Shown here: positions 1-19,317 of the stretch, piece after piece | How the letters are laid out: every line of letters starts with the position of its first letter | How positions within the stretch are numbered: the first letter of the stretch is position 1 | Origin: a virus | Reading direction: 5' to 3' (one strand) | Virus genome (UHGV): UHGV-1601204 | Length of the DNA stretch: 19,317 nucleotides | Made by a program: the position numbers and the translations under genes | Notes under the pieces: model-generated | What the model was told of the DNA's origin: nothing | What the model saw: only the letters and a program-made list of their open reading frames with translations | Database searches by the model: none

Positions 1-186
1 CAGATTAAAGAGCGTGGCGCTTTGCCGATGATTGATCGCGGTGATATCCGTCAGGCTATCGACCGTTGCAGCAATATATGGGCTTCACTGCCGGGCGCTG
101 GTTATGGTCAGTTCGAGCATAAGGCTGACAGTCTGATTGCAAAATTCAAAGAAGCTGGCGGAACGGTCAGAGAGATTGAGGTATGA
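1..186 (+). CDS. R: Endolysin R (lambda R-like lytic transglycosylase), 3' portion; 5' end lies upstream of the window
   Basis: Frame 1 reads [61 protein letters not shown], then TGA at 184-186. This matches the C-terminus of phage lambda R as I recall it. The stop overlaps the Rz start (GTATGA). Confidence 0.85.
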
Positions 187-647
187 GCAGAGTAACCGCG
201 ATTATCTCCGCTCTGGTTATCTGCATCGTCGTCTGCCTGTCATGGGGTGTTAATCATTACCGTGATAACGCCATCGCCTACAAAGAACAGCGCGACAAAA
301 ATGCCAGAGAACTGAAGCTGGCGAACGCGGCAATTACTGACATGCAGATGCGTCAGCGTGATGTTGCTGCGCTCGATGCAAAATACACGAAGGAGTTAGC
401 TGATGCGAAAGCTGAAAATGATGCTCTGCGTGATGATGTTGCCGCTGGTCGTCGTCGGTTGCACATCAAAGCAGTCTGTCAGTCAGTGCGTGAAGCCACC
501 ACCGCCTCCGGCGTGGATAATGCAGCCTCCCCCCGACTGGCAGACACCGCTGAACGGGATTATTTCACCCTCCGGGAACGACTGGTAATGATGCAGGCCC
601 AACTTGAAGGTGCTCAGCAATACATAACCGAGCAGTGTTTAAAGTAA
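183..647 (+). CDS. Rz: i-spanin Rz (inner-membrane spanin subunit)
   Basis: 154-aa ORF with an N-terminal hydrophobic anchor ([14 protein letters not shown]) and a coiled-coil-rich periplasmic part. Near-identical to lambda Rz from memory. Sits directly after R, as in the lambda lysis cassette. Confidence 0.93.
403..588 (+). CDS. Rz1: o-spanin Rz1 (outer-membrane lipoprotein), embedded in Rz in the +1 frame
   Basis: 61-aa ORF wholly inside Rz in another frame. Signal peptide with lipobox (LVVVGC) and a proline-rich mature part ([16 protein letters not shown]). Matches lambda Rz1 from memory. Confidence 0.9.
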
Positions 648-784
648 AATCTTAACTACAATATGATTCATTTTGATGATTGTTTCATAAGGAACAGTGA
701 AGTAAGATCTAAGAGGAGTTAAATTTTATACAGTATAATCATAATATTGCAGCAAGGTGGTTATAATTGAAAGAATATTTAGAT

Positions 785-2242
785 ATGAATACATCTCATG
801 TAAGAGTTGTTACTCATATGTGTGGGTTCCTGGTTTGGCTCTATAGTCTTTCAATGTTGCCACCAATGGTTGTAGCATTGTTTTATAAAGAAAAAAGCCT
901 GTTCGTTTTCTTTATAACTTTCGTTATATTTTTTTGCATTGGTGGCGGAGCGTGGTATACAACTAAGAAATCTGGCATTCAATTACGTACCCGTGATGGG
1001 TTTATTATAATTGTAATGTTTTGGATTTTGTTTTCTGTTATTAGTGCATTCCCTTTATGGATTGACTCAGAACTTAATTTAACGTTCATTGATGCTCTGT
1101 TTGAAGGGGTTTCTGGAATAACAACAACAGGAGCAACTGTAATTGATGATGTTAGTTCATTACCTCGGGCATATTTGTACTATCGGTCACAGTTAAATTT
1201 TATAGGTGGTTTAGGAGTTATTGTTCTGGCGGTTGCTGTATTGCCATTATTGGGTATTGGTGGTGCAAAGCTTTATCAGTCAGAAATGCCGGGGCCATTT
1301 AAGGATGACAAACTCACTCCCCGCCTGGCCGATACGTCACGGACACTGTGGATAACTTATTCTTTATTAGGTATTGCTTGTATTGTCTGTTATAGACTTG
1401 CAGGAATGCCTTTGTTTGATGCTATTTGTCACGGGATTTCCACAGTTTCGCTTGGTGGTTTCTCAACTCATAGCGAGAGTATCGGATATTTTAATAACTA
1501 TTTGGTTGAGCTGGTGGCTGGTTCTTTTTCCCTGCTATCGGCTTTCAACTTCACTCTTTGGTATATTGTTATTAGCAGGAAAACGATAAAACCTTTAATC
1601 AGAGATATTGAACTTCGTTTCTTTCTGTTAATAGCCTTAGGGGTGATCATTGTTACCTCTTTCCAGGTCTGGCATATAGGTATGTATGACTTGCATGGAA
1701 GTTTTATTCATTCGTTTTTTCTTGCCAGCTCCATGCTCACTGATAATGGTTTAGCTACGCAGGATTATGCAAGTTGGCCCACGCACACGATAGTGTTTTT
1801 GCTGTTGTCAAGTTTCTTTGGGGGATGTATAGGTTCAACTTGTGGTGGAATTAAGTCACTTCGATTTCTTATACTTTTCAAACAAAGCAAACACGAGATA
1901 AATCAGCTTTCTCATCCCAGAGCGTTGTTGAGTGTAAATGTAGGAGGGAAGATAGTTACAGATCGTGTAATGAGGTCTGTATGGAGTTTCTTTTTTCTTT
2001 ATACTCTCTTCACGGTGTTTTTTATACTGGTGTTAAATGGTATGGGATATGATTTTCTTACATCATTTGCAACAGTGGCTGCATGTATTAATAATATGGG
2101 ATTAGGTTTTGGGGCTACTGCATCGTCATTCGGAGTGCTTAATGACATTGCAAAATGTTTAATGTGCATAGCTATGATTCTTGGTCGCCTTGAAATTTAT
2201 CCTGTTATTATATTGTTTTCAGGTTTTTTTTGGCGCTCCTAA
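785..2242 (+). CDS. trkG: Trk-system potassium uptake protein TrkG (TrkH/TrkG family membrane transporter); moron cargo gene
   Basis: 485-aa polytopic membrane protein starting MNTSHVRVVTHMCGF at ATG 785 (the track's 767 start is an upstream TTG). Recognised as TrkG/TrkH family (GxTTTGATV and EMPGPFKDDKLTPRLADT motifs, C-terminal LGRLEIYPVIILF). Hand-counted 60-nt lines are about 32-38% GC versus about 50-55% in neighbouring phage genes. In E. coli K-12, trkG sits in the Rac prophage next to the Rz-like genes. Confidence 0.9.
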   Translation: MNTSHVRVVTHMCGFLVWLYSLSMLPPMVVALFYKEKSLFVFFITFVIFFCIGGGAWYTTKKSGIQLRTRDGFIIIVMFWILFSVISAFPLWIDSELNLTFIDALFEGVSGITTTGATVIDDVSSLPRAYLYYRSQLNFIGGLGVIVLAVAVLPLLGIGGAKLYQSEMPGPFKDDKLTPRLADTSRTLWITYSLLGIACIVCYRLAGMPLFDAICHGISTVSLGGFSTHSESIGYFNNYLVELVAGSFSLLSAFNFTLWYIVISRKTIKPLIRDIELRFFLLIALGVIIVTSFQVWHIGMYDLHGSFIHSFFLASSMLTDNGLATQDYASWPTHTIVFLLLSSFFGGCIGSTCGGIKSLRFLILFKQSKHEINQLSHPRALLSVNVGGKIVTDRVMRSVWSFFFLYTLFTVFFILVLNGMGYDFLTSFATVAACINNMGLGFGATASSFGVLNDIAKCLMCIAMILGRLEIYPVIILFSGFFWRS

Positions 2243-2328
2243 TATATGGCTGATTTATAATTGTGAGTTTAATATTATGTTGACTCACTCATTGATCCAA
2301 TACCTAACTTTACCAGCAACACCTCCGT

Positions 2329-2363
2329 CCCCAGTAGCACTGGCTGCTGGGGTGCGTTTTATT
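2329..2363 (+). terminator. Putative intrinsic terminator downstream of trkG
   Basis: 10-bp stem (2329-2338 pairing with 2343-2352, one G-U wobble) with loop ACTG, then TGCGTTTTATT. The U-tract is short and interrupted. Confidence 0.4.
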
Positions 2364-2379
2364 CATAAAGCAAGGCTGT

Positions 2380-3171
2380 ATGAGCGAGAAATTAAAGATA
2401 GTCTATCGCCCATTACAAGAATTGTCACCGTATGCGCACAACGCCAGGACGCACAGTACTGAGCAGGTGGCACAACTGGTAGAAAGTATTAAGCAATTCG
2501 GCTGGACTAATCCGGTGCTGATTGACGAAAAGGGCGAAATTATTGCGGGTCACGGTCGTGTTATGGCGGCTGAAATGCTCAAAATGGATTCTGTTCCGGT
2601 CATTGTTCTGTCTGGCCTGACGGATGAGCAGAAAAAGGCGTACCGCCTGGCAGATAATCGCCTGCCGATGAATGCTGGCTGGGATGAAGATCTGTTGCGG
2701 ATGGAGCTGTCGGACCTAATCAATGCTGATTTTGATGTCTCCCTGACAGGCTTCATCCCGACAGAAATTGATGAACTGTTGACGGATGTTTTGCCCGGTA
2801 CAGGAAATGAGGAGGAGCCGTATACGACGAAAATTGATACGCCTGTTTATGAGCCGTCGGGCGGTAAACCGGATATCAGTGAACTGTACGACGATACGAA
2901 AACTCAGGAGCTGATCAGCCGGATACGTTCGGCGTCCCTTGAGCCTGATATTGAGAAATTCCTCCTGTGTGCGGCAGAACGTCACACGGTGTTTAATTTC
3001 AGCAGAATTGCGGACTATTACGCTCACGCCCCCTCTGAAATTCAGTGTTTTTTCGAGGAGTCGGCGCTGGTGATCATTGATTATCAGCAGGCTATTGAAA
3101 ATGGATTTGTCCGGATGACGCAGCGCATGGTGGAGATCATGCATGGTGGTGAGGAGGAGGAATATGCGTGA
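2380..3171 (+). CDS. ParB-like nuclease domain (ParB/Srx fold) protein, function unknown
   Basis: 263-aa ORF. N-terminal region resembles the ParB N-terminal domain: LSPYAHNARTHSTEQVAQLVESIKQFGWTNPVLIDEKGEIIAGHGRVMAA with a GxGR-type motif. The acidic C-terminal half is unassigned. SD-like AAGG upstream. Position matches ynaK downstream of trkG in Rac, as I recall. Confidence 0.7.
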   Translation: MSEKLKIVYRPLQELSPYAHNARTHSTEQVAQLVESIKQFGWTNPVLIDEKGEIIAGHGRVMAAEMLKMDSVPVIVLSGLTDEQKKAYRLADNRLPMNAGWDEDLLRMELSDLINADFDVSLTGFIPTEIDELLTDVLPGTGNEEEPYTTKIDTPVYEPSGGKPDISELYDDTKTQELISRIRSASLEPDIEKFLLCAAERHTVFNFSRIADYYAHAPSEIQCFFEESALVIIDYQQAIENGFVRMTQRMVEIMHGGEEEEYA

Positions 3172-4096
3172 TGATTTTTGCGCCTTTATTCTGACTCACG
3201 GGCGACCGGACAAAGTTCTGACTTACCGGACGTTGCGTCGTGCTGGCTATACCGGGAAAATTTTTATCGTTGTTGATGATGAAGATAAGACACGGCATCA
3301 GTACATGGCTGAATTTGGTGAACAGGTGCTGGTGTTTTCCAAAGCCGATATCGCCAGTCGTTTTGACGAAGCCGATAATTTCTGTGACCGCCGCTCAATT
3401 TTTTACGCCCGTAATGCCTGTTTCGACCTGGCAAAACTGGTCGGGTGTAAATACTTCATTCAGCTCGATGATGATTATCACGAGTTCCAGTTTCGGGTGG
3501 ATCGCAACTATGACCAGGCCTATTTTCCGATAAGGAAACTGGATGCGATCCTTTCTGAAATGCTGGCGTACTACGAATCAATACCTGCTCTTTCCATCGC
3601 TATGTCGCAGGGCGGGGATTTTCTTGGTGACAATGGCGGCCATGCTTCGTGGGTGAAACGCAAGGCAATGAACAGCTTTATCTGTTCGGTTGATCGACCG
3701 TTCTCATTCATGGGGCGCATTAACGAGGATGTGAATACGTACACGAATCTCGGTCGCTGTGGTGAATTGTTTATGACGATCGGTGCTGTCCAGTTAGGGC
3801 AGAAACAGACGCAGAAAAACAGCGGCGGAATGACCGAGCTGTATCTGGATTCCGGAACCTACGTTAAAAGTTTTTACTCCGTCATGTATGCGCCGTCGTG
3901 CGTAAAAATCTCACTGATGGGTGCCAGCCATAAACGCATTCACCATCAGGTCACCTGGAACAACGCTGCAGTAAAAATCCTTCACGAAAAATACAGGAAG
4001 AAGACACCCTGCATATCAATGGGGGTGACAAATGATTCCGTATTCGAAAGTCGAGTCTCTGGCAGCGTGCCGGATGACTGCACAACAAATCGCTGA
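3164..4096 (+). CDS. Hypothetical protein with DxD-type acidic motifs; possible nucleotide-sugar (GT-A-like) transferase, unverified
   Basis: 310 aa from ATG 3164, preceded by a strong SD (GAGGAGGAGG, 3151-3160); the track's 3143 start is less likely. Start overlaps the ParB-like stop (ATGCGTGA), suggesting translational coupling. Motifs: hydrophobic strand then acidic cluster (KIFIVVDDED; YFIQLDDDYHEF) and a C-terminal His cluster (HKRIHH). The fold assignment is my inference only. Confidence 0.6.
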   Translation: MRDDFCAFILTHGRPDKVLTYRTLRRAGYTGKIFIVVDDEDKTRHQYMAEFGEQVLVFSKADIASRFDEADNFCDRRSIFYARNACFDLAKLVGCKYFIQLDDDYHEFQFRVDRNYDQAYFPIRKLDAILSEMLAYYESIPALSIAMSQGGDFLGDNGGHASWVKRKAMNSFICSVDRPFSFMGRINEDVNTYTNLGRCGELFMTIGAVQLGQKQTQKNSGGMTELYLDSGTYVKSFYSVMYAPSCVKISLMGASHKRIHHQVTWNNAAVKILHEKYRKKTPCISMGVTNDSVFESRVSGSVPDDCTTNR

Positions 4097-4283
4097 CGTT
4101 CTGGATGTTGATCTGAACCGACTGAAAGAAAATCGGGAAGCAATGACAGATTTTTATGCGGCCATCCGTAAGGGCAGAGCGAAAGGTGAAGCCGAGTTAC
4201 GAGCGGCATTGTTTAAGCTTGCCAGAAAAGGGGATGCCTTTGCTCTGCGCGAACTACTCAGGGTGGATAAAAATCAGGACTAA
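4032..4283 (+). CDS. Small hypothetical protein, putative helix-turn-helix DNA-binding protein upstream of terS
   Basis: 83-aa ORF with SD-like GGGGGTGA (4021-4028) just before ATG 4032. Basic helical C-terminus (AAIRKGRAKGEAELRAALFKLARKGDAFALRELL). Overlaps the upstream gene by 65 nt, so the true start could be internal (for example ATG 4074). Confidence 0.5.
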   Translation: MIPYSKVESLAACRMTAQQIADVLDVDLNRLKENREAMTDFYAAIRKGRAKGEAELRAALFKLARKGDAFALRELLRVDKNQD

Positions 4284-4286
4284 CTG

Positions 4287-5381
4287 ATGAGCAGACCGGA
4301 CTGGGGGGCGTTGCAGCAGGAGTATATTGCTGAATACACCCGCTCCGGTATATCTCCGGTGGCATGGTGTGAAGCAAGGGGACTGAATTACGCAACAGCC
4401 CGTCGTTACATCAAAAAAACTCCGAAAAATGCGCAGACAGAAATGTGCAAAACTGCGCAAAAAAGTGCGCAGAAAAAATCTGCGCAGACTGCACAAAAGC
4501 GGAACGAAAAATCTCAGGAAAAAAAGCCAGTATTCGATGCGGGCCTGAATGAGGGCGACGCGGAGGAATTTTCGTTCTGTCCCGATGAATTCGGCATTTC
4601 TGACCAGCAGGCTAAGTTTGCGATGCTTGTTGCTCAGGGTAAAAAGCCGACAGAGGCGTACCGACTAGCCGGTTATGAGGGGCAAGGTGCGACAGCTAAT
4701 AGCAACGCCAGTCGTATGCTTAGAAATGCCAGGGTTTTTCGCGCTATCAGCTACTTCCGCAATCAGTACCAGAAACGCTATTCCGCAGACCTGGATTTAC
4801 TAGTGAGTCAGTTGATGGCCATTGTCCTGGCCGACCCCAATCAGCTTGCACAATTTCGCCGTGTTAACTGCCGTTATTGCTGGGGCGAGAATCATCTCTA
4901 CCAGTGGCGCGATATAGCAGAATTCGACAAGGCAGCGGCGCAGGCTTCCAGAGATGGCAAGCCCGAACCGGAATATGGAGGCCTCGGCTTTGTTGATAAC
5001 GCCATACCCAATCCGGACTGCCCGAAGTGCTGCGGTGAGGGAACGGGACAGCTTTATATGGCTGATACCACTCTGCTTGATGGGGATGCGCGGCAATTAT
5101 ATGCAGGGGCAAAATTCGGAAAATTCGGCGTTGAGATCCTGCTGGAGGATAAGGCTGCCGCCCGGCGTGAATTGTTGCGTTTGCTTTCTGCTGGCGGGGC
5201 TTTATGTGCAGATAAGCGGCTACAGGAACTGGAAATTGAACGGCGCAGAATGGAAAACCAGAAGCTGCGCAAAGAGATCGAAACGGTGGAAGATAATGAA
5301 CATCCCCAGCCTGTGGCGATCAATATTAATGTGGTTGATGCCAGAGTAAGGAGTGATGAAGATGATCTCTCCGACGCTTAA
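4287..5381 (+). CDS. terS: Terminase small subunit (TerS), Terminase_2-like
   Basis: 364 aa directly upstream of, and overlapping, the large terminase. N-terminal HTH-like segment (ISPVAWCEARGLNYATARRYIKK), then a low-complexity K/A/Q linker, then a region resembling the Terminase_2 small-subunit domain (AKFAMLVAQGKKPTEAYRLAGYEGQGATANSNASRMLRNARVFRAISYF). C-terminal Cys cluster and coiled coil. Confidence 0.8.
   Translation: MSRPDWGALQQEYIAEYTRSGISPVAWCEARGLNYATARRYIKKTPKNAQTEMCKTAQKSAQKKSAQTAQKRNEKSQEKKPVFDAGLNEGDAEEFSFCPDEFGISDQQAKFAMLVAQGKKPTEAYRLAGYEGQGATANSNASRMLRNARVFRAISYFRNQYQKRYSADLDLLVSQLMAIVLADPNQLAQFRRVNCRYCWGENHLYQWRDIAEFDKAAAQASRDGKPEPEYGGLGFVDNAIPNPDCPKCCGEGTGQLYMADTTLLDGDARQLYAGAKFGKFGVEILLEDKAAARRELLRLLSAGGALCADKRLQELEIERRRMENQKLRKEIETVEDNEHPQPVAININVVDARVRSDEDDLSDA
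4428..4500 (+). repeat. Array of TGCGCA-core direct repeats inside terS; candidate pac / TerS recognition site
   Basis: Exact TGCGCA at 4430, 4454, 4466 and 4481, plus variants TGTGCA (4444) and TGCACA (4490), most followed by A-runs. Spacing 9-15 bp. Encodes the linker KNAQTEMCKTAQKSAQKKSAQTAQKR. Confidence 0.4.
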
Positions 5382-6663
5382 TGTGCCTCAGGCGCGATTT
5401 CTTTCAATGCCCCATAAATTTAAAGCCTATATTGCTGGTTTTGGCTCGGGCAAAACATGGGTTGGGTGTGGCGGCATATGCAAGGGGATTTGGGAGCATC
5501 CAGGTATAAATCAGGGATATTTTGCGCCAACGTATCCCCAAATTCGCGATATTTTTTACCCTACAGTGGAAGAAGTTGCTGCTGACTGGGGATTGAACGT
5601 AAAAATTAATGAGGGAAATAAAGAGGTTCACTTTTATTACGGACGCCAGTATCGGGGAACCACTATCTGCAGATCGATGGAGAAGCCACAAACGATCGTC
5701 GGTTTCAAAATTGGTAATGCGTTGGTGGATGAACTGGACATTTTGCCGAAGGAAAAAGCCAGAACGGCGTGGCGCAAGATAATTGCACGTATGCGTTATA
5801 AGATTGATGGACTTCGCAACGGTATTGACGTTACAACCACGCCGGAAGGATTCAAATTTGTCTACGAGCAGTTTGTTAAAGCCGTGCGTGAAAAAACAGA
5901 GCTGGCCTCACTGTATGGTCTGGTGCAGGCATCTACTTTCGATAATGAAAAGAACCTGCCAGCAGATTACATTCCTTCGCTTCTTGAATCATACCCTCCA
6001 GAGCTGATTAAAGCCTATCTTCGAGGACAGTTTACTAACCTGACAAGTGGTACTGTTTACCATCAGTTTGACCGGAAACTGAATAATTGCGAAGAAGTGG
6101 AGCAGCCAGGGGAGCCGATTTATATTGGGATGGATTTTAACGTTGGAAAGATGGCGGGAATCGTCCATGTGCTGCGTTTGGGGCTTCCATGTGCGGTAAC
6201 TGAAATCATCAATGCCTACGATACGCCGGATATGATCCGCATCATTAAAGAACGCTTCTGGCTGTATGATGGGAATGATTACCGGAAAGTGAGGGAAATT
6301 TATATTTATCCAGATGCTTCCGGGGATTCCAGAAAATCAAGTAACGCAAGTACGACGGATATAGCCCAGCTTAAGCAGGCTGGTTTTAACGTTGTGGTGA
6401 ACAGCTCGAACCCGCCAGTAAAAGATCGCGTTAACTCAATGAATGCAATGTTCTGCAATGCCAATGGTGAGCGTCGCTATAAAGTTAATGTGAAGCGTTG
6501 CCCGTTATATGCCGAATCTCTGGAGCAACAGGTCTGGGATGAGAAGGGGGAGCCTGATAAAAAATCTGGCAATGATCACCCGAATGATGCCGGAGGTTAT
6601 TTCATCGTTAAGCAATTCCCTATTGTCAAACCGACCGGAAGAGTCACATCACTTCGGATTTAA
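5362..6663 (+). CDS. terL: Terminase large subunit (TerL), ATPase plus nuclease
   Basis: Walker A (AGFGSGKT), Walker B-like (ALVDELD), and C-terminal nuclease-type acidic motifs (IGMDFN, YPDASG, DHPNDAGG). Start chosen at ATG 5362, 8 nt after SD AAGGAG (5348-5353); the track's 5353 GTG is an alternative. Overlaps the terS end. Confidence 0.9.
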   Translation: MISPTLNVPQARFLSMPHKFKAYIAGFGSGKTWVGCGGICKGIWEHPGINQGYFAPTYPQIRDIFYPTVEEVAADWGLNVKINEGNKEVHFYYGRQYRGTTICRSMEKPQTIVGFKIGNALVDELDILPKEKARTAWRKIIARMRYKIDGLRNGIDVTTTPEGFKFVYEQFVKAVREKTELASLYGLVQASTFDNEKNLPADYIPSLLESYPPELIKAYLRGQFTNLTSGTVYHQFDRKLNNCEEVEQPGEPIYIGMDFNVGKMAGIVHVLRLGLPCAVTEIINAYDTPDMIRIIKERFWLYDGNDYRKVREIYIYPDASGDSRKSSNASTTDIAQLKQAGFNVVVNSSNPPVKDRVNSMNAMFCNANGERRYKVNVKRCPLYAESLEQQVWDEKGEPDKKSGNDHPNDAGGYFIVKQFPIVKPTGRVTSLRI

Positions 6664-6665
6664 TT

Positions 6666-8072
6666 ATGGCTGATATATCAACACCCAACCTCGACTATAA
6701 CGATATGCTGGAGGCGTGGGATATTAACGACGCACTGATGGGCGGTACGCTTGAAATGCGCAGGCAGGGGGAAAATTATCTCCCAAAATGGCCTAACGAA
6801 GATGAAGACGCTTATAAAAAACGCCTGTCTGTGGCTACGCTACTTCCTGTGTATGAAGAAAGCATCAAGCAAAATATTGGGCGCATATTTGCAGAGCCGA
6901 CAGTATTGAGTGAGGAAACGCCGGCAAAAATCAGGGAATATGCAGAAAATATCGACATGGAGGGGAGCCGACTGGATGTGTGGGCGCAGCAATTTTTCAG
7001 CCTCGCATTTCAGTATGGTGTGGCACATGCGCTGGTGGACTATCCACGAACGGATATGAAAGAGATTCGGACAAAAGCCGATGAAAACGCGGCCGGTGGT
7101 CGTCCGTACGTTACGATGCTGAATCCACGCCAGGTTATTGGATGGAAATCGAAAGTTGAACAAGGGAAAGTTGTTCTCACTGATTTGCGTATAAAAGAGG
7201 TCATCATTATTGATGGTGATGATTTCGGGCAGAAGAAGGTGGAGCAGATCCGCCATATTATGCCCCGTCGAGTTGAAATTTATCGACGTAGCGAAGGCAC
7301 TAATGGCGAATCTGTCTGGACGCTTCATGAGTCATGGAATACCAGCCGTGATGATATTCCTCTGGTAACACTGTACACGAAGAAAACAGGATTTATGCGT
7401 GGTACACCGCCATTGCTTAATCTTGGCTTGCTGAATATCAAGCACTGGCAAAGCCAGAGCGAGCAGGACAATATTCTTCATGTTGCCCGCGTTCCATTGC
7501 TGGTGGCCTACGGGCTGGACAGGAATGAAGAACTGACGGTTGGTGCATCCACCGCTACGATTTTTGAGGACAGAACAAAAAATGGCCTCGAATATGTTGA
7601 ACATAGTGGCGCAGCGATAGAATCTGGCGAAACATCACTTGAGAAGCTGGAAAATCAGATGCGTCATGCCGGCGCTAAACTTCTGCGTGCTGAAAATACA
7701 TCCACCAAATCTGTTGATCAGACTAATGAAGAGCGAATGCAGGAAAACTCGCCGCTTTATACAATGGCGAACTCCCTCGAAGATGCCCTCGATAATATTC
7801 TCCAGATAATGGCGGAATGGATCGGAGAGAGTTGCGGTGGCAATGTGGATGTGCGCACTGAACTGGATGTATCTGCCCAGGTGTTTGACTCATCCTCCGC
7901 GCTGGCTGTTCAGTCATTGCGTCAGGGCGGTGATATACGTCAGATTGATGCGGTTCGGGTGTTGCAGGCGTTGAAATTTATCGATCAGGATTCCCGTCCA
8001 GAGGAAGTGATCGATGAATTAAAAAATCAGAGTGTAATGCTGATGGAAATCAATGATGCAAACCGTGAATGA
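6666..8072 (+). CDS. Portal protein
   Basis: 468-aa ORF immediately after TerL (stop TAA 6661-6663, ATG 6666), in the canonical portal position. Acidic C-terminus. Assigned by synteny and size plus family recollection; not searched. Confidence 0.75.
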   Translation: MADISTPNLDYNDMLEAWDINDALMGGTLEMRRQGENYLPKWPNEDEDAYKKRLSVATLLPVYEESIKQNIGRIFAEPTVLSEETPAKIREYAENIDMEGSRLDVWAQQFFSLAFQYGVAHALVDYPRTDMKEIRTKADENAAGGRPYVTMLNPRQVIGWKSKVEQGKVVLTDLRIKEVIIIDGDDFGQKKVEQIRHIMPRRVEIYRRSEGTNGESVWTLHESWNTSRDDIPLVTLYTKKTGFMRGTPPLLNLGLLNIKHWQSQSEQDNILHVARVPLLVAYGLDRNEELTVGASTATIFEDRTKNGLEYVEHSGAAIESGETSLEKLENQMRHAGAKLLRAENTSTKSVDQTNEERMQENSPLYTMANSLEDALDNILQIMAEWIGESCGGNVDVRTELDVSAQVFDSSSALAVQSLRQGGDIRQIDAVRVLQALKFIDQDSRPEEVIDELKNQSVMLMEINDANRE

Positions 8073-9168
8073 ACGGCTGCGTGATGAATCAATTGCTCAT
8101 GCAGTCTGGATATCCCGCTATAGCACTGGCGTGGCTGCCAGAATGGTGAAAATACTGAATGACAGCGATGCGGAACTTACTGCTCGCCTGCTGATAGCAC
8201 TGGACAGCCTCGATCCAGGTAGTTTTACCGTTAAGCGCCTGGAGTCACTTCTGGCGAGCGTCAGAGAGGTTAACCGCACTGCTATTAACAGCATGTTTAC
8301 CAGTCTCTCCGGAGAGCTGAACGAGCTGGCAATTTATGAGGCTGGTTATCAGTTAAGTCTGTTTGATTCTATGCTACCTGATTTTGTTGCTGATGTTCAC
8401 CCTCTGGTTGGTATCTCTCCTGATGCACTTTATGCCGCTGCAATGGCGCGACCATTCCAGGGACGACTGCTCAGTGAGTGGGCCTCAGATCTTGAAGCGG
8501 ATCGGCTCAGACGCATAACAAATACAGTGCGTCAGGGTTTTTTGCTGGGGGATACCAATGAGCAGATCGCAAGAAAAATTCGGGGACATGTCAGTAAGGG
8601 ATTTCAGGATGGTGCATTGCAGATGAGCCGGGCTAATGCGGCCAGCATTGCAAAAACAGCGGTTGGACATCTTGCTGCTACTGCCCGTGAGAGTTTTGCC
8701 AGCGCGAATAATGATTTGATTAAGGGTAAGCAATGGTTATCAACGCTTGATAATCGTACTACGCCACAATGTCGAATCAGGGATCGCCTCAAATATACGC
8801 TGAATAATAAACCTGTAGGTCACAGCGTGCCTTATTTGCAGGGGCCGGGAAAAATTCATTTCTGCTGCCGCTCAACGGAAACGTTCATTCTGAAATCAGC
8901 GAAGGAACTGGGTATTGATGTTCGCGATATTTCCCCGGCTGAGCGGGCCAGCATGGATGGCGTGGTGGCCGGAGATACAACCTACAGGGAATGGTTTTTG
9001 CGTCAGCCTTACACCAGACAAAAACAGATTGTGGGGGAAACCCGAGCAAAGCTGATTCGGGATGGTGGTATGTCGCCAGATGAATTTTACACCGATAAAG
9101 GCGAATGGCTGACGCTGAAGCAGCTCCGTGAGCGTGATGCACAGGTATTCAGAAAAGCAGGGATTTAA
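8053..9168 (+). CDS. Head morphogenesis / minor head protein (Mu F / SPP1 gp7-like)
   Basis: 371-aa ORF overlapping the portal end by 20 nt, in the position usually held by the F-like minor head protein. Followed by a clear intrinsic terminator. Confidence 0.6.
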   Translation: MMQTVNERLRDESIAHAVWISRYSTGVAARMVKILNDSDAELTARLLIALDSLDPGSFTVKRLESLLASVREVNRTAINSMFTSLSGELNELAIYEAGYQLSLFDSMLPDFVADVHPLVGISPDALYAAAMARPFQGRLLSEWASDLEADRLRRITNTVRQGFLLGDTNEQIARKIRGHVSKGFQDGALQMSRANAASIAKTAVGHLAATARESFASANNDLIKGKQWLSTLDNRTTPQCRIRDRLKYTLNNKPVGHSVPYLQGPGKIHFCCRSTETFILKSAKELGIDVRDISPAERASMDGVVAGDTTYREWFLRQPYTRQKQIVGETRAKLIRDGGMSPDEFYTDKGEWLTLKQLRERDAQVFRKAGI

Positions 9169-9188
9169 ATAAATCATTTATTACAACA

Positions 9189-9215
9189 GGCTACCTTCGG
9201 GTGGCCTTTTTTATT
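9189..9215 (+). terminator. Rho-independent terminator after the head morphogenesis gene
   Basis: GGCTACC-TTCG-GGTGGCC hairpin (7-bp stem with one G-U wobble, UUCG tetraloop, 9189-9206), then TTTTTTATT (9207-9215). Confidence 0.7.
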
Positions 9216-9272
9216 GCTGCGATCCGGATGGTGAGCAGCGTAACTGTCGGAAGACTTAAACCAGGTACTAAT

Positions 9273-10037
9273 ATGAAACTGAAAACGGTCGAGATTAACG
9301 GAAAACAATACGCAGAAATTGATACTGCTGGCCTGCCAGTTTATGTGCACGACGATGGTAAAGAAATTGGCTTCGATGCACCGCTGGCGACAAAAAAAAT
9401 TACAGAGCTTAATGGCGAGGCAAAAAATCATCGCCTGGCTAAAGAAGCTGCAGAGGAAAAACTGGCTAAGTTTGCCGCTATCGAAGACCCGAAGAAGGCG
9501 ATCGAGGCACTGGAAATGCTGTCAAAAATCGACCAGAAAAAGCTGCTCGATGCGGGACAGGTTGACCAGGTTAAGGCAGAAATTACGAAAAATTTTCAGC
9601 AGCAATTAGATGAAGAAAAGCAACGCTCTCAGATGCTGGAGAAGCAGCTTTACGATTCTATGATTGGCGGTAGTTTTGCGGGTTCAAAATATATTGCCGA
9701 TAAAATTGCGATCCCGGCAGATTTATTACAAGCCCGCTTCGGGCAGGCATTCAAAGTGGAAGAAGGGAGGATCGTTGCTTATGACGCTTCCGGCAACAAA
9801 ATTTATTCCCGCGCGAAGCCTGGCGAACTGGCGCAGTTTGATGAGGCGCTGGAGTTCCTTGTCGAAAATTACCCTCAGAAAGACTACATCCTGAAAGCCA
9901 GTGGCAACAATGGCGGCGGCTCCCGTCCGACACAGCATGATATTGGTCAGAAAACGATGAAACGCTCTGCTTTTGATGCACTGGATGTTGCAGGTAAGCA
10001 AAACGCATTGAAAGACGGTATCACAATCGTTGATTAA
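9273..10037 (+). CDS. Putative scaffolding protein
   Basis: ORF between head morphogenesis and major capsid genes. Alpha-helical, charged, coiled-coil-like sequence (KEAAEEKLAKFAAIEDPKKAIEALEMLSKIDQKKLLDAG...). Start taken at ATG 9273 (MKLKTVEING), because the track's 9201 start lies inside the terminator. The start is uncertain. Confidence 0.55.
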   Translation: MKLKTVEINGKQYAEIDTAGLPVYVHDDGKEIGFDAPLATKKITELNGEAKNHRLAKEAAEEKLAKFAAIEDPKKAIEALEMLSKIDQKKLLDAGQVDQVKAEITKNFQQQLDEEKQRSQMLEKQLYDSMIGGSFAGSKYIADKIAIPADLLQARFGQAFKVEEGRIVAYDASGNKIYSRAKPGELAQFDEALEFLVENYPQKDYILKASGNNGGGSRPTQHDIGQKTMKRSAFDALDVAGKQNALKDGITIVD

Positions 10038-10135
10038 CACATTTGTCAGCTTCCGGATGGGAGCTGGTGTCAGGGCTGGATAGCTCATTACTCCATCTAT
10101 TCACAATTACGCAAATTTTTAAGGAATATTTAATT

Positions 10136-11275
10136 ATGGCTGGAAATACCCTGACCGGGTTGATCCCGACTATTTATACCGCCCTGGATGTTGTATCCCG
10201 TGAGCAGGTAGGTTTTATCCCTGCGGTAGCAAAAAACGCAAAAGCTGACGCCGCAGCAAAAGATCAGACGGTAACCGCGCCAGTTGCGCCTGAGGCGAAA
10301 ACCGAAGATATCGTACCGGGGCCGTCAGCTCCGAATACCGGTGATCAAAATATTGGCACTGTTGATGTAAAAATTACTAAATCCAAAATGGCACCGGTTA
10401 AATGGAATGGTGAAGAACAACTGGCTCTTGGCCCTTCAGGGACTTACAACACCATTCTGGCTGATCAGTTCAAGCAGGCTTTTCGCGCCCTTGCAAACGA
10501 GGTTGAGGCTGATCTTGGTGCGTTGTATTTCGGTGCTTCCCGCGCCGTGGGAACCGCAGGGACAACGCCGTTTGGTGTTAAAGATGATCTTTCTGATGCT
10601 GCTCTGGCTCGTCAGGTTCTGGAGGATAACGGCGCACCGACAACCGATCTGCAGATGGTGCTTGGCTCCACTGCCATTGCTAATTTGCGCGGAAAACAGT
10701 CTGTATTGTTTAAAGTGAATGAATCCGGCACTGAACAGCTACTGCGTGAGGGCGTGTTGGGGCGTCTGGAGGGATTCAATATTCACAGTTCGGCAGGTGT
10801 GAAACGAGCGCCAAAGGTTGCTGCAACTGGTTATCTCGTGAATGGAGAGAAAAAAGAAGGCGATGTTCTTATTTCCATTGATACTGGTTCGGGGAGTATT
10901 TCTGCAGGTCAGATTGTTACGTTCGCTGGTGATCCGAATCAGTATGTTGTGGCAGCAGCGACCAGCAATCTGATTACTCTTGCAGCGCCCGGACTGCGTC
11001 AGGATCTGGCCGATGATACTGCCATCACAGTTGTTGGGGCCTTTACTGCAAATATGGCGTTTGATCGCAACGCGTTTCTGCTGGCATCCCGTACTCCGGC
11101 AATGCCGGAAGGTGGCGATAATGCTGATGATGTAATGAATGTTACGGACCCGATTTCAGGGATTACGTTCCAGATTGCACTGTATCGTCAGTATCGCCAG
11201 GTGCGCTATGAAGTTGGACTGGCATGGGGTGTTTCATCAGTGAAGCCGGCACATGGTTGTCTGATTCTTGGTTAA
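10136..11275 (+). CDS. Major capsid protein
   Basis: 379 aa from ATG 10136, with SD AAGGA at 10121-10125 (the track's 10043 start is an upstream extension). Lies downstream of the scaffold and is followed by a strong terminator, as is common for highly expressed capsid genes. Family not confirmed. Confidence 0.7.
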   Translation: MAGNTLTGLIPTIYTALDVVSREQVGFIPAVAKNAKADAAAKDQTVTAPVAPEAKTEDIVPGPSAPNTGDQNIGTVDVKITKSKMAPVKWNGEEQLALGPSGTYNTILADQFKQAFRALANEVEADLGALYFGASRAVGTAGTTPFGVKDDLSDAALARQVLEDNGAPTTDLQMVLGSTAIANLRGKQSVLFKVNESGTEQLLREGVLGRLEGFNIHSSAGVKRAPKVAATGYLVNGEKKEGDVLISIDTGSGSISAGQIVTFAGDPNQYVVAAATSNLITLAAPGLRQDLADDTAITVVGAFTANMAFDRNAFLLASRTPAMPEGGDNADDVMNVTDPISGITFQIALYRQYRQVRYEVGLAWGVSSVKPAHGCLILG

Positions 11276-11285
11276 ACATTCAAAC

Positions 11286-11306
11286 GGGGCTTCGGCCCCA
11301 TTTTTA
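11286..11306 (+). terminator. Rho-independent terminator after the major capsid gene
   Basis: GGGGC-TTCG-GCCCC hairpin (11286-11299, all-GC 5-bp stem, UUCG tetraloop), then ATTTTTAA. Confidence 0.7.
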
Positions 11307-11317
11307 ATGGGGGGCAT

Positions 11318-11494
11318 ATGGCCGGATTAACTAAAGAGCAAAGAGCACAGCGTGAAGCCGCACAAAAAACGCAAATTGAGTTAGTGGTTATGGTGACCGA
11401 TTATCAGATGTTTCCCGGCGCACCAACTATCGCTAATGTTCATCCTGATGAAGTTGACAACTGGAAGGCTATGGGCTGGAAAACTCAGGAGTAA
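11318..11494 (+). CDS. Small hypothetical protein (58 aa), absent from the supplied ORF track
   Basis: ATG 11318 to TAA 11492-11494. My translation: MAGLTKEQRAQREAAQKTQIELVVMVTDYQMFPGAPTIANVHPDEVDNWKAMGWKTQE. A G-rich SD-like run (GGGGGG) sits just upstream. Its stop lies 4 nt before the next gene's ATG, and that gene's SD (AGGAG 11487-11491) is inside its 3' end. Confidence 0.4.
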   Translation: MAGLTKEQRAQREAAQKTQIELVVMVTDYQMFPGAPTIANVHPDEVDNWKAMGWKTQE

Positions 11495-11497
11495 CAC

Positions 11498-11893
11498 ATG
11501 ATCACTTACGTGACCTGTGATGACGTTGATAATGCGTTTGGGAACGCCTGGACGAGTGAGAACGCTAAAAATAAAGCTGTTTTAATGGCTAATGCCTGGC
11601 TTAATGGCTTCAACCTGAAAATTAACCCATCCCGTATTCCGGAAGAGGTAAAACTTGCGGGAGCATATGCAGCCAGAATTGCCTCATTCGGTAAGTTGTT
11701 TCAGCAGAAAAATGATTCTGGCGTTGTTATCAGTAAAGCCGTGTCGGCTGACGGGGTCAGTGTATCGAAATCATTTTCTGAGTTGCCAGCAAACAGCACT
11801 GCATTGCTTGAACCCGATTTACAGCTTGCGATAGCACTGCTGAAACCGTACGGACTTAGTCGCTCACAAGTCAGGGTTGTGAGGGGGGGATAA
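11498..11893 (+). CDS. Putative head-tail connector / head completion protein
   Basis: 131-aa ORF with SD AGGAG 6 nt upstream. First of four tightly packed small genes between the capsid and major tail genes. Exact role not resolved. Confidence 0.5.
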   Translation: MITYVTCDDVDNAFGNAWTSENAKNKAVLMANAWLNGFNLKINPSRIPEEVKLAGAYAARIASFGKLFQQKNDSGVVISKAVSADGVSVSKSFSELPANSTALLEPDLQLAIALLKPYGLSRSQVRVVRGG

Positions 11894-12276
11894 TGGGGCT
11901 TCGTGAAGAGATTCAGTCAGAGGTTGCCGCTGCTTTTGATGAGGATTTAGCGGACGCCGTGAGTGATTTTTCTGGTTCTTACGTTACGCACCGGCACTGG
12001 GATCCTGTGACGGAAACTGGCGGCGAATCCACCGCAATCTATACCGGGCGAGGCGTGTTGACACGTTATAAGCTGGGCAGAATTGATGGGATTAATATTT
12101 TGCATGGTGACCTTAAATTAACCGCTCTGGTATGCGAGGTTACGGATAAACCAGCTGTCGACCATATTATTGAGATTTATGATCCTGTATCAAGGCAGTT
12201 ACAACGATACGAGGTAATTACAGCAAGTGTAGATCCTTCCGCATCAGTTTACTCTATCCAGTTAAGGAGAGCGTAA
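11893..12276 (+). CDS. Putative head-tail joining / neck protein
   Basis: 127-aa ORF. Start overlaps the previous stop (TAATG) and follows a G-rich SD (GAGGGGGGG). Role assigned by position only. Confidence 0.5.
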   Translation: MGLREEIQSEVAAAFDEDLADAVSDFSGSYVTHRHWDPVTETGGESTAIYTGRGVLTRYKLGRIDGINILHGDLKLTALVCEVTDKPAVDHIIEIYDPVSRQLQRYEVITASVDPSASVYSIQLRRA

Positions 12277-12657
12277 ATGGCAAAGGCATGGGATATAGAA
12301 CCGTCAATATTTGCCGGGATGATTGAGGAAGATGTAGGGCTGAAGATTCGCTACATCGCTATTCAGATTCTTACTGCTATTGATATTGCTGCTCCGGTTG
12401 ATACCGGACGTTTCAGAAATAACAACCTGGTGTCGTTACAGCATCCCGATTTTGGTATATCTGATAACGTGGATCCGAACGGTACGATTGCTGTTCAGCG
12501 TGGGATCGGGGTTATTTCGAAAGCTGCAAATTACGGGGTTATTTATATCCAGAATAACCTTCCTTATGCAGAGGCTCTTGAAAACGGTCATTCACAACAA
12601 GCGCCAACTGGCGTGTATGCCAACGCTTTTCATGGTGTTTTACAGGCTTACAAATGA
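12277..12657 (+). CDS. Putative neck / tail completion protein
   Basis: 126-aa ORF with SD AAGGAG upstream. Role assigned by position only. Confidence 0.5.
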   Translation: MAKAWDIEPSIFAGMIEEDVGLKIRYIAIQILTAIDIAAPVDTGRFRNNNLVSLQHPDFGISDNVDPNGTIAVQRGIGVISKAANYGVIYIQNNLPYAEALENGHSQQAPTGVYANAFHGVLQAYK

Positions 12658-13046
12658 AGTTTACTGAAATCAGAAATACGGTTATTTCCAGAATGACGGC
12701 ACAGACGATTATTGATGGAAAAGACGTATTGTATCCGAACGGGCCAACGTTCGATCCTTCCGGTAAGTTAATCTGGGCGCGGTTAAGTAATATTCCCGGG
12801 CAAGCTGGAGTTAATGAAATTGGCGCGGGGCCGGTTGTTTATCGCACGGGGATAATCATTATTCAGTTATTTGTCCCCGCAGGTTCTGGTTCAAAACTCA
12901 TTACTGAGACAGCCGATAAATTGCGGGAACTGTTTGAGTTTCAGGATGACGATCGTCTCAGTTACCAGGCTGTTTCCTCAATAGCCGTCGGCGAAAAGAA
13001 TGGCTGGTTCCAGCTTAATCTTCAAATTCCATATCGCGCGCTCTAG
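12654..13046 (+). CDS. Putative tail terminator / tail completion protein
   Basis: 130-aa ORF. Start overlaps the previous stop (ATGA). Immediately upstream of the major tail protein gene. Confidence 0.5.
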   Translation: MKFTEIRNTVISRMTAQTIIDGKDVLYPNGPTFDPSGKLIWARLSNIPGQAGVNEIGAGPVVYRTGIIIIQLFVPAGSGSKLITETADKLRELFEFQDDDRLSYQAVSSIAVGEKNGWFQLNLQIPYRAL

Positions 13047-13072
13047 CGCAATTAATGACATAGGAGGCTCCT

Positions 13073-14035
13073 GTGAGTTCAGGTGCAAAGGTTATCTCGG
13101 CATTTATCCGGGAGACAGTTGCAGGCACTACGCCAGCAAGTGGTGACTGGAGTTTATTAAAACGCACAAGCTGGGGAGTAAAACCCACCCAGAATAAAGG
13201 CGAAAATAATGAGATTGGTGGCTCCCGGATGGCTCAGGGGGCGACGCCTGGCACTGTGGATGTCGGCGGTGATGTTGGTACCAAATTTCGCTGGGGTCAA
13301 CATGATGATTTTCTTGCATCCTGTTTCGGCGCGGAATGGTCAGGCGATTCTCTGACAATGGGGAATGAGCGAATAACATTTTCTCTGGCGACCTATGCGT
13401 CCGATGTCGGAATTGCCTCTGTCGTCAGAGGAGCGCAGGTTGGCTCATGGAAAATGCAGATCCCTAACGACGGCGATATTACAGCGACCGTAACCTTTGC
13501 CGGGCTGGGCTGGGAATCAAAGGCCGATGATACGAATTTTATCAAAGGCGAACCTGTGGATAGTGCAGGAAAGTTACGCTATTCGTTTAAGGCGGTTTCA
13601 GCAGTAAGCCTGAATGGTGTTGCCGGAGGTAACGGTTTTTGTATCGACAGTTTTGATATTCAGTTCGATAACAAACTCCAGACACAGCGTTGTATCGGGA
13701 CTGGCTCGCCTTATGCAGGAGCAAATATTCCGACTACTTTTACACCGTCCGGTACGGTGACGCTTTCATGGTCTAAAGCCGCGTGGGAAATCTGGAGTAA
13801 AACACTGACTGGAGAAACAGTTCCGTTCAGCTTCACGCTTTCGAATGGAGAGGGGGCATACACTTTCAGTTTCCCGAAGGTTCAGGTGTCAGGTGAATGG
13901 CCTGATGGGGGTAATACTGACATTATCCAGGTTCAATTGAGCATTACCGCAGCAGATGAAGCACCTACGATAACCAGAAAAAAATGCTCCCCGACTGCCG
14001 TGATCGCAAAAGCCAGTGCTGATGCGATTAGTTGA
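13073..14035 (+). CDS. Putative major tail (tube) protein
   Basis: 320-aa ORF with GTG start 13073 and SD GGAGG (13063-13067). Lies just upstream of the chaperone and tape measure genes. Ser/Thr/Gly-rich, beta-rich-looking sequence. Not lambda V-like. Confidence 0.6.
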   Translation: MSSGAKVISAFIRETVAGTTPASGDWSLLKRTSWGVKPTQNKGENNEIGGSRMAQGATPGTVDVGGDVGTKFRWGQHDDFLASCFGAEWSGDSLTMGNERITFSLATYASDVGIASVVRGAQVGSWKMQIPNDGDITATVTFAGLGWESKADDTNFIKGEPVDSAGKLRYSFKAVSAVSLNGVAGGNGFCIDSFDIQFDNKLQTQRCIGTGSPYAGANIPTTFTPSGTVTLSWSKAAWEIWSKTLTGETVPFSFTLSNGEGAYTFSFPKVQVSGEWPDGGNTDIIQVQLSITAADEAPTITRKKCSPTAVIAKASADAIS

Positions 14036-14047
14036 TTTTCCGTTATT

Positions 14048-14074
14048 CCCCCTGTGGTACTGCACTACAGGGGG
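14048..14074 (+). promoter_or_regulatory. Stable hairpin without a U-tract, overlapping the SD of the tail chaperone gene
   Basis: CCCCCTGTGGT (14048-14058) pairs with ACTACAGGGGG (14064-14074): 11-bp stem with one G-U wobble, loop ACTGC. No T-run follows. The 3' arm contains AGGGGG, the likely SD for ATG 14084. Confidence 0.5.
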
Positions 14075-14083
14075 ACGCATTGA

Positions 14084-14545
14084 ATGAGGTTATGGATGTT
14101 TATTCTTAATCAGAAAATTATCATCGGTGGAGAACGCTGGTTTACGCCAATGAAGGACTTAAAACCTATAGACGGGTTAAAACTGTTGGTGGCAAGCAGC
14201 GATAACGATCAGTATCGCTCCCGTAATGCATTAATCCGTCGTCACATTGAGAAAATGGATGCCAGTTTGCACGTCGGAACGAAGGAGTTTGATATTTCAA
14301 AGGTTTCCGAGGTAGATTCTGTTGATGATTTACTCATTGATAATGCTGCTCGTTATCTGCTGAAAGACTGGAAAGGGGTTGGTGAACTGGTTAATGGTGC
14401 TGAGGTTGCACTGGAATATACGCCAGAACGAGGGATCGCGCTGCTTAAGCAGAATCCAGAGTTGTACTGGCAGATCCTTGCAGAAGCAGCCAGCATCGCC
14501 CAGGGTAAAGAGCAGCAGAAGCAGGATACGATAAAAAAGCCATAG
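14084..14545 (+). CDS. Tail assembly chaperone (lambda gpG-like), zero-frame product
   Basis: 153-aa ORF between the major tail and tape measure genes. Ends ...DTIKKP with the slippery heptamer A_AAA_AAG in frame just before the stop. Alternative starts at 14093 and 14150. Confidence 0.7.
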   Translation: MRLWMFILNQKIIIGGERWFTPMKDLKPIDGLKLLVASSDNDQYRSRNALIRRHIEKMDASLHVGTKEFDISKVSEVDSVDDLLIDNAARYLLKDWKGVGELVNGAEVALEYTPERGIALLKQNPELYWQILAEAASIAQGKEQQKQDTIKKP

Positions 14546-14853
14546 CCGCCCAGCGGTGGTTATCGGAGTTCGGGGGAGAAAGGGGGGAAAAGGCAAGATG
14601 GAAGCGAGAAAAACTCAGGTTGCCACCGATACCGGAACCAGAAATAGACCCGGTGCTTAAGGAATTGTTGTACGCCTATTCGGTAATATCCCGTGCCCGA
14701 CGTTATGCTGGAATGACCGGGGTGCCTTTGCCTTTATCTCTGACAGAGATAAATGAATATTTAGCCACTCATCCGGTATTGATTGAGCGCGATGAGTTTG
14801 AAGCAGTGATCTTTGCACTGGATGACCAGTATTTTCAGGAGCAGTGTGTGTAG
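14084..14853 (+). CDS. Tail assembly chaperone frameshift fusion (gpGT-like), made by -1 frameshifting at 14533-14539
   Basis: The -1 frame from 14539 reads AIAAQRWLSEFGGERGEKARWKREKLRLPPIPEPE... and continues into the track ORF 14620..14853 with no stop (my manual translation). Predicted fusion about 256 aa. The G/GT frameshift is a conserved feature just upstream of tape measure genes in tailed phages. Confidence 0.6.
14533..14539 (+). promoter_or_regulatory. Programmed -1 ribosomal frameshift slippery site A_AAA_AAG (G/GT-type)
   Basis: Heptamer A AAA AAG at 14533-14539 in the zero frame of the chaperone gene (codons AAA 14534-36, AAG 14537-39), two codons before its TAG. The -1 frame is open from here through 14853. 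Confidence 0.6.
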
Positions 14854-14976
14854 TTGTTAATTACGTACACTCTGTTACAGAGATGTGATGGTGTCTTTAA
14901 TTAAATCGATGATGCTCCTGGAGAAAAGCATTGCGTGGCCTCGTAATCGCTATATCTACTATTATGTCGCCTGAAA

Positions 14977-14997
14977 CCCACTTCGGTGGGCTTTTTG
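14977..14997 (+). terminator. Rho-independent terminator in the gap between the chaperone and tape measure genes
   Basis: CCCAC-TTCG-GTGGG hairpin (14977-14990, UUCG tetraloop), then CTTTTTGTTG. Confidence 0.6.
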
Positions 14998-15016
14998 TTG
15001 TCTGGAGTTTTAATAA

Positions 15017-15784
15017 ATGGCAGAGCAAACCTCGCGTCTCGCAATAATTATTGATAGCACTGGAGCAAAAAATAATGCTGACAATCTGACCTCCTCATTA
15101 GTCAAAATGACGCAGGCCGGGGAAACTGCTGCAAATAGCGCAGGGAAAGTGACTAAGGCAACAGAAGATGAGAAGAACGCGCTCGCAAAATTAAAAGCAG
15201 CTATTGATCCAGTTGGTGCCGCAATTGATACTGTCGGTCGACGCTATTCTGAATTAAAGAAATTTTTCGATAAAGGGCTTATTGATAAAGAAGAATATGA
15301 ATTTCTTGTCCGTAAACTTAATGAAACCACAGAGGAATTGAGCGGGGTTGCGCAAGCGCAGAGAGAAGCCGAGAAGGCCGGAAAACTTGCTGCCGCCCAG
15401 CAGGAAGCGCAGACTCAGGCCTTTCAAAGAATGCTGGACAAGATCGACCCTCTGGCTGCGGCGCTAAGAAATCTTGAACAACAGCAGGATGAACTTAATG
15501 CTGCGTTTGCATCCGGGAAAATAAATGGTTCTCAGTTTGAGAATTATAGCCGAAAAATACAGGAAACACGGCGAGAGCTTACCGGAGAGGCTCAGGCAGA
15601 GCGAGAAGCAGCAAAAGCGCATGATGAACAGGTTGCTGCTTTGCAACGTCTGATTGCTCAACTTGACCCTGTCGGAACTGCTTTTAATCGTCTGGTAGAA
15701 CAACAGAAACAGCTCAATGAAGCAAAACCGGAATGTCGGCAAAACAAACGGCTTTTGCTATGCGCATGTTGCCTGCACAAATGA
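15017..15784 (+). CDS. H: Tail tape measure protein, N-terminal segment (frame-disrupted from the remainder)
   Basis: 255-aa ORF starting [14 protein letters not shown], resembling the start of lambda H (MAEPVGDLVVDLS...) from memory. Contains three roughly 75-80-aa coiled-coil repeats (IDPVGAAI..., IDPLAAAL..., LDPVGTAF...). Ends in a 17-codon out-of-frame tail ([16 protein letters not shown]) overlapping the next ORF. Confidence 0.6.
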
Positions 15785-18150
15785 CGGATATTGTTGTTGG
15801 GTTGTCCACTGGTCAGTCGCCTTTTATGGTGTTAATGCAGCAGGGCGGCCAGCTAAAAGATATGTTCGGTGGGATTGGCCCGGCGATCAAAGGTGTTGGT
15901 TCTTATGTGCTGGGATTAATTAATCCTTTTACCCTGGCCGCAGCAGCCGTTGGCGTCTTAGGGCTGGCTTACTATAAAGGCTCTCAGGAGCAGGACGAAT
16001 TTAATAAGTCTCTTATTCTTACCGGAAATCAGTTGGGGACAACCAGCGGGCAATTGGCCGATATAGTTCAACGTGCCGGGAATGCGGCTGATTCGACAAC
16101 TGGCGCTGCGGCGGCAGTATTAAACCAGCTTGTGCGTTCGGGAAAGGTAGCGAGCAGTTCGCTGGAGCAAGTGACGACAGCGATAGTAAAAACGAGCGAA
16201 GTAACAGGAATATCAACCGAACAACTGGTTAATGACTTCAATGAAATTGCAAAGGATCCTGTCAGTGCCATATCAAAACTTAATGATCAGTACCATTTTC
16301 TGACAATTGCGACTTATAACCAGATTAAGGCGCTACAGGATGAAGGGAACCAGCAGGAGGCCGCCCGCATTGCGACAGAAGCATACTCATCCTCAATGAT
16401 CCAGCGCACCAACCAGATTAAAGAAAATCTTGGTTATCTTGAGACTGCATGGAAAGCTGTCGCAGACTCCGCAAAATGGGCATGGGATTCCATGCTGGAT
16501 ATTGGCCGTGAGGCCTCCCTTGATCAAAAAATCTCAGATGTTCTCCGTCAAATTGATGAAATAGAAAAAAATACCCGACCCGGAGTTTTCGGGTTAGGTG
16601 GCATTGGAGATGGCGGAGCTCAAAATAAAAGGCTGGCACGATTAAAGCAGCAATTGGGCGTACTTCAAGCAGAAAAAATTGCTCAGGACGTACTAAATTC
16701 ATCAATAAACGATTACAACAAGCGACAACAGGAAGGAATTGAACTCAGACAGAGAGCAGATGCCTTTTCAAAACAATATCAGACCCGGGAGCAGCAGAGA
16801 GCTAGTGAACTTGCAAAACTGGAAAAACTAAAGAGTCAGTATTCAAAGGAAGAATATAATAATCTTATCGCTCAAATAAATGAGCGTTATAAAGATCCAA
16901 AGCAACCAAAGGCGAAAGGTTATTCGGATGATGCTGCCCAACGAATGATTGATCATCTGAATCAACAGAATGCGTTACTAAGTTCACAAACTGAATTAAC
17001 CGTTAAATTAAGTTCCTCTGAACAGGAACTGGTTAAGTGGCGTCAGCAGATTGCCGACCTGGAGTCACGACCGTCATCGAAATTAACCAAGGATCAGAAA
17101 TCGCTTCTCTTACACCGGGAAGAAATAACCGCGTTGATGGAGAAAAATGTTGCGATTGAAAAAAATAACAGGCTAATCAAGGAATCCGCCGAAATAGCTG
17201 CATGGCGTGATTCATTGCAGGCTTCGATTGATAATCGTCAACAGGGGTATGATATTCAGATTGCTGGTTATGGGGTTGGCGATAAAAATCAGCAACGCCA
17301 GCAGGAATTACTGCGGATTGAACGTGAATATAACAATCAGCGTCTGCAACTTGAACGTGACTATGCAGATAAATCCCGTGGGATGTCAAATCATGTTTTT
17401 CAGGAGAAAATGCAGGCTCTGAATGATGCTCTGGAACGAGAAAAAGAAATTGTCAGACAGAAAAACGAGCAGCTCGATATTCAGGCAGGAGACTGGGTTA
17501 GTGGTGCCTCCCAGGGATTCAATAACTGGCTGGATGACACTAAGGATATCAGTGAGCAGATAAAATCAACCACGACTCAGATGTTTGATGGAATGACCGA
17601 TGCGCTGGGTGATTTTGTCACGACAGGCAAAGCAAATTTTCGTTCTTTCGCTACTTCCGTGATTTCGGATCTTAGTCGAATAGCATTAAAGGCTTCAATT
17701 ACTGGGATTTTCTACAGCATTAGTAACAGTTCTTCTGGGGGGATTTTAGGAACTATCGGGAGTGCTATTAGTAAATTTATTCCGAATGCAAAGGGCGGTG
17801 TTTATGAGTCTCCGTCATTGAACACGTATTCGAACGGTATTTATGATTCCCCGCAATTTTTTGCTTTTGCAAGAGGGGCTGGTGTTTTTGGTGAGGCTGG
17901 TCCGGAAGCCATTATGCCATTAACACGAACTTCCGATGGTTCTCTTGGTGTCAGAGCTGTTAATAGTAAAAGTGGTAATGGAGGCGGAGATATTACCTAT
18001 GCCCCTGTATACCAAATCACTATTCAAAATGACGGCCAGAATGGAGAGATTGGCCCTCAGGCAATAAAAGCACTTATGGGGATGGTTGATCAGCGGGTGC
18101 AGGGCAATCTGTTAAATATGCGACGTGATGGGGGAATGTTAAGTGGCTAA
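15733..18150 (+). CDS. H: Tail tape measure protein, main body (lambda gpH-like)
   Basis: 805-aa ORF. The N-terminal motif [41 protein letters not shown] matches the lambda H motif [40 protein letters not shown] from memory. Coiled-coil middle. C-terminus ...[10 protein letters not shown] resembles the lambda H end. It is in the -1 frame relative to the 15017 ORF. Confidence 0.85.
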
Positions 18151-18184
18151 TACGGAAGAATTTCACTGGTTACCAGAGGATGGA

Positions 18185-18481
18185 ATGAAAACAGAAAATA
18201 AACCATCGATAAAAACTGTAAGATTTGGCGATGGTTATGAGCAACGAAGTCCAAATGGACTTAATCATTCTCTGCGCGTTTTCACCTGTGATTTCAAAGT
18301 TGAGGCGAATGAACGTGATTCATTTGAAAAATTTTTAGCCCGGCATGAAGGCTATAAATCTTTTTTTTGGCGCCCGCCGGGTATTAACAGAAAAATCAGA
18401 GTGGTGTGTCGAACGTGGTCAGCGACAGAACATATCACCTATACCGATTTTTCGTGTCAGTTTGACGAAGTGGTGATCTGA
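18185..18481 (+). CDS. M: Minor tail protein M
   Basis: The track ORF 18143..18481 contains VRFGDGYEQRSPNGLN...FWRPPG...FDEVVI, matching lambda gpM (VRFGDGYSQRAPAGLN...FEQVVN) from memory. Start chosen at ATG 18185 (MKTENKP; lambda M starts MKTFRW) with SD GAGGA 6 nt upstream. GTG 18143 is an alternative. Confidence 0.88.
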   Translation: MKTENKPSIKTVRFGDGYEQRSPNGLNHSLRVFTCDFKVEANERDSFEKFLARHEGYKSFFWRPPGINRKIRVVCRTWSATEHITYTDFSCQFDEVVI

Positions 18482-19179
18482 TGCAGGACATACAACAGGA
18501 AACGCTGAATGAATGCATTCGTGCGGAGCAGTCGGCCAGCGTGGTGCTCTGGGAAATCGACCTGACCGAGGTAGGCGGGGATCGCTACTTTTTCTGTAAT
18601 GAGCAGAACGAAAAAGGTGAGTCTGTCACCTGGCAGAGTCGGCAGTATCAGGCCTATCCCATTCAGGGGAGTGGATTTGAGATGAACGGCAAGGGCAGTG
18701 CTGCCCGTCCGACACTGGCGGTCTCTAACCTGCACGGCATGATCACCGGGATGGCGGAAGATCTGCAGAGTCTGGTCGGCGGAACGGTGGTCCGGCGTAA
18801 GGTTTACGCCCGCTTTCTGGATGCGGTGAACTTCGTCAACGGAAACAGCGAAGCCGATCCGGAGCAGGAGGTGATCAGCCGCTGGCGCATCGAGCAGTGC
18901 AGCGAACTGAGCGCGGTCAGTGCCTCTTTTGTACTGTCCACGCCGACTGAAACGGATGGTGCCGTTTTTCCGGGGCGCATCATGCTGGCTAATACCTGCA
19001 CCTGGACCTATCGCGGTGATGAGTGCGGTTATCACGGTCCGGCGGTCGCGGATGAATATGACCAGCCGACGTCCGATATCACGAAGGATAAATGCAGCAA
19101 ATGCCTGAGTGGCTGTAAGTTTCGCAATAATGTCGGCAACTTTGGCGGCTTCCTTTCCATTAACAAACTTTCGCAGTAA
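18481..19179 (+). CDS. L: Minor tail protein L
   Basis: 232 aa, near-identical to lambda gpL as I recall it (MQDIQQETLNECIRAEQSASVVLWEIDLTEVGG...NVGNFGGFLSINKLSQ). Start overlaps the M stop (TGATG), as in lambda. Confidence 0.95.
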   Translation: MQDIQQETLNECIRAEQSASVVLWEIDLTEVGGDRYFFCNEQNEKGESVTWQSRQYQAYPIQGSGFEMNGKGSAARPTLAVSNLHGMITGMAEDLQSLVGGTVVRRKVYARFLDAVNFVNGNSEADPEQEVISRWRIEQCSELSAVSASFVLSTPTETDGAVFPGRIMLANTCTWTYRGDECGYHGPAVADEYDQPTSDITKDKCSKCLSGCKFRNNVGNFGGFLSINKLSQ

Positions 19180-19184
19180 ATCCC

Positions 19185-19317
19185 ATGACACAGACAGAAT
19201 CAGCGATTCTGGCGCAAGCTCGGCGATGTGCGCCAGCGGAGTCGTGCGGCTTCGTGGTAAGCACGCCGGAGGGGGAAAGATATTTCCCCTGCGTGAATAT
19301 CTCCGGTGAGCCGGAGG
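19185..19317 (+). CDS. K: Tail assembly protein K, 5' portion (continues beyond the window)
   Basis: ATG 19185 opens MTQTESAILAQARRCAPAESCGFVVSTPEGERYFPCVNISGEPE, matching the N-terminus of lambda gpK from memory. No stop within the window. Absent from the ORF track because it is truncated. Confidence 0.85.
   Translation, partial: MTQTESAILAQARRCAPAESCGFVVSTPEGERYFPCVNISGEPE

Follow-up and report, generated by a model that had tools for sequence, protein, structure and literature searches.

The TAGT-family glycosyltransferases characterized as glycosylating DNA are the T2/T6 beta-glucosyl-HMC-alpha-GT, the TET-associated phage glycosyltransferases (GTs), and the trypanosome base-J glucosyltransferase JGT. 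All of these DNA-acting members need a hydroxyl on 5-hmC, on 5-hmU, or on an already attached sugar. The animal protein GREB1, which has a TAGT domain, is a large O-GlcNAc transferase of the cytoplasm whose substrate is the protein ER-alpha. The T4 alpha-glucosyltransferase copurifies with the gp45 sliding clamp. ParB-like proteins that have no DNA-binding domain serve as activators of phage thymine dioxygenases on dsDNA, as described for 5mYOX176/ParB176 (PNAS 2026, PMC13229309), and both the N- and the C-terminal domain of the ParB176-type activator are needed for activation on dsDNA (PMC13229309). Aravind and coworkers have proposed that ParB directs DNA-modification machinery during packaging.

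Here we analyze three genes in a 19,317-nucleotide stretch of the virus genome UHGV-1601204 (the window). We estimate at about one half the probability that genes 1 and 2 are a DNA glycosylation cassette that is expressed late, depends on the partner, and acts before the DNA is packaged.

Results

Gene Order and Expression Signals

The host element is a Rac-like E. coli prophage, and the pair formed by gene 1 (the partner) and gene 2 (the GT) belongs to its late genes. An initial annotation, made from the sequence alone, had called three co-oriented, overlapping genes, and we confirmed these as ORFs on the plus strand (Table 1). It had also placed them in an accessory-cargo slot between the lysis/trkG region and terS, in agreement with the neighbors that we identified: Rz/Rz1 and then a low-GC trkG moron (38–39% GC vs. 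48–52%) upstream and terS, terL, and the portal gene downstream. A look for other cargo at this place in one E. coli prophage with terS only led to a degraded element and was uninformative.

The end of gene 1 and the start of gene 2 overlap by 8 nt (ATGCGTGA), and this overlapping partner/GT arrangement recurs in 94 of 94 related loci; an alternative possible start of the gene 2 ORF lies at 3143. The tail of gene 2 overlaps gene 3 by 65 nt, and the terS ATG (4287) lies 3 nt after the gene 3 stop. Purifying selection on all three genes is strong in comparisons with Klebsiella- and Enterobacter-type orthologs (dN of 0.13–0.31, synonymous sites saturated). Because dN/dS is at most about 0.1, the genes are real, and a reading as chance ORFs was ruled out.

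A terminator-like hairpin follows the trkG moron, and no promoter-like site was seen between it and gene 1. The hairpin may insulate the pair from moron transcription in lysogens, in which case expression of the pair would depend on Q-antiterminated late transcription. With this terminator, no promoter of its own, and translational coupling into terS, the pair would be transcribed only late.

Table 1. Positions of genes, protein segments, and expression signals in the window
Feature	Position	Strand	Description
Terminator-like hairpin	2329..2352	+	After trkG moron; 10-bp stem, 7 GC pairs, T-rich tail
Gene 1 (partner protein)	2380-3171	+	263-aa ORF
ParB/Srx NTP-binding-type domain and helical segment	2380..2784	+	aa 1-135
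Linker motif Y148-T-T-K-I-D-T-P155-V-Y-E-P-S160	2821..2859	+	Family consensus [YF][ST]xKIxxPxYEP
Acidic helical C-terminal domain	2887..3144	+	aa 170-255; FLLxAAERHTVFNF..IADYYAHA..Q.LFE.SALVIID
Coupling junction	3152..3171	+	GGAGGAGG Shine-Dalgarno, GT ATG 3164, partner TGA 3169-3171
Gene 2 (TAGT-family GT-A glycosyltransferase)	3164-4096	+	310 aa from ATG with GGAGG Shine-Dalgarno
Gene 3 (83-aa basic HTH protein, TerS-like N-terminal part)	4032-4283	+	
terS (Terminase_2)	4287-5381	+	Directly downstream of gene 3
terL (Terminase_6N/6C)	5353-6663	+	Downstream, after terS

Gene 2 Belongs to the TAGT Family of Glycosyltransferases

Judged by its profile matches, gene 2 can be securely assigned to the TAGT family of GT-A glycosyltransferases. 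Pfam TAGT (PF20691) was matched at 122.1 bits (cutoff 27.5; E 3.8e-35) and phrog_842 at E 7e-104. A Foldseek search with the AF2 model returned GT-A enzymes as the best matches, which upheld the original guess of a GT-A-like nucleotide-sugar transferase. The AF2 models of the GT and the partner are both moderate (pLDDT of 67 and 61, respectively); the N-terminal half of the GT model exceeds a pLDDT of 90, and its C-terminal half is of low confidence. Comparison of the GT profile with PDB sequences gave noise only. Among the Foldseek matches were glycogenin and peptide S-glycosyltransferases, which are generic GT-A hits, and the GT-A nucleoside glycosyltransferase AvpGT with Ara-A.

The conserved motifs of the GT are H-G-R14, D38/D41, D102-D-D104-Y, N187-E-D189..Y193, and R258-x-H260-H261. 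The acidic clusters and the His cluster that had been pointed out at the start are real and coincide with invariant residues in the alignment: IVVDDED contains D38 and D41, IQLDDDY corresponds to D102-D104/Y105, and the His cluster corresponds to R258/H260/H261. The TAGT pattern R...DDD...EDY/F is intact, with R14, D102-D104, and E188-D189..Y193 invariant or nearly so.

Names exist at the family level: TAGT in Pfam, "GREB1-related protein" at NCBI for the E. coli protein, and ynaK. We found family-level annotation and no experiment on the partner/GT pair in the literature, and the initial annotation was fair in not recognizing a characterized system.

The Partner Carries a Conserved C-Terminal Domain

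Gene 1 encodes the full-length form of E. coli ynaK, a protein with a pI of 4.5 whose homologs are all acidic (pI 4.0–4.7). Alignments and the AF2 model divide it into a ParB/Srx N-terminal domain, a two-helix segment, a linker, and a C-terminal domain. The ParB/Srx-like N-terminal domain with a GxGR motif, as first annotated, was borne out by a Pfam ParB_N (PF02195) match above the gathering score (E 9e-7; 29.3 bits vs. a cutoff of 26.3). The protein also matched phrog_620 (E 1e-90) and, in PDB profiles, Noc and ParB (E 3e-5); Foldseek with its AF2 model returned Noc, ParB-CTP, PadC, and KorB (E 1e-6). Conserved in this domain are N21, S36, G41, G57-H-G-R60, D92-N93, and D102. Aligned to Noc/ParB, AGHGR lies opposite AGERR, which contains the GERR box, and ADN lies opposite IEN. 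Of the ParB residues for CTP binding and hydrolysis (Q/R of box I, E-R-R of GERR, and N of ENxxR), those corresponding to N21/R23, R60, and D92-N93 are kept; the catalytic Glu is changed to His and the first Arg to Gly, and the GERR-box equivalent decays to GNHT or GNKT in distant homologs. The N-terminal 140 aa match ParB_N–DNA methyltransferase fusions (phrog_498, E 9e-51; N terminus of PADLOC MTase_II, E 1.5e-38).

A canonical partition ParB was considered and rejected: the TIGR00180 score of 38 bits falls short of the cutoff of 58, GERR is replaced by GHGR, no parA is present in the prophage, and a profile search detected no HTH domain in the partner, where the segment after ParB_N is acidic. 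Strongly acidic and lacking an HTH, the partner is not an obvious DNA binder.

The linker motif is kept from E. coli to Haloarcula virus HHTV-2 and to Lactobacillus, Nocardia, and Vibrio phages. Within it, P155 never varies, and all members examined have [YF][ST]; Y157 is not kept in a Porphyromonas member. In the C-terminal domain, A199, R201, A211, Y214, E226, V231, and D234 are invariant. This domain matched no Pfam family in our search, with Phage_Gene47 recurring below threshold (E about 0.03–0.05), a hit that we set aside, and it was previously undescribed. The AF2 model of the linker and the C-terminal domain is of low confidence. The domain occurs in 1,189 representative clusters, always at the C terminus, and it is also found alone in ∼135-aa proteins adjoining the GT. 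In the longest proteins that carry it, the sole fused domain is ParB_N, and no fusion to a GT was found. By these comparisons, the conserved, obligatory half of gene 1 is the C-terminal domain rather than ParB_N, a feature that the initial annotation had missed.

The Pair Occurs in Two Genomic Layouts

Counting every locus with enough upstream sequence, a gene for the partner C-terminal domain immediately precedes the GT in 94 of 94 enterobacterial and IMG/VR loci and in 65 of 68 loci from different species; in the other three, it is 0.8–1.6 kb upstream. About 16% of the complete E. coli genomes carry the pair, whose hosts span more than 12 bacterial phyla, with one archaeal virus in addition. 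Across this range, the GT remains 43–59% identical, which points to a universal substrate. No such partner was found for the T4-like TAGT of Aeromonas phage 65.

In one layout, the ParB_N-fused partner and the GT lie just upstream of the terminase. The neighborhood survey found TerL at most 4 kb downstream of the pair in 44 of 58 species loci, next to several different, unrelated terminase families. The position directly 5′ of terS/terL is kept in Proteobacteria, Firmicutes, Actinobacteria, and Bacteroidota, and in the archaeal virus the pair is ∼3 kb upstream of terL. The survey also revealed another layout, in large uncultivated phages, in which a partner with the C-terminal domain only and the GT lie between the DNA polymerase and the sliding clamp. 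Its neighbors are PolA (51 loci), the beta clamp (42/63), primase, helicase, and RecA; a second TAGT is often present (30/63) and TerL only rarely (4/63). Tandem TAGTs and nucleotidyltransferases occur inside these replication modules, and uncharacterized proteins of 228, 263, and 172 aa are recurrent neighbors as well. The genomic context of the pair is always DNA metabolism. Phage c5, whose annotation lists no integrase, also carries the pair.

Gene 3 Tracks the Terminase Rather than the Pair

The small, basic, helical character first noted for the gene 3 product was substantiated: its pI is 9.2, and it is HTH-like. Its start at 4032, as originally annotated, is favored by the conserved N terminus M[IL]P[YF]xK[VI]ESLAACRM over the start at 4074 (69 aa) given in GenBank and RefSeq. 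It had no match in a Pfam search and matched phrog_309, "terminase small subunit" (E 8e-23), over profile positions 145–218 of 319 only. Since a full-size terS follows, gene 3 probably encodes an accessory HTH protein that resembles TerS and belongs to the packaging module, and not the TerS itself.

Gene 3 is present in 76 of 76 loci with a Terminase_2-type terS and missing from 20 loci that retain the partner/GT pair next to another terminase type. The proposal of a three-gene module was therefore rejected; because gene 3 tracks the terS type and is absent where the pair adjoins another terminase, the functional unit comprises two genes.

The Usual Acceptor Pathway Is Not Annotated

The annotations of the near-complete Rac-like prophage and of phages c5 and phi jlb1 contain no gene of the TET/5mYOX, thymidylate-synthase-like, or hydroxymethylase kind, and no enzymes making 5-hydroxymethyl-pyrimidines were present in Pfam-annotated flanks or recurrent neighbor clusters. 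Because the three genomes have no annotated hydroxymethyl-pyrimidine genes, the usual 5-hydroxymethyl-pyrimidine acceptor appears to be absent. The sugar would then go not to phage-made 5-hmC or 5-hmU but to a canonical DNA position or to something not yet recognized, and a role on DNA would need unprecedented acceptor chemistry. A literature search on modified DNA in HHTV-2 found nothing relevant.

We tentatively propose, on odds that lean against it, that the pair puts sugar straight onto DNA without a 5-hydroxymethyl-pyrimidine, using a canonical base, the backbone, or an acceptor made by the partner domain. Such a reaction would represent a DNA modification of a new class, in which the adaptor harnesses a ParB-type NTP switch or a replisome clamp.

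Discussion

DNA modification before packaging is the best-supported reading of this locus by analogy, with a GT that falls in the TAGT family and a ParB_N of the type that is fused to methyltransferases and activates dioxygenases. In the mechanism that we envisage, gene 2 would provide the catalyst, a DxD/metal-dependent GT-A enzyme using a nucleotide sugar. The C-terminal ∼120 aa of the partner, comprising the linker motif and the acidic helical domain, would serve as a GT-specific adaptor or activator. Its ParB/Srx N-terminal domain would couple the GT to duplex DNA, as ParB does with thymine dioxygenases, and the fused ParB_N presumably does likewise for phage DNA methyltransferases. Large phages that bring their own replisome encode the proposed adaptor without ParB_N, together with the GT, between the DNA polymerase and the beta sliding clamp. 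The two layouts suggest that the adaptor ties the GT to a platform that tracks along DNA, which would be the replisome clamp in those phages and a ParB-type clamp or switch here. The modification may be protective.

An unlikely alternative is protein O-glycosylation. Its target could be a protein of the virion or the packaging machinery, or else the partner itself, glycosylated at the linker [YF][ST] much as glycogenin or GREB1 would do it. The TAGT-domain protein GREB1 O-GlcNAcylates a protein, the disordered linker of the partner bears hydroxyl groups in a strictly conserved [YF][ST]...Y motif, the three annotated genomes show no evident DNA acceptor, and protein- and peptide-glycosylating enzymes are among the generic GT-A matches. 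Y157, however, is lost in the Porphyromonas member, and the pair is found with the replisome or the terminase rather than with structural genes. Moreover, ParB_N domains of the kind found in the partner are fused to DNA methyltransferases, and the tandem TAGTs and nucleotidyltransferases of the replication modules resemble DNA-glycan pathways. Counter-defense is improbable: here the pair would glycosylate a universal nucleotide or signaling metabolite, or a host nucleic-acid-associated factor, and so blunt host immunity or, late in infection, reprogram the cell. The high conservation seen in every host phylum suits a universal small molecule as well as it suits DNA, ParB/Srx folds bind NTPs, and AvpGT with Ara-A appears among the structural matches, but nothing specific speaks for this reading. 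Anti-defense genes are usually early, whereas the pair is late and coupled to terS, and PADLOC recognizes nothing in it beyond ParB_N/MTase.

A purely packaging-related role, in which the ParB-like protein prepares the concatemer for the terminase by marking or organizing it and the fold of the GT is structural or regulatory, would account for the synteny 5′ of terS/terL in four bacterial phyla and for the proximity to terL in the archaeal virus. We consider it very unlikely, as no catalytic residue of the GT varies, the adjoining terminases belong to unrelated families, and the C-terminal-domain-only variant sits in replication modules far from the terminase; K-12-type Rac remnants are uninformative on essentiality. 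There is similarly little chance that the pair serves lysogens in defense or superinfection exclusion by hypermodifying the hmC/hmU DNA of invading phages, for example sensitizing it to type IV restriction. Such a function has been proposed in general terms for prophage GTs, and the known TAGT DNA acceptors are all in the DNA of other phages. Nevertheless, the upstream terminator and the lack of an evident promoter put the pair in the late operon, it also occurs in phage c5 and in large phages that carry a replisome of their own, and neither the GT nor the partner C-terminal domain matches a known defense model. Seroconversion or envelope glycosylation in the manner of the prophage TarP or Gtr enzymes, to which TarP as the top PDB match reported for phage TAGT-like GT-A models might point, is extremely improbable. 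The GT is too well conserved across Gram-negative and Gram-positive bacteria, Saccharibacteria, and haloarchaea, whose envelopes are very different, and its context is DNA metabolism throughout.

If the pair does modify DNA, an unnoticed modification would be present in common prophages of E. coli, Salmonella, and Klebsiella, in phages of dairy Lactobacillus, and in a haloarchaeal virus, and its chemistry could not follow the known hydroxymethyl-pyrimidine route. Such a modification would bear on restriction evasion, the host range of phages used in therapy, sequencing artifacts, and enzymatic DNA-labeling tools, and ParB-like activation of DNA-modifying enzymes would extend from dioxygenases to glycosyltransferases. 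If the target is instead a protein, GREB1-type protein glycosylation would have its first counterpart in a prokaryotic virus. The pair also defines a new partner domain that is directly testable, and the system is tractable: the genes are two and small, the E. coli prophage can be induced, and the catalytic residues are clear.

Comparison with Known Systems

Gene 2 shares with the TAGT family (PF20691) its sequence membership, the GT-A fold, and the R...DDD...EDY/F pattern, and with the T4-like members a C-terminal RxHH region as well. In contrast to the T4-like TAGT, which has no partner, gene 2 has an obligatory one, and its clade, unusually conserved across phyla, is only 22–24% identical to the T4-like TAGTs. 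DNA-type TAGTs associate with makers of hydroxymethyl-pyrimidines, whereas the genomes of the pair that we checked have no annotated ones. GREB1 has the TAGT domain in common with gene 2 but neither such a partner nor a phage context. The link of T4 alpha-glucosyltransferase to gp45 parallels the beta-clamp gene adjoining the C-terminal-domain-only pair, with a clamp interaction here being conjectural; the T4 enzyme differs in fold, belongs to another Pfam family (PF11440), and modifies 5-hmC.

In PADLOC defense models, only ParB_N was matched, by the MTase_II N terminus, and the GT, the partner C-terminal domain, and gene 3 had no match. The ParB_N–DNA methyltransferase fusions (phrog_498; PADLOC MTase_II; Kaljevic et al. 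2025, PMC12704722) have an N-terminal 140 aa closely related to that of the partner and, like the pair, are enriched in prophages. In the fusions, ParB_N is covalently joined to the enzyme, whereas in the pair it is joined to the adaptor and the enzyme is separate and translationally coupled.

As in 5mYOX176/ParB176, a DNA-acting enzyme would adjoin a ParB-like protein that begins with a nucleotide-binding domain, continues through a short helical segment and an unstructured linker to a C-terminal domain, and has no recognizable DNA-binding domain. The partner is likened to ParB176 by this architecture, and the C-terminal domain of the partner also occurs without ParB_N. The enzyme is a dioxygenase there and a glycosyltransferase here, where strict co-occurrence suggests that the GT depends on its partner.

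Results

The window holds the late region of an intact Rac-like lambdoid prophage, in which four closely packed plus-strand genes lie between the trkG moron and terL/portal. Gene 1 overlaps gene 2 by 8 nt, and the C-terminal tail of gene 2 overlaps gene 3 over 65 nt. We looked for a promoter-like site ahead of gene 1 and found none; together with the hairpin that follows trkG, this suggests that the pair formed by genes 1 and 2 is expressed by Q-antiterminated late transcription. The trkG region (window 767-2352) has a GC content of 38-39% against 48-52% around it, and trkG is absent from a Klebsiella relative that carries the pair (L010; L-numbers denote loci compared with the window).

Features of the late region surrounding the gene pair
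Feature	Position	Strand	Remarks
Rz/Rz1	183-647		
trkG moron	767-2242		Low GC
Terminator-like hairpin	2329-2352		Strong; after trkG
Gene 1	2380-3171	+	263 aa; stop TGA 3169-3171
Gene 2 (glycosyltransferase)	Start ATG 3164	+	Shine-Dalgarno GGAGGAGG in front
Gene 3	4032-4283	+	83 aa
terS	Start 4287	+	3 nt past gene 3 stop

By its sequence, the gene 2 product is securely assigned to the TET-associated glycosyltransferases (Pfam TAGT, PF20691, E = 3.8e-35; phrog_842, E = 7e-104); its NCBI name is "GREB1-related protein." The AF2 model, confident over its N-terminal half, matches the structures of GT-A enzymes (ThuS, SpsA, ColGalT1, AvpGT, GnT-I, and glycogenin). The TAGT catalytic pattern R...DDD...EDY/F, defined in a large glycosyltransferase (GT) survey, is intact and invariant (R14, D102-D104, E188-D189..Y193), as are D38/D41 and R258/H260/H261. 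Profile, model matches, and catalytic pattern together show that the initial annotation was correct in guessing a GT-A-like fold for this 310-aa protein. The E. coli enzyme bears a 21-aa C-terminal extension, lacking in other genera, that overlaps gene 3 in a different frame (window 4032-4096, 65 nt).

The ParB/Srx-like domain that had been proposed at the N-terminus of gene 1 was confirmed by Pfam (E = 9e-7), PDB profile matches to Noc and ParB, and Foldseek matches to Noc, ParB-CTP, PadC, and KorB. We rejected a partition ParB identity: TIGR00180 is below cutoff, there is no HTH and no parA, and GERR is replaced by GHGR. The first ∼140 residues most resemble the N-termini of fusions between this domain (ParB_N) and DNA methyltransferases (phrog_498, E = 9e-51; PADLOC MTase_II, E = 1.5e-38). 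Past ParB_N, a disordered linker with a conserved motif (Y148-T-x-K-I-x-x-P155-x-Y-E-P) leads to an acidic, helical C-terminal domain (CTD) that has no Pfam family, and the protein's pI is 4.0-4.7 in all homologues examined. A search using just the CTD as query returned 1,189 representative clusters, in all of which the domain is C-terminal; among the ten longest members checked, ParB_N was the sole domain fused to it. All three adaptor domains tested (window 2797-3171, L135:7607-8011, and L098:4459-4878) gave a sub-threshold Pfam match to Phage_Gene47 (mycobacteriophage L5 gp47-like; E = 0.03-0.05) covering AAERHTVFNF..IADYY, which may reflect remote kinship or noise.

Genes 1 and 2 form an inseparable unit. 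In 94/94 enterobacterial and IMG/VR loci, the partner ORF runs over the start of the GT gene. A scan with one genome per species found a CTD-bearing ORF in all 68 scorable loci: directly before the GT in 65, and 0.8-1.6 kb upstream of it in three. Hosts include Proteobacteria, Bacteroidota, Firmicutes, Saccharibacteria, Planctomycetota, Verrucomicrobiota, Acidobacteriota, and one archaeon, across which GT identity stays at 43-59%. Sequenced viruses with the pair include Lactobacillus phages phi jlb1 and c5 (in c5 as ORF1/ORF2, directly after cos), Nocardia phage NTR1, a Porphyromonas phage, and haloarchaeal virus HHTV-2. In a sizeable minority, the partner consists of motif and CTD only (∼135 aa), and ParB_N is nowhere in the locus; Vibrio jumbo phage pv27 (E = 1e-49) and a Lachnospiraceae phage are examples. 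As a negative control, the T4-like TAGT of Aeromonas phage 65 (22% identity) had no CTD-type partner nearby.

Gene 3 had been taken as a third member of the module, a grouping that did not hold. Encoding a basic HTH protein with a partial match to the TerS family phrog_309 (E = 8e-23), it is present at 76/76 loci with a Terminase_2-type terS and absent from 20 loci where genes 1 and 2 adjoin other terminases; it thus tracks this terS type, not the pair, and is part of the packaging module. Its conserved N-terminus supports the start used here over the GenBank/RefSeq start at 4074 (69 aa), which is too short.

The 1.9-kb segment occurs at ≥99% identity in ten sequenced phages, and 867 of 5,426 complete E. 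coli genomes carry practically all of it. E. coli K-12 retains just the first ∼254 nt of gene 1 (window 2380-2633) as ynaK, fused to the tail-region gene ydaY; this junction indicates that GT, terminase, head, and proximal tail genes were lost in one ∼11-12 kb deletion. In the intact prophage, ydaY directly follows the tail tube gene. Against orthologues from other enterobacterial phages, genes 1-3 have a dN of 0.13-0.31 with saturated synonymous sites, indicating strong purifying selection on all three. In related E. coli prophages (L002/L003/L004:1-3182, L014:10180-12505), defence-like morons precede the Q/lysis region. They encode either an AAA ATPase together with a Peptidase_S8 protein, or a trio of amidohydrolase, non-canonical purine NTP pyrophosphatase, and SIR2 protein. 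Another E. coli prophage, which is degraded but has a related terS (L182:4316-5534), encodes between Q and holin both a scabin-related ADP-ribosyltransferase and the B subunit of a subtilase-family AB5 toxin.

The pair occurs in two genomic layouts. ParB_N-fused partners head the packaging module, with TerL ≤4 kb downstream in at least 44 of 58 species loci, a lower bound given the limited TerL seed set; adjoining terminases include Terminase_6N, Terminase_3, and GpA types. CTD-only partners (76/80 IMG/VR relatives) belong to replication modules in large uncultivated phages. Among these relatives, 59/71 have the GT next to the CTD gene, 42/63 have a beta sliding clamp gene no more than 5 kb away, and 30/63 have at least two TAGT genes; PolA is found within 8 kb at 51 loci, and only 4/63 have TerL downstream. 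Typical orders are PolA-TAGT-CTD-TAGT-clamp and CTD-TAGT-CTD-TAGT-clamp, near primase, DnaB, RecA, clamp loader, cytidylyl-/nucleotidyl-transferases, and an extra GT. Phages with tandem adaptor-TAGT pairs between PolA and the clamp (L132:2970-6196, L169:6460-10156, L135:1735-9962, L193:9249-9971) also carry Caps_synth/DXD glycosyltransferase and cytidylyl- or nucleotidyl-transferase genes, and these loci look like a multi-step glycan pathway inside a replisome module.

Characterised DNA-acting TAGTs act on 5-hmC, 5-hmU, or a sugar already on these. No TET/5mYOX, thymidylate-synthase-like, or hydroxymethylase gene is annotated in the Rac-like prophage region (recET to tail fibre gene J) or in phages c5 (31.8 kb) and phi jlb1 (38 kb), and the Pfam-annotated flanks and most recurrent neighbour clusters of either layout contain no hydroxymethyl-pyrimidine genes. 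Only 10 of 73 species loci have a C5-cytosine DNA methyltransferase 5-8 kb before the pair (L181:2973-4643 and nine others), and six have an N6/N4 methyltransferase-helicase fusion at the same distance (L113:59-1924 and five others); most of these are Bacteroidota- and Kiritimatiellae-type prophages. Recurrent proteins without Pfam matches in the replisome-linked layout (L185-L264), of 228 aa (50 loci), 263 aa (35), and 172 aa (35), are encoded on either side of the adaptor gene (∼4.2 kb upstream, 3-5 kb downstream) and are candidates for a missing step that makes the precursor.

Discussion

Late, partner-dependent glycosylation of DNA by the GT is the best-supported reading, with a probability we put at roughly 0.5. 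It is favoured by predicted catalytic residues that are intact in a family that glycosylates DNA, by a context that is always DNA replication or packaging, by extreme GT conservation over host domains, which fits a universal substrate, and by a ParB_N of the sort attached to DNA methyltransferases. The chief objection is a chemical one: with no hydroxymethyl base present, a new acceptor would be required. The partner is also too acidic for an obvious DNA binder. The leading rival, for which GREB1 is a precedent, is that the GT glycosylates protein, possibly the partner's own conserved [YF][ST] motif; we consider this unlikely. A small-molecule or anti-defence target, a purely structural packaging role, lysogen defence, and seroconversion are less likely.

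For DNA glycosylation, the two layouts suggest that the CTD would be the adaptor or activator of the GT and that the DNA-tracking element would differ. In phages encoding a replisome clamp, the clamp may serve, as T4 alpha-GT binds the gp45 clamp; in temperate phages without a replisome, the fused ParB-type NTP switch could take this part. The pair would act late and may protect against restriction.

DNA glycosylation is further favoured by ParB-like proteins that activate phage thymine dioxygenases on dsDNA (PNAS 2026, PMC13229309) and share the layout of gene 1: a nucleotide-binding domain, a linker, and a C-terminal domain, with no DNA-binding domain. It also agrees with the proposal of Aravind and coworkers that ParB directs DNA-modification machinery during packaging. 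The protein families are already named; a computational association of ParB with DNA-modification genes dates from 2013, and experiments of 2025-26 demonstrated it for dioxygenases. Our search of the searchable literature found no experiment on the GT-partner cassette. In the large GT survey, ∼65% of GT contigs had no base-modification gene next to them and were left aside as having a less obvious part in DNA hypermodification. New DNA-modification chemistry in very common prophages could be within reach of a simple experiment. What appears to be new is the consistent absence of a hydroxymethyl-pyrimidine pathway from the genomes and flanks checked, the existence of terminase-linked and replisome-linked layouts, and an obligatory partner defined by an undescribed motif plus CTD module rather than by ParB_N.

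Follow-up and report, generated by a model that had tools for sequence, protein, structure and literature searches.

The window, that is, the whole 19,317-nt stretch of DNA analyzed in this study, is a Rac-like E. coli prophage. Its small terminase subunit is encoded by terS, which occupies positions 4287–5381 on the + strand, specifies 364 amino acids and carries the RefSeq label "terminase small subunit". TerS matches the Pfam family PF03592 (Terminase_2) at residues 122–321 (35.6 bits; cut-off 26.1) and phrog_51 over its full length (E 6e-76). From the N-terminus, the protein consists of a helix-turn-helix (HTH) domain, a K/A/Q-rich linker, the Terminase_2 core, and a coiled C-terminal tail. 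The HTH is encoded at 4287–4418 (+ strand; residues 1–44), and ATARRYIKK is its putative recognition helix. In the core, a CxxC...CxxC motif comprising Cys195, Cys198, Cys245, and Cys248 is invariant. An AF2 model of TerS places helices at residues 6–20, 24–30, and 35–42 with low confidence; its mean pLDDT is 51 (shallow alignment), and it lends weak support to the domain layout only. A search of PDB sequences with TerS returned only a marginal match, Pam5 TerS (E 0.15), and the same search with TerL returned no match.

The gene for the large terminase subunit, terL (5353–6663, + strand), encodes an ATPase and nuclease identified by Pfam Terminase_6N/6C. It is followed at 6666–9168, on the same strand, by a portal gene (DUF4055) and a Mu F/SPP1 gp7-like head-morphogenesis gene, which provide the packaging and head module context. 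The original prediction that the terminase is not of the lambda Nu1/A type was confirmed, as TerS belongs to Terminase_2 and TerL to Terminase_6N/6C; neither the Nu1-type TerS nor the gpA-type TerL of lambda-type cos packaging is thus present. In pairwise comparison, TerL is 40%–51% identical to the TerL proteins of Jerseyvirus, Kagunavirus, and Dhillonvirus, its closest characterized relatives. Jerseyviruses are headful/pac packagers according to PhageTerm and PFGE (PMC10783031). Collectively, the headful packaging of the TerL relatives, the portal and MuF genes, and the absence of a lambda-type terminase from the window fit, and appear to favor, a headful context.

Within terS, an array of six hexamers of the form TGNNCA, with the consensus TGCGCA, extends from 4430 to 4495. 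The array corresponds to nt 144–209 of the gene and thus follows the HTH and lies in the linker before the Terminase_2 core. Four of the hexamers are exact TGCGCA: hexamer 1 at 4430–4435 (AAT GCG CAG, N-A-Q), which is kept in all close relatives; hexamer 3 at 4454–4459 (ACT GCG CAA, T-A-Q); hexamer 4 at 4466–4471 (AGT GCG CAG, S-A-Q); and hexamer 5 at 4481–4486 (TCT GCG CAG, S-A-Q). The other two differ by one base. Hexamer 2 (TGTGCA, 4444–4449) is read in another frame (ATG TGC AAA, M-C-K) and, compared with close relatives, is a single-base derivative of ATG CGC AAA; in relatives, it is an exact TGCGCA read as ATG/GTG/TTG CGC AAA. Hexamer 6 (TGCACA, 4490–4495; ACT GCA CAA) derives from the TGCGCA seen in many relatives through the synonymous change GCG→GCA. 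The four exact and two one-off copies predicted originally are thus contained in 66 bp, with the coordinates and sequences correct and the location inside terS borne out by the Pfam Terminase_2 and phrog_51 matches; measured against an ideal array, only 4/6 copies are perfect in the window. Hexamers 4 and 5 additionally form an 8-bp inverted repeat, TGCGCAGA / TCTGCGCA. A separate 12-nt inverted repeat is present at 4502–4513 / 4566–4577.

This concentration of hexamers is unusual for the window, where 4 of the 10 TGCGCA in 19.3 kb are packed into 57 bp. Among 400 sequences simulated with a first-order Markov model of the window, none had more than two TGCGCA within 60 bp, compared with four in the real sequence, and six TGYRCA within 70 bp were reached in one simulation. 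The array was also detected by TRF and a repeat finder, with periods of 12 and 36. The hexamer starts are separated by 14, 10, 12, 15, and 9 bp (mean 12.0, sd 2.3). The roughly helical spacing proposed originally is therefore only loosely helical. Similarly, the proposal that an A-run follows each copy was correct in part: after the copies at 4430 and 4481, the next bases are GAC, but nowhere else in the window are A≥4 tracts clustered as densely, eight of them occurring within 130 bp and each on the + strand. These phased A4–A7 tracts (4413–4526) are interleaved with the GC-core hexamers, and a wedge model predicts intrinsic curvature for this DNA, with an approximate rank at the 98th percentile of the window.

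The original prediction allowed that the repeats merely reflect the K/A/Q-rich linker that they encode. Spelled out, this explanation combines a (T/S)-A-Q-K peptide repeat with reuse of the same codons under E. coli codon preference, in which case the DNA would be functionless. The four exact copies in the window do share one frame and encode x-A-Q, and the AQ-rich linker peptide is recognizable even in distant homologues. However, when codons were resampled with the peptide of the window fixed, 0.34 TGCGCA were expected versus four observed, and none of 2000 resamples reached four. Over 67 unique relatives, 0.50 were expected versus 4.9 observed, and 7 of 134,000 resamples reached the observed number. 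Relatives contain up to six exact copies over three frames, and approximately 35 homologues from other genera (38%–55% amino acid identity) contain three to six exact TGCGCA at the same position of the gene, so that homologous terS linkers have not moved to unrelated codons without the TGCGCA periodicity. Among these homologues, the hexamer is read as xxT GCG CAR, xTG CGC Axx, or TGC GCA and is accordingly translated as A-Q, L/V/M-R-x, or C-A. The flanking residues vary (T/S/N/I/F; L/V/M), yet the hexamer is preserved every time; in particular, the residue before Ala may be T, S, N, I, or F, whereas its codon ends in T throughout. Furthermore, synonymous sites are conserved at 0.95 inside the hexamers versus 0.70 outside. 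In the clade of the window, third-position diversity reaches its minimum, 0.018, at 4422–4466, where it falls below that of non-third positions. The pLDDT of the linker in the AF2 model is below 50, so that nothing there points to a peptide under structural constraint. On this evidence, we reject the linker-artifact explanation, which we consider highly improbable. Collectively, the resampling, the three frames, and the synonymous-site contrast demonstrate conservation at the DNA level beyond the needs of the protein, and the hexamers are maintained by selection on DNA.

A second explanation, that a 12-nt unit was recently duplicated in tandem by replication slippage and is neutral and still undiverged, would agree with the TRF periods of 12 and 36 and with the change from four to six copies among close relatives through unit-sized indels (e.g., in L093, L094, and L122). 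Against a young duplication, the spacers between hexamers differ in both length and sequence from clade to clade. Moreover, in a sample of ten lineages less than 90% identical in HTH-coding DNA, the pairwise identity is 0.94 in the hexamers, 0.68 at other linker positions, and 0.58 at third-codon positions of the adjacent HTH. Hexamers that remain 94% identical beside synonymous sites that are only 58% identical leave neutral duplication with a negligible probability, the lowest that we assign to any alternative.

The N-terminus of TerS is a candidate reader of the hexamers. Its first 80 residues match phrog_1711, the P1 PacA family (E 1.7e-5), and phrog_370 (E 7.6e-16); reciprocally, PacA matches phrog_370 (E 1.9e-4). 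In hhalign, the N-terminal profile aligns with PacA 1–64 with a probability of 89% (E 2e-6), columns 5–44 being placed on 2–41. Based on these profile matches, the N-terminal HTH of TerS is assigned as a remote homologue of the P1 PacA N-terminus. Among the first 120 viral contigs listed with three closely spaced TGCGCA, these copies directly follow the segment for a PacA-like N-terminus of terS in 75 and, in at least nine more, the segment for a different N-terminal HTH in a terS-like gene. In addition, terS genes with other N-terminal types have repeats of their own in the same place, 6–8 bp long and in three to six copies, such as TGCGAAT, GTGGAAAC, GGGGCAAA, GGTTCGCA, and ATCGCGAA.

Comparisons of mosaic relatives further connect the HTH with the array. 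In L008, the core is shared from about window position 4581 onward, and the HTH and the array are both different. In Rac-SA53, the HTH is deleted, with the deletion junction inside the array, and three of the five remaining hexamers are mutated. Conversely, the same HTH and array occur with either of two core types, which share approximately 40% identity. Judged from these sequence comparisons, the HTH and its array move together, although the two are adjacent and their association may partly reflect simple linkage. The same junctions could be read differently, with the hexamers as short conserved sequences that promote exchange between lambdoid phages at the boundary of the DNA-binding and core modules. 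Mosaic junctions do occur near the array, the Rac-SA53 deletion ends within it, the module switch of L008 lies approximately 90 bp downstream, and one HTH and array type is found with two cores. However, units of 6 bp are too short for homologous recombination, the exchanges keep the HTH and array united with no break between them, and motifs specific to each HTH type are left unexplained; we regard a recombination linker as very unlikely.

A further alternative is that the array has another role in cis, either as an operator bound by TerS or a different protein to control late-gene or terS expression or as an mRNA structure in which the palindromic hexamers pair and thereby tune TerS translation. 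RNA of 4405–4530 folds better than shuffled sequences (z = −3.8), hexamers 4 and 5 form an 8-bp stem, and for SPP1, an additional function in switching between transcription and packaging has been proposed for TerS binding at pac (PMC4737164). Nevertheless, a low folding energy is expected from any set of palindromic repeats, the spacing and pairing partners of the hexamers change between clades, and an Rfam scan of 3900–5500 matched no family. In sister TerS lineages, the repeats are direct and non-palindromic (GTGGAAAC in three copies and GGGGCAAA in four), so hairpins are impossible there. A different cis role instead of packaging is thus unlikely, though less so than the explanations above, and regulatory and pac roles are not mutually exclusive.

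The closest parallel to the array is found in phage P1, whose pac consists of TGATCA/G hexamers (HEX4/HEX3) inside pacA that flank the mapped cleavage sites (PMC10028697). The P1 hexamers lie at pacA nt 193–232 and 323–379 in two reading frames, and their synonymous recoding lowers phage packaging (PMC10028697). As in the window, P1 pac is located inside the small-terminase gene, just 3′ of the homologous N-terminal HTH segment, and comprises clustered palindromic TGNNCA hexamers in more than one reading frame, a pattern to which the two variants in the window also conform. Klebsiella-type relatives have a second cluster of two to three copies approximately 150 bp downstream of the first, and the 6+3 bipartite layout of their terS resembles the 4+3 layout of P1. 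In contrast, P1 has two clusters where no second hexamer cluster was found within terS of the window, even with one-mismatch copies allowed. The motif also differs, TGCGCA here versus TGATCA in P1. TGCGCA is neither a Dam nor a Dcm site, and GATC is absent from 4405–4530; without GATC, the hexamers would not be under Dam-methylation control, unlike those of P1. A consensus scan for IHF sites (WATCAANNNNTTR) gave no match near terS and a single match in the window, at 8709. The remainder of TerS is a Terminase_2 core rather than PacA-like, and BLASTP of TerL against P1 PacB gave no significant alignment.

With its Terminase_2 core, TerS instead belongs to the same family as G1P of the Bacillus phages SPP1/SF6, from which it differs in its PacA-like N-terminal domain. 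Like the array, the SPP1/SF6 pac (pacL-pacC-pacR) combines short direct repeats with an alternation of A/T runs and GC steps in the 5′-terminal part of terS, but its boxes have different sequences and, in SPP1, are located partly 5′ of gene 1. The model for these phages has intrinsically bent DNA wrapping around the HTH ring, with HTHs approximately one helical turn apart (PMC4737164). The A-tract/GC alternation and predicted curvature of the array fit this wrap-around model of Terminase_2 TerS (PMC4737164), insofar as the curvature prediction holds. The isolated DNA-binding domain of SF6 showed no sequence specificity for pac repeats (PMC4737164), which implies that such repeats need not be base-specific contacts; here, the strict conservation of one hexamer argues for base-specific reading. 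The Salmonella phage P22 offers a third comparison. Its pac, a single asymmetric site of approximately 22 bp inside gene 3/terS, can be attenuated by wobble-position mutations (PMC11260489). P22 is a lambdoid headful phage whose pac is likewise situated within the reading frame of terS. In contrast to the array, P22 pac is one non-repeated sequence without hexamers, and P22 TerS is from a different family.

Considering these comparisons, we propose that the array is probably the TerS-recognition part of the pac site of this phage, built on the plan of P1 pac. The original prediction of a candidate pac site gains support from the DNA-level conservation and the PacA-like HTH, with the function deduced from sequence. 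The assignment is strengthened because the TerS HTH is homologous to PacA and the P1 hexamers are equivalently placed. According to this proposal, each HTH of an oligomeric TerS ring would contact a single hexamer, with contacts roughly every 12 bp, and the ring of HTHs would wrap approximately 65 bp of intrinsically curved DNA. The nucleoprotein complex would then recruit TerL, which is expected to cut near the array and thereby start headful packaging events that follow one another in one direction. As sources of natural genome ends, two candidates were discarded: ten near-identical public "phage" records (ON4706xx) with this terS are in-silico prophages from clinical isolates, and the start of L228, 18 nt before an array, is a cut mid-contig and no contig end. 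Full-text searches on TGCGCA and terminases, on terS/pac hexamer repeats, and on Rac prophage packaging returned no earlier account of the array.

Beyond this phage, the repeats of the other TerS types suggest a general rule, whose chances of holding or failing we judge to be about equal: TerS proteins with PacA-like or similar HTHs may each read a lineage-specific 6–8-bp motif in the DNA of their own linker, with the HTH and array forming one mobile specificity cassette. Under such a rule, the motif is repeated in linker DNA, and the amino acid sequence of the linker would mostly be a consequence of the DNA site. The array is a natural example of selection on a DNA site overriding protein coding, in three frames. 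To our knowledge, P1 pacase has long been regarded as an isolated system; the shared DNA-recognition module ties it to the large lambdoid terminase family. This terS type is found in 906 of 5426 complete E. coli genomes and across Enterobacteriaceae. Few phages are known to have an experimentally defined pac site; P22, P1, and SPP1 are among them. The pac site is still not known even in ES18, a well-studied transducer (PMC11260489). The predicted pac site is a directly testable target. If the rule is true, pac sites and packaging specificity would be predictable from sequence for thousands of uncharacterized prophages, as would the direction and reach of lateral transduction. For this terS type itself, the predicted pac site offers a way to forecast the starting point of lateral transduction and the chromosomal genes that are mobilized beside Rac-like prophages.

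Based on the sequence of the window, six TGCGCA-type hexamers lie inside terS at gene nt 144–209 (window 4430–4495), at exactly the positions of the original prediction. Four are exact (4430, 4454, 4466, and 4481), with TGTGCA at 4444 and TGCACA at 4490. The exact copies, four of the ten TGCGCA hexamers of the window, fall inside 57 bp, and the maximum per 60-bp stretch was two in 400 first-order Markov simulations. The spacings are 14, 10, 12, 15, and 9 bp, so the helical periodicity first proposed holds only loosely; likewise, the A-run first described after each hexamer follows most copies but not all. The array region is the densest A-tract cluster of the window, and its predicted curvature, an approximate figure from a wedge model, reaches the 98th percentile. 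Just 3′ of the array, a 12-nt inverted repeat (GAACGAAAAATC at 4502–4513 and GAATTTTCGTTC at 4566–4577) is complementary at 11 of 12 positions with 52 nt between the arms; it may be a piece of the cleavage region or else a chance occurrence.

All exact hexamers of the window are read in the frame xxT GCG CAR, encoding x-Ala-Gln, and the repeats had initially been allowed to be a by-product of the linker peptide. However, when synonymous codons were redrawn for this peptide at the usage frequencies of these genes, TGCGCA arose 0.34 times on average against 4 observed, a number reached by none of 2000 resamples. For 67 unique relatives, the mean was 0.50 against 4.9 observed, and 7 of 134,000 resamples reached the observed count. 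Homologues with 38–55% protein identity (from Klebsiella, Enterobacter, Citrobacter, Raoultella, Leclercia, Providencia, Serratia, Buttiauxella, Pantoea, and others) carry 3–6 exact copies at the same gene position in three reading frames: ACT GCG CAA (x-A-Q), CTG/GTG/ATG/TTG CGC ACT/AAT/AGT/ATT (L/V/M-R-T/N/S/I), and TGC GCA (C-A). The surrounding residues vary, and the hexamer is preserved through every change. Among ten lineages with HTH-coding DNA less than 90% identical, hexamer positions agree at a mean pairwise identity of 0.94, compared with 0.68 in the rest of the linker and 0.58 at the third codon positions of the neighbouring HTH; third positions are conserved at 0.95 inside hexamers versus 0.70 outside. 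Moreover, in the window's own clade (52 unique terS), third-position diversity is minimal (0.018) at 4422–4466, where, unusually, non-third positions are more variable than third positions. The ancestral array of this clade has six exact copies, the second in another frame (ATG/GTG/TTG CGC AAA), and the TGTGCA and TGCACA of the window are single-base derivatives of exact copies. In a few relatives (L104, IMG/VR 2529292883_000002, ~2640; comparison loci L127/L128), one-base changes in A-run length beside hexamers shift the terS frame; either sequencing errors or homopolymers prone to slippage may account for them. Collectively, the hexamers are conserved as DNA beyond what the protein needs, and the resampling, the three frames, the hexamer identity, and the clade diversity favor a DNA element. 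On these results, the protein-only explanation is rejected, as is recent duplication as the origin of the array, given the conservation across lineages.

TerS comprises an N-terminal HTH domain of about 44 aa (MSRPDWGALQQEYIAEYTRSGISPVAWCEARGLNYATARRYIKK), a K/A/Q-rich linker (aa 45–90), a Terminase_2 core with four invariant cysteines, and a coiled C-terminal tail. In a low-confidence AF2 model, the N-terminal domain forms three short helices, and the whole linker has pLDDT <50. The cysteines (C195, C198, C245, and C248; window 4869–5036) form two invariant pairs, CRYCWG and CP(K/R)C, in all full-length homologues, which suggests a zinc ribbon inserted in the core, unusual among small terminases.

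The N-terminal domain is homologous to that of P1 PacA. The N-terminal 80 aa match phrog_1711, the PHROG family of PacA (E 1.7e-5); phrog_370 is matched by both PacA (E 1.9e-4) and the window domain (E 7.6e-16); and a profile of 15 N-terminal domains aligns with PacA residues 2–41 in hhalign (probability 89%, E 2e-6), placing ATARRYIKK opposite NTARRYLRA of PacA. To our knowledge, P1 is the only phage of this group with a known pac site. It spans about 161 bp within pacA and contains seven TGATCA/G hexamers, grouped in two clusters around the point of cleavage; synonymous recoding of these hexamers lowers P1 packaging (PMC10028697, PMC11260489). On the annotated P1 sequence, they map to pacA nt 193–232 and 323–379 in two reading frames and flank the mapped cuts at nt about 275–285. 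Given the homologous HTH and its location at gene nt 144–209, the array has the same relative place as HEX4, one of the two P1 clusters. Furthermore, the form TGNNCA is common to the P1 motif, the window consensus, and both variant copies, and in Klebsiella-type relatives, a 6+3 layout is reminiscent of the P1 4+3. In contrast, the window clade has a different core sequence there, without a second cluster. TGCGCA also lacks GATC, so the Dam-methylation timing switch of P1 is inapplicable; an IHF consensus scan found none near the array, and the window TerL has no detectable relation to P1 PacB. The DNA-recognition module is the only part in common. The second TGCGCA cluster of Klebsiella/Enterobacter-type relatives (2–3 copies; relatives L003 1860–1903, L005 1848–1891, and about 20 other loci) lies inside the Terminase_2 core at terS gene nt ~347–390, about 150 bp 3′ of the first array, and encodes V-A-Q, I-A-Q, and V/M-R-T in two reading frames.

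Where the same core family carries other HTH types (loci L004 1630–1680, L134/L135, L014/L016, L015/L036, L041/L042, L008, and L131; terS gene nt ~90–300), TGCGCA is absent, and each type has its own 6–8-bp motif in 3–6 copies at the same position. These are TGCGAAT with ...AKRYIKI in Yersinia phages, some copies forming TGCGAATTCGCA; GTGGAAAC in Serratia and an Actinobacillus-phage record; GGGGCAAA in Erwinia and Izhakiella; GGTTCGCA/TGCGAACC in Yersinia; and ATCGCGAA in one viral contig. L008 has 93% nucleotide identity to the window core from about 4581 on, with both HTH and array different. These patterns suggest that each HTH type and its site form a general cassette, an association that could owe something to physical linkage. 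Several lineage motifs are direct, non-palindromic repeats, which argues against a function as an RNA hairpin, although the palindromic window array folds well as RNA (z = −3.8); an Rfam scan of the array region gave no match. In Rac-SA53 (L002 2990–3060, KU052037), annotated as a 'gpO-terS fusion by deletion', the HTH was lost by deletion with the junction inside the array, and of the five hexamers left, three have base changes (TTCGCA, TGCGCT, and TGCCCA), a single case that fits relaxed selection. A blind pattern search of IMG/VR for TGCGCA triplets at close spacing matched at least 120 contigs. Among the 120 matches listed, 75 arrays follow a PacA-like N-terminus in terS, at least 9 more follow another N-terminal HTH of a terS-like gene, and the others, largely in GC-rich DNA, are unrelated tandem repeats. 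One contig (L138, IMG/VR 3300044633_001177) carries two near-identical intergenic TGCGCA-N9-TGCGCA-N7-TGCGCA triplets (4593–4626 and 5463–5496), each immediately 5′ of an ORF. They resemble operators for an unrelated regulator, and such arrays are thus not exclusive to terS.

The window comes from a Rac-like lambdoid E. coli prophage and represents its late region. The lysis genes come first, followed by the full-length potassium-transporter gene trkG (767–2242), which separates them from the packaging genes, a ParB_N-domain gene (2380–3171; ParB/Srx N-terminal-domain protein, 263 aa), a TET-associated-type glycosyltransferase gene (3143–4096; 317 aa, Pfam TAGT match), a small ORF (4032–4283; 83 aa), terS (4287–5381), terL (5353–6663), portal (6666–8072), and a Mu F-like head gene (8053–9168). 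The placement of trkG is that of E. coli K-12 Rac, which lacks the terS-to-tail genes, so the window displays an intact Rac-type late region. The gene pair at 2380–4096 adjoins terS upstream and may act jointly in DNA modification or anti-restriction, here within a lambdoid late region; its 317-aa product is 'GREB1-related' in RefSeq for some genomes. The small ORF overlaps the glycosyltransferase gene end and stops 4 nt before terS. Its product aligns with an internal part of phrog_309 ('terminase small subunit'; E 8e-23), and in a shorter version is a RefSeq hypothetical protein; it might have an accessory role in DNA binding or packaging. Of 5,426 complete E. coli genomes, 849 contain the 1.35-kb terS region with at least 80% of its length covered (906 with any match). 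Ten 'phage' records, all of them prophage predictions from clinical isolates, match it at ≥99% identity. In E. coli GN06156 (L001 8635–11302), ISEc31 splits the portal gene of an otherwise 99.9%-identical prophage, rendering this copy defective; terS and the array are intact there.

As anticipated, the terminase is not lambda-like: TerL is of the Terminase_6N/6C type rather than gpA-like. Among characterised proteins, it is closest to the TerLs of Jerseyvirus, Kagunavirus, and Dhillonvirus (40–51% identity), and headful, pac-initiated packaging has been assigned to Jerseyviruses by PhageTerm and PFGE (PMC10783031). The portal and MuF arrangement agrees with headful packaging. In the TerS ring of Terminase_2 proteins, whose circumference is about 300 Å, neighbouring HTHs are separated by roughly one helical turn, and pac DNA in which A/T runs alternate with GC steps has been proposed to wrap around the ring (PMC4737164). 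Oligomeric TerS would similarly display its HTH domains around a ring, and the six hexamers, with 12 bp mean spacing and A4–A7 tracts between them, would provide some 65 bp of curved DNA. Recruitment of TerL, a nearby cut, and rightward headful packaging would follow. A caution for this model is that the isolated SPP1/SF6 DNA-binding domain lacked sequence specificity. Together, the DNA-level selection and the PacA-like HTH support the original prediction, and the array is probably the pac site. A different cis-regulatory role, which might coexist with a pac function, is unlikely, and the remaining explanations rank well below it. Full-text literature searches returned no earlier account of this array, nor of any pac site in Rac-like phages. 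Judged from sequence, the array is best filed as a predicted P1-like, repeat-built pac site inside terS, notable for its conservation in three frames, for being free of methylation sites, and for a chimeric TerS in which a PacA-like HTH precedes a Terminase_2 core.

What the first reader, a model, noticed from the sequence alone, without database searches (positions are those of the whole stretch)
14521..14853. Canonical -1 frameshift site (A_AAA_AAG) linking the tail chaperone to a downstream -1 frame ORF
The chaperone ORF ends with A AAA AAG in the zero frame, the same heptamer used by E. coli dnaX, two codons before its stop. The -1 frame is open from 14539 to the TAG at 14851-14853. The track shows the tail of that frame as a separate 77-aa TTG-start ORF, but it is more likely the T-like extension of a GT fusion of about 256 aa. 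A weak SD-like AGGA lies about 7 nt upstream of the heptamer. I do not see a strong downstream stimulatory stem-loop.
Basis: partly seen in the sequence, partly recalled or inferred. Interest (0 to 1): 0.5.

Follow-up and report, generated by a model that had tools for sequence, protein, structure and literature searches.

The report
Phage tail chaperone G/GT frameshift site
This is an ordinary but unannotated example of the ribosomal "slip" that long-tailed phages use to make a short and a long version of their tail assembly chaperone from one gene, here in the Rac-type prophage gene that E. coli databases call ydaY.

Summary
A_AAA_AAG (14533-14539) lies in the zero frame of the gene between the tail tube gene and the tape measure gene, one sense codon before its stop. 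The -1 frame then runs 104 codons to the TAG at 14851-14853 and has no start codon for its first 27 codons.

The motif alone is not rare: there are 30 in-frame X_XXY_YYZ heptamers in this window. The comparative evidence decides the case. All 187 related loci (44-100% protein identity, nine named genera or more) carry a canonical heptamer at the same codon: 185 A_AAA_AAG and 2 G_GGA_AAG, the lambda heptamer. Its synonymous sites never vary, while neighbouring ones do. The zero-frame stop moves (0 to 105 nt downstream), yet the -1 ORF stays open. The 27 start-less codons vary mainly at their third positions.

The virtual fusion (252 aa from ATG 14096) matches PHROG 313, "tail assembly chaperone", in one collinear stretch. 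A distant relative, Acinetobacter phage TRS1, already has the join annotated.

An 11-bp hairpin abuts the heptamer, but only in the E. coli clade. GenBank and RefSeq annotate "YdaY" plus "hypothetical protein". Verdict: a new member of a well-known kind, of low interest.

The parts
14096..14545 (+). G-type tail assembly chaperone gene (databases call it ydaY). Zero-frame product is 149 aa, 16.9 kDa. An alternative upstream ATG lies at 14084.
   Evidence: phrog_313 'Tail assembly chaperone', E 3e-46. Homologues begin at the Met encoded at 14096. Mass.
14533..14539 (+). Slippery heptamer A_AAA_AAG in the zero frame: the -1 shift site.
   Evidence: Conserved in phase in 187 of 187 related loci (185 A_AAA_AAG, 2 G_GGA_AAG), with synonymous sites that never vary.
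14539..14853 (+). T extension: the -1 frame ORF, 104 codons plus TAG, with no start codon before TTG 14620. It is expressed only as the C-terminal part of GT, join(14096..14539,14539..14853), 252 aa, 28.8 kDa.
   Evidence: phrog_1189, E 2e-36. Third-position variation in the first 27 codons. The fusion matches phrog_313 over positions 20-246 of 258 in one stretch.
14543..14545 (+). Zero-frame stop (TAG) of G, one sense codon after the heptamer.
   Evidence: Its position varies among relatives: 0, 3, 21, 75 or 105 nt after the heptamer.
14506..14508 (+). Last stop (TAA) in the -1 frame upstream of the junction. It sets the 5' limit of the region where the frame can change.
   Evidence: In relatives this stop lies 4-41 codons upstream.
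14523..14526 (+). Weak Shine-Dalgarno-like AGGA, 6 nt 5' of the heptamer. A possible minor stimulator, unproven.
   Evidence: Present in most relatives but absent in the Providencia-type loci and L011, and it overlaps conserved Gln-Glu/Asp codons.
14540..14566 (+). 11-bp hairpin (4-nt loop, one bulge) abutting the heptamer. A possible stimulator specific to the E. coli clade.
   Evidence: -13.1 kcal/mol, z -3.8. Only -2.4 to -6.4 kcal/mol in other clades, with no covariation.
13073..14035 (+). Major tail tube gene immediately upstream (synteny context).
   Evidence: PF18906 Phage_tube_2, E 2e-32. RefSeq calls it 'phage tail tube protein'.
15017..18150 (+). Tape measure gene immediately downstream (synteny context). 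In this window it is split by a 100-nt deletion.
   Evidence: PF06791, PF09718 and PF24622. phrog_24. Deletion relative to ON470614.

Best explanation
This is the programmed -1 ribosomal frameshift cassette of a siphophage tail assembly chaperone, the functional equivalent of lambda G/GT.

**Proposed mechanism**
- Most ribosomes translating the G gene (14096-14545) read AAA AAG CCA and stop at TAG, giving G (149 aa).
- A minority slip back one base when tRNA-Lys occupies AAA (P site) and AAG (A site) of A_AAA_AAG. Both tRNAs re-pair with AAA.
- Decoding then resumes at GCC 14539 and runs to TAG 14851-14853. The product is GT (252 aa), which carries a 104-residue T domain.
- By analogy with lambda, the G part of both proteins coats the tape measure protein. 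The rare T domain recruits the tube protein so that the tail polymerises to the right length. Neither protein ends up in the virion.

**What is shown here:** the signal, the frames, the gene order, and selection on the heptamer and on the start-less -1 codons.

**What is inferred:** the slip itself, its frequency (probably a few percent) and the protein contacts.
For: **Anatomy**
- An in-phase A_AAA_AAG lies one codon before the stop. The -1 ORF has 104 codons and no start for 27 of them.

**Identity and gene order**
- G matches phrog_313 'Tail assembly chaperone' (E 3e-46).
- Its neighbours are the tail tube gene (PF18906) and the tape measure gene (PF06791, PF09718).
- The virtual fusion matches phrog_313 in one collinear stretch, residues 5-249 on profile positions 20-246 of 258. 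It scores 174 bits against 159 for G alone. The match to phrog_8233 improves from E 0.0097 to 1e-7.

**Comparative evidence**
- 187 of 187 loci with a G homologue keep a canonical heptamer at the same codon. Two lineages switched A_AAA_AAG to G_GGA_AAG, together with the wobble base of the preceding Val codon (GTA to GTG).
- In 40 unique contexts the three heptamer codons are always GTA/ATA/GTG, AAA/GGA and AAG. Neighbouring third positions have entropy 0.45-1.9 bits.
- The zero-frame stop moves between 0 and 105 nt after the heptamer, but the -1 ORF stays at 100-119 codons in 183 of 187 loci.
- Summed entropy for -1 frame codons 1-27 is 8.5, 8.9 and 24.4 for positions 1, 2 and 3. The rest of T shows the same pattern: 40.5, 26.6 and 91.9.
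- No ATG, GTG or TTG lies in the -1 ORF upstream of the junction in any locus.
- The tightest -1 frame and zero-frame stops across the family leave only about 12 nt before the junction codon for the shift.

**Precedent**
- In Acinetobacter phage vB_AbaS_TRS1 the T part is 31-36% identical. Its G/GT pair is deposited as a joined CDS over G_GGA_AAG.
- Lambda has the same layout: G_GGA_AAG 15 nt before the G stop and a 144-codon T.
- The mechanism and roles in lambda are summarised in PMC5009743.
Against: - There is no direct evidence for the fusion protein in this family. I found no paper linking ydaY to frameshifting.
- G and T show no detectable sequence or profile similarity to lambda G and T. 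The functional roles therefore rest on analogy.
- The AlphaFold model of G was too poor (pLDDT 50) to test the chaperone fold.
- No stimulatory RNA structure is conserved across the family.
- Two distant relatives lack a perfect heptamer at the site: Erwinia phage Gungnir39 has C_GCA_AAG followed by TAA, and Pseudomonas phage Aurca01 has G_GAA_AAG.
- The tape measure gene of this window is broken. In this particular copy the cassette may sit in a tail-defective prophage.
Confidence: 0.9

Rival explanations
1. T is an independent small gene that starts at TTG 14620, TTG 14668 or a nearby codon, as current annotations have it. The heptamer would then be coincidental.
For: GenBank and RefSeq records annotate a separate 'hypothetical protein' of 61-66 aa. 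phrog_1189 (86 positions, unknown function) collects such stand-alone calls. The motif is common in the window.
Against: - The 27 codons before TTG 14620 are conserved as protein, with third-position variation.
- The first start codon in the -1 ORF moves between 7 and 58 codons after the junction, and two loci have none.
- The heptamer's synonymous sites never vary, and it was replaced by another canonical heptamer rather than lost.
- No usable Shine-Dalgarno sequence precedes TTG 14620: the AGG abuts the TTG (read directly from the sequence).
Confidence: 0.04
2. The fusion arises by transcriptional slippage: RNA polymerase adds an A in the A6 run, rather than the ribosome slipping.
For: The site contains six consecutive A. 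Homopolymer runs can cause polymerase slippage (reviewed in PMC5009743).
Against: - Efficient slippage normally needs longer runs, eight or nine or more (my own knowledge, not tested here).
- Relatives with G_GGA_AAG have only three A and three G yet keep the same two-frame layout.
- The phase of the motif relative to the zero frame is strictly conserved. That matters for tRNA re-pairing but not for the polymerase.
Confidence: 0.03
3. T is made by termination-reinitiation: ribosomes stop at the G stop codon and restart nearby in the -1 frame.
For: In 161 of 187 loci the G stop lies only 3 nt after the heptamer, so stop and -1 ORF overlap closely.
Against: - There is no start codon near the stop in any locus.
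- In 25 loci the stop lies 21, 75 or 105 nt downstream. Restarting there would skip conserved T residues.
- This model does not explain why the heptamer never varies.
Confidence: 0.02

Closest known systems
Bacteriophage lambda G / GT tail assembly chaperone, a -1 frameshift at G_GGA_AAG
   Same: - The gene order is the same: tube, then G, then T in the -1 frame, then tape measure.
- A canonical heptamer lies a few codons before the G stop, and the T ORF has no functional start of its own.
- Two relatives of the window's gene (L010 Raoultella, L012 Pantoea) use lambda's exact heptamer.
- The tape measure and tip genes downstream are lambda-like.
   Different: - There is no detectable sequence or profile similarity in G or T.
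- The heptamer here is A_AAA_AAG, 3 nt before the stop, against 15 nt in lambda.
- T is shorter: 104 codons against 144.
- A 164-nt spacer separates T from the tape measure gene. It holds a small ORF and a terminator-like hairpin. In lambda T and H overlap.
Acinetobacter phage vB_AbaS_TRS1, TRS1_18 / TRS1_19 (annotated joined tail assembly chaperone)
   Same: - It is a true but distant homologue. G is 20% identical over the alignment. T is 31% identical in the alignment and 36% in the tblastn segment.
- The layout is the same, and the frameshift is deposited as a joined CDS.
   Different: - It uses G_GGA_AAG, with the zero-frame stop 78 nt after the heptamer.
- The host and phage lineage differ.
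E. coli dnaX (tau/gamma), a -1 frameshift at A_AAA_AAG
   Same: The heptamer is identical and so is the expected tRNA-Lys slip (the comparison with dnaX is from my own knowledge).
   Different: - dnaX has a strong Shine-Dalgarno-like element about 10 nt upstream and a stem-loop about 6 nt downstream, and it shifts at roughly 50% (my own knowledge).
- Here there is only a 4-nt AGGA at 6 nt, and a hairpin with a spacer of 0-2 nt. Neither is conserved across the family.
- In dnaX the shifted frame stops almost at once. Here it adds a 104-residue domain.

Membership tests
Tailed-phage G/GT tail assembly chaperone frameshift class (Xu, Hendrix and Duda 2004, as described in PMC5009743) | The gene pair lies between the major tail (tube) gene and the tape measure gene. 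| tested here: met
   Tube gene 13073-14035 (PF18906). Tape measure gene 15017-18150 (PF06791, PF09718).
Tailed-phage G/GT tail assembly chaperone frameshift class (Xu, Hendrix and Duda 2004, as described in PMC5009743) | The downstream ORF is in the -1 frame, overlaps the end of G and has no start of its own. | tested here: met
   -1 ORF 14539-14853. The first start codon is 27 codons in. No locus has a start upstream of the junction.
Tailed-phage G/GT tail assembly chaperone frameshift class (Xu, Hendrix and Duda 2004, as described in PMC5009743) | A slippery X_XXY_YYZ heptamer lies in phase with G, within the overlap. | tested here: met
   A_AAA_AAG at 14533-14539. It is the only canonical heptamer in the permitted stretch 14509-14542.
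Tailed-phage G/GT tail assembly chaperone frameshift class (Xu, Hendrix and Duda 2004, as described in PMC5009743) | [quoted passage not shown] | tested here: met
   187 of 187 loci. Synonymous sites never vary. A_AAA_AAG is swapped for G_GGA_AAG in two lineages.
Tailed-phage G/GT tail assembly chaperone frameshift class (Xu, Hendrix and Duda 2004, as described in PMC5009743) | G and GT are both made, in a fixed ratio. Both are needed for tail assembly and both are absent from virions. | not testable with these tools
   This needs a western blot, mass spectrometry or genetics. No publication on this family was found.
PHROG 313 (tail assembly chaperone) | A significant profile match. | tested here: met
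   G alone: E 3e-46. Virtual GT: E 6e-51 in one stretch over profile positions 20-246 of 258.
Lambda gpG and gpT sequence families | Detectable sequence or profile homology to lambda G and T. | tested here: not met
   BLASTP gave no alignment. hhalign probability was 0.1% for both.
Pfam PF23812 Phage_TAC_18 (for the T part) | A score above the gathering threshold of 27 bits. | tested here: inconclusive
   20.3 bits, E 6e-4, below threshold. 9 of 20 family members match at E below 0.01.
Tail assembly chaperone fold | The predicted structure of G matches a solved chaperone structure. | tested here: inconclusive
   The AlphaFold2 model had mean pLDDT 50.4, too low for a fold search. There was no sequence hit in the PDB.
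dnaX-type stimulated frameshift site | A Shine-Dalgarno-like element about 10 nt upstream and a stable stem-loop about 6 nt downstream, both conserved. | tested here: not met
   AGGA lies at 6 nt and is not universal. The hairpin abuts the heptamer and occurs only in the E. coli clade. The consensus fold is -1.7 kcal/mol with no compensatory pairs.

The most novel reading that the evidence does not exclude
The family may offer a natural series of tRNA-Lys slip sites at one homologous codon:
- A_AAA_AAG in most members;
- G_GGA_AAG in Raoultella, Pantoea and Acinetobacter phage TRS1;
- G_GAA_AAG in Pseudomonas phage Aurca01;
- C_GCA_AAG directly followed by a stop in Erwinia phage Gungnir39.

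The E. coli/Rac clade has in addition an 11-bp hairpin that starts 0-2 nt after the heptamer. If that hairpin stimulates slippage despite the unusually short spacer, and if the degenerate sites still shift through a single A-site slip, the family would show how the G:GT ratio is retuned during evolution.
Probability: 0.25. Interest if true: 0.35.

Novelty: new member of a known kind. Interest (0 to 1): 0.2.

Why it matters
- **Annotation.** The cassette is present in 1,073 of 5,426 complete E. coli genomes. RefSeq labels it 'protein YdaY', a 119-aa call from an internal start, plus a separate 'hypothetical protein'. The right description is a tail assembly chaperone G and a joined GT product with ribosomal slippage.
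- **E. coli K-12.** It explains K-12 ydaY as the 3' remnant of a Rac prophage tail chaperone gene. That remnant still carries an intact slip site and T ORF (L009).
- **Biology.** It adds one more well-supported case to a rule already known for long-tailed phages. It opens no new question.

Tried and rejected
- **Structure of G.** AlphaFold2 on an 11-sequence alignment gave pLDDT 50.4, so I ran no fold search. A second homologue search with a wider profile listed only close relatives among its top 120, so I could not build a deeper alignment.
- **Solved structures.** A sequence search of the PDB with the G profile gave no hit at E up to 1.
- **NCBIfam.** No family matched G, T or GT.
- **Pfam (local copy).** Nothing for G. 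The precomputed domain PF27119 appears in the database tables but is not in the local library.
- **Homology to lambda G and T.** None by BLASTP or hhalign.
- **Conserved stimulatory RNA structure.** RNAalifold on 17 diverse sequences gave -1.7 kcal/mol and no compensatory pairs. Folding 101 nt and 201 nt around the site was no better than shuffles.
- **Rfam.** No family reached its gathering score in the window.
- **Literature.** I found no paper linking ydaY to frameshifting or to tail chaperones.
- **Motif enrichment.** I considered it as evidence and rejected it. The motif is as frequent as chance predicts.

Full report
**Where the window comes from.** The region is 98.5-100% identical to ten deposited phage records, including Escherichia phage vB_EcoS-666R9 (ON470614). 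The 770 bases of the finding occur in 1,073 of 5,426 complete E. coli genomes, nearly always on the chromosome. It is the late, structural arm of a Rac-type lambdoid prophage. The order is head genes, tail tube (13073-14035, PF18906 Phage_tube_2), the gene in question, tape measure (15017-18150; PF06791, PF24622, PF09718), then lambda-like M, L, K and I.

**The observation.**
- The zero frame ends ...Q D T I K K P stop, with AT[A AAA AAG] CCA TAG. The heptamer is at 14533-14539 and the stop at 14543-14545.
- The -1 frame is closed by TAA 14506-14508. It is then open through RAAEAGYDKK and, from GCC 14539, for 104 codons to TAG 14851-14853.
- The first ATG, GTG or TTG in that ORF is TTG 14620. 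That is why a mechanical ORF list shows a 77-aa ORF.
- Homologues begin at the Met encoded at 14096, which is preceded by GAGG. G is therefore most likely 149 aa (16.9 kDa) and GT 252 aa (28.8 kDa), or 153 and 256 aa from ATG 14084.
- AGGA lies at 14523-14526, 6 nt before the heptamer.
- One statement needs correcting. An 11-bp hairpin, 14540-14566, -13.1 kcal/mol, follows the heptamer directly, and none of 200 shuffles folds as well.

**Is it more than chance?** The motif is not. AAAAAAG occurs 8 times in the window against 6.6 expected. The 21 gene-like plus-strand ORFs contain 30 in-frame X_XXY_YYZ heptamers. Of those, 28 lead to -1 ORFs of 0-33 codons. One, at 11884, leads into the next gene, which has its own ATG. 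Only 14533 leads to a long ORF with no start. The case therefore rests on context and conservation.

**Identity of the two parts.**
- G matches phrog_313 'Tail assembly chaperone' (E 3e-46). The -1 product matches phrog_1189, of unknown function, which collects stand-alone calls of this ORF (E 2e-36).
- The -1 product also matches the C-terminal part of phrog_313 and Pfam Phage_TAC_18 weakly.
- When the two are joined at the heptamer, the 252-aa protein aligns to phrog_313 in one collinear stretch. Residues 5-249 fall on profile positions 20-246 of 258, at E 6e-51 and 174 bits against 159 for G alone. The match to a second chaperone family, phrog_8233, improves from E 0.0097 to 1e-7.
- That profile is 258 positions long, and the window's fusion aligns to it collinearly. 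I take this to mean that some members were deposited as fusions. One deposited fusion in this family is Acinetobacter phage vB_AbaS_TRS1, whose TRS1_19 is a joined CDS over G_GGA_AAG. Its T is 31-36% identical to the window's.

**Comparative test.** I collected 187 loci that encode a G homologue at 44-100% identity. They come from Escherichia, Shigella, Citrobacter, Raoultella, Siccibacter, Pantoea and Scandinavium genomes and from IMG/VR contigs retrieved with the G alignment, a Klebsiella protein and a Providencia protein.
- Every locus has a canonical heptamer in phase at the homologous codon: 185 A_AAA_AAG and 2 G_GGA_AAG.
- Among 40 unique 57-nt contexts, the codon before the heptamer is GTA or ATA, or GTG exactly where the heptamer is G_GGA_AAG. 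The next codon is AAA or GGA, and the last is AAG in 40 of 40.
- Neighbouring codons vary freely at their third positions, with entropy 0.45-1.9 bits. A Lys ten codons upstream is AAA 19 times and AAG 16 times.
- The change to G_GGA_AAG is a concerted three-base change that keeps the X_XXY rule. That is the signature of selection on slipperiness.
- The zero-frame stop lies 0, 3, 21, 75 or 105 nt after the heptamer in different lineages. The -1 ORF is 100-119 codons in 183 of 187 loci. Of the four exceptions, L167 has only 3,071 bases of locus held, so its ORF may be cut by the locus end. The other three diverge or shift frame within T.
- No locus has a start codon in the -1 ORF upstream of the junction. 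The first one lies 7-58 codons downstream at varying places.
- The 27 codons between the junction and TTG 14620 evolve as coding sequence in the -1 frame. Summed column entropy is 8.5, 8.9 and 24.4 for codon positions 1, 2 and 3, like the rest of T at 40.5, 26.6 and 91.9. Trp7, Trp21, Gln5 and Lys18 are invariant among the 112 unique T sequences of that analysis.
- In the most restrictive loci the -1 frame stop is 4 codons upstream of the junction and the zero-frame stop is directly after the heptamer. The frame change must therefore happen on or next to the heptamer.
It is not met in any locus.

**Mechanism.**
- The best-supported reading is tandem -1 slippage of the P-site and A-site tRNA-Lys from AAA AAG to A AAA AA. 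It produces ...DTIKK-AIAAQRW....
- The one element present in every relative examined, including degenerate ones, is A_AAG. Pseudomonas phage Aurca01 has G_GAA_AAG, and Erwinia phage Gungnir39 has C_GCA_AAG followed by TAA. This fits the known poor pairing of E. coli tRNA-Lys with AAG (my own knowledge).
- Stimulators look weak. The AGGA is short, sits 6 nt away rather than the roughly 10 nt of dnaX (my own knowledge), overlaps conserved Gln-Glu/Asp codons, and is missing in Providencia-type loci and L011.
- The hairpin is strong only in the E. coli clade (-8.7 to -14.2 kcal/mol), where T reads AIAAQRW. Elsewhere it is -2.4 to -6.4 kcal/mol. The consensus fold of 17 diverse sequences is -1.7 kcal/mol with no compensatory pairs.
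- The hairpin starts 0-2 nt after the heptamer. Its lower half would be inside the mRNA channel during the slip, leaving about 6 GC-rich pairs at the entrance (inference). It may tune the efficiency in this clade, but the family does not need it.
- I expect a low shift frequency, a few percent as in lambda. This is an inference.
- The protein roles are taken from lambda (PMC5009743): G coats the tape measure protein, and T recruits the tube protein. They are not shown here. G and T have no detectable similarity to lambda G and T by BLASTP or hhalign.

**Rival explanations.**
- *Independent initiation of T.* It does not fit the conserved start-less codons, the wandering first start codon or the invariant heptamer.
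- *Transcriptional slippage.* It does not fit the G_GGA_AAG variants or the strict phase conservation.
- *Termination-reinitiation.* It does not fit the mobile stop codon or the lack of a restart codon.
- *Sequencing error or decay.* It is excluded by conservation across 187 loci.

**Caveat for this copy.** The tape measure gene is broken by a 100-nt deletion. This prophage may not build tails, even though the frameshift cassette itself is intact.

**Comparison with what is known, and novelty.**
- The G/GT frameshift is widely conserved among long-tailed dsDNA phages (PMC5009743; PMC10885494). This is the same device, with dnaX's heptamer in place of lambda's, in a protein family unrelated in sequence to lambda G and T.
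- For this clade it is not annotated. GenBank phage records give 'putative protein YdaY' plus 'hypothetical protein'. RefSeq gives 'protein YdaY' of 119 aa from an internal start, copied from the truncated K-12 gene, plus 'hypothetical protein'.
- I found no paper connecting ydaY with frameshifting.
- It is a new member of a known kind. The interest lies mainly in correcting annotation.

Noticed in passing
window 15017-18150 (junction near 15713-15727): The tape measure gene is split into two ORFs, 15017-15784 and 15733-18150. Compared with the single 3,234-nt CDS of ON470614, the window lacks 100 nt. The two aligned blocks overlap by 15 nt, which suggests a deletion between short direct repeats. 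This prophage copy may be tail-defective, or the assembly may have an error.
   Followed up: partly
window 14885-14999: The 164-nt spacer between the T stop and the tape measure start holds a 29-aa ORF (GTG 14885-14974, MMVSLIKSMMLLEKSIAWPRNRYIYYYVA). A terminator-like hairpin CCCACTTCGGTGGG plus a T-run follows at 14977-14999. In lambda, T and H overlap instead. Function unknown.
   Followed up: partly
L192 1493-1852 (E. coli K-12 lineage, strain EMG2); L009: K-12 ydaY is a 5'-truncated remnant of this chaperone gene, lying next to ynaK. It still has the intact A_AAA_AAG and a full 104-codon T ORF. RefSeq applies the truncated 119-aa 'protein YdaY' model to full-length genes in other strains, so their start is called too far downstream.
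   Followed up: partly
L190 about 1485-1510 (Erwinia phage Gungnir39); L188 about 1490-1505 (Pseudomonas phage Aurca01): Two more distant relatives have no perfect heptamer at the homologous codon, yet the -1 frame T is conserved. Gungnir39 has GTC GCA AAG TAA (C_GCA_AAG followed by a stop). Aurca01 has CTG GAA AAG (G_GAA_AAG). This suggests a single tRNA-Lys slip on A_AAG, or sequence errors.
   Followed up: partly
P0001 (E. coli, 240 aa); P0025 (Providencia stuartii, 204 aa): Two database proteins are natural in-frame G-T fusions. P0001 joins ...QILAEA to GYDKKAIAAQRW.... That fits a 35-nt deletion between the 10-nt repeat GCAGAAGCAG (window 14480-14489 and 14515-14524). P0025 reads ...ETIKKVIEAQKW..., exactly the predicted frameshift product, as one extra A would give. 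Near-identical IMG/VR contigs keep the normal two-frame layout. Whether these are real hard-wired mutants or homopolymer errors was not checked on DNA.
   Followed up: no
L073-L079 (seven IMG/VR loci), locus position about 2950: In these loci the G stop TAG has become TTG, so G runs 35 codons further in the zero frame and gains a basic tail. The heptamer and T are unchanged. Sequence after the heptamer in the zero frame is evidently not constrained. Proteins P0007 and P0010, both 183 aa, have a similar zero-frame extension.
   Followed up: yes
window 11884-11890: G_GGG_GGA lies in frame at the very end of ORF 11498-11893, and the -1 frame continues for 128 codons. This is simply the next gene (ATG 11893-12276), which overlaps the stop. 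It is an ordinary stop/start overlap, not a second frameshift candidate.
   Followed up: yes
window 8053-9168: The identical gene in ON470614 is annotated 'NAD+--asparagine ADP-ribosyltransferase'. It sits in the head-morphogenesis block, next to a DUF4055 protein that is probably the portal. I did not examine it.
   Followed up: no

Follow-up and report, generated by a model that had tools for sequence, protein, structure and literature searches.

A probable 100-bp deletion between short direct repeats splits the tape measure gene of a Rac-type lambdoid prophage

Introduction

The tail genes of phage lambda, among them the tape measure gene encoding gpH, and those surrounding the Rac homologue of this gene, of which ynaA is the remnant in Escherichia coli K-12, follow a common order, namely tube, G/GT, tape measure, M, L and K. 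Within this order the tail assembly chaperones G and GT are produced by a programmed -1 frameshift, which is conserved in long-tailed dsDNA phages. Deletions between short direct repeats, formed by slippage or by microhomology joining, leave an established signature in the DNA, and E. coli lacI reportedly provided the classical description of such deletions arising by slipped-strand mispairing. As for the tape measure protein itself, both its N-terminal 154 aa and its C-terminal 60 aa are required for infectivity in phage TP901-1 (PMC5099701).

Here we describe a tape measure gene that is divided between two overlapping ORFs of different reading frames, and compare it to intact relatives, to the G/GT site of the same tail module and to deletions of the lacI type.

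Results

A lambda gpH-type tape measure gene in two frames

The window, i.e., the whole stretch of 19,317 bp that was analysed, is the late region of a Rac-type (trkG-bearing) lambdoid E. coli prophage, an assignment made because trkG is present. Its genes run in the order lysis genes, trkG, ParB-like gene, terminase, portal, capsid, tail tube, G/GT, tape measure, M and L, the tape measure gene following the G/GT chaperone genes and preceding the tail-tip genes M, L and K. In this position lie two overlapping ORFs, whose coordinates and translations match those given in a preliminary description of this DNA, the second ORF being in the -1 frame relative to the first (15017 mod 3 = 2; 15733 mod 3 = 1; Table 1). 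The first ORF begins with 237 native codons (M1-K237, positions 15017-15727), whose 711 nt are 100% identical in DNA sequence to the start of intact tape measure genes, and continues with an out-of-frame tail of 18 codons (15728-15781) and a TGA stop (15782-15784); its translation is N-terminal and coiled-coil-like, ending in 18 odd residues. The native frame of the second ORF is open from position 15721, and its ATG at 15733 corresponds to native M273. Its N-terminus reads MSAKQTAF directly followed by AMRMLPAQ, so that eight residues precede this motif when counted from the translation, and not nine, as was previously stated.

The second ORF scored well above the Pfam cut-offs (gathering scores) for tape measure domains, with 267.7 bits for TMP_2 (PF06791; cut-off 30.2) and 94.9 bits for Tape_meas_lam_C (PF09718; cut-off 23), and TMP_4 also exceeded its threshold. 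The same TMP_2 and Tape_meas_lam_C matches were found in the intact relative, where residues 270-1077 are colinear with residues 57-850 of lambda gpH (28% identity, E 4e-80). The lambda-H-like identity proposed in the preliminary description was therefore borne out by both the Pfam domains and the colinearity with gpH. Compared to gpH, this protein carries an N-terminal coiled-coil extension of ~213 aa (269 residues precede the aligned part, as against 56 in gpH), and the gene in the window further differs in being interrupted by a frameshifting deletion of 100 bp. Because the second ORF harbors Pfam tape measure domains and the native part of the first is identical to intact genes, the two-frame split is genuine at the sequence level, as opposed to a chance pattern of ORFs. 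A member of this family is one uninterrupted ORF with both ends, and the window copy is frameshifted; on its sequence, it is best classified as a pseudogene of the lambda gpH-type tape measure family and not as a functional member.

Table 1. Features of the split tape measure gene and of the neighboring chaperone genes (window coordinates)
Feature	Coordinates	Strand	Details and basis
G/GT tail assembly chaperone pair	14084..14853	+	slippery A_AAA_AAG at 14533-14539
ORF1, N-terminal tape measure fragment	15017..15784	+	255 aa; ORF list, translation, alignment to intact relatives
Surviving direct-repeat copy CTCAATGAAGCAAAA	15713..15727	+	second copy CTCAATTAAGCAAAA exactly 100 bp downstream in intact relatives
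Deletion junction, 8-bp exact microhomology AAGCAAAA	15720..15727	+	alignment to relatives
ORF2, C-terminal tape measure part, native frame	15733..18150	+	805 aa; ORF list, translation, Pfam, gpH alignment
ATGA overlap: ORF1 stop TGA and in-frame ORF2 ATG at 15781 (native M289)	15781..15784	+	

The split is due to the loss of exactly 100 bp

We searched window positions 14900-18200 (a 3,301-nt query) by megablast against 5,426 complete E. coli genomes, 1,097 of which contained the tape measure gene. In all 30 matches listed the query aligned in more than one piece, and in 29 of these 30 the pieces spanned 3,401 nt, i.e., the query plus 100 nt; the remaining listed match, H10 (strain DLI.6n), carries an IS3-family insertion in the tape measure gene. 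Over the same interval, the window and E. coli GN06156 are identical except for one 100-bp gap flanked by AAGCAAAA, the common prefix ending at position 15727 and the common suffix starting at 15720. When the whole window was compared to E. coli 23CRST032, 21 SNPs and a single indel, of 100 bp, were found. The segment missing directly after position 15727 corresponds to nt 712-811 of the intact CDS, which are codons A238-K270 and the first base of T271 (33 codons plus 1 nt). In the relatives this CDS is 3,234 nt long, encodes 1,077 aa and is annotated as a single CDS. These alignments demonstrate that the split is due to an exact loss of 100 bp, and not to a one-base error or a programmed frameshift.

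A 212-bp segment of the gene is uninterrupted in 1,066 of the 1,067 complete E. coli genomes that have the region, including the K-12 Rac remnant ynaA, and the two-ORF arrangement, which the preliminary description held would argue against a mutation if shared by intact homologues together with conserved signals for independent translation, was not found among them. The sole exception is strain 200177, whose tape measure gene carries an IS2 insertion (NZ_CM128589.1, locus 3145-4475) and whose match ends 1 nt before the right-hand direct repeat. We also considered the reverse polarity, in which the 100 bp would be an insertion in the relatives, and rejected it on the grounds that the segment is in frame, forms part of an unbroken ORF of 1,077 aa and is found in all but one of these genomes, the old K-12 Rac remnant among them.

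The deletion joins the best short direct repeats of the gene

In the intact CDS, the lost segment is flanked by two copies of a 15-nt repeat, CTCAATGAAGCAAAA at nt 697 and CTCAATTAAGCAAAA at nt 797, which are identical at 14 of 15 positions (consensus CTCAAT[G/T]AAGCAAAA) and share the exact 8-bp core AAGCAAAA, and the window keeps one of the two copies of this ancestral arrangement. This is the only pair of 15-mers with at most one mismatch within 300 bp of each other in the 3,234-nt gene. Moreover, when all 14,499 distinct possible 100-bp deletions were enumerated across a 19.4-kb relative, only one of them had a microhomology of at least 8 bp (a fraction of 7e-5), and this one is the observed deletion. 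The two repeat copies are read in different frames (QLNEAK versus SQLSK), and therefore constitute a chance repeat at the DNA level and not a protein repeat. No significant hairpin that would draw the repeats together was detected when the deleted segment and the repeats were folded as single-stranded DNA (-12.9 kcal/mol, z = -1.59).

Judged by its ends, the deletion bears the classical signature of a slipped-strand or microhomology-mediated event, and it is from this signature that we infer the mechanism in vivo. As in slippage deletions of the lacI type, the junction retains a single repeat copy, the length lost is the same as the distance between the repeats, and the best available repeat pair is used; set against those deletions, the case in the window shows nothing unusual. 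We propose that replication slippage, or another form of microhomology-mediated joining, took place between the 14/15-nt repeats lying 100 bp apart, and that one repeat copy would have been kept while 100 bp were lost from the 1,077-aa gene. As 100 cannot be divided by three, translation departs from the native frame past K237 and meets a stop 18 codons later, and the remaining 805 codons, with all the conserved domains, are stranded in the -1 frame with no initiation signal of their own. Taken together, we consider a real, very rare and recent allele, produced by a 100-bp deletion between short direct repeats in the tape measure gene, to be the most probable reading, with a probability of roughly 0.87.

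Recurrence of the junction and the possibility of an artefact

The alternative that survives best is that the source DNA is intact and that the 100 bp were lost either in vitro, when a polymerase switched templates from one repeat to the other, or in silico. Template switching in vitro also uses microhomology and would leave the same signature, and the junction allele proved to be scarce: a 42-mer spanning it was absent from every large collection searched, i.e., the 5,426 complete E. coli genomes, the GTDB species representatives, IMG/VR and the JGI metagenomes. Against this, the exact 255-aa product of the first ORF and a 789-aa product of the second are both present in a collection of 15 billion proteins, and both sit on two contigs, k141_37210 of ENA ERZ27304089 (18,660 bp) and SRR2565974_8552 of Logan (9,814 bp); in the gene calls of both, the 789-aa product starts at the ATG at 15781. 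Aligned to the window, the former contig shows 100% identity across 13.0 kb and the latter across 9.8 kb, the junction included in each case. The window extends beyond both contigs, and therefore represents a third record. All sightings of the junction are in metagenome assemblies, possibly of one sample: the two contigs may share a sample with each other or with the window, and we do not assume their independence.

The two contigs come from different pipelines, MEGAHIT (k141) and Logan, and so exclude an artefact specific to one assembler, leaving room for one that arose in the library. An artefact of assembly or of homopolymer reading is very unlikely, because the deletion recurs with different pipelines and is the only indel of the window; a noisy assembly would not be expected to match its relative over 19.3 kb with this single exception. 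At the k values used, a de Bruijn graph should, in addition, not collapse on a repeat of only 8-15 bp, and chimeric molecules would not normally dominate a consensus. The roundness of the 100-bp gap led us to consider a non-biological edit as well, a notion we rejected in view of the 8-bp microhomology (p ~7e-5) and of the junction's presence in two public contigs. On balance, we regard the loss of the 100 bp outside the cell as improbable.

Recoding or reinitiation at the split

Less probable still is that the split is tolerated or functional, either through -1 recoding that fuses the two ORFs or through termination-reinitiation at the ATGA overlap, yielding a truncated tape measure protein of roughly the size of gpH. 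The stop of the first ORF does overlap an in-frame ATG of the second, and the second ORF holds every conserved domain and aligns with gpH 57-850; nevertheless, the signals that either route would use were not found. No X_XXY_YYZ heptamer in the frame of the first ORF is present in the overlap (scan of 15700-15785), no Shine-Dalgarno-like sequence was seen by reading of the sequence before the ATGs at 15733, 15760, 15766 and 15781, and no promoter-like site precedes the second ORF (scan of 14000-18500 for promoters and terminators, with counts at shuffle expectation). The preliminary description had noted the lack of a slippery heptamer in the overlap and of a good Shine-Dalgarno sequence before the ATG at 15733, and had judged programmed frameshifting and independent initiation unlikely; our analysis agrees on both signals, and the continuous ORF of the relatives supports its judgment. 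Furthermore, the two-ORF layout is conserved in no relative, and hence nothing has selected for the split, and the N-terminal part of the tape measure protein is required in TP901-1. The TMP_2 match starts at residue 267, and a product initiated at M289 would thus also be missing 22 residues from the beginning of this match.

The tail module does contain a site of programmed recoding, 1.2 kb upstream of the overlap, in the G/GT pair. There, a canonical slippery heptamer is in phase, located three codons ahead of the stop that closes the YdaY-type G ORF. The -1 frame stays open between 14509 and 14853, and the resulting GT fusion has ~256 aa, its T part weakly matching Phage_TAC_18. This site is the genuine programmed frameshift of the module. 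The tape measure split resembles it in that two ORFs of the same tail module overlap, one in the 0 and the other in the -1 frame, but the split has no in-phase heptamer and its layout is not kept in relatives, whereas G/GT has both.

Returning to the deletion allele, we conclude that the ATGA overlap is an accidental by-product of the frameshift. Low-level translation of the second ORF by reinitiation at this overlap could occur. There is a slight chance that such reinitiation might yield a 789-aa protein without the N-terminal extension, close in size to lambda gpH (853 aa). If this protein were made and assembled, tails would be roughly a quarter shorter, and the allele would offer a natural test of whether the ~270-aa N-terminal region is dispensable in this tape measure family.

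The weakest alternative, in which a gene of 1,044 aa would have lost one nucleotide, or had a homopolymer misread, near 15731-15735, has next to no probability, as one added base there does reopen the frame, but 100 bp are missing by direct alignment, the relatives encode 1,077 aa and the window is identical to them around these positions. This had been the explanation offered in the preliminary description, along with the advice to align intact homologues, an alignment that revealed the 100-bp gap instead of 1 nt and placed the junction at 15720-15727. Its arithmetic was sound, in that one extra A restores a frame of ~1044 aa, but the ancestor had 1,077 aa, and so the protein reading NEAKPEMSAKQ never existed; nor does a homopolymer sequencing error fit a sequence whose only indel over 19.3 kb is 100 bp long and whose junction recurs identically in two other assemblies. 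What stands is its view of the split as a mutation, given that the relatives have one continuous ORF and that recoding and initiation signals are lacking.

Discussion

A tape measure protein whose two ends are separated is expected to be inactive, because TP901-1 needs both ends (PMC5099701), and the prophage should consequently be unable to build normal tails. The 2.4 kb left untranslated may, in addition, exert polarity on the downstream genes M, L, K and beyond. We regard the tape measure gene as an ordinary recent pseudogene, an instance of prophage decay of a well-known kind. For annotation, this means that the two ORFs should be combined into a single tape measure pseudogene whose frame is shifted by a 100-bp deletion, and that the prophage should be scored as tail-defective; beyond annotation the case matters little. 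It does illustrate that a split which fits a 1-nt slip arithmetically can hide a larger lesion, revealed only by alignment to an intact relative, and the allele provides a clean natural example of a deletion that used the best of all short direct repeats available in a gene.

The same gene has been inactivated independently in other copies, by IS2 in strain 200177, by an IS3-family element in DLI.6n and by truncation in K-12, where ynaA is a truncated tape measure copy. In contrast to these IS insertions and large truncations, the lesion in the window is a small repeat-mediated deletion. The gene is intact in the vB_EcoS-473R12 record (99.6% identity). We did not accept this record as proof that an intact prophage makes virions, since it describes a PHASTER-predicted prophage and not an isolated phage.

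Several further observations were made in the window. RefSeq relatives annotate the halves of G/GT separately, as 'YdaY' and 'hypothetical protein', without a frameshift product. A gap of 163 bp separates the T ORF from the tape measure ATG, and in it a terminator-like hairpin, CCCAC-TTCG-GTGGG followed by CTTTTTGTTG, occupies positions 14977-15000, 17 nt upstream of the start, although the counts of such sites in the scan were at chance level. The potassium transporter gene trkG (767-2242) is Rac-prophage cargo, with the lysis genes on one side and the ParB-like and terminase genes on the other. The ParB/Srx-like ORF (2380-3171) is continuous and encodes 263 aa, as it does in the vB_EcoS-473R12 record; the RefSeq annotation of 23CRST032 divides it into a 'ynaK' pseudogene and a 'transcriptional regulator', which is probably an annotation inconsistency. 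Lastly, 17 of the 21 substitutions relative to 23CRST032 cluster at 18960-19286 (~330 bp), in the gene of minor tail protein L, a pattern suggestive of a small patch of recombination within prophages that are otherwise nearly identical.
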